Assembly: GCA_017609405.1 (NCBI GenBank)
Contig: JAFCDZ010000001.1
Location: 24,880 to 88,879 of the forward strand
Direction of reading: 5' to 3'
DNA from: Candidatus Pacearchaeota archaeon
Lineage (GTDB): Archaea > Nanobdellota > Nanobdellia > Pacearchaeales > GW2011-AR1
DNA length: 64,000 bases
Part shown: piece after piece, positions 1-64,000 of the stretch
How the letters are laid out: the number at the start of each line of letters is the position of its first letter
Numbering within the stretch: the first letter of the stretch is position 1
The notes under the pieces: generated by a model
The model's database searches: none
Told to the model about the DNA's origin: nothing
The model's input: only the letters and a program-made list of their open reading frames with translations
Made by a program: the position numbers and the translations under genes

Positions 1-2073
1 TATTGAATAAACAAAGATAGTTTCATTTGATGTTTCTCTTGTTTGCCTATCGTCAATAACCCCAACAGGAATCATAGAAATCCTATCCCAAGAATCATTG
101 CTACCTATTCTTGAATAAGCACCATATTTTCCAAGGTCTGTTGAATCTATAAGCAAATAAGATACATTCCAAGTTTTCATGTAACTATATGCTGTCTTAG
201 GATTTGGAGTAGTTAAAACATATCTACCAATTCTATGGTCTGCACCAATTCCTCCAGAATGCCCTCCATCAGTAACTGTGGGTCTCTCACCCAGAGTCTG
301 AATCCAGTAACCATAATCCCACCAGTGAACAAAAATAGAATTTTCTGGAGTATTTTCACGAACCCATTTCATTGCATACTGCCACTGAAGGTCAGCACTT
401 GGTCCAGTTAATTTAGCATTATTAGAGACAACTTCATATTGGTGATATATTTCAATACCTGCACTGAATAAAGCAATAGCAAAAGCAATAAAAAGCATTG
501 CTCTAAAAAACTCGTCCTTATTCTTAGAAGCAAATTCAAATAACTTAACAATAGAATATCCTGCAAAGAGTGTAATAAAAGGCGCGATTAAAAAGAAGGT
601 TCTAACAGCAGAGCGACCATTAATTAAGACAAAAAAACCAATAGACAACAAAATTATTGATTCGTTTTCAACAAGCCGATTATTTTTCATAAACAACCAA
701 AGGAAATAACCAAAGAATAAAACAAGGCCAGAAAGATAAAACATTTGGCTTATAAAAGATTCTCCGTTTAGTATCTGAGAGTTACTCGAAATTCTACTAA
801 ACAAAATACTTGCAACAAGATATGTCCATGATAAAAACAAGTAAATTCTCTCATCTTTCTTCAGTTTTTTTGAAAAAACAACTATCAAACAAATAAGACC
901 TATTACAAAAAGCCAAAAAGTATTCTGACCAAATTGCCCTATCAAATCTCTTAGATAAGGTTGGGCATTCTCTGCAACAGTAATGCCGAGCCTACCAATA
1001 CCAAAAGGATACAACAATCTGAACCAAATATCTTGAAGAATAGAAAATGGATTTCTCCCAATCAAGAATAAACCAAAAAAACCTAAAATAAAAGTTATAA
1101 TTAAAGAATAAAGTTTCCTAAAATCATAATTAATTCTTTCATATTTTGTCTTGATTAACTCAAGAGAGTAATCAATAATCATAAATATAAGAGTAAAAGG
1201 AACCAGAAGACCATAAGAACCAGTCATTCTCCCAAAAAAATCTAAAAAAGAAAACCCAAAAGGAAAAACAGAAAAAAACAATGATGAAAAAATCCAAATT
1301 GAGAAAAAAAGAATTTCTTTTTGCTTATCTTTAGAATTTATAAAATAAAACAGAAAAAAAGCAAAAGGAACTATCATTAAAACAAAAGTTAATGCACCCC
1401 CCCAACTTGCTAAAACAAAAGCTGTAGAAAATCCCAACAAAAGAGAATATATAATTGTATGTTTAAAAGATTTTTCAAAATTGTTGTTCTTTAAAGCAAG
1501 AGTAAAAACCAAAAATACAATAAATACCGAGAAGATACCTATAGCCTCATGGTCTGCAAAACCAGCCATTGTCCTATAGAGATATGCAGGAGAATAAGCT
1601 AAAAAAGATGAAGAAATTAAAGCTACAATTTCGCTTTTTGTCAAAAACCAGACTAAAAAGAAAAAAGCAAGAATTCCTAAAACATAAAAAATAACTGGAT
1701 AAATTACATCGATGTATTCAAGAGTAATTGACGAATTAAAAAGTGAACACCCTTTCCATATCCAAGCAATAACCCATGAAAGGATTTCCTTATGCCAAGA
1801 GATATGTAATTGTGGAGACCTCAAGGAATCATAAGCGGGAAGATTCCCCTTAGTCTGAACAATTGTCTCAGACATTCTAAGAAAATAAAAAGGATCCAAA
1901 GCAAGAGGTATATGCTTTCCAGTTGTTTTATCTATCAAAAGAGATATGTTTGAAGAACGAATAATACTACTAGAAATTATCACAAATAAAAGAAGAAGGA
2001 ATATAATTGAATAATAAATTTTCTTATTTTCATAAATTGTTTTAAAAAAATTAATAATCTCTTTTTTAGCCAT
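1..2073 (-). CDS. aglB: Oligosaccharyltransferase AglB/STT3; the protein continues past the window start, so its C-terminal part is missing
   Basis: Minus-strand ORF starting ATG at 2073-2071. Multi-pass hydrophobic N-terminal region, then the STT3/AglB hallmark WWDYGYW (coding 301-330), then a soluble domain. Not in the ORF track because there is no stop inside the window. Confidence 0.8.
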   Translation of the reverse strand, partial: MAKKEIINFFKTIYENKKIYYSIIFLLLLFVIISSSIIRSSNISLLIDKTTGKHIPLALDPFYFLRMSETIVQTKGNLPAYDSLRSPQLHISWHKEILSWVIAWIWKGCSLFNSSITLEYIDVIYPVIFYVLGILAFFFLVWFLTKSEIVALISSSFLAYSPAYLYRTMAGFADHEAIGIFSVFIVFLVFTLALKNNNFEKSFKHTIIYSLLLGFSTAFVLASWGGALTFVLMIVPFAFFLFYFINSKDKQKEILFFSIWIFSSLFFSVFPFGFSFLDFFGRMTGSYGLLVPFTLIFMIIDYSLELIKTKYERINYDFRKLYSLIITFILGFFGLFLIGRNPFSILQDIWFRLLYPFGIGRLGITVAENAQPYLRDLIGQFGQNTFWLFVIGLICLIVVFSKKLKKDERIYLFLSWTYLVASILFSRISSNSQILNGESFISQMFYLSGLVLFFGYFLWLFMKNNRLVENESIILLSIGFFVLINGRSAVRTFFLIAPFITLFAGYSIVKLFEFASKNKDEFFRAMLFIAFAIALFSAGIEIYHQYEVVSNNAKLTGPSADLQWQYAMKWVRENTPENSIFVHWWDYGYWIQTLGERPTVTDGGHSGGIGADHRIGRYVLTTPNPKTAYSYMKTWNVSYLLIDSTDLGKYGAYSRIGSNDSWDRISMIPVGVIDDRQTRETSNETIFVYSI

Positions 2074-2091
2074 TTTATTTACAAGAAAAAT

Positions 2092-3219
2092 CTATTTAAA
2101 ATGTTTTCCATGACCATTAATAGCCTCAAGATAAATTTTATATAATTTCTGATTTCGCTTTTCAATTGAAAATTTTTTGATCGCAAGCTCTCGGGAAGCC
2201 TTTGACATCTTCCTCCTTAAATTTTTATCTTTAATTAATAACTCTGTCTTTTTGCATAACTCATTAATAAAAGATTCGCTCATGTCAGCATATCCCTTCC
2301 AGTTAGAAGGTAATTTTACAAGAAAACCATTTTTGCCATCTTCAACAAGTTCTGATTTAGCAAAAGTTTTTGTAGATACAATTGGAAGACCAAACATCAT
2401 TGCTTCTGGAACCGCAAAACCATACGAATCACCAAAACCTGGATAAAAGAAAATATCTACAGCTGGATAGATTTTTTTAAATAAAATTTCTTGAGGAACA
2501 AGGTCCATAATTTTTATTTGTTTATTCTTTTCGTATCTCTCTCTAAATTCTTTTGGTGTTGGACAGATAAACCAAAACTCTGTTTTTGGATACTTTCTTG
2601 ACAACCTATCAAAAACTTCTAAGGTTTGTCTCCCGCCCTTTGCATCAAACCATCTTGCAACAAAAAGGACCCTTACATTCTTATGAGGAATTCGCTTAAA
2701 ATTAATCTTAGGAAGGGCAAAATGAAGAACTTCTATTTTACTCAAAATTTTTTTATTACCTGGAAAAGCTTCTTCAAAAGTTTTCTTACAATCATCAGAC
2801 CAAGCAATTATTTTTTTACAATAATCGCTCTCCAAACTTTTTTTTATTATCCATTTCCCAAGTTTAGAATAAGCAATCTTTCCTGTAGAAGCAACCCTAT
2901 CATATACTTCAGTATCCACAATCCAAGGTTTTTTATTCAAAGATAAACAATGAGCACAATGTATCAAATCAAAATCATTGCGTAAAGTAAATGTAATATT
3001 TGGCAGAGATAAAAATTCCAAAAACTTTCTTAATAAATTCTTAATTTTTTGCATAACCAAAAATTTTTTAGAAGAACCAATAACATTAAATTTATTTTCT
3101 TTTTTAGTATAATTAACAAAAGCCACACCCTTTGGAGGATAATCTAAAATATTTTTATAATAAGAGCTATCGGGAAACTTCCAAGGATATTGAAAATAAA
3201 TATCAATCTTTTTTGACAT
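2092..3219 (-). CDS. Glycosyltransferase family 4 (GT-B)
   Basis: C-terminal motif EAMMFGLPIVSTKTFAKSELVEDGKNGFLV, typical of GT1/GT4 (E-x7-E region). 375 aa. Confidence 0.75.
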   Translation of the reverse strand: MSKKIDIYFQYPWKFPDSSYYKNILDYPPKGVAFVNYTKKENKFNVIGSSKKFLVMQKIKNLLRKFLEFLSLPNITFTLRNDFDLIHCAHCLSLNKKPWIVDTEVYDRVASTGKIAYSKLGKWIIKKSLESDYCKKIIAWSDDCKKTFEEAFPGNKKILSKIEVLHFALPKINFKRIPHKNVRVLFVARWFDAKGGRQTLEVFDRLSRKYPKTEFWFICPTPKEFRERYEKNKQIKIMDLVPQEILFKKIYPAVDIFFYPGFGDSYGFAVPEAMMFGLPIVSTKTFAKSELVEDGKNGFLVKLPSNWKGYADMSESFINELCKKTELLIKDKNLRRKMSKASRELAIKKFSIEKRNQKLYKIYLEAINGHGKHFK

Positions 3220-3252
3220 AACCTTTAAATAAAGATTGAATTAATAAAAGTT

Positions 3253-4443
3253 ATGGAAAAACCAATAGACATTATTTATGTTGTCGCATCTAAATTAGGA
3301 AGCATCGGAATGGGAACAACAGCGCTTAACGCTATTAAATCGCTTAATAATTCTAAAGAAATATCATATAGAATCTTTTGTAGAGGATATGATAAAAGTA
3401 TAAAGATTGATAAAAAAAATATATACTCTTATGGTTTTCTTGAAATTTTATCGCTTCCGCTAAGATTCCTCGAAAAAAAAATAGGTATTAACATTAAACC
3501 ATTTAAATATATAAATTGGATATATGGAAAATTAGTAGAAAAGGAACTTCCAAAATGTAAAATATATCACACTTGGATGAATGTTTCAAAAAACGCTGTA
3601 ATCAAAGCAAAAAAACAAGGAGCAACACTGATATTAGAAGGGGCAAATAGTCATCCAAAAAATTTCTTAAAGATTATGGAAGAAGAATATAATTTACTTG
3701 GAAAAAAGAGGTTTATTCCCAAAAAAAAAGAGATACTAAAAGAATCGAGGATAATCGAGCTTTTTGATTATGTAATGTGCCCATCAAAATTTGTTTATAA
3801 TTCTTTTTTAAAATATGGAAAGAAATCAAAGAAACAATTAATACTAATACCTTATGGAGTAGATTACAAAAAATTTTCAGGGCAAAGAAAAAAGAAGGGT
3901 AAAAAATTTAGAGTAATCTTCATTGGAAGCCTTCAAGTAAGGAAAGGTGTTCATTATTTATTAAAAGCATGGAAAGAATTAAATCTTATGAATTCTGAAC
4001 TAATCTTAGTAGGACGTATTTGGCCAGATATAGAAGATATAATTAAAAAATACAAAAAAGATAAAACAATTAGATTCGTTGGCTTTAATCCTAATCCATC
4101 AAAATACCTAAAAAATGCTAACGTCTTTGTTTCACCATCACTCGAGGAGGGTTCGGCACTAACATGTTATGAAGCGATGGCGGCGGGTTTGCCGGTTATT
4201 GCAACGGTCAATAGCGGATCAATTATACGTAATAAAAAGGAGGGGTTTATAATACCCATAAGAGATGTAGAAGCAATAAAAGAAAAAATAAAGTATTTTC
4301 ATGATAATCCAAAAATTTGTGAAAAAATGGGAAGAGCTGCAAGGAAAAGGGTAAAAAAGTTTAGTTGGGAAAATTATTCAAAAAGGTTATTAAAAGTATA
4401 TAAAAAAATTTTAAGAGAAAAAAATGAAAAAAACAAAAGATAA
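3253..4443 (+). CDS. Glycosyltransferase family 4
   Basis: LEEGSALTCYEAMAAGLPVIATVNSGS...KEGFII, a GT4 C-terminal signature. 396 aa. Confidence 0.75.
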   Translation: MEKPIDIIYVVASKLGSIGMGTTALNAIKSLNNSKEISYRIFCRGYDKSIKIDKKNIYSYGFLEILSLPLRFLEKKIGINIKPFKYINWIYGKLVEKELPKCKIYHTWMNVSKNAVIKAKKQGATLILEGANSHPKNFLKIMEEEYNLLGKKRFIPKKKEILKESRIIELFDYVMCPSKFVYNSFLKYGKKSKKQLILIPYGVDYKKFSGQRKKKGKKFRVIFIGSLQVRKGVHYLLKAWKELNLMNSELILVGRIWPDIEDIIKKYKKDKTIRFVGFNPNPSKYLKNANVFVSPSLEEGSALTCYEAMAAGLPVIATVNSGSIIRNKKEGFIIPIRDVEAIKEKIKYFHDNPKICEKMGRAARKRVKKFSWENYSKRLLKVYKKILREKNEKNKR

Positions 4444-5449
4444 AGAAAAAGAGATACAAAAGAATAAGAGGGTAGTAGTTAAATTTCCTAAGAATTTTCT
4501 TAAAAAGATAAAAAACAAACAAAAAAGTATTATTTATGACTGCTTCACTTTCTTCAATGAGCTTGATTTATTAGAAATAAGATTTGGTGAATTAGATAAA
4601 GTTGTAGATTACTTTGTTTTAGCAGAAGCAAATAGTACCTTTAGCGGAAAACCAAAAGAATTCCTTTTTGAAAAAAACAAAGAACGATACAAGAAATACT
4701 TTGATAAAATTATTTATGTAAAAATTATCAAAATGCCAAGAATAAATATAATTGATAAGTTTTTTATAGAATTAGAAAAAAAACTTCCAAGAAGATTCCA
4801 ATTAATCTTGAGGAGAGTTCTTGCAAGAATAATTGGGGGGGTAGCAAGATATAAGATGATAGAGTATCAAAGAAGGATGCTTATAGAAGGGTTAGCCTAC
4901 GCTTCAGATGAAGACATTATAATGGGTACAGATGTTGATGAGATACCTAAAAGTGAAAAAATAGAAGAAATGAAAAAAATGCTTGAAAAATACCGTTATG
5001 TTGAATTTGAATTAGCAAATTTCAGATATTATCTTAATGGAAAAGTTTATGGAAAAGGAGAAAACTCTCCTGGAACACGAGCATGCAAAATAAAAACACT
5101 TAGAAAAGAATTAAAAAACAAAATAGATTTTCTAAGAACAACACCCTATCTATGGAGAAAGATAAATCCAAGAGTTTATGGAAAGAAAAATTACTATACT
5201 ATAAAAAAAGGGGGTTGGCACTTTAGTTACTTAGGAGGTGTAAAAAAAGTTATAGAAAAATACAAAAATGTTTCACACCCAGAATTTGATCGTCCTGAAT
5301 TAAAGAATGAAAAATTCGTAAAAGAGATTATTGAAAAAGGGATTATTCCATTAGAAAATTCAAAAATAAGATATATAAAAATAGATGAAACATTTCCAAA
5401 AATAATAAAAAAAAATCTTAAAAAGTATAGTAAATATATAAAAAGATGA
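4424..5449 (+). CDS. Glycosyltransferase family 17-like (GnT-III-type fold)
   Basis: N-terminal YDCFTFFNELDLLEIRFGELDKVVDYFVLAEANSTFSGKPKEF and a later GGWHFSY motif, as I recall for the Glyco_transf_17 family. Start overlaps the previous gene. Confidence 0.55.
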   Translation: MKKTKDKEKEIQKNKRVVVKFPKNFLKKIKNKQKSIIYDCFTFFNELDLLEIRFGELDKVVDYFVLAEANSTFSGKPKEFLFEKNKERYKKYFDKIIYVKIIKMPRINIIDKFFIELEKKLPRRFQLILRRVLARIIGGVARYKMIEYQRRMLIEGLAYASDEDIIMGTDVDEIPKSEKIEEMKKMLEKYRYVEFELANFRYYLNGKVYGKGENSPGTRACKIKTLRKELKNKIDFLRTTPYLWRKINPRVYGKKNYYTIKKGGWHFSYLGGVKKVIEKYKNVSHPEFDRPELKNEKFVKEIIEKGIIPLENSKIRYIKIDETFPKIIKKNLKKYSKYIKR

Positions 5450-6093
5450 TAAAAAACTCAAAACTACTTGAAGAATTAAAATACTTAAAAAATAAGATAA
5501 TTCCTCCGAAGTCCTTGGGAAATCTATGTGGAAAAAATGCTATATATATAACTCTTCCAAAATGTGCTAATACAACAATAAAAAAAGAGATCAGAAAAAT
5601 AACTTGGGGTGATCCAAGACTAACAAAAAAACAATTAAAAAGAATATCTCAAGGAAAATTTATATTTACTTTTGTTCGAAATCCATATGATAGATTTTTA
5701 TCCCTTTATTTAGATAAGGTAAAAAATTTTAATAAAGACAATGATTATATAAGAGGGGTTTGCAGAAACATTGTAATTAAAAAAAACATAACCTTTAAAG
5801 AATTTGCTGAATTAGCGTCACTCATTCCAGATGAATGTGCAGACCCTCATTTTAAATCTATGACGGAGCTAATAAAAGAAAGCGGTCTAAAACCCTCTTT
5901 TATAGGAAAAATAGAAAATTTTGAGAACGATTGGAATATTCTTTGTAAAATACTTGGAATAAAAAATGAAGGATTAGGAATGGAAAACAAAACAAAACAC
6001 AAACCCTGGCAGGAATATTATACTCCTGAATTGAAAGAAAAGGTGTATCAAAGATATAAAGAAGATTTCATTAATTTTGGATATAAAAAATGA
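5446..6093 (+). CDS. Sulfotransferase-like protein (carbohydrate sulfotransferase fold)
   Basis: Putative 5'-PSB-like element ITLPKCANTTIKKEI and 3'-PB-like element FVRNPYDRFLSLY (R-x-P-x-x-R-x-x-S-x-Y). ATGA start/stop overlap with the upstream GT17 gene. Confidence 0.5.
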   Translation: MIKNSKLLEELKYLKNKIIPPKSLGNLCGKNAIYITLPKCANTTIKKEIRKITWGDPRLTKKQLKRISQGKFIFTFVRNPYDRFLSLYLDKVKNFNKDNDYIRGVCRNIVIKKNITFKEFAELASLIPDECADPHFKSMTELIKESGLKPSFIGKIENFENDWNILCKILGIKNEGLGMENKTKHKPWQEYYTPELKEKVYQRYKEDFINFGYKK

Positions 6094-6662
6094 CCCCTCA
6101 AAAAGATTACATAAATCAGCCACTAATAAGGGAAGAAAATTTTAAACGTGAACAATATATTATTTCAATAAAATTTATCAAAAAAGAGAAAATAGAGCTT
6201 ACAGAAAGAAGACTTCTCGATTTTGGTTGTGGAAATGGAGAATTTTCAGAGTATCTCAGCTCAAAAGGAGCAATAGTTGACTGTTATGAGCCAAATAAAA
6301 ACTCTCGCAAAATTTTAAGAAAAAAAGGCTTAAAAGTTATAAAAAATCTTAAAAAGAATAATTATGATGGGGTATTCTCATTGGAAGTTATAGAGCACCT
6401 TATTGATCCAAAAAAAATGATTATTAAAATACATAACACTCTTAAAAAAGGGGGGTTCATTTTTATAACAACACCAAATCATTTATATTGGAAATTAAGA
6501 ATTAAATGTTTGCTTGGTGATATAAAAGCTTTTGAATATCCTAATAAACATTTTTCATTTTTTACAAAGAAATCTCTCAAAAAATTGATGGAAAAGTATT
6601 TCAAAACAATAAAAATAGAGAATATTGGAAGCAAGATAGTTTATTATGGAAAAAAGGAATAA
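6090..6662 (+). CDS. Class I SAM-dependent methyltransferase
   Basis: Motif I LDFGCGNGEFSEYL. 190 aa. Overlaps the previous gene (ATGA). Confidence 0.7.
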   Translation: MTPQKDYINQPLIREENFKREQYIISIKFIKKEKIELTERRLLDFGCGNGEFSEYLSSKGAIVDCYEPNKNSRKILRKKGLKVIKNLKKNNYDGVFSLEVIEHLIDPKKMIIKIHNTLKKGGFIFITTPNHLYWKLRIKCLLGDIKAFEYPNKHFSFFTKKSLKKLMEKYFKTIKIENIGSKIVYYGKKE

Positions 6663-6740
6663 CAAAAGACACCAAGTTAAAATTTATTAAATATACAAAA
6701 GGAAAAATCTTTTAATAAACATTATTTCAATGAGTAAAAA

Positions 6741-7658
6741 ATGAAAGAACAAAAAAAATTCAAACTCACAACACCTGTACTTTTCATAGTCTTTAATCGT
6801 CCTGATACAACAAGAAGAGTTTTTTCTGAAATAAAAAAGGCAAAACCCCCCAGGCTTTATATAGCAGCTGATGGGCCAAGAACTCAAGAGGAGAAGAAAA
6901 AAACAGATGCTGTTAGAGATTATATATTAAAAAATATTGATTGGAAATGCAAGGTAAAAACCCTTTTTAGAGACAAAAATCTTGGATGTAAATATGCAGT
7001 TTCTTCTGCAATTGATTGGTTTTTTGAAAATGAAGAAACAGGTATTATATTAGAAGATGATTGTGTCCCAAGTCAAAGCTTTTTTAGATTCTGCCAAGAA
7101 ATGTTAGAAAAATACAAGAACAATGAAAAAATAATGCATATTTCTGGAACAAATGTTGAAGAGGTTTCTCCAATTAAAGAAGATTATTTCTTTGCGGATG
7201 CTTTTAATGTATGGGGGTGGGCAACGTGGAGAAGAGCATGGAAACATTATGATGTCGAAATGAAAGATTGGCCAAAGTGGAGAATTAAAAGTCTCAGATT
7301 CATGAAAAAACACCCTTTATTAGATAAGATTAAAGGTATATACCTTTATGAATTAACATATCAAAAAAAAATTAATACATGGGACTATCAATGGGGATTT
7401 ACATGTCAAAAAAGAAAAGGGCTTGCAATAATTCCAACAAAGAACCTAATCACAAATATAGGTCTTGAAAGAGGAACACACACGAAAGAGGATAAAAATA
7501 GAGAATTAAAAAGATATGAAATAAAAAAAGGATTCAGGGTAGGGGGAAAATTTAATGGATATTATTTAAAAAAGTATCTAAAATTTTTCAAAAAAAAAGA
7601 AAAAATAATAAAAATACTTTTTGCTAAAATAAAAAATATAAAGAAAGTTTTAAAATGA
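6741..7658 (+). CDS. Putative GT-A glycosyltransferase resembling the GT13 (GnT-I / HlpA-like) family
   Basis: TPVLFIVFNRPDTTRRVFSEIKKAKPPRLYIAADGPRTQEE resembles the N-terminal catalytic block of GnT-I-type enzymes (LVIACDR...SQDCGHEE pattern), from memory. Confidence 0.4.
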   Translation: MKEQKKFKLTTPVLFIVFNRPDTTRRVFSEIKKAKPPRLYIAADGPRTQEEKKKTDAVRDYILKNIDWKCKVKTLFRDKNLGCKYAVSSAIDWFFENEETGIILEDDCVPSQSFFRFCQEMLEKYKNNEKIMHISGTNVEEVSPIKEDYFFADAFNVWGWATWRRAWKHYDVEMKDWPKWRIKSLRFMKKHPLLDKIKGIYLYELTYQKKINTWDYQWGFTCQKRKGLAIIPTKNLITNIGLERGTHTKEDKNRELKRYEIKKGFRVGGKFNGYYLKKYLKFFKKKEKIIKILFAKIKNIKKVLK

Positions 7659-8710
7659 AGGATATAAAAATATTTGTAGGGTTCGCATATAAAAAAACAA
7701 AGGACCCTTATCTTTTACAACTATATGAGAACTTAAAAAAAGAGAATATAAGGATATTTGATTTCAAAGAACCTTTAAAAATCTTCTCTGTAGATATAAT
7801 ACATCTCCACTGGATTGAATACTATATAGTATCTAAAAGCAAAATTAAAACATTCCTTAAGATTAGTTTTTTTATTTATTTATTCTTATTAATTAAATTT
7901 ATTTTAAGAAAAAAAATAATTATTTCTCTCCATAACATCCAATCGCATGAGGAGTATCATCCAAAAATTGAAAAAATAGGATTCAGAATATATTTAAAAT
8001 ATATAGCAGATAGGATAATAGTGTTTAATAATTGGTCAAAAAAAGAATTAATTAGAAGATATAATGTAAGTGAAAAGAAAGTTGCAAAGGTTTTTCCGGA
8101 AACATTTATTGGTTATTATCCAAATAAAGTATCAAAAAGAGAAGCACGAAAAAAATTAAAGATACCTGAAAAAAAGATAGTCGCTCTCCTATTTGGTAGT
8201 CTATGGAAATATAAGGGAATATTGGATGTGATAGATTATTTTAAAAATAATAAAATAAAAAATTTTATACTAATAATAGCTGGAAAACCGGAAAATGATA
8301 TAATAAAGAAAAAATTAGAAAATTTAGCAGAAAAAAACAAAGAGAACATAAAATTAAAATTAGGGTTTATACCCGACGATGAACTACAATATTTATTCAA
8401 TGCTTCAGATATTGGTTTTTTGCCTTACAAGAGAACCACAAACTCTGCTGTTCTTTTTCTATTTGGATCCTTTAAAAGAACTGTATTAGCAAAAAAATTG
8501 CCAGTATTTAAAGAGATTATTGGAAAAGATGCGTTTTACTATGAGAGAATTAGTGAATTAAAGGAGATAATTAAAAATATCAATAAAGAAAAGGCAAAAA
8601 AGATGGGAGAAAGATTTTATAAAAAATTGAAAAAAAATTCTTGGAAAAAAATATCTAAAGAAACAAAAAAAATTTACATATCAACTCTTAAAAACCCCTC
8701 TTATTTTTAA
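7655..8710 (+). CDS. Putative glycosyltransferase (GT-B-like C-terminal domain)
   Basis: IIAGKPEND...LGFIPDDELQYLFNASDIGFLPYKRTTNSAVLFLFGSFKRTVLAKKLPVFKEIIG resembles a GT4 C-terminal domain. ATGA overlap with the upstream gene. Confidence 0.4.
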   Translation: MKDIKIFVGFAYKKTKDPYLLQLYENLKKENIRIFDFKEPLKIFSVDIIHLHWIEYYIVSKSKIKTFLKISFFIYLFLLIKFILRKKIIISLHNIQSHEEYHPKIEKIGFRIYLKYIADRIIVFNNWSKKELIRRYNVSEKKVAKVFPETFIGYYPNKVSKREARKKLKIPEKKIVALLFGSLWKYKGILDVIDYFKNNKIKNFILIIAGKPENDIIKKKLENLAEKNKENIKLKLGFIPDDELQYLFNASDIGFLPYKRTTNSAVLFLFGSFKRTVLAKKLPVFKEIIGKDAFYYERISELKEIIKNINKEKAKKMGERFYKKLKKNSWKKISKETKKIYISTLKNPSYF

Positions 8711-8715
8711 TCACT

Positions 8716-10539
8716 ATGTGCGGAATAAATGGATTTAATTTTGTGAACAAAGAATTAATTAAAAAGATGAACAATTCTATAAAACATAGGGGTCCTGATG
8801 CAGAAGGAGTTTTCTCAAAACAAGGTGTGTCCTTAGGCCATAGAAGGCTTGCAATAATTGACTTAAACAAAAGAGGAAACCAACCAATGATGTATGAACA
8901 TAACAAAAATAAAGCAGTGATAGTATTTAACGGAGAGATATACAATTTCAAAGAGTTAAAAGAAGAATTGAAAAAAAGAGGCTATAAATTCAAAACAAAA
9001 ACAGATACAGAGGTAGTTCTAGCAAGCTATATGGAATGGGGTGAAGAGTGTGTCAAAAGATTTAACGGTATGTGGGCTTTTTGCATCTATAATCCAAAAG
9101 AAAAAATTCTCTTTCTAAGCAGAGATCGGTTAGGACAAAAACCTCTTTATTATTTTTATGACGGTAAAAAATTTATCTTTTCCTCAGAAATAAAAGGAAT
9201 ACTTCAACACAAAATAAAATATAGTTTAGATAAAGAAGGAATAGATCTCTATTTCTCCTTAGGATTCATTCCTGCACCAAAAACAATCTATTCAGAAATT
9301 AATAAACTCGAAGCAGGCCATAATATATTTTTTAACTTAAAAACAAAGGAATTTCAAAAGAAAAGATATTTTTATCCTCCAAGATATTCACCAATAAACA
9401 ACAAAAGATATGTAGTTAAAAAAGGAAAGGAATTATTAAGAGATGCTACAAATATAAGACTTATTGCTGATGTTCCTGTTGGTGCTTTTCTAAGTGGGGG
9501 GGTAGATAGTTCATCAATAGTATCAGAGATAACAAATATCTTAGGAAAAAAGAACTTAACAACATATTCTATGGGTTTTGAAAAAGGGTATGATGAAACA
9601 GAATATATCAAAATAATAACGAAGAATCTTAAAGTAAATAACCATCATAGTTACTTTACAAAAAAAGAATTAAACAACACATTAAAATCAATATTTTATT
9701 ATTTTGATGAGCCCCTCTCTGATCCATCCATGTTCCCAACATTCTTACTTTCAAAATTTGCGCGAAAATCTCTAACAGTAGCTTTAAGCGGAGATGGAGG
9801 GGATGAAATGTTTGGTGGATATCCAAGATATAAGATAGCCGCACAAATAGAAATCCTAAGAAAAATTCCAGTAACTCTAAGAAAATTAAGCTTATTAATA
9901 ATACCCAAAACCAAAATACTTTCAAAAATAAGAGAAGGGCTTAAGTTAAGCCTATTACCAAAAGAAGTGTTATATTCTAAAGCAAGAGAAAATGTCTATA
10001 AACCAAGGTCTTACATAAACTTCGTAGAAGAGAAATTTAAAGAATGTTTAAAGTTATCCAAAGGAAATCTAATAGAAGCAATAAGATTGATGGACATTCT
10101 CTATCTTACATTACCAGACAATTATCTAGCAAAAGTGGATAGAGCATCAATGGCTCATTCATTAGAAGTCAGAAGCCCATTCTTAGATTATCGTTTTTTA
10201 GAATTTGCATCCAAAATACCTACAAAATGGAAAGTGTCAATTTTCAATGAAAAAATTTTACTAAAAGGAATTGTCAAGAATCTAATACCAAAAAAAATAA
10301 TAAAACGAAAAAAACAAGGGTTCACGCCCCCAATTGAAAGATGGTTAATTGAAAAAGAAGGTAAAGAAAAATTAAAAGAAATTTTAAAAAAATTAGAAAA
10401 AAAGAAAATAATTGATGATGCATGGATTGAATTCTATAAAGAAAGGATCATAAAAGAGAAAGACCAAATAAGCAAAACATATAGCATAAGACTCTTTATT
10501 TTCTATAAGTGGTTAGAATATTGGGGAAAATCAAAATAA
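8716..10539 (+). CDS. asnB: Asparagine synthase (glutamine-hydrolysing) / amidotransferase
   Basis: N-terminal MCGI (Ntn Cys) and PP-loop SGGVDSS. 607 aa. Sits inside the glycan cluster, as the WbpS/AsnB-like amidotransferases of polysaccharide loci do. Confidence 0.9.
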   Translation: MCGINGFNFVNKELIKKMNNSIKHRGPDAEGVFSKQGVSLGHRRLAIIDLNKRGNQPMMYEHNKNKAVIVFNGEIYNFKELKEELKKRGYKFKTKTDTEVVLASYMEWGEECVKRFNGMWAFCIYNPKEKILFLSRDRLGQKPLYYFYDGKKFIFSSEIKGILQHKIKYSLDKEGIDLYFSLGFIPAPKTIYSEINKLEAGHNIFFNLKTKEFQKKRYFYPPRYSPINNKRYVVKKGKELLRDATNIRLIADVPVGAFLSGGVDSSSIVSEITNILGKKNLTTYSMGFEKGYDETEYIKIITKNLKVNNHHSYFTKKELNNTLKSIFYYFDEPLSDPSMFPTFLLSKFARKSLTVALSGDGGDEMFGGYPRYKIAAQIEILRKIPVTLRKLSLLIIPKTKILSKIREGLKLSLLPKEVLYSKARENVYKPRSYINFVEEKFKECLKLSKGNLIEAIRLMDILYLTLPDNYLAKVDRASMAHSLEVRSPFLDYRFLEFASKIPTKWKVSIFNEKILLKGIVKNLIPKKIIKRKKQGFTPPIERWLIEKEGKEKLKEILKKLEKKKIIDDAWIEFYKERIIKEKDQISKTYSIRLFIFYKWLEYWGKSK

Positions 10540-11637
10540 ATTAATTATTTCTAAAAATTTTTTCTTAAAAAAATTTAATTCAAAAAATTTCATAAATCGC
10601 TTTCTTCCATTTAATCCCATTTTCTTCCTTTTATTAAAATCCATCAATAATTCTATTTTAGAAACAATTTCCTCAGGAGTATTCTCCTTTAGCAAATATC
10701 CTGTTTTACTTTCATCAATAATTTCTGGAATAGAAGCGACACTATTAGCAATAACAGGCAAAGCATACATCATTCCTTCAATGATTACTCTTCCAAAAGT
10801 TTCAAGAGGATATTCTGTTGGAAAAATAAGAATATCTGCATTTTCAAGAAACTTGTTCTTTTTCTTTCCAATAACTTTTCCATGGGAAAAAACTTTCCCC
10901 TTGAGATTATTTTCACACACAAAACTATCAAAAAAGTCTTTATATTTTTGTGATGGCCATCCTCCAATAAAATCGCACTTAAAAGAAATATTTTTCTTAT
11001 CTAGGATTCTACAAGATTCAAGAAGTTTTATCCACCCTTTTGAAGGGTCCATATTCGATAGGAATAATAAATTCAATTGTTTATGCTTCTTTCTCTTTTC
11101 CAATATCCCCTTAACCCTTGAATCTGTTACTTCATTCTTAATAGCATTATGCAAAACAAAGATTTTTCGAATATTTAACCCAACAAGATCTTTTTTTAAA
11201 GCCTTGCCGACAACAATCACACTACTTCCATTGAATAAACCTCTCAGCAAAAACCCATAAAAAGGATTTTTTTTGTCTCTCTCTAAAATTCTACTCCTAA
11301 CATGAAATAAAATTTCTTTCTTCCAATATTTTCTTATCTCTCGCACAATTAAATAATCTCTAATTAATCCAAGACCATGTGTGGCAGGTACCATATAAAC
11401 TAAGTCGAGAAAAGAATCTGAAAAAAATTCCTTTATCTTCTTTTTAGTTGTGAAAAAACCCTTTATTTTCGAAAAATTTATTCTTCCAATATCTTGAATC
11501 TCTTTAGAATAATTTAATTTTATATTAAAAACATCCATACTTCTTATATTTTTCAGAATATCTAAACACATCTTACTAGAAAGCGCACTTCCATAATAAG
11601 GGGGTGGGAGAGGACTTAAAAATAAAATTTTCTTCAT
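10531..11637 (-). CDS. Glycosyltransferase family 4
   Basis: EGMMYALPVIANSVASIPEIIDESKTGYLL motif. 368 aa. Confidence 0.75.
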   Translation of the reverse strand: MKKILFLSPLPPPYYGSALSSKMCLDILKNIRSMDVFNIKLNYSKEIQDIGRINFSKIKGFFTTKKKIKEFFSDSFLDLVYMVPATHGLGLIRDYLIVREIRKYWKKEILFHVRSRILERDKKNPFYGFLLRGLFNGSSVIVVGKALKKDLVGLNIRKIFVLHNAIKNEVTDSRVKGILEKRKKHKQLNLLFLSNMDPSKGWIKLLESCRILDKKNISFKCDFIGGWPSQKYKDFFDSFVCENNLKGKVFSHGKVIGKKKNKFLENADILIFPTEYPLETFGRVIIEGMMYALPVIANSVASIPEIIDESKTGYLLKENTPEEIVSKIELLMDFNKRKKMGLNGRKRFMKFFELNFFKKKFLEIINLF

Positions 11638-12326
11638 TTTTCTACCTCTAATTTAACTTTACCAATTAAAATATAAATAAGCCCCATAAAACTTCTAAGA
11701 ACTTTCTTCTTAGAATGATTAAAATCAGTAATTAATCTATAAAACCATTCTAGACCCATAAAAGACCATATTTTTGGAGCTTCTTTTTTATTTCCTAATA
11801 AAAAATCAAAAGCAGCTCCGACAACAAACATTGTCTTTCTCACAAAAGGATAAATCATATTTGCAAGGATTTCTTGTTTAGGACTTCCAATAGCAAACCA
11901 AATAAAATCTGGATTGAATGTTTTAACTTTCCTAATAACCCCTCTGATAGTCCTATTATCAAATTCTATACCCCCTATAAAAGGCAAATCAAAAAAAGAC
12001 ATCTTCATAATAGGAATTCCTGTAAGCTTACTTAATTTATGAATATCCTTTTTTGAAAGACCCAAAAAAAGATGTTTCTTATTCTTAGCATAGGAAGAAA
12101 GAAGAAATTTCTTAGTAAAAGAAGGTCCTCTTCTTTGAGAAATCCCAAGAAAAAGAGATAAGATTCTCCCATCTGGAAAATTTAGATTATAATTTTTAGA
12201 GATTAAAGCCCTATATTTTGAATTATTAAAATACCACCATACATTATAAAAATTAAAAAAATTGAAAATTTTTTTTTGATGTACAAGCTCCTCTGGATTA
12301 TTTGGCAAAAAATAAAGTTTTTCCAT
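11634..12326 (-). CDS. WecB/TagA/CpsF-family glycosyltransferase (GT26)
   Basis: IWFAIGSPKQE and MGLEWFYRL motifs, characteristic of GT26. 230 aa. Overlaps the upstream gene. Confidence 0.8.
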   Translation of the reverse strand: MEKLYFLPNNPEELVHQKKIFNFFNFYNVWWYFNNSKYRALISKNYNLNFPDGRILSLFLGISQRRGPSFTKKFLLSSYAKNKKHLFLGLSKKDIHKLSKLTGIPIMKMSFFDLPFIGGIEFDNRTIRGVIRKVKTFNPDFIWFAIGSPKQEILANMIYPFVRKTMFVVGAAFDFLLGNKKEAPKIWSFMGLEWFYRLITDFNHSKKKVLRSFMGLIYILIGKVKLEVEK

Positions 12327-12379
12327 AAAAAAATAATAAAAGGAATCTTTATAAATTTAACAGAAACAATTCTAAAATA

Positions 12380-14101
12380 TTATTTAGATTTACTTATCAG
12401 AACACCAACAAACAATAGAACCATAGAAAAGATTCTACTAAGAATACTTGCAACTGCTGCACCTGCTGCTGCTAATAATTGAGAATATTGAAGAAAATAC
12501 ATAATCAAAAAGTAATTCAAGAGGATATTCAAAATTGTCGCACCGATATTTGCTGACGCAACAAATCTTGTTCTACCTCTTGAAATAAGATAAGATTGAT
12601 AAAGCCCTGAAATTGGCAAAAGCAGAAGCATTGATGAAAGAAGTTTCAGTAATGGTTGAGCCGGGAGATATGCTTTTCCATAGATAAGAAAAATAATCCA
12701 ATCAGAAAAAATAAAGATAAACAAAAATAAAAACATAGATGAAGCAAGAACAAGAAGTATTGCTTTAATAAATTCCCTCTCACTCTCTCTCTTGTTTAGT
12801 CTACTGAATATAGGAAAAAAAGCTGCTGAGAAAGGAATTACAGAAGCTGCAGTTCCAACCAATGAGAGAGCAATATTATAAAACCCAATAATACTCGCAC
12901 CAACAAGAGGACCTAAAAATACTTTATCAATATTCCCAAAAAAGATTCCTGAAAGAGTTAGTGCAGAAAGGGGGAGAGTAAACTTCAAGATTTCTTTTCT
13001 AATTTTCTTATTAGGTTCATTTGAACTAAAGTCTAAAAAAGAATATCCTTCTTTTTTTGAAGCATAATAAAGAACAAAAATTATTGAAAAAAATGCTGAA
13101 AAAGAAATCAACGAAAAAATGGCAAATAAAAGAGGTTCTTCAGAAAGTTTATTGACAAATAAATAAACAAAAACAAGAACAAAGGAGACCCTAAAAAATT
13201 GAAAAAGAATAGACCTAATAAAGGGGTATCTAAAATTATTTCTTGATTTAAAAATAGCATCAAAAAATCCTCCAAAGGACATGAATATCAAAAAAAGCAC
13301 TCCTGACAAAAGAGCCAAGAAAATAGGCTTGTGATAATAATCAGCAATAATCTTTGAGGACAATAATAAAACTAATGAAACAAAACCAACAAGAATAAAT
13401 TTCAGCTTAAAAAAATATTTAACATACCCTTTATATCGTTCCTCATCCCTTATTCTTGAAAGATATTTAATTAATGTACTCCCAAGACCCATATCTGTTA
13501 AAGAAGAAAAAATAAGAATTGTAGAAAGAGCAAGCCCATATAATCCAAATAAATCAGGCATAAGAAGTCGCGCCAAAAAAATTGATAAAATCAAGCCACC
13601 AAATTTCTCTGAAAGAGTTGTTAAAACTACCCAAAAAGAATTTTTAATTGCTCTTATAGTCCACTTATTTTGTTTTTTGGCCCTAGCCCTCAAATAGGAG
13701 ATAAAAGAATATGCTCTTGATTTAAATTCTTTATGAGCAATAAAACCATAAAAATCAAGGAAGGAATGAAAAAGAACCCCTATAAGAATATAAAAAAACC
13801 ATCTTGAAAAAAAAGACAATATCCCTAATAAAATAATAAACTCAACACTATGAAAAACATGATAAAAAGGAATTTGTTTTAGTTTTTCTTTTAAGTTCCT
13901 CCCTAGAAGAATATGCCATTTATAAGCCCTAAAAAGATTAACATCTTTTTTTCTTAGAATATAAACAAAGTAATGGTCAACATCAATTAAAAAAGAAGAT
14001 AAAAATATAACCAATGCACCTAATAAAGTTATTTCCGGAAATAAAAAAAAGAGTATGCAAGAGAATAAAAAACCTGTTATAATATGTGTTTTTGGCAACA
14101 T
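12380..14101 (-). CDS. Polysaccharide/oligosaccharide flippase (Wzx/PST-like) with an N-terminal DUF457-like membrane hydrolase-like extension
   Basis: Polytopic membrane protein. The C-terminal ~430 aa resemble Wzx-type flippases. The N-terminal ~140 aa (MLPKTHIITGFLF...DVDHYF...HSFLD) resemble YdjM/DUF457 membrane metal-hydrolase-like proteins. Confidence 0.6.
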   Translation of the reverse strand: MLPKTHIITGFLFSCILFFLFPEITLLGALVIFLSSFLIDVDHYFVYILRKKDVNLFRAYKWHILLGRNLKEKLKQIPFYHVFHSVEFIILLGILSFFSRWFFYILIGVLFHSFLDFYGFIAHKEFKSRAYSFISYLRARAKKQNKWTIRAIKNSFWVVLTTLSEKFGGLILSIFLARLLMPDLFGLYGLALSTILIFSSLTDMGLGSTLIKYLSRIRDEERYKGYVKYFFKLKFILVGFVSLVLLLSSKIIADYYHKPIFLALLSGVLFLIFMSFGGFFDAIFKSRNNFRYPFIRSILFQFFRVSFVLVFVYLFVNKLSEEPLLFAIFSLISFSAFFSIIFVLYYASKKEGYSFLDFSSNEPNKKIRKEILKFTLPLSALTLSGIFFGNIDKVFLGPLVGASIIGFYNIALSLVGTAASVIPFSAAFFPIFSRLNKRESEREFIKAILLVLASSMFLFLFIFIFSDWIIFLIYGKAYLPAQPLLKLLSSMLLLLPISGLYQSYLISRGRTRFVASANIGATILNILLNYFLIMYFLQYSQLLAAAGAAVASILSRIFSMVLLFVGVLISKSK

Positions 14102-14119
14102 TTTTTTATAAAAACAGGT

Positions 14120-14857
14120 CTATTTAAAAATCCTTTTATAATTTTCTTCAACCTGTTTTTCAATCTCTTTTAAAGAAATTTTTTTAATTTCTGCAATTTT
14201 TTTGTAGCTTTCAATTACATTCGCAGGCTCATTATTTCTTTTTTTAAATGGATGAAGAAAAGGTGAATCTGTCTCGCAAAATAATTGCTCTAATGGAACA
14301 ATTTCTACAACTTTTTGAAAATGTTGGCTATAAGTTATATTTGTAGGTATGCTAAAAAACCATCCATTATCAATAATTCTCCTTACTAATTTTAATTTGC
14401 CTGAAAAACAATGCATAATTATTTTTTTATAATTAAATTTTTCAAGAAGCTCTATTGCAATTTCCTCTGCTTTTCTTGAATGGATTATGATTGGTTTATC
14501 TAATTCTATTGCAAGTTTTATGAATTTTTCTAAATTCTTTTTTTGTTTTTCAATTAAAGAACACTCTTTTAAATCTAATCCAACCTCACCAATTCCAACA
14601 ATTAAAGTTTTATTTTTTCTTATAAATTCAATCTCTTGCTCCAGTTCTTTTTCAGAAAGCTTAAGAGCATCACAAGGATAAATCCCAAGACAAGCTTTTA
14701 TTTCATTAAACTTCTTTGCTAAATCAAGTGCGAATCGGTTTGTTTTTTTGTCTGTCCCGCAAGTTAGAATTATTTTTACATTGTTCTTTCTTGCATTTTC
14801 TATTTTTTCATTAACTGGTTTACAAATCTCGAGGTGTGAATGAATATCAATAAACAT
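14120..14857 (-). CDS. tatD: TatD-family metal-dependent hydrolase/DNase
   Basis: MFIDIHSHLE N-terminus and conserved His/Asp pattern. 245 aa. Confidence 0.85.
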   Translation of the reverse strand: MFIDIHSHLEICKPVNEKIENARKNNVKIILTCGTDKKTNRFALDLAKKFNEIKACLGIYPCDALKLSEKELEQEIEFIRKNKTLIVGIGEVGLDLKECSLIEKQKKNLEKFIKLAIELDKPIIIHSRKAEEIAIELLEKFNYKKIIMHCFSGKLKLVRRIIDNGWFFSIPTNITYSQHFQKVVEIVPLEQLFCETDSPFLHPFKKRNNEPANVIESYKKIAEIKKISLKEIEKQVEENYKRIFK

Positions 14858-14879
14858 TTCAATATGGGCTCATTTACAA

Positions 14880-14897
14880 TGGGCGCTGAGGGAATCG
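14880..14897 (-). repeat. Direct copy (17/18 nt) of the 3' terminus of tRNA-Trp, 69 nt downstream of the tRNA in minus orientation
   Basis: tgggcgctgagggaatcg compared with tgggcgcggagggaatcg at 14967-14984, immediately followed by gggcctcac. Confidence 0.85.
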
Positions 14898-14966
14898 GGC
14901 CTCACAAAGTTCGACCTAGTTCGTCTATCGCTACACTCATAGCCAAACTAAACCCAAAGGGTTCGA

Positions 14967-15037
14967 TGGGCGCGGAGGGAATCGAACCCCCGTCTGGCGG
15001 TCTGGAGCCGCCTGTTTTACCATTAAACTACGCACCC
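14967..15037 (-). tRNA. tRNA-Trp (anticodon CCA), no intron, CCA not encoded
   Basis: Reverse complement GGGTGCGTAGTTTAATGGTAAAACAGGCGGCTCCAGACCGCCAGACGGGGGTTCGATTCCCTCCGCGCCCA folds as a cloverleaf: 7-bp acceptor, D arm GTTT/AAAC, anticodon stem GGCGG/CCGCC with loop CTCCAGA, T arm with TTCGATT loop. Confidence 0.8.
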
Positions 15038-15125
15038 TCAAAAAAAGAGAGTGTTTTTTATTTTTAAGGTTTTGGAATTCAAAAAAACCTCAAAAAACCA
15101 ATAAAGTCTGCTAAAATAAAGATGA

Positions 15126-15434
15126 TTAATTATAAATTTTTATTTTTTCTCTTAGTTTTTTAACTGTTTCTTCATTCATATGATTCAAAATATTTTTGCA
15201 TTTTACTAAAAACAATGCTCTTTGTTTTTTAATCTTTTGATATAATTCTTTTGAAATATTCTTATCTGAATAATACTGAACATCTATCCTTGCTTTTTGT
15301 GATTTTTCTAAAAGTTCTATATCCTCCTCTGAAAAATAATCCCTTAAAAATTCTTTCATAAAAAGAATTGTGCAAAAGTGTATTTCTGATTTCACTCCAA
15401 TTTTCATAAGTATCGCATACAAAGAAAAGTACAT
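15126..15434 (-). CDS. Small alpha-helical protein, putative HEPN-like partner of the adjacent MNT (R-x4-Y-Y motif)
   Basis: 102 aa, downstream of and same strand as the HTH-MNT gene. Contains KARIDVQYYS, similar in position to the R-x4-H-x-Y HEPN motif but with Tyr replacing His. The true start may be an internal Met. Confidence 0.35.
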   Translation of the reverse strand: MYFSLYAILMKIGVKSEIHFCTILFMKEFLRDYFSEEDIELLEKSQKARIDVQYYSDKNISKELYQKIKKQRALFLVKCKNILNHMNEETVKKLREKIKIYN

Positions 15435-15594
15435 TGAATAATATGAAGAAGATATCTCCCAATCAAAATTATCACTTAACTCATTAGCAGCTCTTAATGC
15501 GTTTTCCGCCTTTTTTATATATGCTATAGCTAGGAATTATTTGGCTCTATTAACCTAATCCCCTTCTTTTGCTTCAAACACCAAATAATCTTAT

Positions 15595-16152
15595 TCATTT
15601 TATTAATTCTTCAACCAATTGTTCAACATTCTTTATTATTATATGGTTTTTTAATGCTTCAATTGTAAGAACATCTTTTTTCAATCTTGGATAAATCTTT
15701 AAGTTCAGTTCCTTATTATAAATATCTGCAATTTTGCTTATCTCTCTTTCATTTGCTTTTCCAATCACTAAAATGTCCAAATCAGAATCATCTTCTTGAA
15801 GATTTTTAGCATAACTACCGAAGATTATTGCTATTCCTTTAATATAAGGAAGAATTTTTTCTGATATCTCTTTTATTAAAAGGTTCTTTTTGTAAAATTT
15901 TATTGTTCTTAAATGTTCTGCAGCTATGATAAAATGTCTTATTATTTCTTTATTACCAAGGTTCAAAAAATATAACTTATTTTTACCCTCTATCTTGCTT
16001 TTTAAAATTCCTTCCTTTTCTAATTTACCCAGATAATTTGATACAGTTTTTTGATTTAGGTTCTTTTTTTTAGCAATAAAACTACCTGTTAACCTCATAG
16101 AATAATCTCCAAGAAATTCTTCAAATATCTCAAGATGGTATTTAAGTAACAT
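15595..16152 (-). CDS. Winged-helix HTH fused to a minimal nucleotidyltransferase (MNT) domain
   Basis: N-terminal HTH (KTVSNYLGKLEKEGIL) and the Pol-beta-type NTase motif GSYAKNLQEDDSDLDILV. 185 aa. Confidence 0.7.
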   Translation of the reverse strand: MLLKYHLEIFEEFLGDYSMRLTGSFIAKKKNLNQKTVSNYLGKLEKEGILKSKIEGKNKLYFLNLGNKEIIRHFIIAAEHLRTIKFYKKNLLIKEISEKILPYIKGIAIIFGSYAKNLQEDDSDLDILVIGKANEREISKIADIYNKELNLKIYPRLKKDVLTIEALKNHIIIKNVEQLVEELIK

Positions 16153-16211
16153 TTTACTTATATTAGTAAATTTTTATTTATAAATATTTCTATTAAAAAA
16201 TTCTAAGAGTT

Positions 16212-17996
16212 TTATTTCAGATAACCTCCTCTCTGAAGATTCCATAGCTTTCTATATTCTCCAGGCTCTTTGATTAATTTATTGTGTGTTCCTTGCTGAA
16301 CAATATTCCCATCTTTCATAACAACAATTTTATCTGCATTCATAATAGTCGATAATCTATGAGCAATAATAATTGCAGTCCTTCCCTGCAAAAGGGTTTT
16401 CAAACTTTCTTGAATCTCATGCTCTGTTTCAGAATCCAAAGCAGAGGTTGCTTCATCAAGAACAATTATTTTCTTATTTGCCAATAAAGCTCTTGCAATA
16501 GAAACTCTTTGCTTTTCTCCTCCAGAAAGCTTAACCCCCCTTTCTCCTACAATAGTTCTCTCTTTTCGAGGCAACCTTTCAACAATCTTATCCAACTGTG
16601 CCATGCGTATTGCCTCCATAACTTCTTCCCGTGTTGCTTTAGGATTAGCAAATTTAACATTATTATAAATTGTGTCATCAAATAAAATACATTCCTGCGG
16701 AACAATAGCCATCTCACTCCTAAGAGATTCTTGCTTGAAATCACGAATATCTTTACCATCAATTAATATCTGCCCATTCTCAACATCATATAATCTATAA
16801 AGAAGTTTAATTAATGTAGTTTTCCCACAACCAGAATGTCCTACAAGTGCAACTTTCTGTCCGGATTTTATCTTGAGATTAAAATTCTCAAAAATCTTCT
16901 TTTTTTTAGTATAACCAAAAGTAATATTCTTAAATTCAATTTCTCCTTTTCTTATTTTTAATTCTCTAGCGTTAGGTTTATCCTTAATTTCATTTTTTAC
17001 TTTGCTATATTCAAAAAGCCCCTGAAAATCAGCCATTGACCTATAAAAGCCCCTAATACCCCAAACAAACCCAAAAAGAGGGCCTGCAACATTTTCATAA
17101 ATAGAATAAATAAATACAAGGGTTCCAATTGAAAGGGAGCCATCTAAAAAACTTTTCATAGGAAAATAAATCAAGAAAAATAAGCCAAAAGACAGAATTA
17201 ATATCTGTCCAGAATCAAACCACCTAAAATAACCCCAATACCTTAAAGAAGCTTTTTTAGTTTTTTCTGCAGCTTTAAGATAAATTCTCTTAATTGTAGA
17301 TTCTTTTCCAAAATACTTTATAGAATCAATATTAGTAAAAACATCACTAATAAGACCTTTTTCAGAATCCTCTATTCTATTAAACCTAATTCTATGGGAT
17401 TGTTGTTTGGTTTGAATAAACAAACTGTACCCAATAAATAAAACAGAGGTTATAATTAAAATAAGAGAAGATTGCCAATTAAAATAAGCTATTGAACCTC
17501 CCACTAAAACTAACTGAAACAATAGGGGAACAAAATTAAATATAAGATTATCATTAAAACCTTCAACAGCCCCAGAACCGCGAATAATCCGAGAGATAAG
17601 CTTTCCAGTTTTATGAGTAGTATGAAATTTATATGAAAGTCCTAAAAGATGGTTAAAGTATTTTCTTTTTAAGTCAAAAACAAGTGTAGAATCTAATAAA
17701 GAGAGAAAATGAATGCTCAACCACTTAAAAGAAGCTTTCAATATTGAAACAACAATAAACACTAATGCAATAAATACCAAGGTCAAAATAAAAGTCTCTT
17801 GAGAAAGGTTTCCTGAAATAAACCTAGATCCATCATCTATAATTCTCTTGAATAAGAATTTATCAACTGTATAGAGTGCCTCTAGTAAAAGAACAATGAC
17901 CAAAAGCGAGAAAAAAATCTTTTTATGTTTTTTTAAAAGATTCCAATATTCCCTTAAATTATATTTAAAATCAATTTTTTGTTTTTTTCTAATCAT
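16212..17996 (-). CDS. ABC transporter, fused permease/ATPase (MsbA-like exporter)
   Basis: Six-TM N-terminal domain, Walker A GHSGCGKTT, ABC signature LSGGEKQRVSIARAL, Walker B IIVLDEATSALD. 594 aa. Confidence 0.9.
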   Translation of the reverse strand: MIRKKQKIDFKYNLREYWNLLKKHKKIFFSLLVIVLLLEALYTVDKFLFKRIIDDGSRFISGNLSQETFILTLVFIALVFIVVSILKASFKWLSIHFLSLLDSTLVFDLKRKYFNHLLGLSYKFHTTHKTGKLISRIIRGSGAVEGFNDNLIFNFVPLLFQLVLVGGSIAYFNWQSSLILIITSVLFIGYSLFIQTKQQSHRIRFNRIEDSEKGLISDVFTNIDSIKYFGKESTIKRIYLKAAEKTKKASLRYWGYFRWFDSGQILILSFGLFFLIYFPMKSFLDGSLSIGTLVFIYSIYENVAGPLFGFVWGIRGFYRSMADFQGLFEYSKVKNEIKDKPNARELKIRKGEIEFKNITFGYTKKKKIFENFNLKIKSGQKVALVGHSGCGKTTLIKLLYRLYDVENGQILIDGKDIRDFKQESLRSEMAIVPQECILFDDTIYNNVKFANPKATREEVMEAIRMAQLDKIVERLPRKERTIVGERGVKLSGGEKQRVSIARALLANKKIIVLDEATSALDSETEHEIQESLKTLLQGRTAIIIAHRLSTIMNADKIVVMKDGNIVQQGTHNKLIKEPGEYRKLWNLQRGGYLK

Positions 17997-18157
17997 AATA
18001 AAAGTTAAGTTTAAATATTAATAAATCTTTAGTAAGAAAGATGAAAGAAGAAGCAATTTATACACCTTATGAGCAACCAAGCTCAAAATTGTTTGAAAAA
18101 AAGATTGAAGAGAACTTTGAAGAAAATAAAGATATTGAAGAATAATTAAGAAAAAAA

Positions 18158-18829
18158 TCAACTAATCCTCTCAATTTCTCTAATTTCATCACTGCTTATT
18201 GCGCACCCTCTAAATTTAACAGCCCAAAGAAGAGCATCAAGAGTTCTAGAATCTTTTATATTTAAGAGATTCTTTTTCCATAAAATATATACTAATTCAG
18301 CTGAACGAATAACCTTACATTTTATTGGTTCTTCATCAACCATCCTAACATTAGAATGAAGTTTTTTCTCCAAAATTTTAACAAGATTTCTTGGTTTTTC
18401 GCATAGAACCCTCGTCGTCCTCTCATCAATTGCGAGAACAACATCAAAACCCTTCTTTTCAAGAGCACTATATAAAACAAGCGACGCAACCTCCCCACTA
18501 TCAACAATATGCACAGGCCTATCCCCTGCAATAAAAGAAGAATTAAGTTTTTTTAATAAAGAATTTGTCTCAGAAGAAATTTTTTTACTATCAATTCCAA
18601 CAACCTCTGGAAATTCTAAGATTCTTTCATCTATAAGCTTTTTCAATCTCAAAGCCTCCAACTCAAACCTCTTAACTTTTATAGGTCTTTGAACAATTTC
18701 ATAGTAAACTTCTTGTGTAATCAAAAAATACCCGTTAAAGAACTTTTTTAAAAGTTTTATTTCCTCAAAAAGACCATTCATAGCTAAAGAAATCAAAGTG
18801 CTTGAGTCAAAGACAATGGCTTTCTTCAT
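18158..18829 (-). CDS. PIN-domain-like protein (putative RNase)
   Basis: N-terminal KKAIVFDSSTLISL and later acidic positions (HIVDSGE, LAIDERT) match the PIN layout. 223 aa. Its start abuts the stop of the upstream ORF. Confidence 0.4.
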   Translation of the reverse strand: MKKAIVFDSSTLISLAMNGLFEEIKLLKKFFNGYFLITQEVYYEIVQRPIKVKRFELEALRLKKLIDERILEFPEVVGIDSKKISSETNSLLKKLNSSFIAGDRPVHIVDSGEVASLVLYSALEKKGFDVVLAIDERTTRVLCEKPRNLVKILEKKLHSNVRMVDEEPIKCKVIRSAELVYILWKKNLLNIKDSRTLDALLWAVKFRGCAISSDEIREIERIS

Positions 18830-18830
18830 C

Positions 18831-19391
18831 TTAACTAAAGATATCTAATGCGAGTTTAATTCTTTCTTTTTCTGAAATTGTCTTTGATTCTTTTGTTTCA
18901 GAGATTCTAGTCCCTCCAGAATATTCTGCTAATTCAAACATTGTTATTCCAAGTAATTTTGCAGTTCTTTCCATAGAAATACCATGCTCATAAATTCTTG
19001 AAGCTTTATTTACTTGGGCTCTACGAAAAACTTCCTTAATATATTCCCTTAACTTCCCTGATAAATTAGTAATTTCCTTCCTTATTAATTCAAGATTATT
19101 CCTAACTTCTTCGAAATTCTTTTCTTTAAGAGCTTTAATTGATTTTTCCAAAAAGAGTTCAACATTATCTAAAAAAGATATAAATTTTTCATCATCCCTA
19201 TTTTTCTCTCTTTCAAGAATTTTTCCAAGAGAATAAACAATTACAGCAACTGAAATATTATCAGCATCCTGAGTTCGTGAAGCAGTATTAATTGTCTGAT
19301 TACTCAAGTGCTTTATCTTAGAAGCATCTCGTCTTCTTAAAGCAGATAAAGTTCTCTTAAGAATCTTTAAGATATTTCTCACCTCTTCCAT
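18831..19391 (-). CDS. Hypothetical protein with a C-terminal HTH-like segment
   Basis: 186 aa. C-terminal ISMERTAKLLGITMFELAEY resembles a helix-turn-helix. Immediately upstream of the PIN-like ORF. Confidence 0.3.
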   Translation of the reverse strand: MEEVRNILKILKRTLSALRRRDASKIKHLSNQTINTASRTQDADNISVAVIVYSLGKILEREKNRDDEKFISFLDNVELFLEKSIKALKEKNFEEVRNNLELIRKEITNLSGKLREYIKEVFRRAQVNKASRIYEHGISMERTAKLLGITMFELAEYSGGTRISETKESKTISEKERIKLALDIFS

Positions 19392-19429
19392 AAAGTAAAA
19401 AATAATTACAGCTTTTTATAGGTTTCTCC

Positions 19430-19840
19430 TTAAGCAAGATTAAATCTTCTATTAAGAATCCTTTCTTTTATTAGGGGGATATAAAACTCTGCTTCTAGAA
19501 AAAAGCCTTTTTGTGCTGCTTCAATCAAATCTGGAAGAGTATATCCTCTAACACCATCTTTATCTCTCCAATCTTCAGGATAAGAATAACCAAAAAATAC
19601 TGCTGTTCCAGTTCTAATTATATATTCTTCAAAATCAATCCCTCTAATTTTAAAAGGGATAATAAGCCGGATTATCCGCGAAAGATTCCCAGGATTAAAC
19701 TCAGAGCAAAAATAAGTTTTAGGAGGAAAAATTCTTCTACTATCATCTTCATGAAAAAAATACATTTGCACAAGAGGGTCTAATTGAATTAGAGGAGAAA
19801 CAAAAAGCTTGAATTTATCAAGAGTTACTAATTCCCTCAT
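19430..19840 (-). CDS. Hypothetical protein
   Basis: 136 aa, first gene of a three-gene minus-strand unit. No recognisable motif. Confidence 0.3.
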   Translation of the reverse strand: MRELVTLDKFKLFVSPLIQLDPLVQMYFFHEDDSRRIFPPKTYFCSEFNPGNLSRIIRLIIPFKIRGIDFEEYIIRTGTAVFFGYSYPEDWRDKDGVRGYTLPDLIEAAQKGFFLEAEFYIPLIKERILNRRFNLA

Positions 19841-19927
19841 GGAAAATTAAAAAAATAAATCTCTTAAAAAAATTGTTGTTCTAAAATAGATGAAAAATAT
19901 TATATACATTAAAAATATTATAAGAAA

Positions 19928-20791
19928 ATGAAAGCAGAAGAAATTGAAAAAAAAGTAAGAGATACTTTAAAAAAAATAGGAATAAGTAAAAAAGACAAAA
20001 TACTTATTGCACTTTCTGGAGGAAAAGATTCTGCTGTCACTGCTTTTTTGCTCAAAAAATTAGGATATAATATTGAAGGCTTTCATATTGATTTAGGCAT
20101 TGGAAAATATAGTGAAGAGTGTCTCAAAAAAACAGAAGAACTGTGCGAAAATTTGAAAATAAAACTTCACAAGCATATAGTAAAAGAAAAAAAAGGAGTA
20201 ACTATGTGCTATATCAGAGCTGCAATAAAATCTTTTCCAAAATACAAAAAACTAAATAATTGTGCAATATGTGGAGTGATAAAAAAAGATATTTTAAACA
20301 AAGAAGCAAGAAGATTAAAAGCAGAATATCTTGCAACTGGACACAATTTAGATGATGAACTCCAAACATTCTTAATTAATTTATTCAAGGGAAGTCTGAA
20401 ATTAAGTGCAAATTTAGGACCCATAACAAAAGGAAAAGAGAATAAAAAATTCATACCAAGAATAAAGCCATTATATTACATTCCAGAAAAAGAAGTGCTA
20501 AAGTATTCAAAAATAAAAAAACTCCCAGTTAATGAGAAAAAATGCCCTTGCGCCCAAAAATCATATAGGATAGAAACAAGAACTCTTCTTGAAAAATATA
20601 AACCAAAAGAAAAAATACAAATGCTTGAAAATTTTGTCAAATTTATGGAAAAACTCAATATTAAAAGAGACAAAATAAAATATTGTAAAATTTGTAGAGA
20701 GCCATCCCAAAGAGATATTTGCAAGAACTGCGAGCTCTTAGGAGTAATTAATCAAAAAGTAGATTCTAAAATATATAAAAAAACACAATAA
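19928..20791 (+). CDS. PP-loop ATPase, tRNA thiolation enzyme (NcsA/TtcA-like)
   Basis: PP-loop LSGGKDSAV plus CxxC pairs (CAICG; CKICREPSQRDICKNCE), as in Ncs6/TtcA-type tRNA 2-thiolases. 287 aa. Confidence 0.65.
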   Translation: MKAEEIEKKVRDTLKKIGISKKDKILIALSGGKDSAVTAFLLKKLGYNIEGFHIDLGIGKYSEECLKKTEELCENLKIKLHKHIVKEKKGVTMCYIRAAIKSFPKYKKLNNCAICGVIKKDILNKEARRLKAEYLATGHNLDDELQTFLINLFKGSLKLSANLGPITKGKENKKFIPRIKPLYYIPEKEVLKYSKIKKLPVNEKKCPCAQKSYRIETRTLLEKYKPKEKIQMLENFVKFMEKLNIKRDKIKYCKICREPSQRDICKNCELLGVINQKVDSKIYKKTQ

Positions 20792-21331
20792 AATATTTAT
20801 TCAAAAATAAAAAATTTAGTTTATGAAAAGAGAAAACACTGAGAGAATACTAAGAAGATATTTAGAAATAAGGGGGAGATAATTCCTGCAAATTTATTAG
20901 ATCTTAATTATATATTATCCCTTGCAGATTTTGCAGATAATGGAGAAATCTTTAAAGTTGGAGGGATGATAAGATATGCTATATCTGACCCATTAGACAT
21001 TTTTCCAAGAGTAACTAAACATCGAGGTTATGGCCTTGTAGCAAGATGCCTAACTTGCTTAGGATTTTTTATGAAGCTCTTGAATGGAAAAGAAGAATAC
21101 ATGCTGCACCCCCTCCAGAATATTACCTCAGAGTTGGGATAGCAGTTGCAAAAAACACAGGCTATCAAAGAATAAGTGAAAACTTTAGAAGATGGATAGA
21201 ATTTTTACAAGAAATGTTTCCAATGCAAAGAATAAGCACCCAAATCATTAGTGAGTAGTTATAAACATTTAAATAAAAGATTTCTTTTTAATAAACGAAA
21301 ACACAAATTACAAGATAAAAAAAGGGTAAGG

Positions 21332-21349
21332 CATACAAAATATTGTATG
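21332..21349 (+). promoter_or_regulatory. Putative NrdR box (7-4-7 inverted repeat) just upstream of nrdR
   Basis: catacaaaatattgtatg. The core CAAAATATTG matches the NrdR-box core CwAtATaTwG at 9 of 10 positions. It lies 12 nt upstream of the MKCPYC start codon. Confidence 0.4.
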
Positions 21350-21360
21350 TAAAAAAAGAA

Positions 21361-21798
21361 ATGAAATGCCCATATTGTTTAAATCCAACAACAAAAGTTA
21401 CAGATAAAAGAGATACTCTTGAAGGAATAAGGAGAAGGAGAGAGTGTCTAAAATGCGGAAAAAGATTCACAACTTACGAAAGAATAGAAAAAACAAAAAT
21501 ATATGTCATAAAAAAAGATGGTAGGAGAGAAGAATTTGATATTAATAAAATCAGAACAGGAATTGAAAAAGCATTTGAAAAAAGACCTATATCAACAGAG
21601 GAAATTGATAAAATGATAAGAACAATTGAAGAAACAATAAGAAAAAAAGGAAAAAAAGAGATTCCAACCTCTTTTATTGGAAAATTAATATTAAATAAAA
21701 TAAAGAATTTAGACCCTGTTGCATATATAAGATTTGCATCAGTCTACATGGACTTTAAAGATATTAAAGATTTCAAAATAGCATTAAGGAGTATTTAA
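21361..21798 (+). CDS. nrdR: Transcriptional repressor NrdR (zinc ribbon + ATP-cone)
   Basis: MKCPYC...TKVTDKR...RRRECLKCGKRFTTYE zinc ribbon followed by an ATP-cone. The ORF track starts earlier, at a TTG (21343). Confidence 0.85.
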   Translation: MKCPYCLNPTTKVTDKRDTLEGIRRRRECLKCGKRFTTYERIEKTKIYVIKKDGRREEFDINKIRTGIEKAFEKRPISTEEIDKMIRTIEETIRKKGKKEIPTSFIGKLILNKIKNLDPVAYIRFASVYMDFKDIKDFKIALRSI

Positions 21799-21799
21799 A

Positions 21800-24781
21800 A
21801 TGATAGAAAAAATAAGAAAAAGAGATGGAAGAATTGTAGCCTTTAATAAGGAGAAAATATTCAACGCAATATGGAAAGCAGTAAAAGCTGTTGGTGGAAG
21901 TGATGAAAAAAAAGCAAGAGAGATAACTGATAAAATCTGCGAGATAATAAACAGCAGATACAAAGATTCTGTTCCAGGAGTAGAAGATATTCAAGACATT
22001 GTTGAAAAAACTCTTATTGAAGAGGGTCATGCAAAAGTCGCGAAAGCATATATTTTATACAGAAAGAAAAGAGAAGAAATGCGCAAATTAGAAGGATTAT
22101 TCAATTCAATTGAAGTTGTGGATAAATATCTTAATACTGAAGATTGGATGGTTAAAGAAAATTCAAATATGGGTTTTTCACTACAAGGATTAAACAATTA
22201 TATCTCAACAAAGATAATCACAAAATACTGGCTTCTAAAAATTTATCCAGAAGAAATACAAAAAGCACATGAAAACTGTGACATCCATATTCATGATTTA
22301 GGAACTCTTGGAGCATATTGTGTTGGCTGGGACTTAAAAGACCTCCTATTAAAAGGTTTTAGAGGCGTTCCTGGAAAAGTTGCATCAAAACCTGCAAAAC
22401 ATTTTAGAACAGCCCTTGGACAAATAGTAAATTTCTTTTACACTCTACAAGGAGAAACAGCAGGAGCCCAGGCATTTTCAAATTTTGATACTTTGCTCGC
22501 CCCTTTTATAAGATATGATAACTTAAGTTATAAAGAAGTAAAACAAGCAATGCAAGAATTCTTATTCAACCTTGCTGTTCCTACAAGAGTAGGGTTTCAA
22601 TGTATGTCAGAAGATACAGAAATATTAACTCCAAAAGGATGGGCAAAGTATAATGAACTTAAAAAAGGAGACATAATAAAAACATTTAACATTAAAAAAG
22701 GAATAATTGAAGATAAACCAATAAGAAGATTATTCAAAAGATATTATGAAGGAACTATGTATAATTTAAAAAATAGGATTCAAGACCAATTAATTTCGCC
22801 AAAACATAGGGTGGTTAGAAAAAAATTCAATTCAGAAGATTATGTTTTAGAGGAAATAGAAGAAGTTGAAAAGCTAAAATCACCAGTAATAGTCCCTATT
22901 GCAGGAAAGAACATCTCAAAAGATGCGAATATAAGTGATGAGCAAATAAAATTAATGGCTTGGATTATAGGTGAAGGGAGTATTGAACGAAGCAAAAAAG
23001 GAACCCAAAGAATAAGCATCTATCAATCAAAAATTAAAAATAAAAATAATTATTTGGAAATAAAAAAACTCCTAAAACATTTTAAATTAGAATTTGAAGA
23101 ATATACTCAAAAAGGATTAGGAAAACCAGTTCAAAGAATAAGATTAAATTCAAATTCTTCAAAAAGAATCCATAAATGGTTTTCAGATGAGAATATCCAT
23201 TTTATTCCTGACATCCTTCTAAATTTAAGCAAAAGGCAATCGAGATTATTCTTAGAGACATATATTAAAGCAGAAGGATTTGAAAAAAGCAAAATAGCAA
23301 CAACAAATAAAAGAATACTTGAAGGGCTTCAACAAATTGTAGTTAATGCTGAATATGGATTTACTGTTCTAAAAAGAAAACCAACAATCGGAACAAAAGA
23401 AATTTATGTTTTAAGAATAATTAGACACAGAGACACATATATTCAAAAAATCAAAAAAGTAAAGTATAAAGGAATTATCTGGTGTCCGAATACAGATAAC
23501 GAAACAGTAATTGCAAAAAGAAATGGAAAAGTTTTCATAACAGGGAATACACCTTTTACAAACCTCACAATGGATCTAAAGGTTCCTGAGTATATGAAAG
23601 AAGAATATGTAATAATTGGAGGAGAACCAAAACAAGAAAAATACAAAGAGTTCCAAAAAGAGATGAACATGATAAATAAAGCTTTTGCAGAATGCATGAT
23701 TGAAGGAGATGGTGAAGGAAGGGTATTCACTTTCCCAATTCCCACATATAATATAACAAAAGACTTTGATTGGGACAATCCAGAGTATGAACCTATATGG
23801 GAAATGACTGCAAAATATGGAATTCCTTATTTTTCAAATTTTATAAATTCAGATATGAAACCTGAAGATGCAAGAAGTATGTGTTGTAGACTTCGTCTTG
23901 ACCAAGCAGAACTAAGAAAAAGGGGTGGAGGATTATTTGGAGCAAATCCTCAAACAGGCTCAATAGGAGTGGTAACGATAAATCTTCCAAGATTAGGTTA
24001 TACATCCAATGAAGAAGGGGAATTTTTCAAGAAATTAGAAAGACTTATGGAAATAGCAAAAGAAAGTTTAGAAATAAAAAGAAAAGTGATTGAAAGATTC
24101 ACAAAAATAGGGCTATATCCTTATTCAAGATATTATTTATCAAATATTTATCAAAGATTCGGAGAATATTGGAAAAATCATTTCTCAACAATAGGGCTTC
24201 TCGGGATGAACGAAGCAATAATGAACTTTTTGCCAGGAGAGGACATAACAACTGAAAAAGGAAGGGCTTTTGCATTAAAAGTTTTAAAATTCATGAGAGA
24301 AAAATTAGAAAAATTCCAAAAAGAAACTGGAAATATATATAATTTAGAAGCAACCCCTGCTGAAGGAACAACATATAGATTTGCGAAAGCAGACAAAGAA
24401 AAATTCCCAAATATAATCGTGGCTAATGAAAAAGCTGTTAGAGAACAAGGAGCAGCACCATATTACACTAACTCAACACAACTTCCAGTAAATTATACTA
24501 ATGACATCTTCGAAGCATTAGATTTGCAAGATGAACTCCAAATACAATATACTGGAGGAACTGTTTTTCATGGATTTATCGGAGAGAAGATACCTCCAGA
24601 ATCAGTAAAGTTAATTGTTAAGAAAATAGCTGAAAATTACAGGCTCCCATATTTTACAATAACCCCAACATTTTCAATATGCCCAATTCACGGATATATT
24701 CCTGGTGAACATGAATACTGCCCAATTTGTGACGAAGAAAATGGAATATTCGAAGAAAAGATAATCCAAAAGGAGGTGTGA
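21800..24781 (+). CDS. nrdD: Anaerobic ribonucleoside-triphosphate reductase (class III, NrdD) catalytic chain, containing an intein; lacks the glycyl-radical segment
   Basis: N-terminal ATP-cone. C-terminal zinc site ICPIHG...CPIC. Context nrdR-nrdD-nrdG. 993 aa, including a ~316-aa intein. Confidence 0.85.
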   Translation: MIEKIRKRDGRIVAFNKEKIFNAIWKAVKAVGGSDEKKAREITDKICEIINSRYKDSVPGVEDIQDIVEKTLIEEGHAKVAKAYILYRKKREEMRKLEGLFNSIEVVDKYLNTEDWMVKENSNMGFSLQGLNNYISTKIITKYWLLKIYPEEIQKAHENCDIHIHDLGTLGAYCVGWDLKDLLLKGFRGVPGKVASKPAKHFRTALGQIVNFFYTLQGETAGAQAFSNFDTLLAPFIRYDNLSYKEVKQAMQEFLFNLAVPTRVGFQCMSEDTEILTPKGWAKYNELKKGDIIKTFNIKKGIIEDKPIRRLFKRYYEGTMYNLKNRIQDQLISPKHRVVRKKFNSEDYVLEEIEEVEKLKSPVIVPIAGKNISKDANISDEQIKLMAWIIGEGSIERSKKGTQRISIYQSKIKNKNNYLEIKKLLKHFKLEFEEYTQKGLGKPVQRIRLNSNSSKRIHKWFSDENIHFIPDILLNLSKRQSRLFLETYIKAEGFEKSKIATTNKRILEGLQQIVVNAEYGFTVLKRKPTIGTKEIYVLRIIRHRDTYIQKIKKVKYKGIIWCPNTDNETVIAKRNGKVFITGNTPFTNLTMDLKVPEYMKEEYVIIGGEPKQEKYKEFQKEMNMINKAFAECMIEGDGEGRVFTFPIPTYNITKDFDWDNPEYEPIWEMTAKYGIPYFSNFINSDMKPEDARSMCCRLRLDQAELRKRGGGLFGANPQTGSIGVVTINLPRLGYTSNEEGEFFKKLERLMEIAKESLEIKRKVIERFTKIGLYPYSRYYLSNIYQRFGEYWKNHFSTIGLLGMNEAIMNFLPGEDITTEKGRAFALKVLKFMREKLEKFQKETGNIYNLEATPAEGTTYRFAKADKEKFPNIIVANEKAVREQGAAPYYTNSTQLPVNYTNDIFEALDLQDELQIQYTGGTVFHGFIGEKIPPESVKLIVKKIAENYRLPYFTITPTFSICPIHGYIPGEHEYCPICDEENGIFEEKIIQKEV
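22601..23548 (+). mobile_element. Intein with a LAGLIDADG homing-endonuclease domain, inserted in NrdD
   Basis: Begins with Cys (CMSEDTEILTPKGW, intein block A). Two LAGLIDADG-like motifs (LMAWIIGEGS; LFLETYIKAEGF). Ends ...VFITGN followed by Thr (+1 nucleophile). Flanked by conserved NrdD extein sequence. Confidence 0.8.
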
Positions 24782-24782
24782 A

Positions 24783-24950
24783 ATGGAAAAAAAGAGAACA
24801 AAGTGTGAGGTTTATTCAAGAGTTGTAGGATATCTACGACCTATTGAACAATGGAATGATGGAAAAAGGGCAGAATTCGAAGACAGGGTAACTTTTAAGG
24901 TTATAAAAAATGAACAAGCAATTGAAGCAGCTGAAATAGAATGCAAATAA
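24783..24950 (+). CDS. Separately encoded glycyl-radical domain (55 aa) of NrdD
   Basis: MEKKRTKCEVYSRVVGYLRPIEQWNDGKRAEFEDRVTF carries the NrdD/PFL-type glycyl-radical loop (RVVGY). Strong SD AAGGAGGTG 5 nt upstream. Frame +1 relative to nrdD, 1 nt after its stop. Last 10 nt overlap nrdG. Confidence 0.6.
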   Translation: MEKKRTKCEVYSRVVGYLRPIEQWNDGKRAEFEDRVTFKVIKNEQAIEAAEIECK

Positions 24951-25645
24951 AAGGATTTCAGAAATTTACATTAATAGATTACCCTGGAAAAATAGCTTGC
25001 ACTATTTTTTTATATGGTTGCAATTTCAGATGCGGATTCTGTCATAATCCTGAATTAGTGATAGAAAATGACAAAACAGGAAGCTTTGATAAAGAAGAAA
25101 TATTAAACTTTTTAAAAAGAAGAAAGGCTCAATTAGAAGGGGTGTGTTTTACTGGCGGGGAGCCCTTAATGACTCTTGAAAAAAATTTTCTAAAAAAGAT
25201 AAAAGAACTTGGCTACAAGATAAAAATAGATACAAACGGAAGTTTTCCTGAAAAACTTGAAGAATTTATAAACGAAAAGTTAATTGATTTTGTTTCAATG
25301 GATATAAAAACTAAAAGAGAAAAATATCCAGAGATAGTAAGAGCGAATATTGAAATTGAAAAAATAGAAAAAAGCATAAAATTAATCCCCTCCTTACAAG
25401 ATTATGAATTCAGAACAACTATAGTAACCCCTTTACATCCTATTGAAGATATAATAGAGCTTGCTAAGTGGTTAAATAACTTGGTTGGAAAAAAACCAAA
25501 AAAATATGTTTTGCAAGGTTTTAAAAGAGCAGAAAAATTAATTGATCCAGAATTCAGAAAAATAAAAAGCACAAAAGAAGAATATTTAAAAGAGATAAGA
25601 GAAAAAATAAAAGATTATTTTGAAAAAACAGAGATAAGGGTGTAA
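24941..25645 (+). CDS. nrdG: Anaerobic ribonucleotide reductase activating protein (radical SAM)
   Basis: CNFRCGFCHNPE (CxxxCxxC) near the N-terminus. 234 aa. Immediately downstream of nrdD. Confidence 0.85.
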   Translation: MQIKGFQKFTLIDYPGKIACTIFLYGCNFRCGFCHNPELVIENDKTGSFDKEEILNFLKRRKAQLEGVCFTGGEPLMTLEKNFLKKIKELGYKIKIDTNGSFPEKLEEFINEKLIDFVSMDIKTKREKYPEIVRANIEIEKIEKSIKLIPSLQDYEFRTTIVTPLHPIEDIIELAKWLNNLVGKKPKKYVLQGFKRAEKLIDPEFRKIKSTKEEYLKEIREKIKDYFEKTEIRV

Positions 25646-25646
25646 A

Positions 25647-26072
25647 ATGATATTGAAATTCAAAAAACTTGATAAAGAAGCAAAAATAGGAAGTTATGCA
25701 TATAAAGGAGATGCAGGACTTGACTTGTTTTCAAACCAAGAAGTAATATTAAAACCCTTTGAAAGAAAAACAATTTCAACAGGAATTGCACTTGAAATAC
25801 CTAAAGGATATGTTGGATTAATTTGGGACAAATCAGGAATTGCATCAAAAATTGGATTAAAAACAATGGGTGGTGTGATTGATTCAAATTATCGAGGAGA
25901 AATAAAAATTGTAGTATTCAACACATCAAAAGAAGAAGTAAAAATTGAAAAAGGCCAAAAAATAGCTCAAATGCTGATACAAAAAGTGGAACAGGCTAAA
26001 ATACTTGAAGTAGAAGAATTGAGTGAAACTGAGAGGAATGAAAAAGGGTTTGGAAGTTCTGGAATAAAATAA
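25647..26072 (+). CDS. dut: dUTP diphosphatase (homotrimeric dUTPase)
   Basis: All five dUTPase motifs: DAGLDL, DKSGIASKIGL, GVIDSNYRGEI, KIAQML, RNEKGFGSSG. 141 aa. Confidence 0.85.
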   Translation: MILKFKKLDKEAKIGSYAYKGDAGLDLFSNQEVILKPFERKTISTGIALEIPKGYVGLIWDKSGIASKIGLKTMGGVIDSNYRGEIKIVVFNTSKEEVKIEKGQKIAQMLIQKVEQAKILEVEELSETERNEKGFGSSGIK

Positions 26073-26095
26073 TTCTCCAAAACAATTAAAAAGAA

Positions 26096-27418
26096 TTGAA
26101 GGTAAATATAAACATGCCTTATGACATTATTATTGGAAGAAATGAGGATGATAAAAAGAGGTTTGGAAAAAAGGGCTTAATCTATATTGGAAAAAGTTAT
26201 GTAAAAATGGGCAGATATACCTCTTTATCAAATAATGTATTCATGGATGTAGCAAGAAGTCATGTTGTATTAATTGCTGGAAAAAGAGGAAGTGGAAAAT
26301 CATACAGTTTAGGGGTAATTGCAGAAGAGCTAAGCACACTTTCAGGAGAAGAAAAACAAAATATAAGTGCAGTTATATTTGACACAATGGGAATTTATTG
26401 GACAATGAAATTTCAGAATGAAAAAGATAAAGAATTATTAAGCAAATGGGAATTAGAACCCCAAAACATCCCAATAAGAATTTTTGTCCCTTTTGGGCAT
26501 TTTGATAAATATCTTGAAAAAGGAATCCCTATTGATGAAAAATTTGCAATAGATGTTTCAGAGATAAAAGCTGAGGACTGGATAAATTTATTTGAACTAG
26601 AACTAATTGACCCTGTTTCTATTTTAATACAAAAAACACTCTCAAAGTTAGGAAAAAAATTTTTTATCCGAGACATAATTGAAGAAATAGAAAAAGATAA
26701 AGAATCAGATAAGAATACAAAAAACGCTGCAAAAAGCCTTTTCTTAGCAGCAGAAACTTGGGGGATTTTTGCAACACCTGAACAAAAACCAATAAGCATT
26801 GATGAAATAAGTTCTGGAGGAAAAACAAATGTAATTGATTTAAGTGTGTATAATTCAATTGGAAGTTTCAACATAAGGGCATTAGTAATTAGTCTGGTTT
26901 CAAGAAAACTCTTCAATGAAAGGATGGAATACAGAAAAAAAGAGGAAATTGAAGCAGTATCAAAAGGATTAGACTATTTTAATAATGAAATAACAAGAGA
27001 AAAACCTCTTGTTTGGATTTTTATAGATGAAGCTCATGAGTTCTTGCCAAACGACGGCAAAACAATTGCAACAGATGCTTTAATTCAATTACTAAGAGAA
27101 GGCAGACAACCAGGAGTTTCTGTTGTTCTTGCGACTCAACAACCTGGAAAAATCCATACCGATGTAATGACTCAATCAGATATTGTTATCTCCCACAGAG
27201 TAACTTCTGCTCAAGACCTAAAAGCACTGAATAACATAATGCAATCATATATCTTAGAAGACATACAAACCCAGATGAATAATCTTCCAACACTAAAAGG
27301 TTCTGCAATAATCTTAGATGATAATTCAGAAAGAATTTATTCAATGAGAATCAGGCCAAGATTTACATGGCATGGAGGAGAAGCTCCAACTGCAGTTAAA
27401 GAAGAAAAGGAGTTTTAA
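26096..27418 (+). CDS. HerA/FtsK-like P-loop ATPase (DUF87-type)
   Basis: Walker A GKRGSGKS, Walker B-like IFIDEAHEF, C-terminal ATQQPGKIHTDVMTQSDIVISHRVTSAQD, typical of HerA/VirB4-like ATPases. 440 aa. Confidence 0.6.
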   Translation: MKVNINMPYDIIIGRNEDDKKRFGKKGLIYIGKSYVKMGRYTSLSNNVFMDVARSHVVLIAGKRGSGKSYSLGVIAEELSTLSGEEKQNISAVIFDTMGIYWTMKFQNEKDKELLSKWELEPQNIPIRIFVPFGHFDKYLEKGIPIDEKFAIDVSEIKAEDWINLFELELIDPVSILIQKTLSKLGKKFFIRDIIEEIEKDKESDKNTKNAAKSLFLAAETWGIFATPEQKPISIDEISSGGKTNVIDLSVYNSIGSFNIRALVISLVSRKLFNERMEYRKKEEIEAVSKGLDYFNNEITREKPLVWIFIDEAHEFLPNDGKTIATDALIQLLREGRQPGVSVVLATQQPGKIHTDVMTQSDIVISHRVTSAQDLKALNNIMQSYILEDIQTQMNNLPTLKGSAIILDDNSERIYSMRIRPRFTWHGGEAPTAVKEEKEF

Positions 27419-27447
27419 TTTTTCTCCGACATGCCTGGCATGGTGAG

Positions 27448-27619
27448 CAATGTTCACGTTAAGAAAATTTCTTTCTAAATAAAAAAGAATTATATTAATA
27501 AGAAGAAATTTTTAGTGAGCTTGCGAATTGGAGCAATGTTCACGTTAAGAAAATTTCTTTCTAAATAAAAAAGAATTATATTAATAAGAAGAAATTTTTA
27601 GTGAGCTTGCGAATTGGAG
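27448..27619. repeat. Two tandem copies of an 86-bp unit, flanked by a duplicated copy of the 3' terminus of the upstream ATPase gene
   Basis: Unit caatgttcacgttaagaaaatttctttctaaataaaaaagaattatattaataagaagaaatttttagtgagcttgcgaattggag at 27448-27533 and 27534-27619. Then 27616-27650 repeats 27377-27411 (ggagaagctccaactgcagttaaagaagaaaagga), the last codons of the 26096-27418 gene. Confidence 0.85.
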
Positions 27620-27687
27620 AAGCTCCAACTGCAGTTAAAGAAGAAAAGGAACTTTGAGAAATTTAGTTAATTAGAGCTGAGCCATAA

Positions 27688-28215
27688 TTATATTTCAAAA
27701 GCTTTTCCATCTCCAACAATCCACTGTTTAAAAACACTCCAAACATCTCTTTCTAATTCACTAAAAAGAGCTTGGTTTTCTAATGAGGATTGCAAAGAGC
27801 TATCTGGAGATATCGGCTTCATAAGAGCAAAACATCTGATAGAATATTTTTTCATTGATGTAGGAAAGCCTCTTGCATTTTGATGAAACTCATAGAAATC
27901 CTTCCAATCCATATTTAAAACAGCCCCAACTACTAAAGGATCTTGAGCTTTTCCAATAAAAGACCATGACCTATCGAACCTTTCTTTTCCATTTCCTTTT
28001 TGATAATGAAAATAAAAACAATCTCCTTTATTCCCTAAAAATATATGTGGAAGAGGATATTCAACACCAGAATAAAAATTACCAACTAAATATCCAGAAC
28101 TATCAATATCATTAAATGGTCCAATAACAAATCTAAGAGGATTATGAGTGTCTAAAAAAAGATGATTTATTCTCTGAATAATCCCACAATAAGAGCTATT
28201 CCCTCTCATAGTCAA
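27688..28215 (-). CDS. Hypothetical protein, atypical composition
   Basis: 175 aa, rich in aromatic/Gly/His and poor in Lys compared with neighbours. No motif recognised. Confidence 0.4.
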   Translation of the reverse strand: MTMRGNSSYCGIIQRINHLFLDTHNPLRFVIGPFNDIDSSGYLVGNFYSGVEYPLPHIFLGNKGDCFYFHYQKGNGKERFDRSWSFIGKAQDPLVVGAVLNMDWKDFYEFHQNARGFPTSMKKYSIRCFALMKPISPDSSLQSSLENQALFSELERDVWSVFKQWIVGDGKAFEI

Positions 28216-28295
28216 AAAAATAGAAAAATTATTTTTTATATATTATTATGTTAAAGAATATTAAAATTTAAAAATAAAAAAAATATTAAAAGAAT

Positions 28296-28460
28296 ATGGA
28301 AAAAGAAGGAAGAGATTATGAATTAGAAAAGAGAACTGACAATCAAAGAATAGACATTAGGGCGATGAGAATAGCAGGATTAGTTGATTTGGAAGAAGTT
28401 GAAATTCCTCCATATGTTCTTGCAGAATATGAATTAAGAGAAGAGCGCAATAGAAATTAA
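28296..28460 (+). CDS. Small acidic ORF (54 aa), hypothetical
   Basis: MEKEGRDYELEKRTDNQRIDIRAMRIAGLVDLEEVEIPPYVLAEYELREERNRN. Open frame in a 246-bp intergenic gap. Below the ORF-track length cutoff. Confidence 0.2.
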   Translation: MEKEGRDYELEKRTDNQRIDIRAMRIAGLVDLEEVEIPPYVLAEYELREERNRN

Positions 28461-28461
28461 A

Positions 28462-29259
28462 TCAAAGAACCTTAAAATCAACCCTAACCCTATGCTTATA
28501 AGGAGCAATATCTCCTGCTAATTTTTTATTCAGAATTTTTATTTTTTTTCCTGCTTCTTTAGCTTGGTTCTTTATTTTCTCTATAACTGAATCAAATTCA
28601 TCAATCTTGCAAAAATCATAATAATAAACTATTGTTCCTTTTTTTGAAAGTGCAAAAGCTTGTTCTAAGAAACTATCTTTTAATTGAGGGCGAGGCATTA
28701 CAATCACATCAAACTTCTTTTTTTGCTCTTTAAGTTTTTCTGCGACTTTTTTGATGTCTCCATTAACAAAGATAATTTTATCTTTTAATTTATTTAACTC
28801 AACATTTAGTTTAGCATATTTATTTGCCTCTCTATTAATTTCATTACTATAAACAATTTTTGCTTTTGAGTTTTTTGCAATTACAATTGAGTAGGGAGCT
28901 ACTCCTGCAAACATAACTAAAACCTCTGCGTTTTTCTTTATTTGCTCTGCAATTTCTTTTCTCTCCCCACTTAAACGAGGAGAAAAGTAAGTTGTATCAA
29001 CATTAAATCTGAAAACACACCCATTCTCTTTATATAAAACCTCTTTGTTTTTCTCTCCTGCCAAGACCCTTGTCTTTATTTTTCTCAGCCTGCCTGAAAA
29101 CTTCCCGACTTTTTCAAGAACAGTTTTAATAGAAGGATTTCTAGAAAGAATCTCTTTTGCAATCTTTTTTTTCTCAGATAGTTTGACGCCGTCTGAAAAT
29201 TTAACAATTGCTATGTTTCCAAGAAAATCATAAGCTCTTCGAGTTGTTTGTTTTGCCAT
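28462..29259 (-). CDS. Trm5/Taw2-family (Met-10+-like) tRNA methyltransferase / aminocarboxypropyltransferase
   Basis: LVMFAGVAPYSIVIAK...VYSNEINREANKYAKLNVELNKL...FVNGD...FDVIVMPRP, the class I MTase motifs of the Trm5/TYW2 family. 265 aa. Confidence 0.7.
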   Translation of the reverse strand: MAKQTTRRAYDFLGNIAIVKFSDGVKLSEKKKIAKEILSRNPSIKTVLEKVGKFSGRLRKIKTRVLAGEKNKEVLYKENGCVFRFNVDTTYFSPRLSGERKEIAEQIKKNAEVLVMFAGVAPYSIVIAKNSKAKIVYSNEINREANKYAKLNVELNKLKDKIIFVNGDIKKVAEKLKEQKKKFDVIVMPRPQLKDSFLEQAFALSKKGTIVYYYDFCKIDEFDSVIEKIKNQAKEAGKKIKILNKKLAGDIAPYKHRVRVDFKVL

Positions 29260-29273
29260 AATAAAAATAAGAA

Positions 29274-29633
29274 TTGATTTATTTTAAAGCTTATGACAGA
29301 CACAAAGTTTATAAAAACAAGAAGCTTTATTTGGAAATGGTAAAAAAAGCAGGTGGATACATTTTATCCTTATCAGGAATTTTTGGATTCATAATAACCC
29401 TTGACAAAGTTTCTAAAAAATATAAAATAAAATTCCCTTTAATAATATCAAAAAAACCAGAAATATTATTATCAAAAACAGCGATATTAATTATTTCAGG
29501 TGTTTTATTTTTAATTGGAATTGTTCTTTTAGCAAAAAACACTTCTCAAAAAAGAACAAAAAAAGGTATGAAAAAAGTTCCCATATACCACAAAGGAGAA
29601 GTTGTTGGTTATGAACTTGAATCAGGCTCTTAA
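29274..29633 (+). CDS. Small membrane protein, hypothetical
   Basis: 119 aa, two predicted TM helices. Confidence 0.35.
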   Translation: MIYFKAYDRHKVYKNKKLYLEMVKKAGGYILSLSGIFGFIITLDKVSKKYKIKFPLIISKKPEILLSKTAILIISGVLFLIGIVLLAKNTSQKRTKKGMKKVPIYHKGEVVGYELESGS

Positions 29634-29944
29634 AAAACCTCTCTTTTAAAAAATTTATAAAAAGGTTTGAAAAAATATCTAAAAAAAGCAAAAGCTACTA
29701 AAATAAAAGAAAGAACATAAAATACCCAATACAAAAAAGAGATATCAATATCATAAAGATATAAATTATAGATTGTCAAAGCAGAAGCAGAAAAACCAAT
29801 GCCAAAACAAAGAGGTTTGTTTTTCTTGAACAAAATTCCTGCGACCCAATAATAAGTAATAAGAAACAAGATAAATAAAAGAGGATAAATAAAATCAAGA
29901 TTAGATAATGCATTCACTTGTTGAGATATAAAATATTCTGACAT
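29630..29944 (-). CDS. Small membrane protein, hypothetical
   Basis: 104 aa, hydrophobic. Confidence 0.35.
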   Translation of the reverse strand: MSEYFISQQVNALSNLDFIYPLLFILFLITYYWVAGILFKKNKPLCFGIGFSASALTIYNLYLYDIDISFLYWVFYVLSFILVAFAFFRYFFKPFYKFFKREVF

Positions 29945-29945
29945 C

Positions 29946-30650
29946 CTAATCCTCCTTTCCTAAAACATTGAAAAAAGTTTCCCAATATCTTCTAACATGG
30001 TCAAGGAATTTTCTATTGAATTCTTCTTGTTCCTGCTCTTCTCTTTTTTTCTGCTCTTCTTTAAGCATTTTAAGATATACAAAAAATGCATCAAACAATC
30101 TAAGAACAAAGGAAAATAAAACTAAAGCAATAAGAAAAATCCAATATCCATAGTCTGAAATAATAGAACTAAAAAATTTAGAAGTAATCTCAGATAAAAA
30201 AACAAAAAAACCTAATTGAGCCCCAATAACATTTAATAAAAAAGAGAAAATAATAGCTTTATCATAAAAAGTAGAAAATTGAAAAATATCATAAAAATAA
30301 CGCATAAGAATAAGCCACCAAAAAAAAGCAAATAAAAAAACAAAAGAAAATTCATATTTCATTCCAAGTATTATAATCCATATAAAATTAAGTTTCTCTA
30401 AAAGAGCATTCATATAATAAAAAAATTTAATATTAGACAATCTTTTTTTCCACTCAAATTTGAGATAATCGCTGCTTTTTCCAGAAGAGATATCATCTGC
30501 AATATAATTAACAGTTTCAATACCTTCTTCTAATTTTTCCCCGCTCTGAATTAATTCATCAGGATTAAGAGAATATGCTTTAGCAACTAAGAGAATGATT
30601 AATATAGATAAAAGAATAAATAATATACCTCTTTTTTGCCTTAAATCCAT
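29946..30650 (-). CDS. Membrane protein, hypothetical
   Basis: 234 aa. N-terminal signal/TM, then several TM helices and a charged C-terminus. Confidence 0.4.
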   Translation of the reverse strand: MDLRQKRGILFILLSILIILLVAKAYSLNPDELIQSGEKLEEGIETVNYIADDISSGKSSDYLKFEWKKRLSNIKFFYYMNALLEKLNFIWIIILGMKYEFSFVFLFAFFWWLILMRYFYDIFQFSTFYDKAIIFSFLLNVIGAQLGFFVFLSEITSKFFSSIISDYGYWIFLIALVLFSFVLRLFDAFFVYLKMLKEEQKKREEQEQEEFNRKFLDHVRRYWETFFNVLGKED

Positions 30651-31032
30651 AATAAAAAAAGGAACCTCTCATTTAAAAAATTAGTGATAATTGGGCAATA
30701 AATATTCTGTTGGAAAAGGAGTTGTTGAAAGACTTTGATTTAAATGAAAGAGTTAACAAGAGGATATTCTTCGTTAGGTTCAACATTTCCAAGCAGGTTA
30801 AACAAGTGCTTCTGTTTTAGTTAGGTTCATAAAAGCTGAGCAATCCCTTGAATTGCTGAACATCTGAACATTGCCTCAAAAAAATTAGATGCTAATTAAA
30901 ATATAAGAAAAAAGGATTAATTGAAAAGATAAAAGAATACCCCACTTATCCTATTTTTAGATATCCAGTTCATGAGTTTATTATCTCATTTAAGAATTAA
31001 TTTCCCTAACTCTCAGGGGGTTGTTATAATTA

Positions 31033-31995
31033 TCAGGATTCTTCTGTAGCTACTCTCTTAATTCCTTTAAGAAAAGTCATTGCTTGCTTAGCAGTTGTAA
31101 TATTCTGACCAATTGCTTTCTCCTCATGCAATAATTTCTTAAGAGCATATTTTCTTGCAGCATATTTCCTAAGAGGAGTAATAAAAAACATTTCAAAACC
31201 AAAGAAAGCTACTATATTTGAAGCTAATGCGAGAACAATCCCAAAAACACCTAGTCCCATAAATAAAGCAATTGAAACAAGAGCCATCTGTCGAATAAAA
31301 CCAATTTGCCCCATTACAATAGCTAAAATAATTGCAACACCCCAATCAAATCCTGGACTTAAAGTAGAAAAAGATCTAAAGATGTCAGCAAACACAAGGA
31401 TAAATAACACAACAAGTAACCCCAAAACAATAATTGAAGAACCTGCTCCGATTTCATCTATTAAAGCTTGAGGAATATTTGGAACAAATAAAAAAAGAAC
31501 AGTAGATAAAGCTGCTGAAACATAAGGAAGATTAATATTAAGATTATCTTTAAGAACATCGTGAATAGGTATAAGATTATCACTTGAAGATAATGCAATT
31601 ACTTGTTTATGAAAATTAGTTATAGTGCTATCTAAAAAAGAACCTTTAAATGGAAAAATTGGCCCAGCAAAAGCCATAACAATGATATATAAAAATAATG
31701 TAATTCCAATACCGGCTAATAAAGTATAAGACCACTTATCTGTAGCTTTGTGAATAATAAAGATAAGAGTACCAACAATAACAGCAATAACACCAAAAAG
31801 AACCATATTATTAAGATTATTTGTAAATGAAGGAAAATATGATAAACCTAAAAGAAAAAGAACAACGAGAAGAGCTATCACCAACCCTGGAGAAACGCCG
31901 CCCATTGAAAAAAAACCAGAACTTCTTTTAGTTTTAAAAGATACACTATCAGAGTTTTCAGGAGATGGTGCATTCCCTGGAATACCAACTGCCAT
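31033..31995 (-). CDS. Polytopic membrane protein, hypothetical
   Basis: 320 aa, at least 7 hydrophobic segments. Confidence 0.45.
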   Translation of the reverse strand: MAVGIPGNAPSPENSDSVSFKTKRSSGFFSMGGVSPGLVIALLVVLFLLGLSYFPSFTNNLNNMVLFGVIAVIVGTLIFIIHKATDKWSYTLLAGIGITLFLYIIVMAFAGPIFPFKGSFLDSTITNFHKQVIALSSSDNLIPIHDVLKDNLNINLPYVSAALSTVLFLFVPNIPQALIDEIGAGSSIIVLGLLVVLFILVFADIFRSFSTLSPGFDWGVAIILAIVMGQIGFIRQMALVSIALFMGLGVFGIVLALASNIVAFFGFEMFFITPLRKYAARKYALKKLLHEEKAIGQNITTAKQAMTFLKGIKRVATEES

Positions 31996-32115
31996 ATCAA
32001 TTAATCCCTCCTTTTATTTTAAATAAATTAAATAACTCCATAACCTAAATAAAAATCTTTTATTTATAAAGATTTCGTAATTTTTTTGAATAATATTTCA
32101 CAAACCCCCAACCCC

Positions 32116-33153
32116 CTAAAACCACTCCCCCAAGCCTTTTTGACTTTGTTTTTTTCGAGCATCTCGAAGTTTTTCAAGCTGTTTTTCAACTCTTTCAGGA
32201 GAAAAATCATGCCTCTCAATTAAGATTTCTTTTATCTTTTCTTCATTAATTTTTGGAAAATTCAATTCAACATCTTTAACAGCAGGTTTATGAAACAATT
32301 CAAAAATATCTCTCCAATCAAACCTATCTTCTTCAGGAAGAGAAAGAATTTTTTCTTCAACAAATTCAAATATTTTAATTGGGTATTTATATTTACGAAC
32401 AATTTCAAGGGCTTTTTTTTGTCCAATTCCTGGAACTCCTTTTGGATTATAATCAGTTCCAACCAAAATTCCAAGACAGATTAATTGGTCCAAATCAATT
32501 TCAAGAGAGCTTAAGACATTTGATAATTCAATTTCAACAGGAAAAATCTCTTTATATCCAAAAGCAGTTTTCCTCCTTCGAGAAATTGTAAGGTTTTGAA
32601 TGAGCCTCTTTGCCCCAAACAACAAACTATCATAATCCTGGCTAACAACAGAATAAATTTCAGGTTTTTTAGTTAAAAAAGAAGCTTCTGCCTCCCCCTC
32701 CCCCGGAGCCTGAACAACTAAAATCCCCATAGCTTCAAGAAGCTCCTTACTCTCATTAATCATCTCATCATTTAATCTAACTAACTGGCTTGAATATCTT
32801 TTCATAGCATCTAAATCTCCTTCTTTCTTAGCAGACTCATATTTTTCAAAAGCAATTTCTCTTGTCTTCTGGCGAACCTCATGAATCTTTTCTTTTAATT
32901 CAGGAGGTTTTCCGTCAAAAACATAGATTAACTTCAAACCATCAACAAGAAGCGAGATATTTCTATAAAAAATCCCTGAAAGATGACTTGTAACATTTCC
33001 TCTTTTATCCATTAAAGGAGTTCCATCCATCTGCCTGATTGAGGATAAAAATTGATAGAGAACATTAAAAGCATCAACACAAAAAATTTTTCCGCTTAAT
33101 TCTTTAACTGAAATCTCTTTCTTTGGAATTATCTCACCAATATTCAAACCCAT
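32116..33153 (-). CDS. fen: Flap endonuclease FEN-1
   Basis: N-terminal MGLNIGEIIP...KIFCVDAFNVLYQFL and the XPG-I region GVPGIGQKKALEIV, a canonical FEN-1/XPG layout. 345 aa. Confidence 0.9.
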   Translation of the reverse strand: MGLNIGEIIPKKEISVKELSGKIFCVDAFNVLYQFLSSIRQMDGTPLMDKRGNVTSHLSGIFYRNISLLVDGLKLIYVFDGKPPELKEKIHEVRQKTREIAFEKYESAKKEGDLDAMKRYSSQLVRLNDEMINESKELLEAMGILVVQAPGEGEAEASFLTKKPEIYSVVSQDYDSLLFGAKRLIQNLTISRRRKTAFGYKEIFPVEIELSNVLSSLEIDLDQLICLGILVGTDYNPKGVPGIGQKKALEIVRKYKYPIKIFEFVEEKILSLPEEDRFDWRDIFELFHKPAVKDVELNFPKINEEKIKEILIERHDFSPERVEKQLEKLRDARKKQSQKGLGEWF

Positions 33154-33194
33154 ATAAAGAGATAATACTAAGGATATAAATAATTATCTAAAAA

Positions 33195-33212
33195 ATGGAC
33201 CCGGAGGGAATC
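33195..33212 (-). repeat. Perfect 18-nt direct copy of the 3' terminus of tRNA-Arg, 132 nt downstream of the tRNA in minus orientation
   Basis: tggacccggagggaatcg at 33195-33212 equals 33345-33362, followed by gggcctcac as at the other two tRNA loci. Confidence 0.85.
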
Positions 33213-33344
33213 GGGCCTCACAGCAACACTGAAGCTCGACCTAATTCGTCTACTCCCTTCAGTCGTAGCCAAATAGGCCTCATATCAAAGATATTCGACC
33301 TGCTTCGCCCAAGCGTGGTCAAAGCAAACCTAAAGGTTCGATTA

Positions 33345-33416
33345 TGGACCCGGAGGGAATCGAACCCCCACCAGCCGGGCCGAAACCGGATATTCTATCC
33401 ATTAAACTACGGGTCC
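33345..33416 (-). tRNA. tRNA-Arg (probable anticodon TCG), CCA not encoded
   Basis: Reverse complement GGACCCGTAGTTTAATGGATAGAATATCCGGTTTCGGCCCGGCTGGTGGGGGTTCGATTCCCTCCGGGTCCA. Perfect 7-bp acceptor, T arm with TTCGATT, anticodon loop TTTCGGC. There is one mismatch at the top of the anticodon stem, so the anticodon call is less certain. Confidence 0.7.
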
Positions 33417-33682
33417 AATCTAATAAAGAAGATAAGGTTTTTTAATTTATTCATAAGACAATTTAGTTGAAAAATTCGTCTTAGAAATTAATTCATACAA
33501 CCAAAGGAGTTAGTAAAAAAGTTTCACATCATTATCAGTAATAAAACATCTTGCTCAACAAGCTAAAAATTAAAGAGCTTGTTAAACCCTAACTAAATGC
33601 TGACCACGCCAAAATTTATCGCACTAACACTTCAATATTTTCAAAACCAAAAAAATAAAAATAGAAAAAAACATAAAGAGAA

Positions 33683-34690
33683 ATGAAAAGAGATGTTTTT
33701 TATGCAGTAATGATTATTATAGGAACTTGCATTGGAGCAGGTTTTCTTGGAATACCTTATGTTGCTGCAAAAACTAATTTTTTTATTGCTCTTTTAGAGC
33801 TTATATTAATTGGAGCACTCATTCTAATAATCAATTTAATGCTTGGAAAGATAGCAATAAAAACAAAAGAAAACCATCAACTATCAGGCTACGCCATGAA
33901 ATATCTTGGAAAAAAAGGATATTATCTCATGCAATTTTCAATGCTTGTCGGAATCTACTCTGCTATAATAGCCTACTTAATTGGGATAGGAAAAAGTCTC
34001 TCAATTCTCACATCATATGATTACTTCACATTATCAATAGCAACAGGAATAATCACAGCAATTATATTAAAAGGAAACCTTAGTGCAGTAAAGAGTTTTG
34101 AAAAATGGGCAAACCTCTTAATCCTCACAATTATTTTAATATTAACTTTTTCATTCTTAAATAAAATAGATTATCAAAATTTTCTAATAATAAACTCAAA
34201 AAATGTTTTCCTTCCTTTTGGAGTAATCTTATTTGCAATGCTCTCTTTTGCAGCAATCCCTCAAGCAAAAATAATCTTAAAAAATAAGAAGGATTTAAAA
34301 AAAGCTATAATAATTGGAACAATAATACCAATTATATTTTATGCCTTATTTACTTTTATTGTTGTTGGATATCTTGGACCAAACACACCCCAAGTATCTA
34401 CACTAGCACTTGGAAAAGCATCAATAATTCTTGGTATATTAACAATGCTCACATCATATATTGCATTAGGAAACGCCTTACAAGAAGAATTTGTATTTGA
34501 TGAAAAAATAAACAAAAGAACCTCATGGTTATTAGTTACAAGCATCCCTGTAGCAGTCTTTATTTTAATGAATTTACTAAAAATAGATTCATTCGCTTAT
34601 GTTCTCTCAGTAGGGGGAAATGTCTCAGGAATACTCACAATAGTTCTTATAATTGCAATGTATATGAAATCATTTAAGTTTCTTAATTAA
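33683..34690 (+). CDS. Membrane transporter, amino-acid permease-like
   Basis: 335 aa, about 9-10 TM segments. The N-terminal IGTCIGAGFLGIPY resembles aromatic amino acid/APC-type permeases. Confidence 0.45.
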   Translation: MKRDVFYAVMIIIGTCIGAGFLGIPYVAAKTNFFIALLELILIGALILIINLMLGKIAIKTKENHQLSGYAMKYLGKKGYYLMQFSMLVGIYSAIIAYLIGIGKSLSILTSYDYFTLSIATGIITAIILKGNLSAVKSFEKWANLLILTIILILTFSFLNKIDYQNFLIINSKNVFLPFGVILFAMLSFAAIPQAKIILKNKKDLKKAIIIGTIIPIIFYALFTFIVVGYLGPNTPQVSTLALGKASIILGILTMLTSYIALGNALQEEFVFDEKINKRTSWLLVTSIPVAVFILMNLLKIDSFAYVLSVGGNVSGILTIVLIIAMYMKSFKFLN

Positions 34691-36028
34691 TAAGGAGCGG
34701 ACAATTGAATAATCAGCCATGTTTTGGGTTTTTCTCATAACCTGTCCAATTAAAAAATTGATTGCCTTTTCTTCGCCATTTTTATAATCTTCCACTGCTT
34801 TTTTATTTTCTCTCAAAACCTCGTCAATCAAATTAGATATTTTATCCTCGTCTTGAACAATTTTCCCACTAACCTCTTTTGAAGGAGAAAAAGATTTAGG
34901 AATCCATTTTCTCAAAATTTCTTTTGCTTTTAATTCAGTTATTTTTTTATTCATAATCAAATCCAAAAGTTCAACAAAATGTTTTTCAGAAATCTCGACA
35001 TCTTCAAGTTCTTTTTTATTATAATTCAAAACATTTCTTAATTCAATAACAACCCATCGAACAGCGAGAGAAGGTTCTGTTTTGTCAATAATATTTTCGA
35101 AAAATTCTGCTATTGCAAGATCTTTAACAAGAATTTCAGCGTATTTTTTTTCAATTTTATATTTTTTTATTAACTTATCTAATTTTTCTAAAGGAGTTTC
35201 TGGAAGATTTTCTTTAATCTTTCTGATTCTCTTTTTATCTATTTTAATAACAGGCAAATCAGGATCAGTTAAAAAACGATAATCTTCAGCATTCTCTTTT
35301 AACCTCATTAAAATAGTTTTTCCAGATGAAAAAGCTCTTGTTTCTTGCTTTTTCGGAACCTCTTTCTCTTGCCTTGAAACCTCATAATCAATAGCTTTTT
35401 GAATATTTTTAATAGAATTAACATTTTTTATCTCTACCCTTGCCCCTTTTTTTGATGGAAGAGAAACATTAACATCGCATTTTATTCCTGCTGATTTATC
35501 TAAAGCTTTGACGTAACTAAGCGTATGAATTAATTTTCTCAACCAATCAACAACCTGTTCTGAGGTTTCAAAATCTGGTTCAGTGACTATTTCAACAAGA
35601 GGAAGCCCTGAACGATTGTAATCTATCTCTCCTGTCTCAGGATTCCACGCAGCAGGATCTTCCTCAAGATGACATTCTTTTATCCTTATTCCTAAAAAAT
35701 TACCATCAACACCATTAGGAACAGAATAAGCTCCTGAAATAGTATCCTGATAACCTTTCGGTAAATCAGGCCAATTATAGTGCTTCCTCTGCCAATAAAT
35801 TTTCTCATTGACTTTGCAACCCAACAAAAGAGCTATCTGAATTATTTTATCAATTGCTTCTTTATTTGGAGGCATAGGTTTTGCACCTGGTTGTCCAGTA
35901 CAAATTGGGCAAATATTTGTATTAGGTTTTGTTAATTTAGCACCATGAATTGCTTTGCAAGAGCAGAAAAGCTTTTCAGAAGTATTAAGATAACCATGAA
36001 TTTCCAAACCAATTTTTGCTTTAACCAT
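34670..36028 (-). CDS. gatB: Asp-tRNA(Asn)/Glu-tRNA(Gln) amidotransferase subunit B
   Basis: KIGLEIHGYLNTSEKLFCSC...NICPICTGQPGAKP and a C-terminal GatB/YqeY-type domain (FLIGQVMRKTQ). 452 aa, which is GatB-sized rather than GatE-sized. Confidence 0.85.
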   Translation of the reverse strand: MVKAKIGLEIHGYLNTSEKLFCSCKAIHGAKLTKPNTNICPICTGQPGAKPMPPNKEAIDKIIQIALLLGCKVNEKIYWQRKHYNWPDLPKGYQDTISGAYSVPNGVDGNFLGIRIKECHLEEDPAAWNPETGEIDYNRSGLPLVEIVTEPDFETSEQVVDWLRKLIHTLSYVKALDKSAGIKCDVNVSLPSKKGARVEIKNVNSIKNIQKAIDYEVSRQEKEVPKKQETRAFSSGKTILMRLKENAEDYRFLTDPDLPVIKIDKKRIRKIKENLPETPLEKLDKLIKKYKIEKKYAEILVKDLAIAEFFENIIDKTEPSLAVRWVVIELRNVLNYNKKELEDVEISEKHFVELLDLIMNKKITELKAKEILRKWIPKSFSPSKEVSGKIVQDEDKISNLIDEVLRENKKAVEDYKNGEEKAINFLIGQVMRKTQNMADYSIVRSLLIKKLK

Positions 36029-36078
36029 AAAAAAAAGAAAAAAGAAAGGTTTTTATATTTTAGGAAAAAGAGAACACT

Positions 36079-36345
36079 ATGAAAAATACAATAAAAATAA
36101 AAGCAATAATATCAAGTTCTTTAATTGTTTCTTTTTTAATAACCACATTAACAGGTATTGGACTATACTTTGCCCCTTCTGAAAGAATAGCAAGAGCAAC
36201 AAACTGGACTTTTTTATCTTTTAGCAAAACATCTCTTGAGAATGTCCATACAATTTTCGGATTTATAATGGCTGCATTAATAATCATTCATTTTTTATTA
36301 AACTACAAACTTTTTAAAGGAGAGATAAAAGCATTAAACAAATAA
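36079..36345 (+). CDS. Small membrane protein, hypothetical
   Basis: 88 aa, two hydrophobic helices. Confidence 0.3.
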   Translation: MKNTIKIKAIISSSLIVSFLITTLTGIGLYFAPSERIARATNWTFLSFSKTSLENVHTIFGFIMAALIIIHFLLNYKLFKGEIKALNK

Positions 36346-36810
36346 TCACTTTTTCAATCTTCTTGCCTTTGGAATAAAATTAGTTATCTTATTTTCAGAC
36401 GCTTTTCCTGTTCCCAAAAAATCATCTCCAGATTTCATGATTAAAAAATCTCTCTTTCCAGTTGATATAAGAAGCTCTTGGCCTTTCATCCATTCAAAAA
36501 CTTCATTTTCAGAAAGCTCATAGATATTCTTCGAAATTTGATCTTTCAACAATTGACTACCCTCAATACTTAATCTTATCTTATCATTTTGTATTTTTCC
36601 AAAATAAACACCAATTCTATCAATGTCAAGAAAATCAAGTAGTTTAAGCAACTCCTCTTTGTTAAGATTACCAGTAAAAAGATAAATCTTACCTTCATTC
36701 CTCTGAACAAGCAATCCATCAAGAGCCTTAATACCAAATTGCTCCTTAAGTTTATTAATAAACTGTTTTTTCTCCTCTTCATTCAAAATCTTTAGTTTAG
36801 ATTCTCTCAT
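36346..36810 (-). CDS. Possible PUA-domain RNA-binding protein (Nip7-like?)
   Basis: 154 aa. The Gly-rich C-terminus (ISTGKRDFLIMKSGDDFLGTGKA) resembles a PUA fold. Weak. Confidence 0.3.
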   Translation of the reverse strand: MRESKLKILNEEEKKQFINKLKEQFGIKALDGLLVQRNEGKIYLFTGNLNKEELLKLLDFLDIDRIGVYFGKIQNDKIRLSIEGSQLLKDQISKNIYELSENEVFEWMKGQELLISTGKRDFLIMKSGDDFLGTGKASENKITNFIPKARRLKK

Positions 36811-36827
36811 CTTATGACACCTCCATT

Positions 36828-37106
36828 CACCTCCTTGAGTTTCCTAAATTTGGCGATGAAAAATCCTTCTGCTCAGGACCCTTCATTGGGATTAATACCT
36901 CCTTCTAACTCTCTAACTTTCTTAAATTTGGCAATGAAAAATCCTTCTGCTCAGGACCCTTCATTGGGATTAATACCTCCTTCTAACTCTCTAACTTTCC
37001 TAAATTTGGCAATGAAAAATCCTTCTGCTCAGGACCCTTCATTGGGATTAATACCTCCTTCTAACTCTCTAACTTTCCTAAATTTGGCAATGAAAAATCC
37101 TTCGGT
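36828..37106. repeat. Tandem array, about 3.6 copies of a 78-bp unit, equal to the last 26 codons (including stop) of the Nop2/Sun gene
   Basis: Period 78 (unit starts at 36873, 36951, 37029, plus a partial copy at 36828-36872). On the minus strand each unit encodes AEGFFIAKFRKVRELEGGINPNEGS*. The gene-terminal copy is 37029-37106. Confidence 0.9.
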
Positions 37107-38045
37107 ATCATTGTCTTGAGGATAGATTCTTCTACAAAGCCTAACTCTCGAATCAAAAGAAACACCCTCCCACTCTAAAATACCCTCACGAGACTTTAAT
37201 TCTTTTGGAAGTTCAGGTTCTATAATCTCAATACTATCGCCCAAAAACCCAAGAATATCACTAACAACTCCTTCATTTTCTTCTGGAGCATGTGTACAGG
37301 TGCTGTAAATAATCTCCCCTCCTTTTTTAAGCAACTTAAATGCACTTAGAAATAATCTTTTCTGAATCCTTGGCAAACTTTTAACAGTCTTAATGTTCCA
37401 CATAATATAAGTCTGATAAGAAGAACGTAGAGTTCCTTCCCCAGAGCAAGGAGCATCTATAAGTATTTTGTCAAATTTGAATTCTGGATAATTTTTTAAG
37501 AACCTGTTGCAAAAAGCAGAACCCTCCTTTCTTGTCAAAAGAACATTTGCAACACCGCATCTTTCAAGATTAGACGCAAGAATTCTTAATCTTCCCAAAC
37601 TAATTTCATTTGCAAAAATTACTCCTTTATTTTTCATCTCTGAAGCAAGTTGCGTTGTTTTGCTTCCTGGTGCAGCGCATAAATCCAAAATTCTTTCTCC
37701 GGGCTTTGGTTTAAGGGCAATTACTGGAAGCATTGATGCAAGCTCTTGAATATAATAATATCCCAATAAATGCTCTAATGCTCTTCCAAGCTCTCCTGGC
37801 TCAAGTTCATTTTCAACAATCATAACTTCTGAATGCTCTTTCCATGGTTGAGAAATTTTCCATCCTTTATTTTCTAATCTTTGTTTCAGTTTTTCAGGAG
37901 CTATTTTTAAAGTATTACACCTAAAAGATTTAACTGGAGGGACCTTAATAATTTCAAGATACTTCTTAAAATCTTCTCCAGAGAGAAGTTTTTTCATTCT
38001 TTCAAGAAATAAAAGTTTTAATTCAGGAGGCTTTCTCTGGCTCAT
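37029..38045 (-). CDS. NOL1/NOP2/Sun-family RNA cytosine-C5 methyltransferase
   Basis: SAM motif DLCAAPGSKTTQLA and catalytic Cys motifs (DAPCSGEG; YSTCT). 338 aa. Confidence 0.85.
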   Translation of the reverse strand: MSQRKPPELKLLFLERMKKLLSGEDFKKYLEIIKVPPVKSFRCNTLKIAPEKLKQRLENKGWKISQPWKEHSEVMIVENELEPGELGRALEHLLGYYYIQELASMLPVIALKPKPGERILDLCAAPGSKTTQLASEMKNKGVIFANEISLGRLRILASNLERCGVANVLLTRKEGSAFCNRFLKNYPEFKFDKILIDAPCSGEGTLRSSYQTYIMWNIKTVKSLPRIQKRLFLSAFKLLKKGGEIIYSTCTHAPEENEGVVSDILGFLGDSIEIIEPELPKELKSREGILEWEGVSFDSRVRLCRRIYPQDNDTEGFFIAKFRKVRELEGGINPNEGS

Positions 38046-38095
38046 AAAGGAACATAATTAAATGACTTTATAAATTTTGATTCTTTCTAAAAACC

Positions 38096-38761
38096 CTAAA
38101 GAATCTCTACAATATTTTTAACATTCTTCTTTAAAGAATAAAGCATTGGCGGACGATGTGAGACATTCTTATCAATCCCCTCTTCTTTTAAAATACCCAA
38201 GGATAAAATCTTTTTTCTAAAATTTCGTTTATCAAATTTTTTATTAAAAACAATTTCATAAATTTTCTGAAGTTGGCTTAGAGTAAATTTTTTTGGCAAA
38301 AGAGAAAAGCCCACAAGAGTATATTCAAATTTCCACCTCAATCTTTGAAGAGCATATTTTAATATTTTCTCATGGTCAAACGCAAGCTTTGGAATTTTAT
38401 CAATAGGAAACCATTTTGCTTCAGAAGCATCTGTTGAAGATTTTAATTTTAATTTTTCAGAATTAATGAGTGCAAAATAAGTAACAGTAATAACCCTTCC
38501 TCGTGGATCTCTTTTAACATCTCCAAAGGTGTATAGTTGCTCAAGATAGTCAGCTTCAACTCCTGTTTCTTCTTTTAATTCCCTTATAGCAGCATCTTCT
38601 AAACTCTCATCTATTCTCACAAATCCTCCAGGAATTGCCCACGCTCCTTTAAAGGGACTGATTTTTCTTTTAATTAATAAAACATTGAGTTGATTATTAC
38701 GAATAGTAAAAATAAGTATGTCAACAGTTACTGATGGTTGAGGATAATCTGTCAATGCCAT
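38096..38761 (-). CDS. NUDIX hydrolase (ADP-ribose pyrophosphatase-like)
   Basis: Nudix box GGFVRIDESLEDAAIRELKEETGV. 221 aa. Confidence 0.8.
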   Translation of the reverse strand: MALTDYPQPSVTVDILIFTIRNNQLNVLLIKRKISPFKGAWAIPGGFVRIDESLEDAAIRELKEETGVEADYLEQLYTFGDVKRDPRGRVITVTYFALINSEKLKLKSSTDASEAKWFPIDKIPKLAFDHEKILKYALQRLRWKFEYTLVGFSLLPKKFTLSQLQKIYEIVFNKKFDKRNFRKKILSLGILKEEGIDKNVSHRPPMLYSLKKNVKNIVEIL

Positions 38762-38867
38762 ATTGTAATTTATACATTTAGTTATTTAAATGTTTTTAAT
38801 CTTAAAAATTTTTGCTATCAAATGCCAATTCTAGCAATTTCTGAGAGAATAAATGCGAGTTATATTT

Positions 38868-39698
38868 TTATGTAGCATTTTTATTTTTTAAATATCCCTC
38901 AATAATGAAGTATTCTCTTGAAAGAACTCCATTAGAAAAATAATTTAAAGAATTAACACTTGTTTCAACAGTTCTCCAAAATGAGACTTTCACTCCATAA
39001 ATATCAAGAATGGGTGATCTCTCAAATTCATCAACTTGGGGAAATTTTTTTCTTACCCTTTCATAGAATTTTTCAAAAGCTTCGATATGCTCCATCATCT
39101 CTTTCTCTCTAGTATCTGTAGATATTCTTCTAACCTGAAAATATCCTATCTGTGGATATTGTGATACAAACATGATTAAATCTAAAATTTCATCAACATT
39201 CTGTGTTGTCACAACTGTTGCGACTCTTTGTGGAATTGTCACGTTTCTAAAAATATAATCAAAATAAGGAATTTTTCTTACACCAGTTATTTCCTGCATT
39301 GTTTCTTCATTCAAGGTTAACATAGTATAACTCACAGACTTTCTACATCTGTTGATTGTAGCTATTTTTCTGTGTGCTAAAAGTCCGTTAGTCCTCAAAC
39401 CAGCCATGAATCCTTCTCTTTGTAAATAATCGATTAATTCATCTAAATGTCTATATAGGAGAGGGTCTGTATTTTGTCCAGTTATGTAAATATTTCTGAC
39501 ACTCTGCCTCTTGCATAATGCTAAAAATTCAGCTAAATTTGGCAACCTTGAGGGCGGAGTATCTAAGGAGTTATATTTTAAAAATTCTTCTTCTAAATCT
39601 TTGCCAAGGCAAAAAAAACAATCAAGATTACATTTTCCTAAAAGATTTATATTCGCAAATGAATATCTGCCCCTATTTCTATTTTTCCTTATCATCAT
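38868..39698 (-). CDS. Radical SAM protein, function unknown
   Basis: CNLDCFFC (CxxxCxxC) near the N-terminus. 276 aa. R-rich, K-poor composition, unlike neighbours. Confidence 0.65.
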   Translation of the reverse strand: MMIRKNRNRGRYSFANINLLGKCNLDCFFCLGKDLEEEFLKYNSLDTPPSRLPNLAEFLALCKRQSVRNIYITGQNTDPLLYRHLDELIDYLQREGFMAGLRTNGLLAHRKIATINRCRKSVSYTMLTLNEETMQEITGVRKIPYFDYIFRNVTIPQRVATVVTTQNVDEILDLIMFVSQYPQIGYFQVRRISTDTREKEMMEHIEAFEKFYERVRKKFPQVDEFERSPILDIYGVKVSFWRTVETSVNSLNYFSNGVLSREYFIIEGYLKNKNAT

Positions 39699-39897
39699 AT
39701 CTTAAACTAATTTTAGCAGCTAGAGGATGTATTATCTCTAATTTTTTAAGAGATAAATTATATGCCTGTCGAAACTTTGTCCTCACTCTTGATATTAAGT
39801 TTTTATGGTAATTTTCTTCAAATGCTCCTGGATTTACCTCTATTATCCCTCCATCAACATTGGGATTTCCTATTTTTAAATTAAGATATCTCTCCAT
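39679..39897 (-). CDS. Small hypothetical protein
   Basis: 72 aa, between the NAPRTase-like gene and the radical SAM gene, overlapping both. Confidence 0.25.
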   Translation of the reverse strand: MERYLNLKIGNPNVDGGIIEVNPGAFEENYHKNLISRVRTKFRQAYNLSLKKLEIIHPLAAKISLRYDDKEK

Positions 39898-41049
39898 TTA
39901 AAGCTCCTCTAATCTATTTGATTTAACCTCACACCTTCCTTTTTTTGCAAGAGGCATCCATTTCTTTTCTTTTTCACTAAAATATGCTACAATATCTGAT
40001 GTAGTTATAACAATATTTTTTGTTAAACTACCAGTTCCAATTGAATTGAATAACTCTCTTCCATAAAGTTGTTGATATTTTTTATCTGCTTCAATAAATG
40101 CGAGAGTTTTTTCTGTATTAAATCCTGAAGAAACTACAATTCCAACATTTTCAAACCCTTCCTTATCAAGAGCTCTTCTTAAAGCCCAAACTGCTGGAAT
40201 AGTTACTCCTTTTCCTTTGAGATATTTTTCTGGAACATTTAATTTTGGTAATTCCACATTTGTTGAGTTTTGAGCATAATTTTCCCCACAGGTGTCGATT
40301 CTTATTGCTGCTAAGCTTTCCAGATTTCTTGCTGTTGCTAAACTATCTGCAATTTCTCTATTAAAAGTATCAATTAAAACAATTCTTGGGACATTTTCGT
40401 CAATGTATTTCTCAAATCCTCTTGCAGCTGCGAGAGTAGGGTTCTTGTCTAATCCATTCTCACGAATATTTGCAGTGTAACTTAAAATAAGAGCATGAGG
40501 TATTGTTCCAATTCCTTTAGTCCTCCATGCTCTTGCTCCAATATCAGTAGAGCATCCTGCAAATCCTTCTTCTTGACAAATTTTAGCAATTCTTTCGTCT
40601 AATGATGGTGAGAAATGTCTTGCTCCAAAATAAAAAACTGGTTTATTATTTGCAGCTTTTACAATCTCTCTAGCACTCTTTCTGATCTCTTCAAAATCAA
40701 TTCTTCCATAACATTCTTGTGTTAAAGCTCCCGAAAGTATCCCTAAATAAACAGTCTCTAATTCTATTAGATCTTGAACCCTTCCTTCAAGTTTAATAAT
40801 TGGCTCTCCTGCTTTATAATCTTGCCCATCTGCTAAAGAAAAGATTCTTACCCCCTCCCCAGCAATAGAGCGTATAAAATCGACTGCAGAATTGATTCCA
40901 CTTAAGCGAGGAATATTTTTTCTTGCAAAAACTTGATATCTTACAATAGGGTTTATTCCTTCTTTTTTTAAGATTCTTCTTGCCCTTAAAAAATATTTAT
41001 CAGTATATTCATGATAATTTTGTTTTGTTACTTGTTTTGTCTGCTCCAT
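39898..41049 (-). CDS. Type II phosphoribosyltransferase, nicotinate phosphoribosyltransferase-like
   Basis: YTDKYFLRARRIL...GEPIIKLEGRVQDLIELETVYLGILS...FGARHFS...IRIDTCGE matches the NAPRTase/NAMPT family pattern. 383 aa. Confidence 0.6.
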   Translation of the reverse strand: MEQTKQVTKQNYHEYTDKYFLRARRILKKEGINPIVRYQVFARKNIPRLSGINSAVDFIRSIAGEGVRIFSLADGQDYKAGEPIIKLEGRVQDLIELETVYLGILSGALTQECYGRIDFEEIRKSAREIVKAANNKPVFYFGARHFSPSLDERIAKICQEEGFAGCSTDIGARAWRTKGIGTIPHALILSYTANIRENGLDKNPTLAAARGFEKYIDENVPRIVLIDTFNREIADSLATARNLESLAAIRIDTCGENYAQNSTNVELPKLNVPEKYLKGKGVTIPAVWALRRALDKEGFENVGIVVSSGFNTEKTLAFIEADKKYQQLYGRELFNSIGTGSLTKNIVITTSDIVAYFSEKEKKWMPLAKKGRCEVKSNRLEEL

Positions 41050-41195
41050 TTTAACTTATTGTGTTTTTTACTTTAACTTATTGTATTAGTTACACTTTAT
41101 AAAGCTTTCTGTTATTTAAAATATATATTAAAAGAGTATATTTTACACTAAGTACCATATAATTAATTTAAACAATCTTTAAAACAAGAGTAAAC

Positions 41196-41336
41196 TCATA
41201 AGAGGATTGCTCCTTTATACTGCCAATCATATCTTAAATGTCCATCCGGAATAAAATGAAAAACAAGAGGCTCATACCCATACTTGCTCGTAGGTTTTTT
41301 GCACTCTTCTTCAACAAAATTTTTTACTTCTTTCAT
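41196..41336 (-). CDS. Small ORF (46 aa) whose start is coupled to the PolB stop (TAATG)
   Basis: MKEVKNFVEEECKKPTSKYGYEPLVFHFIPDGHLRYDWQYKGAILL. ATG at 41336-41334 overlaps the polB stop codon. Confidence 0.25.
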   Translation of the reverse strand: MKEVKNFVEEECKKPTSKYGYEPLVFHFIPDGHLRYDWQYKGAILL

Positions 41337-43792
41337 TACATCCACTTTTCTAGTCCTTCTTGCTTTTTTTCTTCTACTAATTCTTCAATATTGATATCAA
41401 AAACCTGGAAAATATTTTCTACTGCTGGAAGAATTTGTTTTTTTAGATAATATTCTATCTCATACTCTCCTTTTTCATCTGGAAGCTTTACTTTTTCCCT
41501 AACAAGTTTCTTTTTTTCTTTTGTTTCAGCAATATAATATTCAATCAAACTTCCTTGCGAAACAGGAATCCCTATTTCTTTCATTTTTTTGGCAGCTATT
41601 ACATGAGGAGAAATTGCTTTATACTCTGATAAAGGTTTTTTTAATTGTGTTCGAATTATAAGTTCCTCTCTTTTTATCTCTCTTTTTTTGAGTTTTTCTA
41701 TAACTTCTTTTAAATATTCAAGAGCTTTTTTTTCATTTCCATCTTCTAAAACCATTTTTATTATTTTATTTTGTGTTTCTCTTGCTAATTTACACCAATC
41801 ACGACGAACAGTTTCAAATCCTCTTATTTTTAGTCTTCCTTTTTTATCAATTAAAGCATATTTTTTCTTTGCTCCGATTTCTCCAGAGCGCTTAGTTACC
41901 CAAATACCTCTTTTGAAAAATCCTTCTAATTCAAGCTCCATTATTCCTGGAAGCTCTGAATTTAATTTTTTCAAAAATTCTTTGGCTTGTTTTTCTGTTT
42001 TGCCATTAAGCAGGAAAGCAATTGAGTCAGTGTCAGAATAAATTGTTGTATATCCTTGTTTGTTTATTTTTTCTATAACTTCTTTTATTGTTTTCCTTGC
42101 AAATGCAGCTGTTGCTGCAGCTGCTTCAAGACAGTAGTATCTTGCTCCAAAAAATCCTTGATAACCATAAGCAGAATTTGCCAAAAGTTTGAAAGCATTG
42201 CTCCTTGCTTTTTTAATTGGGTCTGGGGAATGTTTTAATTCTTTTTTGTATTTTTTTCTTTTTTCAATTATCTCTCTTAACATCTCAGGGAAAAATCCGG
42301 GTTTTTTTGAAAAATAAAGTGTTTTTCCAAGTGCTTCAATAGAATAATATTCTTTTTCAGTTGGCTTTTCTCCTAAATAAGTTGATTTTGATAAATTATA
42401 AGTTACAATTGTGCTTCCATAGCAAGAGGTAAAGTCAAAAATAGCAATGTCTTCATATAAACCAGGAGTTGGCTCAAAAACAAAAGCCCCTTCATATTTC
42501 TCCCTTCTTCTTCTCTCAGCTATATCAGAGTATCCGGGTTTTTTTTCTGGAATTTCATTGAATTTTTCTAAATTGTGAAGAATATATGCTTCTACATTAG
42601 AAGACATTCCATTTCTTGAAATATTAAAAATTGGTTCTTTTATTACTCTTGTAAATTCTAATAAATCTGGCCAAAATTTTTCAAATAATTGGTATGTTAA
42701 AACTGAATCATGGAGGTTATACTCAAAATATTCTTTCCAATTTTTTATTCTTGAAGAATGCTCTAATTTGAATTCTTTTTTTGAATCTCCTAAAAATTCT
42801 TTTGCAACTTCATTTAGAGAGAGAGTCTCAGACTGCATATATTGAGAGTATGCGGTTCTAATAAATTTTAATAAATCAATATGAACAATCCCTTTTATTT
42901 TTCCAGTAAGCATATTTCCTCTTGAAAATTTTGGCTGAGAGTTGTCAATTCCTATTGATAATTTTATATTGTAATGCTCTGCTCTTGCTTTTATATATGG
43001 CAGGTCAAACCCGTCTGAAAAATAGCCAACTAAAAAATCAGGAGAAAGTTTCTTAACATACTCTATAAATTTTTCAATTAATTCTGCTTCATCTTTTACA
43101 TATTCTATGTTTTTGAGTTTTTCATTTGTTCTTTTCCATGTTATTATTTTTTTGAAATTTTCAGAGACCAAAGAAATCATTAGAATTTCTCCTTGTCCAA
43201 GTTTTATTTCATCTGTTTCAATATCAAATGCAAGGACTTTTGGCTTGAACTCAATGTTCTTTGTTTCTTTTATTTTTTCTACTTTCAAGCACAAATCTAC
43301 ATCAAGAGCCATGTCTATTCCACCAAATTCTTCAGAGTTATTCAAAACCTCTCCTTCTAGTTCATACCAAGTTAGAGGAATTAGTTGTTTTTCAATTATG
43401 TAATGAGTTATATATCCTAAGTCATAGCCTCTTCTTTTTTCTATTTCTGGCATCCCAAGTTTATCAGCAATGTCATGCAGGTCTTTATAGTTTGTTGCAA
43501 AGATTTTCAATGCTTTTACTTTTTTTCCAAGAAAATTTTTATCATAAATCTCAACACCCTCAACTTTTGTTTTTCTTCCTTTAATATCTAATTGAATTGT
43601 TTTTATTTTTTTTATCAAAGAGTTTATTTTTTGAGATGATAAACCTTGTTTTAAAATTGCCCATAAATATACTGGACAAGAATCAATTATGCAAACTCTT
43701 TTTCCTTTGTCATCCCTTCCAATTATTTTTGCGTAATTTCTGCCTTTCCAATCAAAATAATCATAATCAATTGGAATGAATTTTATTTTCAT
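41336..43792 (-). CDS. polB: DNA polymerase family B
   Basis: Exonuclease motif FDIETD, polymerase motifs ...SAYGYQGF... and YSDTDS (YGDTDS-type). 818 aa, no intein. Confidence 0.9.
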   Translation of the reverse strand: MKIKFIPIDYDYFDWKGRNYAKIIGRDDKGKRVCIIDSCPVYLWAILKQGLSSQKINSLIKKIKTIQLDIKGRKTKVEGVEIYDKNFLGKKVKALKIFATNYKDLHDIADKLGMPEIEKRRGYDLGYITHYIIEKQLIPLTWYELEGEVLNNSEEFGGIDMALDVDLCLKVEKIKETKNIEFKPKVLAFDIETDEIKLGQGEILMISLVSENFKKIITWKRTNEKLKNIEYVKDEAELIEKFIEYVKKLSPDFLVGYFSDGFDLPYIKARAEHYNIKLSIGIDNSQPKFSRGNMLTGKIKGIVHIDLLKFIRTAYSQYMQSETLSLNEVAKEFLGDSKKEFKLEHSSRIKNWKEYFEYNLHDSVLTYQLFEKFWPDLLEFTRVIKEPIFNISRNGMSSNVEAYILHNLEKFNEIPEKKPGYSDIAERRRREKYEGAFVFEPTPGLYEDIAIFDFTSCYGSTIVTYNLSKSTYLGEKPTEKEYYSIEALGKTLYFSKKPGFFPEMLREIIEKRKKYKKELKHSPDPIKKARSNAFKLLANSAYGYQGFFGARYYCLEAAAATAAFARKTIKEVIEKINKQGYTTIYSDTDSIAFLLNGKTEKQAKEFLKKLNSELPGIMELELEGFFKRGIWVTKRSGEIGAKKKYALIDKKGRLKIRGFETVRRDWCKLARETQNKIIKMVLEDGNEKKALEYLKEVIEKLKKREIKREELIIRTQLKKPLSEYKAISPHVIAAKKMKEIGIPVSQGSLIEYYIAETKEKKKLVREKVKLPDEKGEYEIEYYLKKQILPAVENIFQVFDINIEELVEEKKQEGLEKWM

Positions 43793-43939
43793 ATTATAAT
43801 ATTAATTGGAGAGTTTATATTTTTATTGATATTTAATGGATTGAAAAGGGAGATTAGATTTAATAGTTCTAATTAAACCTTTTAATGTTTCTTATGTTTA
43901 AACCAAAAGATTTATATACTCCTTTAGAGTAGTTACTTT

Positions 43940-44455
43940 ATGAGAGAATATTTTATTGAAGGTGGAGAACATTTTGGATTAGCTCATATTCTTACAGATG
44001 AAAGATTAAATGAGGAACTAGAGAACCATGATCCTGATAAAGATGTTCAAGAAATAGGGGGATTATGGGGCATGGCTCTTGCAGAAGAAGCCAGAAGAAG
44101 AGCGCAAAGAGAGTTAAATCAAAACCCCATCGACAGTAAGGAGGTATCTTTTTACCTCTTCTGTGAAACAGAAGGGTATAATTTCGACGACAAAGGAATT
44201 TGTGAGATAAAAAAAGACCCAGAAAAACTTGAAAGAGTTATCCAAGGTTTTGAATTTTTTACTGAAAGAAGAATTCAAAAAGAAGACTCTAAAAAATTGT
44301 ATTTGCCTTATATAACCTACAAAATTGGAAGAATTGAATATAGAGAATCAGAACCTCTTGAACAGATTCAAGAAGAGATGATGTTCAGAAAAAAGTACCA
44401 AAAGTTTTTAGAAAAACACCCAAGAAGCAAGAGAGTGGAATTACAAACTCCTTGA
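43940..44455 (+). CDS. Hypothetical protein, atypical composition
   Basis: 171 aa, E/R/Q-rich. No motif recognised. Confidence 0.35.
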   Translation: MREYFIEGGEHFGLAHILTDERLNEELENHDPDKDVQEIGGLWGMALAEEARRRAQRELNQNPIDSKEVSFYLFCETEGYNFDDKGICEIKKDPEKLERVIQGFEFFTERRIQKEDSKKLYLPYITYKIGRIEYRESEPLEQIQEEMMFRKKYQKFLEKHPRSKRVELQTP

Positions 44456-44668
44456 ACTAACAATAGCAATAAATAAAAAACTAAAAATAATAAAATCATT
44501 TTTCATAAAAATACCAACAATAGAAAAAAACAAAGAAACTGCAATAAGAATCTTAAACCATTTTCTTCCCTGCTTAAGCTCTTCTTTTGTATATTTTGCT
44601 AATAAATCCCCTATAGGAATTCCTAGAAGCAAAATAAGAATTCCAATAAAAAAAGTTGCAAACCCCAT
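44441..44668 (-). CDS. Small membrane protein, hypothetical
   Basis: 75 aa, two TM helices. Confidence 0.3.
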   Translation of the reverse strand: MGFATFFIGILILLLGIPIGDLLAKYTKEELKQGRKWFKILIAVSLFFSIVGIFMKNDFIIFSFLFIAIVSSRSL

Positions 44669-44748
44669 TTAAAAATAAAATAAGATGTATTTTTAAATAT
44701 AACTTAAATAAACCAAAAATTTAAATAGAACATTCAAGATTAAGAAAT

Positions 44749-46191
44749 ATGACCAAAGGCCTTAGTGTAAAGAAAGATGAAAATTTCTCAAAATGGTATT
44801 CTGAGGTTTTGGAGAAAGCAGAGATAACTGATTTAAGATATAATGTAAAAGGATTTGTTGTTATAAGGCCTTGGGGAGCAATGATTCTTGAAGAAATGTA
44901 TAAATTATATGAACAAGCGCTTCAAAAAAGAGGGCATAAGCCATCGTTTTTCCCAACAGTAATACCAAAAAAGAATTTTGAAAAAGAAGCAGAGCATGTC
45001 AAAGGATTTACCCCCGAAGTGTTTTGGTTAAAAAAAGTCAAAGGAGAAGACGAATTAGCATTAAGACCAACATCAGAAACAGCAATGTATCAGATGTATT
45101 CATTATGGATACGCTCGTGGAGAGACCTTCCATTTAAATTATATCAAAGAGCGAATGTTTTTAGATATGAAACAAAAGCAACAAGGCCTCTAATAAGAGC
45201 GCGAGAATTTTATTGGATAGAAGCGCATGATTGCTTTGCAACAAAAGAAGAGGCAGAAGAACAAGTACAAGAAGATATAAGAACAACCGAAGAAGTAATG
45301 CATCAAAAATTTGGAATACCTTTTTTACCAATGAAAAGACCTATATGGGATAAATTTGCTGGAGCAGAATACACCATTGGTTCTGATGTAATTATGCCTG
45401 ATGGAAAACTTCTCCAACAACCGTCAACACATTTGTTAGGACAGCATTTCTCCAAAGCTTTTAATGTAAAATTCAAGAACAAAGAGGGAAAAGAAGAATA
45501 TGTATGGCAAACATGCTATGGTCCTGCAATATCAAGAATTCTTGCATCAGTAATCTCTCAACATGGAGATAATTTTGGACTAATTTTACCTTTCATAATC
45601 TCACCAATACAAGTTATAATAGTCCCAATTTTCACAAAACAAAACAAAGAAAAAATAATCAAAGAAGTTAAAAAAATAAAAGACGAATTAATAGATAAAG
45701 GAATAAAGGCAGAAATTGATCTAAGAGAAGAAAAAAGGCCTGGAGAGAAATACTATGAATGGGAATTAAAAGGGGTTCCATTTAGGATAGAACTTGGTGA
45801 AAAAGAAATTGAAAATAAAGAAGCAACATTATTCATAAGAGATACACGAAAAAAAGAGAAAATCTCATTAAAAGAAATAGGAAAGATAAAAAAATTAGGA
45901 GAAGAGTATGATAAAAGGCTTCTTAAAAAAGCAGATGATTTTATGAAAGATAGGATTATAGAGTGTAAAACACTAAAAGAAATTGAAGAAGCATTAAAAG
46001 AAAAGAAAATAGCAAAAGTTGAATTTTGCTCTACAGAAAAAGAAGGAATCTCTTGTGCAGAAGTAATTGAAAAGGAAATTGGGGCAGAGATAAGAGGAAC
46101 ATTAGGAAACAAAAAAGAGATTCCAAAAGGAAATTGTATTGTTTGTGGAAAGAAAGCAAAAGAAGTTGTATACATCGGAAGAAGTTACTAA
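44749..46191 (+). CDS. proS: Prolyl-tRNA synthetase, archaeal/eukaryotic type
   Basis: Class II aaRS motifs, a C-terminal zinc-binding domain ending in Tyr (…IGRSY), and N-terminal KGLSVKKDENFSKWY typical of archaeal ProRS. 480 aa. Confidence 0.9.
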   Translation: MTKGLSVKKDENFSKWYSEVLEKAEITDLRYNVKGFVVIRPWGAMILEEMYKLYEQALQKRGHKPSFFPTVIPKKNFEKEAEHVKGFTPEVFWLKKVKGEDELALRPTSETAMYQMYSLWIRSWRDLPFKLYQRANVFRYETKATRPLIRAREFYWIEAHDCFATKEEAEEQVQEDIRTTEEVMHQKFGIPFLPMKRPIWDKFAGAEYTIGSDVIMPDGKLLQQPSTHLLGQHFSKAFNVKFKNKEGKEEYVWQTCYGPAISRILASVISQHGDNFGLILPFIISPIQVIIVPIFTKQNKEKIIKEVKKIKDELIDKGIKAEIDLREEKRPGEKYYEWELKGVPFRIELGEKEIENKEATLFIRDTRKKEKISLKEIGKIKKLGEEYDKRLLKKADDFMKDRIIECKTLKEIEEALKEKKIAKVEFCSTEKEGISCAEVIEKEIGAEIRGTLGNKKEIPKGNCIVCGKKAKEVVYIGRSY

Positions 46192-46265
46192 ATAATCAAA
46201 GATATAAGGAATTTCCAAGTAGATTGCACATAAAGGTTTATGCAACCTACCCTTTCTACTCCAGA

Positions 46266-46391
46266 CTATTGAGAGTTAACAACATCGTAGAGCTCTCTTT
46301 CTAATTCTGAAGTTGCTCTCAAAAGATGAGACAACTCCTGCTCTACATATTGTCTTTCCTCTCTTTGTATTTGCTCCATTTTTTGTGTCAT
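46266..46391 (-). CDS. Small ORF (41 aa), coiled-coil-like, with a strong SD
   Basis: MTQKMEQIQREERQYVEQELSHLLRATSELERELYDVVNSQ. AGGAGG lies 7 nt upstream of the ATG. Located in a 420-bp convergent intergenic region. Confidence 0.25.
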   Translation of the reverse strand: MTQKMEQIQREERQYVEQELSHLLRATSELERELYDVVNSQ

Positions 46392-46613
46392 TTCTGCGCC
46401 TCCTTAAATCCACCCCCTGCGATTTCTGAATTAATTGAAGAAAAAGCATCTCATTCAACTAATCCAGAAACCACAAAGGGTTGGATTAGTATGAATGAGG
46501 TTTAATAGTATAGACTAAACTAAACAAAATGCTTAGTTTCCAGCACTTCATTAGTTTAGTCTGAGCAAACATCTTACAATAGATAATGCAGTAGTATTTA
46601 TATATTTTATTAT

Positions 46614-47648
46614 CTATTGATTAGTTACAAAATCAAGCAGTTTTTCTTTAAAAACACCAAAACAATGCAAGGAAATTCTCCCCCCTATTGCATCATCATG
46701 CCCGCCCCCAACAACCCCCCCTAACTCTTCTGAGACTTCTTCAAAAATTTTTTTTATGTTTTTTCCTCTTGCAGAAAAGAGAACCTTATCAGAGGTAATC
46801 CTAAAAACAAAAATAAACTTATCTGGAAACTCATAAATCAAACGATTTGCAAGAACTGAACTAATTCCTTTTTTTCCAGAGTATTCAAAAAAAAGAACCT
46901 TAGAACTTTTATCTAAATTAGCTCTTGCTTTTTCAAGGAGTTTTTGATAAATTTTATCAATTTCTAAAAAAGAATCAAAGATAAATTTGTTCTTATTATC
47001 TTGTTTTAATATATCATAAGGGCTCTTCACACCAATCATAAATTCTTCAAGATGAGCAACTCTTTTTATAGAACCTCTAAGAGTGGAATCTAACATCTGT
47101 ATAATTTTTCCAAATTCAGATTCATAAAGCAAAGTAAACGCATCTTTAGTTTTAATACCTAAATCAGGAAATTCTTTTAAAAAAGAAGAATAATAATCTG
47201 GTAGAAATCTATCAGACACACACCCAATTAAAGAAATCCAAGAATCTTGTTTATTTCCAAAAAGCTCAAAAATAATCTCAGTAACAGGAATCTCTTTTTT
47301 ATCAATTAAAAGAGGATTATAATAATTAACAAAAGAGGGGATTTCATCAAAATTAATCTTATGATGGTCTATATACAAAATAGTAATTTCTGATTTTTCG
47401 AGGGAATCAAAAAAACCTTTTGGAACACTTGGAATATCCAATATAACAATTAAATCTGGAGAATTCTCATTTATTTTTTTAAGCATTGCACTTGAAGAAA
47501 CAGTTTTTTGAATAAACCCCACACCTTTTCCAAAAACCCTCTTCAGTAAAATAAAAGAACAAAAACCATCAAGATCATTATCATAAAAAAATAAAGGGTT
47601 CTGAGATTTCTTTATTAATTTTCTTACACATGATTTACTAATTATCAT
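46614..47648 (-). CDS. DHH/DHHA1-family phosphoesterase (NrnA/RecJ-like)
   Basis: DHH motifs DNDLDG and YIDHHK. C-terminal DHHA1 GGGH (GGVVGGGHDDAIGG). 344 aa. Confidence 0.7.
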   Translation of the reverse strand: MIISKSCVRKLIKKSQNPLFFYDNDLDGFCSFILLKRVFGKGVGFIQKTVSSSAMLKKINENSPDLIVILDIPSVPKGFFDSLEKSEITILYIDHHKINFDEIPSFVNYYNPLLIDKKEIPVTEIIFELFGNKQDSWISLIGCVSDRFLPDYYSSFLKEFPDLGIKTKDAFTLLYESEFGKIIQMLDSTLRGSIKRVAHLEEFMIGVKSPYDILKQDNKNKFIFDSFLEIDKIYQKLLEKARANLDKSSKVLFFEYSGKKGISSVLANRLIYEFPDKFIFVFRITSDKVLFSARGKNIKKIFEEVSEELGGVVGGGHDDAIGGRISLHCFGVFKEKLLDFVTNQ

Positions 47649-47824
47649 AGATAATCAACAAAAAAGATCTTTAAAAACATTAAGAAAACCCCTAATTTAA
47701 AAATCTTAAAAAGGGTTAACAAAAAAGCCCCATAACCATGATAAACCTTATTCTTATTGGTTTATTGAACCTTGCCAAAAGATAATTATTTTATTAACAA
47801 TTTCATTTAGGTAAAAGTTTTCAA

Positions 47825-48889
47825 TTATAATGAAAAATCCTCCAAAACTTCTGTCTTTAATTTTTTATATCCAAAAAAATCAGTGGTATAATTGTATGCT
47901 CCAGCATTTAAAAAAACAATTTTATCCCTAAGTTTCTTTGGCTTTAATTTAACTTTATACCTAAAAATATCATCTCTTGTTGGAGAGTTTCCTTTTATTA
48001 AATAATAAATACCCTCTTCATCATCGCTTAATTCTCCTTCAACAAGCATTTTGTTATTTCCAATCAAAGTATCTAATGCACAATTATAAATTGTTGTATT
48101 TATGATAATGTTTTTTCCTTGAATCTGAATAATTTCTGTTTCTAGTTTAACTGCAGGAGCAGCAATAAACCTTCCTGGCTCAATATAAGTTTCAATTCCT
48201 TTTTCTTCAAGAAACTTTTTTGCTTCCTCAATTTTTCCAAAAATATATTTGAAAACTTTTTCAGTATTTGACTTGTAAATTGAAGGAAGGCCTCCTCCAA
48301 GATTAATAAAATGAATTGAATTAAAATTTTCAGGCAAAATTGAATTTTCTAGTTCAGACTTTATTTCCCATTCAGAAACATTCTGAGATTTTCTATGAAT
48401 ATGAATTCCTAATTTTTCAATTTTTTCATTATTCTTTAATTCAAAAAGCAATTCATTAATTTTTTTAGAAGGCATTCCATAAACAAAATATTTTCCAGTT
48501 CCAACTCTATGCTCTTGAAATTTCATCCTTAACCCAAGCCAGATTTTTTTGTCAGAAAAATTAAGAGCATCTAAAAGAATTTTCAAATCAATTTCATTAT
48601 CTACTACAAATTTATTAATCCCTTTTTCAAAAAGAGCTTTAATTTCTTCGATAGATTCAGCTTGAAGAAAAAACCAGATTTTATTTTTATCATTAATCAT
48701 ATCAATTTCTTCTTTTGCATGAATAGAAAATTCAATATCAGAAGTTTCAGGCATAGTCTGGAGTATATCTCCTACTTCTCTATTAGTTTTGTAAGAATAT
48801 GAAATCTTTAATCCAAGAGATTTCAATTTTTCAATTTGCTCTTTGAGAACTTTTTTAGATAAAAGAAACTTTGCCTCACTCATTTTCAA
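47825..48889 (-). CDS. PLP-dependent Orn/DAP/Arg decarboxylase-family enzyme (fold III)
   Basis: PLP-Lys region SYSYKTNREVGDIL and Gly-rich loop NLGGGLP. 354 aa. Start overlaps the DHS stop. Confidence 0.55.
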   Translation of the reverse strand: MKMSEAKFLLSKKVLKEQIEKLKSLGLKISYSYKTNREVGDILQTMPETSDIEFSIHAKEEIDMINDKNKIWFFLQAESIEEIKALFEKGINKFVVDNEIDLKILLDALNFSDKKIWLGLRMKFQEHRVGTGKYFVYGMPSKKINELLFELKNNEKIEKLGIHIHRKSQNVSEWEIKSELENSILPENFNSIHFINLGGGLPSIYKSNTEKVFKYIFGKIEEAKKFLEEKGIETYIEPGRFIAAPAVKLETEIIQIQGKNIIINTTIYNCALDTLIGNNKMLVEGELSDDEEGIYYLIKGNSPTRDDIFRYKVKLKPKKLRDKIVFLNAGAYNYTTDFFGYKKLKTEVLEDFSL

Positions 48890-49820
48890 GGAAACCTTCT
48901 TCTTTTAGTTTGTCTAAAACACTGCACATCATTAAAGGAAAAGTTATTGTAACATCTCCATGAACAGTAGCAGCTTCTGCATCATCTTTTATTTTTCCCC
49001 AAGATTTTGCTTCTTGTGTTGTTGCTCCTGACATTGAGCCAGAAGAAGAGTGCGAAGTTGTAAGATAAACAGCATAATCAAAACCTCCAGAAAGCAAAGC
49101 AGCAAAAACAGCATAATGTTTTGAAATGCTTCCACCCAAAGAGATTAAACCTTTTTTTTCATCAAAACTTAGTTCAGTAATAACTTTATTCATATCTTGA
49201 ATAACATCAACAATAAAGTCCTTGTGTTTTTGCTGAAACATAAATAATTGAAACCCAAAACTTGAATCAGCAATTCCAGGGCAATAAATCTGGATGTTAT
49301 TTTTCGCTGCCTGATATAATATAGAATTTTCATCATCTAACATTAAACCAATTTCTCTCAATAATTCTGAAACCATTATACGCTTTTTTTTCTCATAAAT
49401 TTTCATTAAAAACTCGTTCATTTTATCTTCAAATTTCATATAACTCTCATTTCTAATTACTAAATTTCCAATACGATTTTCTCCTCTCTCATGCAAAGCA
49501 TTATCATCAGCATAAAAACTTGAAATTTCAAAATCTTCACCCATAGCTTTCATAATATCTTCTTCAATTGCTCCAGAAGTTGTAACCAAGATGTCAGGAA
49601 TTTTTAATTTACATAATTGAGCAAAAAAACCTCTTAATCCAGAAGTTACCATATTTGAAGTAAAAGTCAAAAAAATCTTTGCACCTGAGCGCTTCATTTT
49701 AAGAACAACTTTTGCTGCCTCACTTAACTCATGAGCCTGAAACCCCAAGCTATCAAAAGCATCAAGCATCTCACTTACTTTCATTCCAGGTTTCCATAAA
49801 AAATCTTTAACTTTTTTCAT
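48876..49820 (-). CDS. dhs: Deoxyhypusine synthase
   Basis: IFLTFTSNMVTSGLRGFF and GGSISKHYAV motifs, characteristic of DHS. 314 aa. Confidence 0.85.
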   Translation of the reverse strand: MKKVKDFLWKPGMKVSEMLDAFDSLGFQAHELSEAAKVVLKMKRSGAKIFLTFTSNMVTSGLRGFFAQLCKLKIPDILVTTSGAIEEDIMKAMGEDFEISSFYADDNALHERGENRIGNLVIRNESYMKFEDKMNEFLMKIYEKKKRIMVSELLREIGLMLDDENSILYQAAKNNIQIYCPGIADSSFGFQLFMFQQKHKDFIVDVIQDMNKVITELSFDEKKGLISLGGSISKHYAVFAALLSGGFDYAVYLTTSHSSSGSMSGATTQEAKSWGKIKDDAEAATVHGDVTITFPLMMCSVLDKLKEEGFLENE

Positions 49821-50056
49821 TTTACGAGATTATGAAAAATTTAGGCTAACTAAAGTAAATAAAGCACAAACTACAGAATTCTAATTAATAATAGGGATTG
49901 CCCTTGATTTTTGAATGAAAATTAATTTCAATTCATACTCCATGCTAAAATGCATTAACAAGGGTTTTTAAGGTTTTTGTCTTGGTTGGGAAGGTAGTTG
50001 AGGGGGGATGACTCGGGACATAAATTTTTAAAAAAAATAAAGATTACTAAACTCAT

Positions 50057-50287
50057 ATGGATAAAGAAACAATTAGTATAATTTTTCTAGTAATGACTGG
50101 AATTTACATTTTAGGATGTTTAGCCTCTATAACTTCAGAATCTGCAAAAGAGATAGTAATTTTAGGCATAAAAGCTCTTGGAATAATGGGGGTTTTAATT
50201 TTAGCCGCCCCTCCTATAGGGTTGATTATATTCATAATATCTCTAATAATAAAATCTTCATGGAATTCGCAGGAGAGGGGTTTATGA
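50057..50287 (+). CDS. Small membrane protein, hypothetical
   Basis: 76 aa, two TM helices. Partly antisense to the YrdC N-terminus. Confidence 0.25.
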   Translation: MDKETISIIFLVMTGIYILGCLASITSESAKEIVILGIKALGIMGVLILAAPPIGLIIFIISLIIKSSWNSQERGL

Positions 50288-50858
50288 CTCTTCTAAAAAA
50301 GTTGCTAATGACTTTCATAGGAATAATAATCTCTTTAGCATTTGCGACATCAAATTTTTCCGATATGCAATACGGAAATATAATCAATATAGTAGGGGCT
50401 ATTGGAACTCCTGCTTCTTTAATCAAAGCCAAAGCAATAGGATGAGAAGGCATTCTTATTGCTACGCTATTTAATCTTGCTGTAACAACATCAGGAACAA
50501 TTTCAGATTTTTTAAAAACAAGTGTAAGAGGGCCAGGCCAAAATCTATCAATCAACTTCCTTGCAGAATCAGGAATCTCTTTAACAAGTTTTTTAATCTC
50601 CTCAACATCTGACACATGAACAATAAGAGGATTGTCAGCAGGCCTGCCCTTTGCTTCAAATATTTTTCTAACTGCATCAGCATCTAAAGCATTAGCACCA
50701 AGCCCATAAACTGTTTCAGTAGGAAAAGCAACAAACCCGCCTTTTCTCAAAACCTCTGCTGCCTCCCTAATCTTGGAAATATTCTTATCTAAATCATTAA
50801 CCTTCAAAACTCTTGTCTTCATAATAAAAGAACTAAGAGATACATTAAAAATTTTCAC
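50232..50858 (-). CDS. tsaC: L-threonylcarbamoyladenylate synthase (YrdC/Sua5/TsaC)
   Basis: FVAFPTETVYGLGANALDADAVRKIFEAKGRPADNPLIVHV is the YrdC signature. The real start is probably the internal MKTRVLKV, near 50822. Confidence 0.8.
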   Translation of the reverse strand: MKIFNVSLSSFIMKTRVLKVNDLDKNISKIREAAEVLRKGGFVAFPTETVYGLGANALDADAVRKIFEAKGRPADNPLIVHVSDVEEIKKLVKEIPDSARKLIDRFWPGPLTLVFKKSEIVPDVVTARLNSVAIRMPSHPIALALIKEAGVPIAPTILIIFPYCISEKFDVANAKEIIIPMKVISNFFRRVINPSPANSMKILLLEIL

Positions 50859-50897
50859 CCATCAAAAAAATTTATATTCCTTCTAGATTCAAAAGAT

Positions 50898-51302
50898 ATG
50901 AATAAAAAAAGATTATCTAAAGAAATATCAAAAATATTCATCCTTATAATATCGGGAATTATCTCATTAATATTATTTTCAAACAGGTATAATATAAAAG
51001 AATTAAAAAAACCTTATTTAATGGGAACTTGGATAATCTATTTAACCCACCTTATTTCAGGGTTTATAATTCCTATACTCTTTTTCATTATTCTTTCGGG
51101 ATTGCTTTTCTTTTTTATTGGAGAATTAAATAAAAGAGACAAAAAATTAATAATAAAAATAATATTTACTTTAGTAATTATATTACTTATTTTATGGGAA
51201 CTAATTTACACCCCAATTGTATTTAAAAGATTAGATTTCATACAGATAATCTTTGAAACAATAGGCATTATATTCTCTTTTATTCTACTAAATTCGTTCT
51301 AA
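50898..51302 (+). CDS. Membrane protein, hypothetical
   Basis: 134 aa, four TM helices. Confidence 0.35.
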   Translation: MNKKRLSKEISKIFILIISGIISLILFSNRYNIKELKKPYLMGTWIIYLTHLISGFIIPILFFIILSGLLFFFIGELNKRDKKLIIKIIFTLVIILLILWELIYTPIVFKRLDFIQIIFETIGIIFSFILLNSF

Positions 51303-51450
51303 ATCAAACTCCTTATTAATTTTTATTCTTCCATAAATTCAAAGCTTCTTTTATTGAAAAATGCTTAAAGATTATTCTTAAAATACACTGTTCAATAAAT
51401 AAAAACTCTCTTAAGATTAAATTTAAAAAGAAGAAAATAGCAAAAATATA

Positions 51451-52239
51451 ATGAAAACACGAAAATATAACACAATAATAAAAGCTCTAATAATTGGAAG
51501 TTCATTCCTTGAACCAACAACATACTCAAAAGAAGCGGGAATCAAAGAAGAAAGGGCTTCAGAAAAGATTCAGGTAATAAAAAAAGTTGACGTCAAAGAA
51601 GAATACGGAACATTAGTTCATATAAAAATCACTCACATGCCTCCCCCTGGAGAATTATTGAGATTAATAAAAAAAGCAGAAGCAACATACTTTTTATCAA
51701 GAGGTAAAATAGATTACAGGGGAACTGCAAAAGAATCTATAAGAAAATTTCTAAAGAGGATGAGCGATTCCCAAAAACAAACCTATAGAATAATTAGAAA
51801 AATTAATCCGCAAAGAGTTTATGTGGAAGGATATGAAAGAGGGGAAAGGCCTTCTCTTGAAGAATTAGCAAGAGCAGCAGAAAGAGAGCATAGAGAAATA
51901 AGGCAATTAGGAATGAATAGGATAGATTCGATACAAAGCCCTTTAGAAACTTTTTATAAACTAAAAAAAGAAAATATAGAAATAATTGGAGCAGATACAT
52001 ACACTTCTAAAGAAGAAACAAAACAAGTATTAACAGAATTAAAAAAAGGAGATTTAAGGAGAATAAGAGATAAAAGAGAGAAAAAAACAATTGAGTATGT
52101 ATTACAATATGGAGAAGGAAAAACAAGAATAATAGTTTATGGAAAGAAACATAATTTTGTAGAAGAAGTTCAAAGATGGAATAAAAGTCATCCAAGAGAA
52201 CAATTTGATTTAGTAGAGATTATAACAAGAGATTATTAA
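51451..52239 (+). CDS. Hypothetical protein (possible N-terminal signal/anchor)
   Basis: 262 aa, R/E-rich. No motif recognised. Confidence 0.35.
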   Translation: MKTRKYNTIIKALIIGSSFLEPTTYSKEAGIKEERASEKIQVIKKVDVKEEYGTLVHIKITHMPPPGELLRLIKKAEATYFLSRGKIDYRGTAKESIRKFLKRMSDSQKQTYRIIRKINPQRVYVEGYERGERPSLEELARAAEREHREIRQLGMNRIDSIQSPLETFYKLKKENIEIIGADTYTSKEETKQVLTELKKGDLRRIRDKREKKTIEYVLQYGEGKTRIIVYGKKHNFVEEVQRWNKSHPREQFDLVEIITRDY

Positions 52240-52579
52240 ATAAGGATTAGTAAAAAATTCTAACTGCATTGAGCTACAAAGAAGAACGAGTTCCCCCATT
52301 AATTAGATGCACACTGCCTTAAAATAATTCTTCTGTTAAACCTTTTAACAAAGATTTCAACTAAAAACAACAAGATATTTTTAAGAGAGAGTGAGTGATA
52401 TATAAAGAATAAAGGGTTAAGGCTTTTCATAGAAGTAATTCTTGTTTTCTACCTTTATTTTAAGACCTTCTCATCAATAAAGAGATTTTAAAGTTTTGAG
52501 GGAGTAGAAGGAATTATCCTAAAAAAGAAGCATAATATGATTAACTCAAAGTTTAAGATAATAAATTTAAATGAAAAAA

Positions 52580-53860
52580 TCAAAATTCAATCCTATCCTT
52601 AATTTCTCCAGCAAAATTTTCAAGCATTTTTTCTTTGACAACCTCTTTATTCTCTGCCCAATTCTTATGTCCTAACACCCATCCTAGTTTGACAAAAGCA
52701 GTTTCGGCAAGCATATCTTCTAAAAAAATAACCCCTGTTTTCATAAGTTCTCTTCCATTGCTATAAACAAGAGGGTCCAACCTTCCGTAAATTGTTTGAG
52801 GAGCAGCACAAATAATTAAACCTTTGTCTTGAACTTCTTTTAATTTTTTAAGCCAAGGATGAGTTTCATTATGAATTGGAGCATGGCCTAATCCTGCTAA
52901 CTCCAAGACAACTCCTTTGTATCCTTGAGAAAGATAATAGTCTAAAATAGAAGGGTCTTGTCCAGGATAAACTTTTACTAATGCAACTTTTTCTTCAAAT
53001 TTAGAATCTAATTTAATTTTTGAATTTTTTCTTGGGGAATATTCTGAAAGAAAAATAATTTTATCTTTGTCAACTTTGGCAATTGGCTTGTCATTGATGA
53101 TTTTAAAAGCATCTCTCTTTGAGCTGTGCATTTTTCTGACTTTTGTTCCTCTCATAACATAGCAAAAATCATCATTTGAAGAGGCATGACCTACTAAAAC
53201 TACCTCTGCAATATCTAAAACAGCAACTTGCGCAGCACAAACAAGATTTAATCTTGCATCACTTGAAGCCCTATCAATACTCCTCTGAGAATAAGTTAAA
53301 ACAACTGGTTTATTGAGCTCTCTTAAAAAAAATGATAAAGCTGAAGAAGTATAATGAAGAAAATCAGTTCCATGAGTGATAATTATTCCCTCTATTTTTG
53401 GATCATTCAAAAATTTTTCAGCAGATTTTGCAATTTTCTTCCAATCTTTATAATCCATATCTTCTGATGCTTTCATAAAAGGAACATCAATTTCCACAAT
53501 ATTGACTTTTTCAAAAATCTCTGGATAAGCTTTGAAAAATTCTTCTGGTTTTGTAATCCACTTAACAGCCCCTGTTTTTGTATCCAATCTTGAAGCAATT
53601 GTCCCACCAGTAATAATCATTGCAATATTTGGCTTTGAGCTGTTTTTCTTAAACTCAAAATTATCTTCTTTTTTCTCAAATTTCTTAATCAATTTAATTT
53701 CAGAAACATCTTTTTTCATAATTCCAATATTATATCCATTTCCAAGCTTTAGTAAATAAATTCCTGGCTCATCTTTCGGAGGTTCTAATAAAATTCCTTC
53801 ATAAATTTTTGTTGGAGTGTGAATTTCAACATAATCCCCAAAATCAGCTTTTTTCTCCAT
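52580..53860 (-). CDS. gatD: Glu-tRNA(Gln) amidotransferase subunit D / asparaginase-family protein
   Basis: Asparaginase active-site motif IITGGTIAS after a ~80-aa N-terminal domain. 426 aa, GatD-sized. Confidence 0.7.
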   Translation of the reverse strand: MEKKADFGDYVEIHTPTKIYEGILLEPPKDEPGIYLLKLGNGYNIGIMKKDVSEIKLIKKFEKKEDNFEFKKNSSKPNIAMIITGGTIASRLDTKTGAVKWITKPEEFFKAYPEIFEKVNIVEIDVPFMKASEDMDYKDWKKIAKSAEKFLNDPKIEGIIITHGTDFLHYTSSALSFFLRELNKPVVLTYSQRSIDRASSDARLNLVCAAQVAVLDIAEVVLVGHASSNDDFCYVMRGTKVRKMHSSKRDAFKIINDKPIAKVDKDKIIFLSEYSPRKNSKIKLDSKFEEKVALVKVYPGQDPSILDYYLSQGYKGVVLELAGLGHAPIHNETHPWLKKLKEVQDKGLIICAAPQTIYGRLDPLVYSNGRELMKTGVIFLEDMLAETAFVKLGWVLGHKNWAENKEVVKEKMLENFAGEIKDRIEF

Positions 53861-53909
53861 AACAAGATTAAATAAAAAACCTATAAAAAGATTTGGTTAT
53901 TATTCGCTA

Positions 53910-54203
53910 CTATCTTTTTTTGAATCTAAGTTTAATATTCTTAATTAATTTTTCTGTATTTTGAACTACATATTTAACATATTCTTCATCTATTTCTGTT
54001 CCATAATAGAGCAATCCATTTCTAAAATATCTTAATTCATCAAGAAATAAAATACATTTTTCTTCAAAGCCAAGTCCCTTTAAAAAAGAAATCTCTGCCC
54101 CATGAGCACCAACCCCAGAAGCAACATACCCTTTTTTTAACATTTCTGCTCTTATCAAAAACATCAAAGAATCATAGCATAATAAAAGATATTCACCAAG
54201 CAT
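53910..54203 (-). CDS. Small alpha-helical protein, putative HEPN-like partner of the MNT (R-x4-Y-Y motif)
   Basis: 97 aa. LRYFRNGLLYYG resembles R-N-x3-H-x-Y of MNT-associated HEPN proteins, but with Tyr in the His position. Paralogous arrangement to 15126-16152. Confidence 0.35.
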   Translation of the reverse strand: MLGEYLLLCYDSLMFLIRAEMLKKGYVASGVGAHGAEISFLKGLGFEEKCILFLDELRYFRNGLLYYGTEIDEEYVKYVVQNTEKLIKNIKLRFKKR

Positions 54204-54354
54204 ATCCCTGTCATAATCAAAGACACTTATTTGCTTTTTAATACCCTTAGCTTTCTTTCTGAATCTTTAATTAAGTTCATTGACCTTTCTATATCAGGAG
54301 TAATTCTTCTTATTGTTCCATTACCAACATATTCTTTAAATTTCTTTATCATAA

Positions 54355-54885
54355 TTAAACGCTCCCAAAAAGAACAATTCCATTTAGGATATTATTTTTT
54401 AAATGTCTACTTATCTTATTAAAGGAATCAAAAAATAATAAATGAACCTCCCTGCCTAATTTTTTTTCATATTTTTCTAAACTTAAAGCTTTTCTCTTTC
54501 TTCCTATAATTGCAATATCAATATCAGAATTAGAAGTATCTTCTCCTCTTGAATAACTACCAAAAAGGATTATTGTAGCACCAGGAAGATTCTTTAATAA
54601 AAAATCTGAAAGCCCTGAAAGGAAAATCTGTTTTAAATTTTCTACTCTTTTTAATTCAATTGCCTTTTTTTCACCGCTAAGTTCAATAAGGTTTATGTTC
54701 TTTAATTTAGTGATCTTAATTAGTTTTAATTTTTCAAGCCTTTTGACAGATTTCCCAATCGCTGTTGGAGAGACATTAAGCAAAATTGCTGTTTCCCTCT
54801 GGCTTAATTTCTTTCCTGCTTCCTTGCATAAAAATGAAAAAAGCTTTTGATCAAGGGGTGTCAACTCAAAGTCACCATTATCCAT
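54355..54885 (-). CDS. Winged-helix HTH fused to a minimal nucleotidyltransferase (MNT)
   Basis: HTH (LSQRETAILLNVSPTAIGKSVKRL) and NTase motif GSYSRGEDTSNSDIDIAI. 176 aa. Confidence 0.7.
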   Translation of the reverse strand: MDNGDFELTPLDQKLFSFLCKEAGKKLSQRETAILLNVSPTAIGKSVKRLEKLKLIKITKLKNINLIELSGEKKAIELKRVENLKQIFLSGLSDFLLKNLPGATIILFGSYSRGEDTSNSDIDIAIIGRKRKALSLEKYEKKLGREVHLLFFDSFNKISRHLKNNILNGIVLFGSV

Positions 54886-54989
54886 TTTAGTTTATATATG
54901 TAAACTAAAGTTTATATAAGATTTTCTTTTTTAAATTCATGAATCTAAATCAAAAAAACCTTCAAAATAAATTTAAGTAATAAGATATT

Positions 54990-55265
54990 TCAGTCTTTAT
55001 TTTTATAACTCAAAATCCCCATTAAACCAATTCCACCAATAGCAAAATACCCTAAAAGAAAATAATCTAATCTTTGTTTTTTGAGCTTTGCTCTACTTAG
55101 CTCTTCTCTTAAAGAATAATCTCTTGGAAGTTCTGAGATTTTCTGTCTAAGTTCAAAAATTCTATCTTGAGTTGATTTATATTCATAAGTATTATTGATT
55201 GCTCCAAGTAAGCCAAGAACCAAAAATCCAGATGAAATTGCTCTGACCAATTTACTCTTTTCCAT
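54990..55265 (-). CDS. Small membrane protein, hypothetical
   Basis: 91 aa, two hydrophobic helices. Confidence 0.3.
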   Translation of the reverse strand: MEKSKLVRAISSGFLVLGLLGAINNTYEYKSTQDRIFELRQKISELPRDYSLREELSRAKLKKQRLDYFLLGYFAIGGIGLMGILSYKNKD

Positions 55266-55472
55266 TTTAAATAAAAAAGAATGAAACTTTTATTTTTTTC
55301 TAAAGAGGGAAGCGATTGTTTATAGAATATTAGCAGTAGAGATAATTTCCAGCCGAAGACGAGATTTTAATGAATATTAAGCAGAGTAAACTCATAGAAA
55401 AGGTGAAAAAACATTAGCAAAGTTTTGGCTCCAAGACAAAACAATTAAAAGTAAAAACTGTTTTTATAATTC

Positions 55473-55877
55473 ATGCCAAAATTTAGGGAGATTACAACAT
55501 CGAGTGGGAAAAAAGTTCTTGGTGGAAAAAGTGCTGAGAATAATGAAGAATTAATTGCCCAGGTAAAGCCGAATGAATATGTCCTCCACACTGCAAAACC
55601 AGGAAGCCCTTTTGTTAATATAAAAGCCCCTAAATCAAGAGTAAGAAAAAAAGATATAAAAGAAGCAGCAATATTCTGCGCTGCAAAAAGCCGGGATTGG
55701 AGAGATAACAAGGGGGACGTGATGGTCCACTACTTCCTCGGACAAGATATCTACAAAACAAAAACAATGAAACCTGGGACTTTCGGAGTTAAGAAGCATG
55801 AAGAAATAAAGATTAAAAAACAAGAAATTGAAGATTTTTTAAAGAAAATTAAATCAGAAGAAACTAAAAATGGTTGA
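55473..55877 (+). CDS. NFACT-R/DUF814-like RNA-binding domain protein
   Basis: VLHTAKPGSPFVNIK...AAIFCAAKSRDWRDNKGDVMVHYFLGQDIYKTKTMKPGTFGV resembles the NFACT-R_1 (DUF814) pattern. 134 aa. Confidence 0.45.
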   Translation: MPKFREITTSSGKKVLGGKSAENNEELIAQVKPNEYVLHTAKPGSPFVNIKAPKSRVRKKDIKEAAIFCAAKSRDWRDNKGDVMVHYFLGQDIYKTKTMKPGTFGVKKHEEIKIKKQEIEDFLKKIKSEETKNG

Positions 55878-56124
55878 AACAGTTAGAAAAATACCTCTTG
55901 GAAAAAAAGGCTTGACAAAAGAATTTCTAAATTCCCTAAAAAACCAATTTAAAAAACAAAAAAACATAAAAATAAAAGTTTTGCAAAGCGCAGTATCTGA
56001 AAGAGCAGAAATAAAAACCACTGCAGAAAAAATAACAAAAGAACTTGGAGATAACTACACAGCAAAAGTAATTGGATTCACAATTGCAATAAAAAAGTGG
56101 AGAAAACCCAAACAAAACAAATAA
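55870..56124 (+). CDS. CRM/YhbY-domain RNA-binding protein
   Basis: LGKKGLTKEFLNSLKNQFKKQKNIKIKVL...TAEKITKELGDNYTAKVIGFTIAIKK follows the YhbY/CRS1 layout. 84 aa. Confidence 0.55.
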   Translation: MVETVRKIPLGKKGLTKEFLNSLKNQFKKQKNIKIKVLQSAVSERAEIKTTAEKITKELGDNYTAKVIGFTIAIKKWRKPKQNK

Positions 56125-57155
56125 AAGGAGGCATAATGAAAAACCCTGCAAGAATTTTCATAATAATCTTATTCCTTCTTTTAATTGGATTATATTTTAT
56201 ATTAAAATCTCCAATAAAAAAGGATTTAGATGAAATTCAAAATTATCAAAGAGTAAATATTTCTTATTTAAAAGGAATCTGGCCTGCTCCAGGAACAGAA
56301 GATATTGTTTTAGAAAAAGAAAGCAATAAACTCAAAAATATGGGGGTGAATGTTTTTCCAATTTCAGTGTTATTTAATATTTATCAGGATGGCTCAATAA
56401 AACTTCTCAATACCAAAGAATGGGAAGGAAAAGGCAAAATAGAATATACAGAGAGAATAAGAAAAGCTCATGAAAAAGGATTTGCAGTTTTTTTAGAATT
56501 AGACCCTGTTTATGTAGGAAAAAACGATTATAAAGGGGGAATTCAATCTACAAAAATTCCAGAAAAGATTAAACAAAAATTTATAGAGAACTTTGAAGGA
56601 ATTGTTTTAGAATGGGGAGAAATAGCTGAAAAAGAGAAAGTTGAATTTTTTTCTCCAATAAATGAACCAAATTCTGAAATAAGCTTAGGAAATGAGCTTT
56701 CAATAAAATTTATAGAAAAAATTCTTCCTTTAATTAAAGAAAAATTCAAAGGAGAGATAGTCATAAAATTTGCTGAAGCAGGGCCAAAAAATATCTCAAA
56801 ATATGGAACAATAAAAGGATATGATTATTTGGCAATTGATGTTTATGCTATGGGTGTTTCTGAAAAAGAATTTGAAGAATACCTTAATCAGATAATAAAA
56901 GAATCTCTTGAAAAAGTTGAAAAATATAATTTAAAGGGATTTATTTTTGGGGAATTAGGTGTGGAGCCAAAAGATGAATCTTTTCAAGCAAGTGTTTTTC
57001 AAAGAATTTTTGAAAAAACATGGAATAAAACAAAAGGATATCTTATTTCTGGATGGGGAGAAAATATAGACCCTTCAGATGATTTTAATGTAGTATTTAC
57101 AAATAAGCCTGCTGAAAAAGTAATTAAGAACTGGTATAAAAGAGAAATTTCTTAG
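56097..57155 (+). CDS. Membrane-anchored glycoside hydrolase, GH5-like
   Basis: N-terminal TM anchor. GH5-type acid/base motif FFSPINEPNSE and a putative nucleophile in GFIFGELGV. 352 aa. Confidence 0.45.
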   Translation: MEKTQTKQIKGGIMKNPARIFIIILFLLLIGLYFILKSPIKKDLDEIQNYQRVNISYLKGIWPAPGTEDIVLEKESNKLKNMGVNVFPISVLFNIYQDGSIKLLNTKEWEGKGKIEYTERIRKAHEKGFAVFLELDPVYVGKNDYKGGIQSTKIPEKIKQKFIENFEGIVLEWGEIAEKEKVEFFSPINEPNSEISLGNELSIKFIEKILPLIKEKFKGEIVIKFAEAGPKNISKYGTIKGYDYLAIDVYAMGVSEKEFEEYLNQIIKESLEKVEKYNLKGFIFGELGVEPKDESFQASVFQRIFEKTWNKTKGYLISGWGENIDPSDDFNVVFTNKPAEKVIKNWYKREIS

Positions 57156-57246
57156 AAAACAAAATATTTATAAACCATAATTTGTGCATAAGAATAGCCA
57201 AACAGCCAAGAGCTGTTCTAACATCGCAAGATGTGGCTAAATTAAT

Positions 57247-57672
57247 ATGGCAAACGCAGTATATGATATGAATCCATTTGAATTCAACTTAAAATTAGCA
57301 GAAGCTCTCAAAAAAATACCTGAAATATCTGCACCAGAATGGGTAAAGTATGTTAAATCAAGTTCAGGAAAAGAAAGACCTATTGATGACCCAGACTTTT
57401 GGTATAAAAGAACAGCAAGCATATTAAAACAAATTTATAGAAAAGGTATTCTTGGTGTAAATAGATTAAGAACAAGGTATGGAAGCAAAAAAAATAGAGG
57501 AGCAAAACCTGAAGAATTTAGAAAAGCTTCTGGAAAAATAATAAGAACAATATTGCAACAAACAGATGAAGCAGGACTAACAGAGAAAGTTGAACCTCAA
57601 AAAGGCTCAAAACAAAGAAGCGGTAGAAAACTCACTGAAAAAGGAAAAAAACTATTGGAGGGGCTAAAATAA
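57247..57672 (+). CDS. rps19e: Ribosomal protein S19e
   Basis: PEWVKYVKSSSGKERPIDDPDFWYKRTASILKQIYRKGILGVNRLRTRYGSKKNRGAKP, a classic S19e. 141 aa. Confidence 0.9.
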   Translation: MANAVYDMNPFEFNLKLAEALKKIPEISAPEWVKYVKSSSGKERPIDDPDFWYKRTASILKQIYRKGILGVNRLRTRYGSKKNRGAKPEEFRKASGKIIRTILQQTDEAGLTEKVEPQKGSKQRSGRKLTEKGKKLLEGLK

Positions 57673-57673
57673 A

Positions 57674-57877
57674 ATGGGTGTAAAAGATCCTCAAAAAAAA
57701 GCAACCCTTGCAAAACAAAATAGAAGAACTAAGTGGGCTCCTGTATGGGCAATATTAAAAAGATTTGGAAAAGGAAAAAGAATCCATCCAATAAACATAA
57801 CAAGAATTAAGAGGTCTTGGAGAAGACACAAACTTCATATTAAACCAAGAAAAATAAGAAAATCACACCTAGGATAA
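57674..57877 (+). CDS. rpl39e: Ribosomal protein L39e
   Basis: KKATLAKQNRRTKWAPVWAILK matches the L39e core (LAKA.KQNR..P.WV). Confidence 0.8.
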   Translation: MGVKDPQKKATLAKQNRRTKWAPVWAILKRFGKGKRIHPINITRIKRSWRRHKLHIKPRKIRKSHLG

Positions 57878-57878
57878 A

Positions 57879-58424
57879 ATGGCTGAAAAAACAGAAACAC
57901 AAAAAATTGAAAGAGAATACATAATCCCTCTAAGAAAAGAATGGGCAAAAGTACCAAGATACAAAAGAGCAAAAAAAGCAATAAAAGCAATAAGAAAATT
58001 TTTAGTCAGGCACATGAAGATTTATGATAGAGACCTTAAAAAAATTAAAATAGATAAATACCTCAATGAAGAAATCTGGTTCAGAGGAATAAAAAAACCC
58101 CCTGCAAAAATAAAAATAAAGGCAATAAAAGAAGGGGAAATTGTAAAAGCTGAATTAGCAGAAATGCCAAAAGAATTAGAATTCAAAAAGAAAAAAGAAG
58201 AAAAATTAAAACAAAAGGTTGGAAAAGTCATTGAAAAGAGAAAAGAAGAAAGAAAAGAGGAAAAAGAAGATAAAGAAGTAGAAGAGAAAAAAGAAGCATC
58301 AAAGGATTTAGAAATGAAACTTGAAAAAGAGATTTCAAAACAAGAAAAACAAATAAAACAACAACAATCAAAAGCATTAAAAAGCAAAGCACAAGTTAAA
58401 CAAAGAAAAGCTCTTGAAAAATAA
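57879..58424 (+). CDS. rpl31e: Ribosomal protein L31e with a long Lys/Glu-rich C-terminal extension
   Basis: REYIIPLRKEWAKVPRYKRAKKAIKAIRKFLVRHMK is the L31e core (~90 aa), followed by ~90 aa of KE-rich low-complexity tail. Confidence 0.8.
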   Translation: MAEKTETQKIEREYIIPLRKEWAKVPRYKRAKKAIKAIRKFLVRHMKIYDRDLKKIKIDKYLNEEIWFRGIKKPPAKIKIKAIKEGEIVKAELAEMPKELEFKKKKEEKLKQKVGKVIEKRKEERKEEKEDKEVEEKKEASKDLEMKLEKEISKQEKQIKQQQSKALKSKAQVKQRKALEK

Positions 58425-58463
58425 CACAATAAACTTTAAAAAGGTTTAATTCGAGGTTATAAC

Positions 58464-58697
58464 ATGGCAAATAAAATTGAGCGTCCTTTGGATTTGCTAA
58501 ACAATTCAAAAGGAAAAGAAGTGATAGTAAGTCTTAAAGGAGGAAAACAGCTTGTTGGAACACTCCTTGCTTTTGATATTCATATAAACCTTGTTTTAGA
58601 CAATGCAAAAGAATTAGAAAACGGGGAAAATAAAAGAAACCTCGGGATTGTTTTCTTAAGAGGAGACACAATAATTTTTATCTCTCCTGCTGCTTAA
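58464..58697 (+). CDS. Sm-like (LSm) archaeal protein
   Basis: Sm1/Sm2 motifs: KEVIVSLKGGKQLVGTLLAFDIHINLVLDNAKE...GIVFLRGDTIIFIS. 77 aa. Confidence 0.85.
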   Translation: MANKIERPLDLLNNSKGKEVIVSLKGGKQLVGTLLAFDIHINLVLDNAKELENGENKRNLGIVFLRGDTIIFISPAA

Positions 58698-59538
58698 TTG
58701 GTTGAAGAACAAATTTTGGTTTTGCAAAAATTTCTTCATTGAGAACTTCATAGATTCCAATAAATTTATTTTTATAAAAAGCACAGATTAATTCTCCTTT
58801 TGAAAGCACTGGTTTTTTCTCAATATCTTTCTCAAAAATTGGCTTCCCTGTGAGTAATCTATCTACTTCTTTTTTCTTAATCTCAATTTTTTTGAACCTC
58901 TTCTTAATTATTTCTTCAGCAGGAATTATTATTTTTCTAATTTCATAATCATTTCCTTTTTCCAATTCCTCAACAGCCCTATCAAACTCATATAAATTAA
59001 CAAAGTTTTTATCATTTTCACTAAAAAGACCTGCCCTTGTTCTTCTTAATTCAAGCATATGAGCTCCAATTCCAATCTCTTTTCCTAAGTCATCAATTAA
59101 TTTTCTTATATATGTTCCTCCCTCGCATTTAACCTTAAACAAAATGTCTTTTCCGTCTTTTTCCAAAAGTTCAAAAGAATAAATCTCCCTCTCTCTTTCA
59201 ACTCTCTTTACTCTTGACTTCACTGGAGGAATTTGTTTTATTTTTCCGATGAATTTTTTATTAATAACCTTTTTTATCTTTTCAATTTCAATATCTTTAT
59301 GTATTCTCATTACACCAACATATTCTTTATCCTCTCCTAAGAAAAATCCCGTTAATTTACAAGCACGATTTAAAGCTATTGGTAGAACACCTGTTACCTT
59401 TGGGTCAAGAGTCCCAAAATGAGATGTTTTCCTAAGTTTAAGCTTTTTTCTAACATAATCTGAAATATCAAAACTTGTCGGACCAGAAGGCTTGTCAATG
59501 TTCAATATCCCAAACTCAAGAAGCTCACGAATTTCCAT
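58678..59538 (-). CDS. cbf5: H/ACA RNP pseudouridine synthase Cbf5 (TruB family) with PUA domain
   Basis: LNIDKPSGPTSFDISDYVRKKLKLRKTSHFGTLDPKVTGVLPIAL (TruB catalytic Asp motif). 286 aa. Confidence 0.9.
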   Translation of the reverse strand: MEIRELLEFGILNIDKPSGPTSFDISDYVRKKLKLRKTSHFGTLDPKVTGVLPIALNRACKLTGFFLGEDKEYVGVMRIHKDIEIEKIKKVINKKFIGKIKQIPPVKSRVKRVEREREIYSFELLEKDGKDILFKVKCEGGTYIRKLIDDLGKEIGIGAHMLELRRTRAGLFSENDKNFVNLYEFDRAVEELEKGNDYEIRKIIIPAEEIIKKRFKKIEIKKKEVDRLLTGKPIFEKDIEKKPVLSKGELICAFYKNKFIGIYEVLNEEIFAKPKFVLQPIKQQER

Positions 59539-59792
59539 AAAAAATTATAACATTCCTAATTTAAAAGTTTATAGAAATTTGAATATATTAAGGAGTTTCA
59601 ATCAAGAATAATAAATTACAAAGGAGTTTTAAAAGGGATTAATAAAAAAGAACAGTATAAGAAATGCTTTTTGTACTTGCTCAGTTGAACACTGTTCTAA
59701 AATAATTTCAATTAACCCCTGAAGAAAGAATATCAAGGGTGAAGAAATTCGAAAATAGAAAGGTATTTAAATAAAACTTCAAAAATTGATAT

Positions 59793-60164
59793 ATGGTAAC
59801 AAGAACTGGAAGAAAGATAACTGGTGGAAGATACAAAAAAAGCAGGAAAAAGAAAGCCTATGAAAGACAAGGGCAAAGAAGAATTGTAAAAGTAAGAGAC
59901 AAAGAAAAAAGAAAAAACCTTCGTGCAAGAGGAGGAAACATAAAAACAGTTTTATATTCTGCAAAATATGTTAATGTAGTTGATGAAAAAAAAGCAATAA
60001 AATTAGAAATAAAAAGGGTTCTTGAAACACCTTCAAACAGATTCCTCGCAAGACAAGGGATTATAACAAAAGGAGCAATCATTGAAACTGAAAAAGGAAA
60101 AGTAAAAATAACCAATAGACCAAGTCAAGAAGGTATTGTAAATGGGATTTTTATAAAAGAATAA
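59793..60164 (+). CDS. rps8e: Ribosomal protein S8e
   Basis: RTGRKITGGRYKKSRKKKAYERQG...NVVDEKKAIKLEIKRVLETPSNRFLARQGIITKGAIIETEKGK. 123 aa. Confidence 0.85.
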   Translation: MVTRTGRKITGGRYKKSRKKKAYERQGQRRIVKVRDKEKRKNLRARGGNIKTVLYSAKYVNVVDEKKAIKLEIKRVLETPSNRFLARQGIITKGAIIETEKGKVKITNRPSQEGIVNGIFIKE

Positions 60165-60196
60165 TCTTATAGAATTTGTCAGAGTTCTATTAATCT

Positions 60197-60243
60197 AAAC
60201 CAAAGGTTCGAATCAGAATTAATAATGCGGGAGACAGGATTCG
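60197..60243 (-). repeat. 47-nt direct copy of the tRNA-Leu 3' terminus (18 nt) plus its 3' trailer (about 29 nt), about 152 nt from the original
   Basis: aaaccaaaggttcgaatcagaattaataatgcgggagacaggattcg compared with 60349-60397 (one extra c and one extra g in the original), followed by gggcctca. Confidence 0.85.
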
Positions 60244-60379
60244 GGCCTCATGGCGATTTCTTAAATCGACATTGACAAAATCTTTGATTTTAGTCTTGTT
60301 ATAAACATTCGACCTGATACGCTTACTCACTTCGTTTGTAATCATATCAAACCCAAAGGGTTCGAATCAGAATTAATAA

Positions 60380-60463
60380 TGCGGGAGACAGGATTCGAAC
60401 CTGCGCAGGCACTAAGCCACAGGATCTTAAGTCCTGCCCGTTTGACCGCTCCGGCACTCCCGC
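60380..60463 (-). tRNA. tRNA-Leu (anticodon TAA), long variable arm, CCA not encoded
   Basis: Reverse complement GCGGGAGTGCCGGAGCGGTCAAACGGGCAGGACTTAAGATCCTGTGGCTTAGTGCCTGCGCAGGTTCGAATCCTGTCTCCCGCA. Anticodon stem CAGGA/TCCTG, loop CTTAAGA, class II variable arm, T loop TTCGAAT. Confidence 0.75.
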
Positions 60464-60499
60464 CTAATAAAAAAAAGAGAAGAAGACAATATAAAAACT

Positions 60500-61453
60500 T
60501 TATGAATTAGATTTTTTCTTCTTTTTTAACTCAGATTCTTTTTCATGAACTTTTTCCTCAAGCTTAAGTTTTTCAATTAATTCTTTATATCTGTTTCTTA
60601 TTGTAACTTCTGTTATTCCTGCAACATCTGCAACCTCTCTCTGCGTCTTTTTCTCATCATTCATCAATGCAGCAACATATAAAGCAGCAGCTGCAATTCC
60701 TGCAGGACCTCTTCCAGAAGTTAGCTCAGAACCAACAGCTTCGTCAAGAATTTTAATTGCTTCATTTTGAGTTTTTGGAGAAAGATTTAAAACAGAAGAA
60801 AATCTCAAGATATAATCTTTTGGTGAGCTTTGTTTAACCTTAATTCCCAATTTTCTTACTATAAATCTGTATGTCCTTCCAATCTCTTTTCTCTCAACAT
60901 TTGAAGCAGTTGCCATCTCATCCAAAGTTCTTGGGATATTATATGAACGACAAGCAGCATATAAACATGCAGCAATAACTGATTCCATACTCCTTCCCCT
61001 AACCAAACCTCTTTGAAGAACATAATTGTAAATTCTTGCTGCCTCATCTCTTATAACATTTGGAAGATGAAGATAAGAAGCAATAACCCTTAATTCAGCC
61101 ATAGCAAGCCTAAGATTTCTCTCAATAGATGTAGAAACCCTTTCTTGCCACTTTTTTAATCTTAAGAATTTTCTTGTCTGAGAAGGGTCTAATTTATAAA
61201 TATCTGATATTTCTCCAACATTTGTTGTCAAACCCCCATCAAATTTCTGCATAGAAATTGGTGCTCCACCCCTGCTTGTTTTTTCTGTTTTATCAAATTT
61301 TCCTCCAGCATCACGCCCCTCATCAACCATACTCTCTTCAACAACAAGACCGCAATCATTACAGATTATCTCTCCTTTTTGAGGATCATAAGTTAAATTA
61401 ACACTTCCACACTCAGGACATTTTTTTATTGCGTGCATTTTAGAACTTAACAA
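60500..61453 (-). CDS. tfb: Transcription initiation factor IIB (TFB)
   Basis: N-terminal zinc ribbon CPECGSVNLTYDPQKGEIICNDCGLV followed by two cyclin-like repeats. 317 aa. Confidence 0.9.
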   Translation of the reverse strand: MLSSKMHAIKKCPECGSVNLTYDPQKGEIICNDCGLVVEESMVDEGRDAGGKFDKTEKTSRGGAPISMQKFDGGLTTNVGEISDIYKLDPSQTRKFLRLKKWQERVSTSIERNLRLAMAELRVIASYLHLPNVIRDEAARIYNYVLQRGLVRGRSMESVIAACLYAACRSYNIPRTLDEMATASNVERKEIGRTYRFIVRKLGIKVKQSSPKDYILRFSSVLNLSPKTQNEAIKILDEAVGSELTSGRGPAGIAAAALYVAALMNDEKKTQREVADVAGITEVTIRNRYKELIEKLKLEEKVHEKESELKKKKKSNS

Positions 61454-61574
61454 TAGTAAAATTTAAAAAGGATAACCCTTTTTAAAGCTTTCGGTTTATA
61501 ATTAAATAAAAGTAACCACTATACAATAACTACAAAACCAAAAGATTTATAAACCCTAAAATCTTAAGAAAACC

Positions 61575-62309
61575 ATGACAAAAACACTCACAGATAAATT
61601 AAAACAAGGAGCAAGAAGCGCTATTGCTGGAGCATCACTTGCAGCAATTGCTTTAGGAATTGGCTCAGGATGTAGTTCAACAAGATACCCAGTAGTAAGA
61701 ATTGGGAAAACAGATTATTCAGATTTTGGAGATGGGTATCTCTTTCATTCAAAAACTACTACTGAGAAGAAGAAGGGAGAACAAACTATTAAAACAAAAA
61801 AAGAATACCTTCTCTTAACTCCTGCTATTGATAAAAACCACCAGAGAGGTGGAGACCCAATTATTGATAGAGTTTATCTTAATCCTAATGAGATTTATGC
61901 GAGATTAAATGAGGAGGGTTTAGAAAAAGTTGCAGAAGCAACAGAAAAAGGAAAAGAAGTTGAATTAGACGAAAATGATTTCAGATTTAGCCCTTGGGAG
62001 TATGTAACAATAGGTAACAAAGAGTATGTTTATTTCAGAACAGACTTAAATAATGTAGAAGGTGTAGACCCATATAATTCATCAACCCCAAGAAAATTAT
62101 CAGTTAATGAAGACATGAAGAAGGGTGAATATTCACTAATTTTACCAAAAAGAAATCTCAGAGTTATATATAATCCTTCTGAAAACAATTTCTCAGTAAA
62201 ATATCCAAATGGTGGAAGAGTAATAATAGAAACAGAAGAGCCGAGATTAAAAAGCACTGATGTTATAAGGGCTGAAGCATTAAGCCCAGAAAAAGAAGAA
62301 GAGAAATAA
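61575..62309 (+). CDS. Secreted/lipoprotein-like hypothetical protein
   Basis: Signal-like N-terminus ending in a lipobox-like GSGCSS. 244 aa. Confidence 0.4.
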   Translation: MTKTLTDKLKQGARSAIAGASLAAIALGIGSGCSSTRYPVVRIGKTDYSDFGDGYLFHSKTTTEKKKGEQTIKTKKEYLLLTPAIDKNHQRGGDPIIDRVYLNPNEIYARLNEEGLEKVAEATEKGKEVELDENDFRFSPWEYVTIGNKEYVYFRTDLNNVEGVDPYNSSTPRKLSVNEDMKKGEYSLILPKRNLRVIYNPSENNFSVKYPNGGRVIIETEEPRLKSTDVIRAEALSPEKEEEK

Positions 62310-62351
62310 AAGAAACAAGATTTAGGTAAGTCTTCTGATGAAATAGATATC

Positions 62352-63956
62352 TTAAGAAGAAGTTCTAATAATTCTTACTGGTCTCTTCATCTCCTCAAAG
62401 TATTCTTTTTCAGCAAGAGCTTTTAATAAGCGAGCCTTAAGAAGGATTAATTTAGCTTTCTGCCAATTATAGAAAACTTGTTTGCTGTCTAACATATATT
62501 GATTAACATCTATTTTACTAATTAATTTATTTATATCATCAGTTTTCTTACTTTTAATTGCATCAGAAGCTTGTTTCACAAATTTTCTAAAACCATCTAT
62601 TGTAACATAATTTTCACCCTGAAGATATTCCTGAGTCTTAGATAAAACAATATTATCTCCTAATTTAGATGAAAAAGCATCTTTTACACTTTGTGTATCC
62701 AACCAGCATCTTATTTTTTCATCTCCGCAATAACCAACATCAACCCATCTTTGATTGTTTTCTCCACCAGGATTATTTGTTGCGCATATTCTTATGATTC
62801 CTCTCTGATTAATATTTGGATTAATTAATTCCTGAGCACCCTCTTCTAAATTTGGTGAAGCAAGAGCAAGAAGAGAGGCAGAGCCAAATTTACATTCTTT
62901 CTCTGTTGTAACTTTTTTAGAAATCTGTTGCTCAAGATATTTATCTTTAATATAATTAACTGCTAAAGATGTGGAAACCTGCTTAAATCCGCATTTCTCA
63001 TCATTATCAACCATTACACAAAGCTCTCTATAACCTGAAGGAGCAGTGAAATCTTTTTTGTTTGAAACATACTGGCCAATAGGTATATATCCTGTATCAA
63101 CAATTCTTGTATAAGTATCACTATAAACAGAAGTTCCAACAGGATTTTTCAAATAAACTTTATAATAAACTCCATGGTCTTTTCCAGCATAAATGTGATA
63201 AAACACACTATACTGAGATACTGGAGGAATTGTAGCAGTTGTAAATGGAATTTCATCAAACCTTGCATGGAATTGCGGAGGAGACCTTGCTTCCTTCAAA
63301 GCAGTAAGAGCTTTTAATTCTGGGAATGAAGCTGACATACTTCTCCTACAAAAATCAGAGCCAACCTCTTCAGTTGACTTTAATTTAAATGCTCTTAAAT
63401 TAGCAGAAGCATATTGAGTAGTAAAATAATTCAAAGATTTTTTTGCATTTTCCCAAGCAGCTGTAAATCCTTCATACTCTCCACCACCCCGCCCCTTAAA
63501 CCCTCTAAGAACATATTCAATCATATTTGGTAAAAGAGAATCAACCATTGGAGCAACCTGCCTCCAAAAAAACTCACAAGTATAAATACTGTGCAATTCA
63601 TCGCAAATACCAACAACTCTTCCGCTCTTTAAATTCTCGCTCAAGCAATCCCTATAAGACCTCAAAATAGAAATATAACCATCCATTCCTGCCTTAATAC
63701 CGCTAAGACAAACAGGAATTAAAACACCTCCATTAGAAGGGCTTCCAAAATTAGGCAAGCATAAAACAGTGCTTCCTATTATACCTGATTGAATAACATC
63801 GCTCACTGGAAAAAGACCACCAAAGTCGCATCTACTTGATGGACAGATAACAGGGTCGCAAACATTAAACAATAAAACACAGCTTCTTGGAGACATAAAA
63901 TCATAGCATTTAGTCATTGGAATATCTGCTGCAAAATCACCAACCTTAACAGGCAT
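62352..63956 (-). CDS. Large Cys-rich hypothetical protein, atypical composition
   Basis: 534 aa. Many Cys, Gly and Ser, low Lys, unlike the rest of the window. No recognisable motif. Confidence 0.4.
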   Translation of the reverse strand: MPVKVGDFAADIPMTKCYDFMSPRSCVLLFNVCDPVICPSSRCDFGGLFPVSDVIQSGIIGSTVLCLPNFGSPSNGGVLIPVCLSGIKAGMDGYISILRSYRDCLSENLKSGRVVGICDELHSIYTCEFFWRQVAPMVDSLLPNMIEYVLRGFKGRGGGEYEGFTAAWENAKKSLNYFTTQYASANLRAFKLKSTEEVGSDFCRRSMSASFPELKALTALKEARSPPQFHARFDEIPFTTATIPPVSQYSVFYHIYAGKDHGVYYKVYLKNPVGTSVYSDTYTRIVDTGYIPIGQYVSNKKDFTAPSGYRELCVMVDNDEKCGFKQVSTSLAVNYIKDKYLEQQISKKVTTEKECKFGSASLLALASPNLEEGAQELINPNINQRGIIRICATNNPGGENNQRWVDVGYCGDEKIRCWLDTQSVKDAFSSKLGDNIVLSKTQEYLQGENYVTIDGFRKFVKQASDAIKSKKTDDINKLISKIDVNQYMLDSKQVFYNWQKAKLILLKARLLKALAEKEYFEEMKRPVRIIRTSS

Positions 63957-64000
63957 TCCTAAAATTGTTATAAACCTTCCCTTAGAAGTTCTTTTTCTCT

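Follow-up and report, generated by a model that had tools for sequence, protein, structure and literature searches.

A family of short structured elements between tRNA genes and copies of their own 3' ends in DPANN archaea

tRNA genes are classic landing sites for integrating viruses and plasmids, and the described cases of integration, to our knowledge, all involve kilobase elements that carry their own integrase. In the stretch of archaeal DNA analyzed here (64 kb; hereafter the window), the gene for tRNA-Trp is followed, after a short noncoding spacer, by a second copy of its own 3' end. What is the spacer, and how did the tRNA end come to be duplicated around it? The original prediction, made from the window alone, took the repeats for the classic attL/attR footprint of an integrase and the spacer for one of a family of miniature elements.

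The tRNA-Trp(CCA) gene, which like every feature described below is on the minus strand, lies at positions 14967 to 15037 and is intact according to ARAGORN and Rfam (tRNA score, 69 bits). Its last 18 nucleotides (nt), from C56 of the T-loop to A73 (14967 to 14984), form the first repeat copy, R1. A spacer of 69 nt (14898 to 14966) separates R1 from the second copy, R2 (CGATTCCCTCAGCGCCCA, 14880 to 14897), which corresponds to tRNA positions 56 to 73 and has a single mismatch to R1, C66 to A. A repeat search of the window returned a direct repeat of 19 nt with 95% identity. Thus, ARAGORN, Rfam, and the repeat search bore out the predicted arrangement of tRNA-Trp, 69-nt spacer, and 18-nt copy with one mismatch. 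The spacer opens with the 5' end of the element (14951 to 14966), which consists of (A)TCG, the reverse complement of the tRNA's own T-loop CGAT, and the hairpin P1, AACCC-TTT-GGGTT. The hairpin and the T run directly after the tRNA read TCGAACCCTTTGGGTTT (14950 to 14966). A second hairpin, P2 (14917 to 14950), has 11 bp in RNAfold; its sequence is variable but, as covariation across the family indicates, its pairing is conserved. The third hairpin, P3 (14898 to 14916), is GGTCGAAC-TTT-GTGAGGCC and is composed of a GGUC/GGCC stem, a tandem G.A, and a 2-bp upper stem, with a folding energy of −4.1 kcal/mol on the sense strand versus 0 on the antisense strand. The (A)TCG and the first 7 nt of R2, CGATTCC, serve as the 5' and 3' strands of a further helix, P0. 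Only 22 nt beyond R2 is the start codon of the TatD gene (14857), and the gap contains no AT-rich promoter-like stretch, so TatD may rely on the tRNA-Trp transcript.

The same architecture had been proposed for tRNA-Arg and tRNA-Leu, and both loci have it, with repeats of 19 and 47 nt. tRNA-Arg(TCG) (33344 to 33417) is intact by ARAGORN and Rfam; its R1 is at 33345 to 33362, and its R2, an exact 18-nt copy, is at 33196 to 33213 (19 nt with 100% identity in the repeat search). Between these are two element units. Unit a (33276 to 33343), which matched the covariance model of the family with 57.5 bits, includes an anti-T-loop plus P1 (33327 to 33343), P2a (33301 to 33326), and P3a (33276 to 33300). 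Unit b (33214 to 33275) is inserted between the GAGGCC of unit a and R2 and resembles the Trp copy. It has only P2b (33242 to 33275) and P3b (33214 to 33241) and, because the anti-T-loop and P1 are missing, is a 5'-truncated unit. tRNA-Leu(TAA) (60380 to 60463), also intact by ARAGORN and Rfam, is followed by an element (60244 to 60368; covariance-model match, 62.4 bits) with an anti-T-loop plus P1 (60350 to 60368), P2 (60315 to 60349), and P3 (60244 to 60314), the loop of which holds a 55-nt insertion. A 10-nt perfect inverted repeat joins the anti-T-loop/P1 end to the T-loop. Here, the duplication extends beyond the gene: R1 plus trailer is at 60369 to 60397, R2 plus the duplicated 14-nt trailer is at 60215 to 60243, and a second anti-T-loop/P1 hairpin, which has lost one C and one G and remains paired, follows R2 at 60197 to 60214. 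The direct repeat is accordingly 47 nt long (94% identity), extends into trailer and hairpin, and has its second copy at 60197 to 60243. The inserts behind the three tRNAs range from 69 to 150 nt and contain no open reading frame (ORF). Because Trp, Arg, and Leu are the only tRNA genes in the 64-kb window, all of its tRNA genes carry the element. When orthologs of these tRNA loci were sought in relatives, the syntenic TatD and FEN1 neighborhoods contained no tRNA.

The motifs TGAGGCCCGAWTCC, AGGTCGAA, and TCGAACCCTTTGGGTTT occur at three, three, and two sites in the window, respectively. All of these sites are in tRNA trailers, and shuffled sequence gave 0.2 to 0.4 matches per motif; therefore, the sharing is not due to chance. 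The spacer motif on which the original prediction relied, TAGACGAAYTAGGTCGARC, proved to be limited to the Trp and Arg-b subfamily, but a motif common to the whole family does exist in a different form, the core AGGTCGAR ... RTGAGGCC followed directly by CGAWTCC. A pattern scan with one genome per species gave 115 matches. Eight were DPANN loci with a GC content of 0.27 to 0.36, and the tRNA tail is repeated upstream in exactly these eight. The remaining 107, which were bacterial, with a GC content of at least 0.50 and no tRNA-tail copy, were dismissed as chance matches in high-GC DNA. A metagenome scan supplied further copies. (A 155-nt difference between L001 and L002 turned out to be a scaffolding gap of N.) Altogether, we have 17 copies, a small sample gathered in part with the motif itself, from at least 10 assemblies of the DPANN groups Pacearchaeota, Woesearchaeota, and Nanoarchaeota, which upholds the claim of a recurring miniature-element family bounded by a tRNA 3'-end duplication, as opposed to three random scars.

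The core was found behind tRNA-Trp, tRNA-Arg (three anticodons), tRNA-Leu (three), tRNA-Thr, tRNA-Ser, tRNA-Gln (two), tRNA-Lys, and tRNA-Gly. At least nine tRNA species host this one core, each with the 3' end of the resident tRNA. The element is invariably directly 3' of a tRNA and in the same orientation, and its core is 67 to 82 nt long in most copies and longer in those with loop inserts. A covariance-model search of about 300 kb of DPANN DNA returned tRNA-adjacent copies only. Both the sequence and the covarying structure are preserved in assemblies produced independently, by different studies and from different habitats. Rfam 15, run on the window at gathering thresholds and on three elements with E values up to 10, identified tRNAs only, and literature searches by topic and by motif sequence found no description of the element; the family is apparently undescribed so far.

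The spacer had been said to encode nothing. That holds for proteins, but the tRNA-sense strand folds into a conserved, strand-specific four-way junction with strong covariation. The four helices, P0 to P3, meet without linkers. In P0, the 5' end of the element, the reverse complement of its own tRNA's T-loop, pairs with CGAWUCC of the second copy; this left end fits the T-loop type of the resident tRNA in 15 of the 17 copies. P1 is a short hairpin. P2 is a hairpin in all 17 copies, with four to six pair types per position, and 92% of its positions pair, versus 40% to 46% when the partner is shifted. P3 is a conserved hairpin, GGUCGAR...RUGAGGCC, in which a symmetric tandem G.A lies within a continuous helix and the flanking pairs covary (C-G with U-A). 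RNAalifold predicted P0, P2, and P3 unaided. When all helices are taken together, the paired fraction of cells is 91.6%, versus 72.6% in shuffled alignments and 22% to 47% in slid controls; the covariation score is 0.516 versus 0.165 in shuffles, and none of 500 shuffles matched it. The summed folding energy of P2 is −121 kcal/mol on the sense strand and −57 kcal/mol on the antisense strand, and P3 folds on the sense strand only. A tRNA-like gene on the antisense strand was rejected because folding is far worse there and ARAGORN makes no call. Also rejected was a kink-turn or C/D box small RNA (sRNA): P3 has no 3-nt bulge, and there are no C (RUGAUGA) or D (CUGA) boxes.

The junctions are asymmetric. 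Every time, the duplicate begins at C56 of the T-loop, spans to the discriminator, and continues for a variable distance into the trailer, giving repeats of 18 to 47 nt at all three tRNAs of the window and in every family member with an R2 behind it. The 3' end of the element, ...RTGAGGCC, abuts R2 exactly in 16 of 17 motif copies, the remaining one being unit a at tRNA-Arg, which precedes unit b instead. In contrast to this exact right junction, the left junction between R1 and the element is ragged, both spacer length and anti-T-loop extent being variable, which speaks against an att reading. Although 18 to 47 nt are duplicated, only the first 7 nt of R2 join the fold, and the remainder decays; R2 is decayed in the Trp copy of the window and in L131, where it resembles the tRNA-Leu allele of another lineage.

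Comparison of orthologous tRNA loci for presence or absence of the spacer favored insertion. In a between-species comparison, one genome (L151/L152) lacks the element at the tRNA-Ser(TGA) locus and two (L027/L091) have it; a 93-amino-acid ORF, a convergent helicase, and the gene downstream are shared and mark the loci as orthologous. At other orthologs of this locus, synteny was lost. The assembly that is empty at tRNA-Ser has an element at tRNA-Lys (L100). At tRNA-Leu(CAA), the element is present in L122 and L131 and absent in L061, and many other tRNA genes have no element. Near-identical cores lie behind two different tRNA-Leu genes of one metagenome (L122 and L123), and L122 is a tandem array of repeats (R) and elements (E) in the order R-E-R-E-R, the last repeat of which looks foreign and is preceded by GAGGTT. 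An extra anti-T-loop/P1 hairpin follows R2 in L027 as well as in the Leu copy of the window, and in several copies (L027, L111, and L084), a run of 4 to 6 T separates the tRNA from the element.

We lean, though only a little beyond an even chance, toward a DPANN family of nonautonomous mobile elements that have the 3' part of tRNA genes as their insertion site and leave the gene intact. As the first step of insertion, the T-loop DNA would be broken, or would exchange a strand, between T55 and C56. The duplicated 3' part would be copied from the target and not carried by the element, comparable to a target-site duplication that is long and varies in length; because the duplication would come from the target, one core could lie behind many tRNAs without creating chimeric genes. 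The form that is recognized and copied would be the folded single strand of the tRNA sense, most likely a read-through transcript whose 5' end is freed by tRNA 3' processing. If so, its mode of action would resemble that of SINEs or of the rRNA-specific R2 retrotransposon. As an alternative to this RNA route, a tyrosine recombinase could act on folded single-stranded DNA. A hypothetical enzyme acting in trans would do the work; when the approximately 50 proteins of the 64-kb window were compared with Pfam, no integrase, transposase, or reverse transcriptase was found. Two observations fit this reading less well: a run of 4 to 6 T should end much archaeal transcription and so is hard to reconcile with an RNA intermediate, and the likeness of R2 in L131 to another lineage's allele is better suited to a carried, att-like repeat. 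Separately, a single insertion with target duplication does not simply explain either the extra anti-T-loop/P1 hairpin or the last repeat of L122. We encountered neither an excised or circular form nor an empty allele inside one population.

A more specific form of the RNA route, to which we give a low probability, is that the family is the first target-primed retroelement of the SINE or R2 type in archaea, with read-through transcripts that start at the tRNA promoter and from which tRNase Z frees the element. We know of no archaeal LINE- or SINE-like retroelement. If another tRNA gene were nicked opposite T55^C56, this would bare a DNA 3' end, ...GGAWTCG, identical to the element's own 5' end. 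This DNA end would displace the element's 5' end from P0 and would prime reverse transcription exactly at GAGGCC; because the two share their sequence, the element would carry, in P0, its own imitation of the primer-template duplex. Given that the T-loop is universal, such an element could colonize any tRNA gene, regenerating its 3' end. The copies do have the anatomy of target-primed retroelements: the 3' junction is exact, the 5' side varies or is truncated, and the target duplication has no set length. To judge from their anatomy, they may also share with R2 and SINEs site-specific insertion into a conserved RNA gene, a structured RNA, and cotranscription from the host promoter with a 5' end set by processing. 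They differ in that the window holds no reverse transcriptase/endonuclease partner and the elements have no poly(A)-like tail.

Could the spacer instead be of use to the host? By this explanation, which we regard as possible but doubtful, it is a beneficial module, a four-way-junction RNA made in one transcript with the tRNA and freed by tRNase Z, that works as a small RNA, helps in termination or in the processing of the tRNA 3' end, or provides the downstream mRNA with a 5' leader; the duplicated tRNA end would be a trace of the module's origin and of its copying between loci. The fold is indeed RNA-like, strand specific, and with G.U pairs and tandem G.A; stems are kept while loops differ between orthologs (L027/L091 and L111/L126), the element is always cooriented with its tRNA, all three window tRNAs have one, and TatD, 22 nt past the Trp R2, may need the tRNA-Trp transcript. 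Dicistronic tRNA-C/D box sRNA transcripts of Nanoarchaeum and plants likewise have a small structured RNA, releasable by tRNase Z, directly 3' of a tRNA, and the tandem G.A of P3 occurs in the C'/D' motif; however, the element has no C/D boxes, 3-nt kink-turn bulge, guide arrangement, or Rfam match. A host function is at odds with the presence and absence of the element at orthologous and homologous tRNA genes and its patchiness within one assembly, and these data weaken the processing or terminator structure that had been offered as an alternative from the start. Nor would it account for a duplication of 18 to 47 nt that decays beyond the 7 nt used by the fold, for tandem and truncated copies, or for T runs that often lie upstream of the element, and no known RNA family matches.

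Somewhat less probable still, and in our view unlikely, is a miniature derivative of a tyrosine-integrase element, with true attL/attR sites, a carried tRNA 3' part, and an integrase encoded elsewhere, mobilized possibly from folded single-stranded DNA as in integron attC or CTX phage. An identity block that runs from the T-loop to past the 3' end with a fixed left edge is textbook tRNA integration. Partial tRNA copies flank integrated elements of 9 to 23 kb (PMC9897764), and, as in tyrosine-integrase elements, the insert is flanked by an intact functional tRNA and, at its other end, by a direct repeat of that tRNA from the T-loop to or beyond the 3' end. The tandem R-E-R-E-R array, the heterologous last repeat of L122 after GAGGTT, and the foreign-looking R2 allele of L131 also fit, and P2, as a strand-specific hairpin of free sequence, recalls attC. 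On the other hand, the same core sits at at least nine tRNA species with their own 3' ends, a pattern that a carried attP would not produce; a carried repeat would yield chimeric, dead tRNAs. No integrase lies in or near the element, and the classic attL/attR interpretation is not supported. In addition, a double-stranded circle of approximately 95 bp is an implausible substrate, the element/R2 junction has no inverted core-type sites, and the 5'-truncated Arg unit requires an extra deletion. Tyrosine-integrase elements differ further in being kilobases long, versus 69 to 150 nt here, and in that the present elements lack protein-coding capacity and have a ragged left junction and a conserved single-strand fold.

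The resemblance to integron attC and CTX-phage attP(+) sites is in the folded strand: structure is conserved in a strand-specific manner, sequence is free, and a duplex "site" is formed by one strand, as P0 and P1 of the element rebuild duplex T-loop sequence. In contrast to these sites, the element comes with neither a cassette ORF nor a linked integrase in the window, and its target is the tRNA T-loop. An attC-type site proper was rejected because the R''/R' cores (GTTRRRY) are absent from the alignment and the window has no integrase. A MITE was also considered and rejected. No inverted repeat joins the left end, GAWTCGAACC, to the right end, RTGAGGCC, and the target duplication is not short and of fixed length but 18 to 47 nt, with the left edge fixed at C56 and the right edge variable.

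Archaea have noncanonical tRNA introns and split tRNAs, and a T-loop intron or alternative 3' exon, in which the archaeal splicing endonuclease acts on the transcript so that U55 is linked to C56 of R2, with the same tRNA and a circular RNA as products, would use the two candidate splice sites that lie in register. Minimum-free-energy folding also pairs the 5' strand of the tRNA with the second copy. We nevertheless hold this to be very improbable: an exhaustive search of 13 precursors found no bulge-helix-bulge at a consistent position, the first copy already completes the tRNA, and two R2 copies, that of L131 and that of Trp, with A66 opposite G7, are defective. Mobile bulge-helix-bulge introns and split tRNAs are similar in that small noncoding inserts occur at several archaeal tRNAs, including in a Nanoarchaeum-related lineage, but here the motif is absent, the tRNA gene is uninterrupted, and there is a duplication. 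Lastly, that the elements are decayed remains left by ordinary viruses or plasmids after integration, or that they are artifacts of chance or assembly, is scarcely credible even though tRNA 3'-end repeats are common integration footprints, because the conserved sequence and covarying fold in independent assemblies already contradict these readings, the motif statistics rule out chance, and three scans of viral contigs for a parental virus or plasmid yielded either nothing or chance matches inside coding sequence.

What sets the element apart is that it is approximately 70 nt long, free of protein, and folded into a strongly conserved four-way junction, and that it has the universal T-loop as its target, leaves the tRNA gene intact, and occurs at many tRNA species in ultrasmall DPANN archaea. 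The extra partial tRNA copies are a warning for tRNA annotation, and the element is a candidate structured RNA family for Rfam. Its pairing of a T-loop-complementary guide with a duplicated target may be usable as a compact targeting principle, and the element may serve as a marker of gene flow between DPANN lineages. Movement as RNA would make it a kind of retroelement new to archaea, and movement as folded DNA would make it a new class of recombinase substrate.

Three tRNA genes in the window share one layout, in which an intact tRNA is followed by a small noncoding element and then by a second copy of the tRNA's own 3' part. Directly 3' of tRNA-Trp(CCA) (14967-15037, minus strand; ARAGORN and Rfam agree) comes the trailer TCGAACCCTTTGGGTTT; the spacer is 69 nt (14898-14966, minus) and leads to a second copy, CGATTCCCTCAGCGCCCA (14880-14897, minus), identical to the final 18 nt of the tRNA except for one mismatch. 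The repeat is exact and 18 to 19 nt long at tRNA-Arg(TCG) (33344-33417), and at tRNA-Leu(TAA) (60380-60463) it is 47 nt, extending through a 14-nt trailer and hairpin. The shared motifs are confined to tRNA trailers in the window, at 2 or 3 sites each, where 0.2 to 0.4 matches are expected by chance. The original prediction of this architecture held.

Read on the tRNA-sense strand, every copy has the tRNA 3' end followed by 0 to 14 nt (∼95 nt in one copy), often a T run, and next by GAWTCG, which is the T-loop of that tRNA in reverse complement. This anti-T-loop (ATTCG behind CGAAT tRNAs, AATCG behind CGATT tRNAs) is of the correct type in 15 of 17 copies. Three hairpins follow: P1, a short AACC(C)-loop-(G)GGTT; P2, of 8 to 14 bp, with sequences unrelated between copies; and P3, a conserved GGTCGAR-loop-RTGAGGCC with a loop of 3 to 55 nt, composed of a GGUC/GGCC stem, tandem G.A, and two more covarying pairs (C-G with U-A). 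The tRNA copy from C56 onward (CGAWTCC...) abuts P3 directly. Because no unpaired linkers intervene from the P1 3' strand through P2 and P3 to CGAWTCC, and CGAWTCC pairs back to GAWTCG as helix P0, the fold is a perfect four-way junction. P0 and P1 jointly rebuild the T-arm sequence GGGTT^CGAWTCC as a duplex, with P2 and P3 emerging exactly at 55/56. The fold takes in just 7 nt of the second tRNA copy, those at its start, and the remainder appears free to drift.

At tRNA-Arg, a second unit lies between the GAGGCC of unit a and the repeat; because of this position and its missing anti-T-loop and P1, it is a 5'-truncated unit, and it resembles the Trp copy. At tRNA-Leu, the first P1 copy (60350-60368) is matched by an extra P1 hairpin after the repeat (60197-60214). 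One C is missing from the 5' arm of this second hairpin and one G from its 3' arm, and since the losses are paired, the stem is still intact.

Scanning one genome per species for the pattern gave at least 115 matching stretches. Among the 115 matches listed, 8 had a G+C content of 0.27 to 0.36 and an exact upstream copy of the 15 nt after TGAGGCC, and all 8 are titled Nanoarchaeota, Pacearchaeota, or Woesearchaeota; the remaining 107 (G+C of ≥0.50, no upstream copy) were rejected as chance matches. All 8 matches immediately follow the 3' end of a tRNA (Thr, Ser twice, Arg, Leu, Gln twice, and Lys). At one locus, a divergent variant additionally lies behind tRNA-Gly; it differs in P3 sequence but keeps the four-arm layout. 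A second scan, of JGI metagenomes with a stricter pattern, found copies behind tRNA-Leu(CAA), Leu(TAG), Gln, and an intron-containing tRNA-Arg(TCG). The total is 17 core-motif copies, partly gathered using the motif itself, each distinct in sequence and from independent assemblies. A covariance model run over ∼300 kb of DPANN DNA found no copies away from a tRNA, and literature searches by topic and motif sequence found no published description of the element. In one DPANN locus (L124, 10848-11090, plus strand), tRNA-Arg(TCG) has a short intron after position 37 and is left unassigned by ARAGORN; ∼95 nt extra, including the hairpin GTTTCTT...AAGAAAC, separate it from the element. Another contig, L132, DPANN-archaeal in look otherwise, has an ORF (7042-7596, minus) with precomputed Pfam matches to bacterial sigma-70 regions 2 and 4, which is odd for an archaeon.

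The P2 hairpin forms in 17 of 17 copies, with an energy sum of −121 kcal/mol on the sense strand versus −57 on the antisense strand, and P3 folds on the sense strand only. Counted from the base, 92% of P2 positions pair, with 4 to 6 pair types each, versus 40 to 46% with a shifted partner. From a plain MAFFT alignment, RNAalifold predicts P0, P2, and P3 unaided; 91.6% of cells are paired in this structure, versus 72.6% in shuffles and 22 to 47% in slid controls, and the covariation score of 0.516 (0.165 in shuffles) was reached by none of 500 shuffles. Sense-strand folding and covariation both support the fold, and therefore it is one strand, that of tRNA sense, which carries the structure, whether as RNA or as single-stranded DNA.

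Presence and absence at orthologous loci bear on whether the element is a conserved trailer. In two DPANN loci (L027 and L091), tRNA-Ser(TGA) is filled with the element and has a 93-aa ORF on one side and, on the other, a 284-aa gene converging on a helicase. At the orthologous tRNA-Ser(TGA) of L151 and L152, an AT-rich spacer of ∼60 nt directly follows the tRNA, and then the gene, with no hairpin, P2, P3, or repeat; neighbors at empty and filled loci are 40%, 47%, and 66% identical. The assembly that is empty at tRNA-Ser holds the element at tRNA-Lys (L100). Of the tRNA-Leu(CAA) genes, those of L122 and L131 have the element and that of L061 lacks it. No element was found at the neighboring tRNAs Cys, Met, Arg-GCG, Val, and Ala, or at the Val, Gly, and Asp tRNA genes of the nearest relative. 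Judged by these sequences, the element is probably an insertion, not an ancestral trailer. The empty-site tRNA-Ser (L151, 2264-2941, plus) contains an intron of 34 nt, canonically placed; just before this tRNA, and slightly overlapping it, lies an ORF of 208 aa that matches LAGLIDADG faintly and is not present in L027 or L091.

Copies also show signs of turnover. L122 (10030-10300, minus) is a tandem of tRNA-Leu(CAA), repeat, element, repeat, element, and a differing last repeat; this is another tRNA-like 3' end (CGAATCCTGGCCTCTACA), has GAGGTT in place of GAGGCC before it, and may be a junction formed by recombination with the T-loop of another tRNA. L122 and L123 have near-identical cores behind two different tRNA-Leu genes. 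The second copy has decayed at the window's tRNA-Trp, where A66 would face G7, and in L131, which has A66 plus an extra A, like the T7:A66 allele of L061.

The window has a G+C content of 29% and is part of the chromosome of a DPANN archaeon. Its proteins are archaeal housekeeping proteins (TFB, family-B DNA polymerase, FEN1, GatB, ProRS, and anaerobic ribonucleotide reductase), with tRNA and rRNA modification enzymes also encoded; the nearest homologues of TatD and FEN1 are ∼70% identical, the named ones being from Pacearchaeota or Nanoarchaeota assemblies. The 64 kb encode no integrase, transposase, or reverse transcriptase. In the 993-aa ribonucleotide reductase NrdD (21800-24781, plus), the split of the NRDD match into two stretches and a weak LAGLIDADG-like match at residues 387 to 453 suggest an intein with a homing-endonuclease domain.

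The right-hand junction is exact, with C56 directly after GAGGCC in 16 of 16 motif copies followed by a repeat. The left junction is ragged across copies, and the duplication always begins at the same point on the left but ends variably on the right. In at least 9 tRNA species, the duplicate has the sequence of the resident tRNA itself, and the fold is strand specific. Insertion would start between T55 and C56 of the T-loop, and the active form would be the folded single strand. We favor an RNA intermediate because the element is always placed for read-through from the tRNA promoter and release by tRNA 3' processing; because G.U pairs and tandem G.A occur in the fold; because a 3' junction that is exact, a 5' side that is ragged or truncated, and a target duplication of variable extent are the signature of target-primed copying, as in R2 or SINEs; and because a nick opposite T55^C56 would expose ...GGAWTCG-3', the sequence of the element's 5' end. 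Given that match, P0 might, speculatively, be a primer-template mimic. Against this route, no reverse transcriptase was found in the window, no such elements are known from archaea, and several copies have a T run upstream.

Alternatively, a tyrosine recombinase could act on the folded strand. The T-loop position, the tandem arrays, and the odd repeats of L122 and L131 agree with this; repeats specific to each tRNA, the element's small size, and the window's lack of an integrase do not. The extra hairpin after the second copy (window tRNA-Leu and L027) fits neither model simply. The likeness to R2/SINE retroelements and to attC-type folded recombination sites is in possible working only, and membership cannot be claimed. 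A host trailer RNA, acting in processing, in termination, or as an mRNA leader, is possible and compatible with mobility: the TatD ATG (14857) lies 22 nt past the tRNA-Trp repeat, with no AT-rich, TATA-like promoter stretch between (14855-14879), and transcription of TatD may start at the tRNA-Trp promoter and pass through the element. Unlike TatD, the FEN1 gene that follows the tRNA-Arg element does have a TATA-like stretch, TTTATAT, ∼30 nt ahead of its ATG. The original prediction compared the duplication to an att footprint; the tRNA 3'-end duplication is indeed att-like, but the element lacks both defining features of integrase elements, an integrase and a carried tRNA-specific repeat. In the archaeal integrase elements reviewed in PMC9897764, att duplications flank 9 to 23 kb. 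Ordinary integration scars are rejected because the fold is conserved, which agrees with the prediction that these were not three random scars. Also rejected were a MITE (no terminal inverted repeats, duplication not fixed), a T-loop intron (no bulge-helix-bulge motif), a C/D box sRNA, and, by Rfam search, every Rfam family.

At tRNA-Thr(TGT) of another locus (L120, 3300-3456, minus), the last 7 nt and a 13-nt trailer (ACAGGCTTTGCGAAGCAAGA) recur 56 nt downstream, surrounding a 36-nt insert unrelated to the element. Small insertions of more than one kind appear to be drawn to tRNA 3' ends in these genomes. For the element itself, the tRNA 3' part would be duplicated from the target, not carried in, and because of this, many tRNAs could be colonized without creating chimeric genes.

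Follow-up and report, generated by a model that had tools for sequence, protein, structure and literature searches.

This locus raises the question of whether an anaerobic ribonucleotide reductase can keep its radical glycine on a polypeptide of its own. By definition, a glycyl-radical enzyme is one chain with a radical glycine of its own, and the sole exception known is GrcA/YfiD, the spare part of pyruvate formate-lyase. In the 64,000-nucleotide stretch of archaeal DNA analyzed here (the window), the nrdD reading frame stops shortly after its zinc site and is followed at once by a 55-aa reading frame. An earlier note on this DNA offered three explanations for such a split gene, namely a genuine two-chain enzyme, a programmed frameshift or a sequencing error, of which comparative evidence supports the first. 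In our view, the window quite probably encodes a naturally split two-chain class III (anaerobic) ribonucleotide reductase (RNR), made up of a large chain and a 55-aa radical peptide.

The operon and its large chain

The genes lie in the order nrdR, nrdD, mini-gene, nrdG, dut, spaced by at most 1 nt or overlapping, and form a tightly packed nucleotide-metabolism unit. Its features are as follows.

21333..21348, + strand: NrdR-box-like palindrome ATACAAAATATTGTAT, immediately 5' of nrdR, a weak candidate operator
21361..21798, + strand: nrdR, which opens the operon and encodes a transcriptional repressor with an ATP-cone (E 3e-23) and a Zn_ribbon_NrdR domain (E 3.8e-17)
21800..24781, + strand: nrdD large chain, 993 aa unspliced and about 677 aa spliced, stop TGA at 24779-24781
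22601..23548, + strand: intein with LAGLIDADG homing-endonuclease domain, aa 268-583, between RVGFQ and TPFTN
23882..23887, + strand: codons of the finger-loop cysteine pair (C695 and C696 in SMCCRL), putative catalytic thiyl radical site
24680..24730, + strand: zinc-ribbon motif CPIH-x9-CPIC, CPIHGYIPGEHEYCPIC, aa 961-977, which stays on the large chain
24731..24778, + strand: C-terminal tail of the large chain, 16 aa, DEENGIFEEKIIQKEV, after the zinc motif and before the TGA
24770..24778, + strand: Shine-Dalgarno sequence (SD) AAGGAGGTG of the mini-gene, within the 3' end of nrdD
24783..24950, + strand: mini-gene in the +1 frame (with respect to nrdD), encoding the glycyl-radical subunit of 55 aa, MEKKRTKCEVYSRVVGYLRPIEQWNDGKRAEFEDRV..., stop TAA at 24948-24950
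24828..24830, + strand: Gly16 codon GGA, in RVVGY, predicted radical site
24941..25645, + strand: nrdG, radical-SAM activase (TIGR02495 NrdG2, 200 bits, cut-off 131)
25647..26072, + strand: dut (dUTPase), last gene of the operon (PF00692, E 2.6e-36)

At the 5' end of the unit, the nrdR frame is open from TTG 21343, although its start is likely ATG 21361 (MKCPYC...), and nrdR is also found 5' of nrdD in the relatives L161-L163. The palindrome departs at 3 positions from the bacterial NrdR-box consensus, and NrdR-box matches in the window number 2 against 0.95 expected; its position alone is suggestive of an operator role. At the 3' end, dut starts 1 nt past the nrdG stop.

The large chain is recognized by NrdD models well above their cut-offs (NF006126, 1041 bits against 548; TIGR02487, 518 against 326; PF13597, 595 against 26.2) and contains an ATP-cone (aa 4-93), the zinc ribbon and, between them, the catalytic barrel. 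The enzyme falls within the PRK08270/NF006126 subfamily, which has no close solved relative and only about 23% identity to Thermotoga maritima NrdD. The intein that interrupts it begins with Cys and ends in ...TGN followed by Thr, with a weak intein_Nterm match at aa 268-331 and a LAGLIDADG_3 match at aa 387-453; its boundaries could be fixed because the relative L161 is contiguous across the insertion site. The large chain would have to splice out this intein to mature.

Its catalytic motifs, SMCCRL and the zinc ligands, are intact. Among 72 relatives M-C-C-x-L-R is invariant, as are, in the same alignment (A2), the zinc ligands C378, C391 and C394, with H381 nearly so. We take the SMCCRL cysteines to be the thiyl-radical site from established NrdD structures. 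The tail beyond the zinc motif is variable among relatives and ranges from 5 to 130 aa. What the large chain does not contain is the glycyl-radical loop, its match to PF13597 covering profile positions 156-531 and stopping there, of 562.

The junction between nrdD and the mini-gene

The missing segment lies just downstream. The small reading frame matches PF13597 at positions 530-562 of 562 (E 1.8e-10; 40.6 bits, cut-off 26.2), and since the large frame ends at profile position 531 and the small one starts at 530, the two abut exactly in the NrdD profile. Taken together they make up a complete NrdD, neither being complete singly, which bears out the proposal in the earlier note that the small frame is the C-terminal radical loop absent from the large one. 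That note had described the glycyl-radical domain as separate. This holds for the glycine loop and the next helix, but the zinc ribbon, usually counted within the domain, remains on the large chain. Gly16 is invariant in an alignment of 38 mini-proteins, and the mini-gene's glycyl-radical motif is the only one in the 64-kb window. In Pfam and NCBIfam scans the peptide matched NrdD models only, with no match to PF01228 or GrcA models at E<=0.01.

The layout of the junction was confirmed as first described: nrdD stops at 24779-24781, 16 residues past the zinc motif, and the 55-aa frame opens one nucleotide later (A, 24782) at ATG 24783, behind AAGGAGGTG, and overlaps nrdG by 10 nt (24941 against 24950). 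The mini-gene has one possible start codon only. The sequence AGGAGGTG occurs three times in the window, where 0.6 occurrences would be expected, and a comparable SD stands 5' of the mini-gene in seven relatives (L002, L005, L023, L031, L035, L052 and L161). Because the genes are packed in this way and the mini-gene has a strong ribosome-binding site of its own, the two chains and their activase would be made together.

Recurrence of the split and selection on the mini-gene

Standalone peptides of this kind are numerous. Of 633 word-indexed matches to the peptide, the best 120 are without exception 40-93 aa long, and an exhaustive hmmsearch with a peptide profile returned 4949 cluster representatives at E<=1e-3 (2460 at E<=1e-10), with 149 of the best 150 matches measuring 45-149 aa. 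The standalone relatives all start a few residues before KRTKCEVYSRVVGY. When the C-terminal 294 aa of the large chain served as the query, 96 of the 120 closest relatives ended past the zinc site without a glycine loop.

The comparison with related genomes proposed in the earlier note was made on a sample of 80 species-representative loci, and an nrdD stop followed by a mini-gene recurs in about 25 of them, from DPANN archaea, Patescibacteria, Bipolaricaulota, Thermotogae and others. Among these split loci the mini-gene is found in frames 0, +1 and +2 relative to nrdD, at distances from overlaps up to spacers of about 125 nt, and most copies have an SD of their own; where there is a spacer, no reading frame lies between the nrdD stop and the mini-gene. 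The start codon is ATG or, in a Thermotogae/Bipolaricaulota group, TTG behind GGAGG, always at the same protein position. An nrdG-type gene follows the mini-gene in 23 of 26 split loci, counted as downstream if overlapping or if its reading frame opened within about 480 nt. A close relative is present on 9 contigs, from at least four separate JGI metagenomes. Its peptide is 88% identical to that of the window and its NrdD exteins 68-81% identical, and it keeps the nrdR-nrdD-mini-nrdG operon, but its junction differs, with a 57-aa tail, a TAA stop and a 16-nt spacer. As uncultured archaea, bacteria and phages share this split in hundreds of cases, it is a real architecture and not a sequencing error.

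These observations make it highly improbable that a sequencing or assembly indel broke an ordinary single-chain nrdD in this metagenome-assembled genome (MAG). Some points favor such an error. The frame of the mini-gene is open only from 24765, so fusion needs a one-base change within 24765-24778, and a 1-nt deletion there would give a plausible fused product, ...EEKIIQRRCEMEKKRTKCEVYSR. The window is a single assembly and contains short A-runs, a relative from the same clade (L045) has a fused NrdD with a linker of similar length, and the assemblies L004 and L037 have frameshift-type disruptions elsewhere within nrdD. The A-run in which the earlier note had considered a frameshift error is another matter. 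It spans 24787-24793, not 24786-24793, and lies 3' of the nrdD stop, where no indel can join the two frames. Against an error at any position stand the breakpoint, own start and own SD that recur in dozens of independent assemblies with differing junctions, frames and spacers, the 96 loop-less large chains, and an identical 55-aa protein recorded in both NCBI and JGI.

A second possibility, that a programmed +1 frameshift at GUG-UGA-A, of the RF2 type, or recoding of the stop yields a fused NrdD in which the small frame is not independent, is also very unlikely. The strong SD-like sequence immediately 5' of the TGA does recall the RF2 site, and no stop closes the +1 frame across the junction; in six relatives, moreover, the mini-gene lies in frame 0 past a stop, with only one TGA intervening in L005 and L010. 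However, RF2/prfB sites have a slippery codon, a conserved frame relation and often a stimulatory element, which this junction does not. The GUG-reading tRNA-Val cannot re-pair on UGU, no significant stimulatory RNA structure was found at the junction (z = -0.69), and both frame relation and spacer length vary among relatives, with extra stops in the spacers of L042, L014 and L069. The start codon of the mini-gene, ATG or TTG, is always at the equivalent protein position, TGA serves this genome as a regular stop codon (ending 12 of 38 long reading frames), and orphan mini-genes must in any case be translated independently.

The mini-gene is also under strong purifying selection, with a dN/dS of 0.03-0.29 where this was computable; in more than half of the pairs dS was too saturated. 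A decaying pseudogene, in a DPANN archaeon that depends on a host and imports its deoxynucleotides, is therefore hardly conceivable. The reduced metabolism of DPANN archaea and the intein that further interrupts the large frame would fit with decay, but neither frame is broken and both are conserved, the catalytic and zinc residues do not vary, a tight operon still includes nrdG, nrdR and dut, and the architecture is conserved across phyla.

Proposed assembly in trans and relation to known systems

In the two-chain enzyme that we propose, the large chain would contribute an ATP-cone, a zinc ribbon and a ten-stranded barrel that holds the finger-loop cysteines, and the 55-aa (about 6-kDa) peptide would supply the radical glycine, Gly16 in RVVGY. 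First, NrdG would remove the C-alpha hydrogen of Gly16 while the peptide is free or loosely bound. Second, the peptide would enter the barrel as a beta-hairpin beside the finger-loop cysteine, like the covalent loop of single-chain NrdD. Finally, the usual radical shuttle, from Gly to Cys to substrate, could proceed. We infer this assembly in trans and the activation of the peptide by NrdG, as well as two likely advantages of the arrangement. The activase could reach its substrate easily, and oxygen damage, which takes the form of backbone cleavage at the radical glycine, would cost only the 6-kDa peptide and not the catalytic chain of about 78 kDa. If the latter advantage holds, the two-chain design is a built-in form of the spare-part principle.

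A structure model is consistent with such docking. An artificial fusion of window NrdD aa 584-993 and the peptide was modeled with AF2 (pLDDT 83, pTM 0.86). The peptide forms a beta-hairpin (strands 419-425 and 427-430) with Gly16 at its tip (model residue 426), at pLDDT 72-88 in the peptide core and 55 at the junction, and the model could be aligned with single-chain T. maritima NrdD (4U3E) over 464 columns. The N-terminal half of the barrel is absent from the model, which leans toward the family fold because the input alignment took in fused homologues. Docking of the peptide into the barrel thus seems structurally plausible.

How lasting the docking would be is a separate matter. The peptide could instead be a diffusible, exchangeable radical cofactor protein that is activated by NrdG off the enzyme, docks transiently and is replaced after oxygen damage, i.e., a spare part of the GrcA/YfiD kind made obligatory, with phage copies that would raise host dNTP synthesis or take it over. 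Compared with the two-chain reading, only the dynamics change, the gene architecture being the same. We regard it as possible but less likely than not. In the window, tight translational coupling (the SD within nrdD, the 1-nt gap and the 10-nt overlap of mini-gene and nrdG) points to co-production in roughly stoichiometric amounts. In its favor are the many copies distant from nrdD and nrdG, neither of which was found within 4 kb of the peptide gene in 74 of 80 viral loci. These orphan viral mini-genes lie inside genuine phage early regions, with genes for an O-like replication protein, NinG/Rap and HNH proteins, and a viral peptide that stands alone on most contigs suggests a module that may act in trans. 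Orphans are also present in cellular genomes (L054, L061 and L066), those of L061 and L066 with a zinc ribbon of their own and that of L066 sharing its MAG with a fused NrdD of full length (L013), and a 95% identical orphan copy is found on an unrelated contig. In addition, the glycyl-radical domain of NrdD is intrinsically highly mobile and can undock fully (cryo-EM and HDX; PMC11226230).

More broadly, we tentatively suggest, at somewhat less than even confidence, that in the class III RNRs of many DPANN archaea, Patescibacteria and other anaerobes a freely exchangeable, NrdG-charged radical protein of 40-90 residues plugs into the barrel and replaces the built-in domain, with orphans acting in trans. 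Such orphans, both cellular and above all phage-borne, would then serve resident large chains, either as spares after oxygen damage or as a viral boost to dNTP supply.

The closest relatives of the proposed two-chain enzyme are the single-chain NrdD proteins and their NrdG partners (phage T4, 1H78; T. maritima, 4COI and 4U3E; Prevotella copri, 8P23; Streptococcus thermophilus, 9D3X). They have in common the barrel, finger-loop cysteines, ATP-cone, zinc ribbon, RVxGY loop and an adjacent radical-SAM activase, but in all solved or characterized NrdD proteins the radical glycine is on the barrel polypeptide, whereas in the window it is on a separate 55-aa product.

The likeness to GrcA/YfiD that the earlier note had drawn applies to mechanism, but neither to ancestry nor to the role of a spare. 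E. coli GrcA and the phage T4 protein Y06I are likewise small standalone proteins consisting essentially of one glycyl-radical loop. GrcA and the window peptide would both presumably be charged by the activase of the parent enzyme and dock in a barrel without a functional loop, and phage-encoded versions are known for both types. However, GrcA is derived from pyruvate formate-lyase (PFL; Pfam Gly_radical, PF01228, IPR011140) and acts after oxygen cleavage beside full-length PFL, whereas the window peptide belongs to the NrdD family only and its parent chain never has a loop of its own, which makes the peptide the sole radical site of its enzyme. In size, GrcA has 127 aa against 55, including a long disordered N-terminus needed for efficient activation; this requirement counts against the two-chain reading because only about 7 residues precede the conserved core in the window peptide.

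Other RNRs are split at different places. The class II enzyme NrdJa/NrdJb (Pseudomonas, Thermus phage phiYS40) is encoded, as here, by two consecutive reading frames, and the catalytic subunit of Aeromonas phage Aeh1 (NrdA-a/NrdA-b, "genes-in-pieces") likewise comes from two consecutive frames; in both systems the two products have to assemble non-covalently. Those splits affect the barrel or C-terminal redox or zinc-finger domains of class I and II enzymes, whereas in the window the radical-storing element would be detached. The Aeh1 split arose by insertion of a homing endonuclease, whereas the window frames are 1 nt apart and the intein lies elsewhere in nrdD. With class I NrdA/NrdB the analogy is functional only, in that a stable radical is stored off the catalytic chain and sent to a finger-loop cysteine. 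NrdB, a ferritin-like metalloprotein, relies on long-range proton-coupled electron transfer and has no homology to the window peptide, which is a fragment of a barrel protein and, unlike NrdB, would insert directly beside the cysteine.

A separate NrdD glycyl-radical peptide was not found described in the literature, and the split class III architecture is thus apparently undescribed. A 2021 paper and a 2026 review on glycyl-radical enzymes know spare-part proteins only for PFL and leave the existence of such modules for other members open (PMC8683613, PMC13450708). If the broader reading of an exchangeable radical protein is correct, the peptide would be the first such spare-part or autonomous radical module beyond PFL, and class III RNR would become a two-subunit enzyme that stores its radical off the catalytic chain, as class I does. 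The split NrdD could serve as a direct test system for whether NrdG can activate a 6-kDa peptide and whether the radical is delivered in trans, would allow radical installation to be studied apart from catalysis, and would help to show how the cost of oxygen damage is kept low in organisms living at oxic-anoxic interfaces. There are also consequences for annotation, as thousands of 40-90-aa reading frames are now called hypothetical or "anaerobic RNR" fragments, and metabolic reconstructions of DPANN and CPR organisms may count truncated large chains as pseudogenes. The orphan phage copies, finally, point to an unrecognized class of auxiliary genes that would target host deoxynucleotide synthesis.

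The RNR operon and its divided nrdD gene

The class III RNR encoded here is quite probably a genuine two-gene, two-chain enzyme, in which a 993-aa large chain (NrdD) is completed by a 55-aa peptide that carries the radical glycine, Gly16, within RVVGY. The feature is real: a well-known enzyme occurs here in a new architecture that is widespread yet apparently unrecognised. What the earlier note had said of the nrdD stop, the 1-nt gap, the +1 frame, the 55-aa ORF and its overlap with nrdG was borne out in every detail except two.

Features of the operon and of NrdD
Open from 21343, likely ATG 21361, end 21798, + strand: nrdR, head of the tightly packed operon
21800-24781, + strand: nrdD, 993 aa, TGA stop at 24779-24781
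NrdD aa 4-93: ATP-cone
22601-23548, + strand: intein in NrdD (aa 268-583, 316 aa) with LAGLIDADG domain, boundaries from alignment with an intein-free allele
24680-24730, + strand: NrdD zinc motif CPIH-x9-CPIC
24783-24950, + strand: 55-aa mini-gene, +1 frame relative to nrdD
24941-25645, + strand: nrdG, overlapping the mini-gene by 10 nt
25647-26072, + strand: dut, same operon

The NrdD ORF contains the catalytic barrel with its SMCCRL finger loop and stops 16 residues past the last zinc cysteine. It covers the Pfam NRDD profile up to position 531 of 562, and the mini-gene covers positions 530-562 (E 1.8e-10, exceeding the gathering score); the two ORFs thus meet exactly within the family profile. 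The description of the detached part as the glycyl-radical domain holds for the loop, which is on the mini-gene, but not for the zinc-ribbon half, which remains on the large chain. The mini-gene starts one base past the nrdD stop and is preceded by AAGGAGGTG; its frame is open no earlier than 24765 and contains one start codon in all. Its glycyl-radical motif was the only one found in a search of the 64-kb window.

Several other origins of this arrangement were considered and rejected. The A-run suspected in the earlier note of hiding a frame-breaking error occupies 24787-24793, 3' of the nrdD stop, where the frames cannot be fused. Reading of TGA as a sense codon was discarded, since TGA terminates 12 of 38 long ORFs, indicating the standard code, and in-frame read-through yields no glycine motif. 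Trans-splicing of a split intein was dismissed as well, the junction being devoid of intein motifs and the sole intein being internal and contiguous.

The window has a G+C content of 29% and also encodes a family-B DNA polymerase, GatD, an archaeal-type prolyl-tRNA synthetase and three tRNAs. The closest relatives of both the large chain and the peptide are from Woesearchaeota, Pacearchaeota and Nanoarchaeota MAGs. Gene content and relatives thus place the window in a cellular DPANN archaeon. A look-up by exact sequence returned no record of the contig that bears the window peptide. A gene for a HerA/DUF87-type ATPase (26096-27418) lies immediately 3' of the RNR-dut operon. The repressor NrdR is typically bacterial; here its gene is the first of an archaeal operon, and 13 nt 5' of its ATG lies a 16-bp NrdR-box-like palindrome, ATACAAAATATTGTAT (21333-21348), which has three mismatches to the consensus and alone is not significant. 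The intein is inserted between RVGFQ and TPFTN and ends in GN, not HN.

Recurrence of the split among relatives

Four independent lines of evidence say that the split is real: the relatives of the peptide, the relatives of the large chain, the recurring genomic layout, and selection together with independent assemblies. Peptide relatives numbered 633 in a word-indexed search, the best 120 of them all 40-93 aa long. When 1.84 billion cluster representatives were searched exhaustively with HMMER, using a profile built from 38 peptide relatives, 4949 matched at E<=1e-3 and, at the stricter E<=1e-10, 2460; among the best 150, all but one (149) were 45-149 aa long, the remaining one being a full-length NrdD. 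All of the peptide relatives begin a few residues ahead of the invariant core KRTK-C-E-V-Y-S-R-V-V-G-Y-x-R-P-x-x-Q-W-x-x-x-K-x-x-E. Correspondingly, 96 of the 120 closest relatives of the C-terminal 294 aa of the large chain have no glycine loop after the zinc site, although contig ends may have truncated a few of these; their tails, 5-130 aa in length, lack conservation and are mostly acidic. In another 23 of the 120 the loop is fused on, the linker being very short, as in CPKCGAKCEVYSR.

When nrdD of related genomes was compared for fused and split forms, the split recurred in about 25 of 80 species-representative loci, with about 47 fused, three orphan mini-genes (with no nrdD nearby) and two broken elsewhere in nrdD. 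In a neighbour-joining tree of large-chain C-termini, which carries no support values, split forms are spread over several clades. At split junctions the two genes overlap, lie a few to a few tens of nucleotides apart, or are separated by as much as about 125 nt, some spacers holding further stops, and a strong SD nearly always precedes the mini-gene ATG (a TTG behind GGAGG in the Thermotogae/Bipolaricaulota group). The activase gene nrdG lies 3' of the mini-gene in 23 of 26 loci, either overlapping it or with a reading frame that opens no more than about 480 nt away. The dN/dS of the mini-gene core between split loci is 0.03-0.29 where computable; for over half of the pairs dS was too saturated for an estimate.

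These junctions also bear on whether an RF2-like +1 frameshift could yield a fused NrdD, a reading superficially suggested by the SD directly 5' of the TGA. We reject it: GUG-UGA permits no re-pairing and offers no slippery codon, RNA structure at the junction is no greater than in shuffled sequences (z = -0.69), and relatives have no conserved frame relation, with offsets of 0, +1 and +2 at 6, 11 and 8 split loci, respectively. Moreover, orphan mini-genes are necessarily translated independently.

A close relative of the window operon (the L161 type), whose peptide and NrdD exteins share 88% and 68-81% identity, respectively, with those of the window, is present on nine contigs, four of which trace to as many separate JGI metagenomes. 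The operon there is likewise nrdR-nrdD-mini-gene-nrdG, with a different junction, in which a tail of 57 aa and a TAA stop are followed by the 16-nt spacer aaacaaggaggtgaaa and the ATG. An error private to the present assembly could find some support in a fused member of the same clade, but independent assemblies carry the same operon with another junction, and the standalone relatives, loop-less large chains, recurring layout and selection together make such an error very unlikely. Of the alternatives that the earlier note had left side by side, the two-chain enzyme is the one favoured by these comparisons.

The fused member is L045 (Nanoarchaeota, ~5013), the only fused NrdD in an otherwise split Woese/Pacearchaeota clade, with a 19-residue linker, CPTCDKENNYKEGDAESALKRTKCEVYSR; this form could have persisted from the ancestor, arisen by re-fusion or stem from faulty assembly. 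L004 (Syntrophomonas palmitatica JCM 14374) and L037 (Saccharicrinis) have a fused-type nrdD with a frame change further upstream. These breaks are probably draft-assembly errors or pseudogenes, and show what accidental breakage looks like, unlike the conserved split. L161 lacks an intein at the window site and has another, of about 328 aa (~1978-2961), located directly at the two catalytic cysteines (SMC|...|CRL); the clade therefore has two NrdD intein insertion sites.

A model of the probable two-chain enzyme

The two genes are conserved and under selection, and between them they constitute a complete NrdD; their layout shows co-transcription and translational coupling with the gene of the activase. 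We modelled an artificial fusion of large-chain aa 584-993 (the post-intein part) and the peptide with AlphaFold2, using an alignment of 72 relatives (mean pLDDT 83, pTM 0.86). The last ten large-chain residues have a pLDDT of 55, as a flexible linker would. In the peptide, residues 1-40 (pLDDT 72-88) fold into a beta-hairpin (model strands 419-425 and 427-430) that bears Gly16 at its tip and leads into a helix, and values for the last 15 residues are below 50. In Foldseek the model aligns over 464 columns with the single-chain Thermotoga maritima NrdD (4U3E_B, TM 0.69), followed by the P. copri, S. thermophilus and T4 enzymes. The model, which is biased to the family fold and comprises no N-terminal barrel half, indicates that the peptide could occupy the usual place of the radical loop. 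All NrdDs in the PDB are single-chain, with no solved split form among them, and the peptide alone gave only a marginal match there, to P. copri NrdD (8P23).

It is possible to envisage that NrdG forms the radical on Gly16 of the peptide, that the hairpin would next dock beside the finger-loop cysteine, and that catalysis would then run as in single-chain enzymes. The activase of pyruvate formate-lyase (PFL) accepts short peptides. The glycyl-radical domain of P. copri NrdD is highly mobile and can undock completely (PMC11226230), and GrcA acts in trans on PFL (PMC13450708, PMC8683613). Taken together, these three points make docking in trans mechanistically reasonable. Plausible advantages are that the activase would have free access to its substrate, and that oxygen-induced cleavage of the backbone at the radical glycine would cost only a 6-kDa peptide.

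The spare-part protein GrcA/YfiD and T4 Y06I are functional analogues of the peptide, but are derived from PFL; membership of the GrcA family was rejected, the peptide matching neither PF01228 nor the GrcA model. No family in Pfam, NCBIfam or PHROGs is dedicated to it, and only the last 30-50 positions of their NrdD models match. Other divided RNRs differ in kind: NrdJa/NrdJb is a split class II enzyme, Aeh1 NrdA-a/b was split by a homing endonuclease, and other genes, including phage nrdD, are interrupted by introns or inteins. Whether other glycyl-radical enzymes have spare-part proteins is described as yet to be determined, these being known for PFL alone (PMC13450708; much alike in PMC8683613). 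The literature searched, which covered few subscription journals, holds no account of a separately encoded NrdD radical loop, only RNR genes split by introns, inteins or HEGs and NrdJa/b.

Orphan copies and peptide types

Orphan peptides are candidate spare parts for class III RNR, and offer the best indirect evidence of a module acting in trans. IMG/VR contains 186 matching stretches, and in 74 of the best 80 loci the mini-gene has no nrdD or nrdG within 4 kb. These phage orphans may provide the virus with spare parts or with a means of hijacking the host's anaerobic RNR. Three peptide types were seen.

Peptide types and orphan mini-genes
Type 1: short KRTKCEVYSR peptide, as in the window
Type 2: N-terminal ELxNGDLxLDNGxxIP extension; adjacent small chain in Thermotogae and Bipolaricaulota, orphan in Caldisericum
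Type 3: own zinc ribbon, 110-160 aa, CHDC...CxxC then the NrdD radical loop, not beside nrdD (L061 4749-5111, L066 ~4750-5102, L145, L153)
L112 3941-4138 and L083 ~4001-4144: phage orphan mini-genes
L054 4935-5141 (Caldisericum): 68-aa orphan with the REDENRNLVLVDGTVIP extension, after ECF-transporter genes, no nrdD nearby

L112 is a lambdoid-type early region with genes for an O-like replication protein, NinG/Rap, HNH and a peptidase; two mini-gene copies (L112 and L116) lie about 10 kb apart in IMGVR_UViG_3300025600_000014. The REDENRNLVLVDGTVIP extension also marks the Thermotogae/Bipolaricaulota small chains (L009, L017, L025, L053, L057, L079), whose genes overlap nrdD and seem to start with TTG behind GGAGG. 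A type 3 gene (L066) and a full-length fused NrdD (L013) coexist in one Desulfobacterales MAG, the situation expected of a true spare part.

A mini-protein about 95% identical to that of the window over the aligned core is encoded on a 3.2-kb contig (L165, 2877-3029) after genes for HTH, SEC-C, HU and peptidase M23 proteins; nrdD is absent upstream, and the copy is an orphan in a quite different setting. One subgroup of mini-proteins (P0316, P0340, P0348, P0353, P0360, P0371 and P0372, with P0246 and P0269 listed with it) has SRVVGFLTP instead of SRVVGYLRP, and in two representatives the radical motif is duplicated in tandem, perhaps through misassembly. Among the free C-terminal tails of truncated large chains (P0126-P0245, L006), certain ends recur, namely (E/D)RNII(E/Q)AIA, GGDTNGENEM and a CxxC pair; tails of the last kind (...EGCVEC, ...GENCQDC, ...EGCATC) recall those that act as redox shuttles in class I and II RNRs. 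One or two terminal cysteines are also found in many mini-proteins, including that of the window (...EIECK).

Follow-up and report, generated by a model that had tools for sequence, protein, structure and literature searches.

The window analysed here, a stretch of DNA of 64 kb with a G+C content of 29.7%, carries a set of archaeal housekeeping genes that includes, among others, a FEN1 flap endonuclease adjoining the tRNA-Arg element described below, GatB/GatE, a family B DNA polymerase and deoxyhypusine synthase. Homologues of the FEN1 protein are source-named Pacearchaeota or Nanoarchaeota and the best non-self match is 73% identical, indicating that the host of the window is an AT-rich DPANN archaeon without a close sequenced strain.

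Architecture of three tRNA-associated inserts

All three tRNA genes of the window (Trp, Arg and Leu) are followed by the same succession of parts, namely the tRNA, a module H, a module S, a module K and a copy of tRNA positions 56-73 with a further 1-5 nt. More precisely, 0-14 nt of AT-rich sequence separate the tRNA from H, a single A stands between the S hairpin and K, and the copy runs from C56 to N73 and into a short trailer. Module H has the form (G)AWTCGAACC(C)-loop-(G)GGTTT and represents an anti-T-loop sequence with a small hairpin, its first half being the reverse complement of positions 52-60 of its own tRNA (AATCG for a CGATT T-loop, ATTCG for CGAAT). S is a hairpin of 7-13 bp with a lineage-specific sequence, and K is a hairpin of the type GGUC-GA-(stem-loop)-GA-GGCC. 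The features of the three elements are as follows, copy 1 being the 3' end of the tRNA itself and copy 2 its downstream duplicate.

33345..33417, minus strand: intact tRNA-Arg(TCG) (ARAGORN; Rfam tRNA 61.7 bits)
33344..33362, minus strand: Arg copy 1, tRNA C56-A73 plus T74, the functional 3' end of tRNA-Arg, preceded by GGTT
33326..33343, minus strand: Arg H module AATCGAACCTTTAGGTTT, in which AATCGAACC is the reverse complement of GGTTCGATT (positions 52-60) of this tRNA
33302..33325, minus strand: Arg S1 hairpin (GCTTTGACCACGCTTGGGCGAAGC; RNAfold)
33276..33300, minus strand: Arg K1 hairpin, GGTC-GA-ATATC TTT GATAT-GA-GGCC
33243..33275, minus strand: Arg S2 hairpin region (TATTTGGCTACGA...GTAGACGAATT), homologous to the S of the tRNA-Trp element (34/42 identical, score 47 vs shuffle maximum 24)
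33214..33241, minus strand: Arg K2 hairpin GGTCGAGCTTCAGTGTTGCTGTGAGGCC, long subtype, its terminal GGCC abutting copy 2
33195..33213, minus strand: Arg copy 2, exact 19-nt duplicate of C56-A73 plus T, followed by a T6 run and the FEN1 gene promoter
14967..15037, minus strand: tRNA-Trp(CCA), with copy 1 (positions 56-73) at 14967-14984
14898..14966, minus strand: Trp element, a single H-S-K with H at 14950-14966, S at 14918-14949 and K at 14898-14916 (minimum-free-energy fold a four-way junction; covariance model R1, 51.9 bits)
14879..14897, minus strand: Trp copy 2, with one mismatch (C66 to A at 14887); the TatD start lies 20 nt further
60380..60463, minus strand: tRNA-Leu(TAA), with copy 1 (positions 56-73) at 60380-60397
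60244..60379, minus strand: Leu element, with left segment TTATTAATTCTG, H at 60349-60367, S at 60316-60348 and K at 60244-60314 with a 58-nt branched apex (R1, 51.9 bits)
60197..60243, minus strand: Leu copy 2 (60226-60243), together with a repeat of the left segment and a second H that has decayed slightly (60197-60213); exact repeat of 39 nt

At tRNA-Arg(TCG) the minus-strand sequence CGATTCCCTCCGGGTCCA(T) forms the 3' end of the gene at 33344-33362 and occurs a second time at 33195-33213, 149 nt downstream of copy 1, where it is followed by TTTTTT. The initial annotation of the window had reported a perfect 18-nt direct repeat at this position with an interval of 132 nt; the repeat is real, but the second 18-mer lies at 33196-33213 and not, one base off, at 33195-33212, the interval between the 18-mers is 131 nt and the exact repeat extends to 19 nt. 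Exact repeats of this kind are rare, since those of at least 15 nt that are not of low complexity and lie within 300 nt of each other number 0-2 per shuffled window. Both AGGTCGAR...RTGAGGCC segments described for the spacer are present (AGGTCGAA at 33294-33301 with ATGAGGCC at 33276-33283, and AGGTCGAG at 33235-33242 with GTGAGGCC at 33214-33221), as is the module said to be common to the Arg and Trp spacers, for which 34 of the 42 aligned positions are identical and the local alignment score of 47 compares with a maximum of 24 in 500 shuffles. The portrayal of the Arg spacer as two tandem units is appropriate in that it contains two S-K modules, but these belong to different subtypes, there is a single H and no copy of the tRNA end separates them.

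Beyond what had been annotated, tRNA-Trp, whose 19-nt repeat has one mismatch, and tRNA-Leu, whose 39-nt repeat is exact, share the architecture of the Arg locus, and each of the spacers starts with the reverse complement of the T-loop of its own tRNA. In the Arg H module AACC and GGTT also form a small hairpin, and the helix termed stem A below covaries with T-loop position 59 across loci. Within the 64 kb, TGAGGCCCGA, TCGAACCYTTWGGKTT and AGGTCGAR are confined to the three tRNA spacers, bar one match with two mismatches.

Copies at tRNA genes of other archaea

A scan with the pattern AGGTCGA-N(3-33)-TGAGGCCCGAWTCC yielded 41 loci from one genome per GTDB species and 61 loci from JGI metagenome contigs. 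Eighty of these loci have a G+C content of 48-74% and are scattered over unrelated bacteria without a shared context, L015 among them lacking a tRNA, and they were taken as presumable chance matches. The 22 AT-rich loci, 18 of which are non-redundant, are located on Nanoarchaeota, Pacearchaeota or Woesearchaeota contigs (MAGs and metagenomes), and in every case the match lies directly 3' of a tRNA gene and in the same orientation. The tRNA types concerned are Thr-GGT, Ser-TGA, Arg-CCT, Arg-TCG, Leu-TAG, Leu-AAG, Leu-CAA, Gln-TTG, Gln-CTG, Lys-TTT and Gly-TCC. Since the scan required AGGTCGA followed by TGAGGCCCGAWTCC, K and the junction are conserved in the fetched loci partly by construction, whereas the presence of H and S provides independent confirmation because neither was part of the search pattern.

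The junctions read GGTT/CGA on the left and GGCC/CGA on the right in 21 of 21 copies. An exact repeat of 18-23 nt is found in 15 of these and one of 39-83 nt in four, in which it extends through the left segment or H or comprises a full tandem unit; in two copies the repeat has decayed. In 15/21 loci the repeat spans C56 to a point 0-5 nt past N73, and position 74 is T in both copies in 19/21. The insert measures 64-146 nt in all 21 copies, none of which contains kilobase-sized cargo. While the right end is precise, the left end varies, consisting of 0-24 nt of AT-rich sequence or, in L062, of about 95 nt; in L066, L052, L064 and L075 H is truncated to GAGAACC with loss of stem A, and a run of at least four T is situated between copy 1 and H in about half of the copies.

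The association with tRNAs is exclusive, as every match to the motif or to R1, bar those due to chance, adjoins a tRNA and is always in the orientation of that tRNA, and R1 detected no copies away from tRNAs in about 254 kb and none whatever in a further 143 kb of related loci. Copies recognized by the covariance model are thus tRNA-adjacent only in the roughly 400 kb searched, unlike the generic promoter or terminator motif, present irrespective of tRNAs, that the initial annotation had envisaged as the contrary case. Some tRNA types are occupied in several genomes (Gly-TCC, Leu-TAG), and this recurrence could reflect long retention or function instead.

A fold conserved on the tRNA-sense strand

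RNAfold returns the same perfect four-way junction as the minimum-free-energy fold of most copies, and this fold includes the first nucleotides of copy 2. The helices of the junction are stem A, in which GAWTCG pairs with C56-C61 of copy 2, hairpin H', in which AACC pairs with GGTT, and the hairpins S and K; together, A and H' form a double-stranded image of the T-loop, from which S and K emerge exactly between positions 55 and 56. The covariance model R1 was built from the 21 copies, and on an alignment of 24 hits that was itself made with R1 standard pairs occupy 91% of the pair cells, compared with 78% in shuffles (0/500 reach 91%) and at most 50% with the partners slid. Changes on both sides, i.e. 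compensatory ones, are observed for 6/7 S pairs, one stem-A pair switches from U-A to A-U along with T-loop position 59 and one inner K pair covaries, while RNAalifold had already recovered S and K from an unfitted MAFFT alignment. In the predicted S stems 24 of 197 pairs are G.U, and the folding energy is lower for the sense than for the antisense strand in most copies, indicating that the structure belongs to the tRNA-sense strand, either as RNA or as single-stranded DNA. The predicted four-way fold is conserved and is favoured on this strand.

Rfam reports tRNA matches only, whether the window is searched at the gathering threshold or the element regions of seven loci at E of 1-10. Small ribozymes (hammerhead, hairpin and others) and C/D-box or H/ACA guides were considered, and nothing fits by eye or in Rfam; K is likewise not a k-turn with a 3-nt bulge but a plain helix with symmetric tandem GA.

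Insertion polymorphism and dynamics

Orthologous loci were fetched from relatives by means of the gene for ribosomal protein L18e, which lies 3' of tRNA-Leu(CAA) in L099. The RpoD-tRNA-Leu(CAA)-L18e locus is filled in L099, where the native flank after copy 2 reads TAAACTTTATAAACC...TTTTACCTGCGAGTTAA, and empty in L114 and L115, where the homologous promoter and leader come directly after the tRNA. Beside SecDF lies a Leu-Arg(CCT)-Gly(TCC) cluster, in which L018 has a K-type element after Arg and a variant form after Gly; the cluster is empty in L113 and L114, in which a promoter spacer of 57-58 nt is homologous to the L018 flank after copy 2. Among 16 tRNA genes called by ARAGORN at nine element-independent loci R1 identified no K-type element, versus 3/3 in the window. 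Since orthologous loci of relatives are empty, the element represents an insertion, and its presence is polymorphic. The synteny of FEN1 was also tried as a route to empty tRNA-Arg sites; the relatives are non-syntenic there and have no tRNA at this place.

The variable S/K parts of copies at different tRNAs are 89-90% identical in L066 Leu-AAG versus L099 Leu-CAA and in L057 versus L060, and the Trp element of the window resembles Arg unit 2. The initial annotation had inferred that the spacers share an origin, with either gene conversion or the transposition or integration of a small element behind it, and this is supported by the identity of about 90% across tRNAs of one contig or sample as opposed to an all-pairs median of 54%, by the orthologous tRNA loci of relatives without the element, and by the conserved module order at 21 tRNA genes of at least 12 anticodon types.

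The insert is flanked on either side by the segment 56-73 with 1-5 nt of native trailer, and therefore the upstream tRNA is intact and the downstream copy is dispensable and decaying. Such decay of copy 2 is seen at Trp (C66 to A) and in L099 (C66 to AA), while copy 1 stays complementary to the 5' strand of the tRNA. When compared with L026, which is 95% identical, L004 has a copy 2 that is followed by a 28-nt repeat of T-run and H, while its S loop is inverted and its K apex has been replaced; L057 contains two full tandem units, and the homology between the near-identical L031 and L069 ends just past copy 2.

Other small inserts with repeats of the tRNA 3' end, taken from other T-arm positions, were observed at Gly in L018 and L066, at Leu-AAG in L113, at Leu-CAA in L064 (a 'type 2' array) and as the third copy in L104, besides an intron-bearing tRNA in L031. 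The repeats of these other insert types start at 59/60, 62/63 or 49/50, and tRNA 3' ends of these archaea therefore constitute a general landing zone.

A candidate non-autonomous insertion element

On balance, it appears probable that these inserts form a family of ORF-less, structured insertion elements at the tRNA 3' parts of Pacearchaeota/Woesearchaeota-type DPANN, with a repeat resembling a target duplication that spares the tRNA. The family is probably mobile, targets the tRNA T-loop and has apparently not been described so far, as a search of the full-text literature that included motif strings found no description of it. The element contains no ORF and no reverse transcriptase, integrase or transposase is encoded among the 46 longest ORFs of the window, indicating that it is not autonomous; reverse transcriptases are likewise absent from 132 ORFs of element-bearing loci. 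The element would be both selfish and dependent on functions supplied elsewhere.

If the element is mobile, an RNA-mediated, target-primed insertion would be the likeliest route, with a likelihood that we place somewhat below even. Read-through from the tRNA promoter would transcribe the element, and the transcript would fold as a four-way junction in which the closing helices imitate a double-stranded T-loop. Following a nick in the T-loop of the antisense strand of the tRNA gene, the nicked 3' end (...GGAWTCG) would anneal to the CGAWUCC after K in the element transcript, K, S and H would be copied in turn, with a varying degree of 5' truncation or with filler, and a second nick just past the tRNA end would result in duplication of positions 56-74. 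The precise right junction, the variable left end, a duplication that stops in the first few nucleotides of native trailer and the fold of the sense strand all resemble the outcome of target-primed reverse transcription of a read-through transcript. Annealing of CGAWUCC to the nicked T-loop would also explain the clustering on tRNAs with similar T-arms, exemplified by Trp and Arg of the window, which share GGGGGTTCGATTCCCTCCG, and by the occupation of several Leu isoacceptors. On the other hand, no reverse transcriptase turned up in the ORFs named above, the loci include no solo copy that is severely 5'-truncated and lacks H, and the T-runs before H should terminate much of the read-through that an RNA route needs. 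There is no A-rich or simple-repeat tail, as the element ends with GAGGCC directly at C56, and the idea of a reverse transcription stop at m1A58 meets an ambiguity, the repeat starting at 56, or at 59 if CGA is counted to the element. The same product would also be expected of a recombinase or transposase that acts on DNA and staggers its cut by about 19 bp.

A more far-reaching version, according to which these elements would be the first SINE-like retroposons of Archaea, with a cloverleaf produced by tRNA-promoter read-through whose T-loop-derived end pairs with a nicked T-loop of a tRNA gene and is reverse-transcribed there, the tRNA 3' end being duplicated, is in our estimation distinctly unlikely. 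Less likely still is a cis-encoded 'spare 3' end with splint', from which splicing endonuclease and RtcB ligase would rebuild tRNAs cut in the T-loop.

Alternative explanations

The main rival is an integrase-type origin, because the repeat geometry is exactly that of a T-loop att core, and we regard it as unlikely, if serious. The inserts would then be miniature or remnant integrative elements, generated by a tyrosine-type integrase of a DPANN virus or plasmid that recombines in the T-loop (overlap CGAWTCC), the repeats would be attL and attR with a tRNA 3' end supplied by the element, and H-S-K would be the remnant of an attP arm or a satellite mobilised in cis. A repeat from the T-loop to past the 3' end is the classic identity block of tRNA-targeting integrases, for which Williams (2002, NAR 30:866) is reported to have defined a T-loop sublocation class of att sites at tRNA genes. 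General background on integration into tRNA genes is available (PMC9897764). The identity begins exactly at 55/56, as it would at a strand-cleavage site, the distal fragments of L057 and L064 have a different tRNA-like 3' end, the L031/L069 homology breaks just past copy 2 and the repeats of the other inserts from 59/60, 62/63 and 49/50 suggest several recombination systems, all of which is in keeping with this origin. However, no integrase lies in or beside any copy, the Phage_integrase genes encountered being part of a conserved chromosomal synteny after S9, and the inserts, at 64-146 nt in 21/21, lack the cargo that such elements carry at the kilobase scale. Furthermore, 2.9 million viral contigs hold no true match, the pattern of K with the T-loop giving 0 hits there, i.e. 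no attP-bearing form, and the H-pattern matches being coding sequence and chance-like. Near-identical S-K cores reside at tRNAs with different 3' ends and have repeats matching their own tRNA, which a repeat borne by attP would not, and the distal remnant of L064 misfits the 5' strand of the present tRNA, which speaks for homologous replacement and against integrase exchange. For recombinase synapsis, moreover, a double-stranded circle of about 90 bp would be too stiff. A serine recombinase lead, consisting of a Resolvase and Recombinase gene in L099 with fragments in L104 and L057, was pursued and rejected: the neighbourhood S9, Recombinase-domain protein with or without HNH, Phage_integrase and HAD hydrolase occurs in all relatives, with or without elements, and its recombinase genes were for this reason judged unrelated to the element.

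A host-functional RNA, either a T-loop intron or a small RNA from the tRNA co-transcript, is quite improbable. As an intron, C56 of copy 1 through K would be spliced out, copy 2 would be the 3' exon and H the splint; as a small RNA, the segment would be released by tRNA-processing enzymes, for instance as a backup or repair 3' fragment or as a tRNA-like RNA. This proposal would account for a conserved fold that shows compensatory changes and, on the transcribed strand, G.U pairs, for the constant position and orientation downstream of a tRNA promoter and for the guide-like pairing of H with both sides of the 55/56 junction; moreover, GGUU (52-55) or GGUC can pair with GGCC, with CGA after each, in 19/19 loci, resembling a BHB central helix with its bulges, and tRNA introns are spliced in the host organisms. 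DPANN are known to have split and disrupted tRNAs (PMC6349945). Yet the scan of all equivalent cut positions from 55 to 77 in 19 loci recovered the central helix GGUU:GGCC with CGA bulges only, the outer helices averaging 1-2 of 4 pairs at every cut position, so that no complete BHB is formed. The splicing product would be the tRNA that copy 1 already encodes, the changes in copy 2 (A66 at Trp, L099) would disrupt the acceptor stem, the GAGAACC-type copies lack stem A, a T-run often intervenes between tRNA and element, and there is neither an Rfam family nor a C/D or H/ACA box. The independently chosen loci in relatives, with their 16 tRNA genes devoid of K-type elements, likewise count against it, and a functional intron or small RNA is less likely because orthologues are empty, copy 2 decays and a BHB is missing. 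A split or permuted tRNA was rejected as well, the upstream tRNA being complete (Rfam 59-69 bits, called by ARAGORN). Very improbable, finally, is an origin without mobility, in which tRNA 3' ends underwent independent local partial tandem duplications, by slippage or unequal exchange at TTCGAA, with later gene conversion. The palindromic core of the T-loop, the tandem arrays and extended repeats of L057, L004, the type 2 array of L064 and Leu of the window, and the inversion of the hairpin loop between L004 and L026, which attests DNA-level hairpin dynamics, are compatible with it, but it leaves unexplained where the non-tRNA modules S and K come from, why at least 12 tRNA types across many genomes are followed by the same H-S-K order and GGCC/CGA junction, and why unlinked tRNAs of one contig share 90% identity.

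Relation to known mobile and RNA elements

The insertion element favoured here shares with tRNA-targeting integrative elements a repeat of the tRNA 3' part (from the T-loop to a few nt past the gene), an intact tRNA, a decaying partial copy downstream and occasional tandem arrays; it differs from them in having no integrase and no cargo, a length of 64-146 nt, an RNA-like fold as its core and no viral or plasmid counterpart among the viral contigs searched, and in that the same core occurs at many tRNAs with each repeat matching its own tRNA. Like eukaryotic SINEs and target-primed retroposons, it is short, non-coding and cloverleaf-like, with a precise 3' junction and a variable 5' end accompanied by a duplication (18-83 nt), its copies are similar within a lineage and its expression would depend on a tRNA-type promoter. 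Unlike SINEs, it borrows this promoter from the upstream tRNA instead of having an internal one, possesses no A-rich tail and has as its target strictly one position of tRNA genes. To our knowledge, no SINE-like retroposon has been reported from Archaea.

For archaeal tRNA introns, cases of related sequences at different tRNAs are reported from elsewhere, and BHB introns and split or permuted tRNAs resemble the present element in the extra sequence at the T-loop position, the guide-like pairing across the junction and the DPANN lineage. In this case, however, the tRNA is complete without splicing, BHB outer helices are missing, the 3' 'exon' is duplicated and decaying, and presence is polymorphic. 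MITEs, REP/REPIN and IS200/IS605-PATE are similarly small, non-coding, hairpin-rich and multi-copy, with genome-specific variants and presumably mobilised in trans; they differ from the present family, which has no terminal inverted repeats, a variable duplication of about 19 nt, a strict tRNA association and a single orientation. The left end is AT-rich and continues with GAWTCGAACC, the right end is ...TGAGGCC, and the two are not inverted copies; the short target duplication of fixed length that marks MITEs and DNA transposons is absent, the repeats being of 18-23 nt or longer. A Y1 transposase gene was noted in one related locus (L120). Casposons are marked by terminal inverted repeats, a 14-15-bp duplication and cas1 plus polB as cargo, and an insertion of the casposon/Cas1 type was dismissed on account of the lack of inverted termini and cargo and a duplication of at least 18 nt. 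In a comparison of features, the models of DGR, retron, integron attC, IS200/IS605, IS91, casposon and Xer type each fail on duplication, ends or cargo.

Significance

The mobile DNA of DPANN archaea is almost unexplored. In practical terms, the partial tRNA copies and T-arm-like fragments associated with this family can mislead tRNA annotation in metagenome-assembled genomes, and the genome-specific S hairpins may be useful as markers of strains. Copy 2, as it decays, keeps a record of earlier states of the tRNA acceptor stem. The element would represent a safe-harbour solution in which the target is a single nucleotide position in an essential and universally conserved RNA gene, kept working by duplication of its end. 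If movement is mediated by a recombinase, the element would provide a minimal substrate (about 70 nt plus the 19-nt repeat) for a T-loop-specific enzyme, and if it is mediated by RNA, target-primed retroposition would be extended to Archaea.

Breakpoints and possible allele exchange at the tRNA element

Comparison of loci from related DPANN archaea or metagenome contigs (L-numbers) revealed changes at and within copies of the H-S-K element, the small insertion of hairpins H, S and K located 3' of tRNA genes. L031 and L069 share ~99% identity across a stretch comprising tRNA-Gln, the element and the duplicate of the tRNA 3' end beyond it (copy 2). A few nucleotides past copy 2 homology ends entirely (L031 ~2290-2305, L069 ~1410-1425), marking a breakpoint, due to rearrangement or integration, at the tRNA-end duplicate. 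At the tRNA-Ser-TGA loci of two 95%-identical relatives, L004 and L026, the loop of the S hairpin is inverted (TCAAAC versus GTTTGC) and the apex of K has been replaced; L004, unlike L026, also carries an additional 28-nt T-run and H following copy 2.

In L064 and L057 the most distal fragments, spanning the T-arm to the 3' end, have a tRNA sequence unlike that of the functional gene upstream:

L064 1750-1990, minus strand: most distal tRNA fragment, ...CCTCTCTCCTGCA
L057 10020-10110, minus strand: most distal tRNA fragment, GAGG followed by TTCGAATCCTGGCCTCTACA

This difference suggests that the tRNA allele was replaced via recombination within the T-loop repeats.

At tRNA-Leu genes the left end of the element has a motif in common, AAT(T)CT(N)GAT preceding TYGAACC, which is carried by the Leu element of the window and by L052, L056 and L104, in different genomes and at different isoacceptors, and is absent from elements at non-Leu tRNAs. 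In contrast to this motif, S and K are genome-specific.

Unrelated inserts and intron-bearing tRNA genes

Other small inserts, unrelated to the H-S-K element, are also bordered by partial tRNA 3'-end copies, with junctions at other T-arm positions and, in some cases, nested T-arm-like fragments inside:

L031:3016-3170
L113:255-293, minus strand
L104:3032-3072
L018:2660-2750, minus strand
L066:4631-4730

Several tRNA genes of these archaea contain long introns (18-128 nt); some were miscalled or missed by ARAGORN and detected with the Rfam tRNA model. Intron-bearing genes are:

L062:10848-10938
L064:~12060-12200
L075:2240-2375 and 2437-2560
L031:2815-3015

Recombinase and transposase genes

A conserved gene order runs from S9 through a small Recombinase-domain protein, sometimes also with Resolvase or HNH, and a Phage_integrase (Xer-like) gene to a HAD hydrolase, in loci both with and without the tRNA element:

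L099:5776-6540
L104:275-601 and 981-1313
L057:3312-3704
L113-L121, downstream of S9

A serine-recombinase-derived domain beside a tyrosine recombinase after S9 is an odd conserved pairing. L120 carries an inserted Y1 transposase gene of the IS200/IS605 type (6191-6598, minus strand), flanked by the genes for ribosomal proteins S13 and S4; at this position another ORF is present in L121, a close relative.

Repeats and the TatD gene in the window

A tandem repeat of three 78-nt units (36840-37100) with identical 66-nt cores is placed between two ORFs, which directly adjoin in the relatives L042 and L043:

36856, 36934 and 37012: 66-nt cores
37029-38045, minus strand: RsmB/F methyltransferase ORF
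36346-36810, minus strand: PUA-domain ORF

An exact 35-nt direct repeat, GGAGAAGCTCCAACTGCAGTTAAAGAAGAAAAGGA, occurs at 27377-27411 and 27616-27650 (spacing 239 nt).

Behind the tRNA-Trp element, only 20 nt separate copy 2 from the start of the TatD gene (region 14857-14897), and this gap contains no T-run; therefore, TatD may be co-transcribed with tRNA-Trp and the element, or a promoter within the duplicated region may be used.
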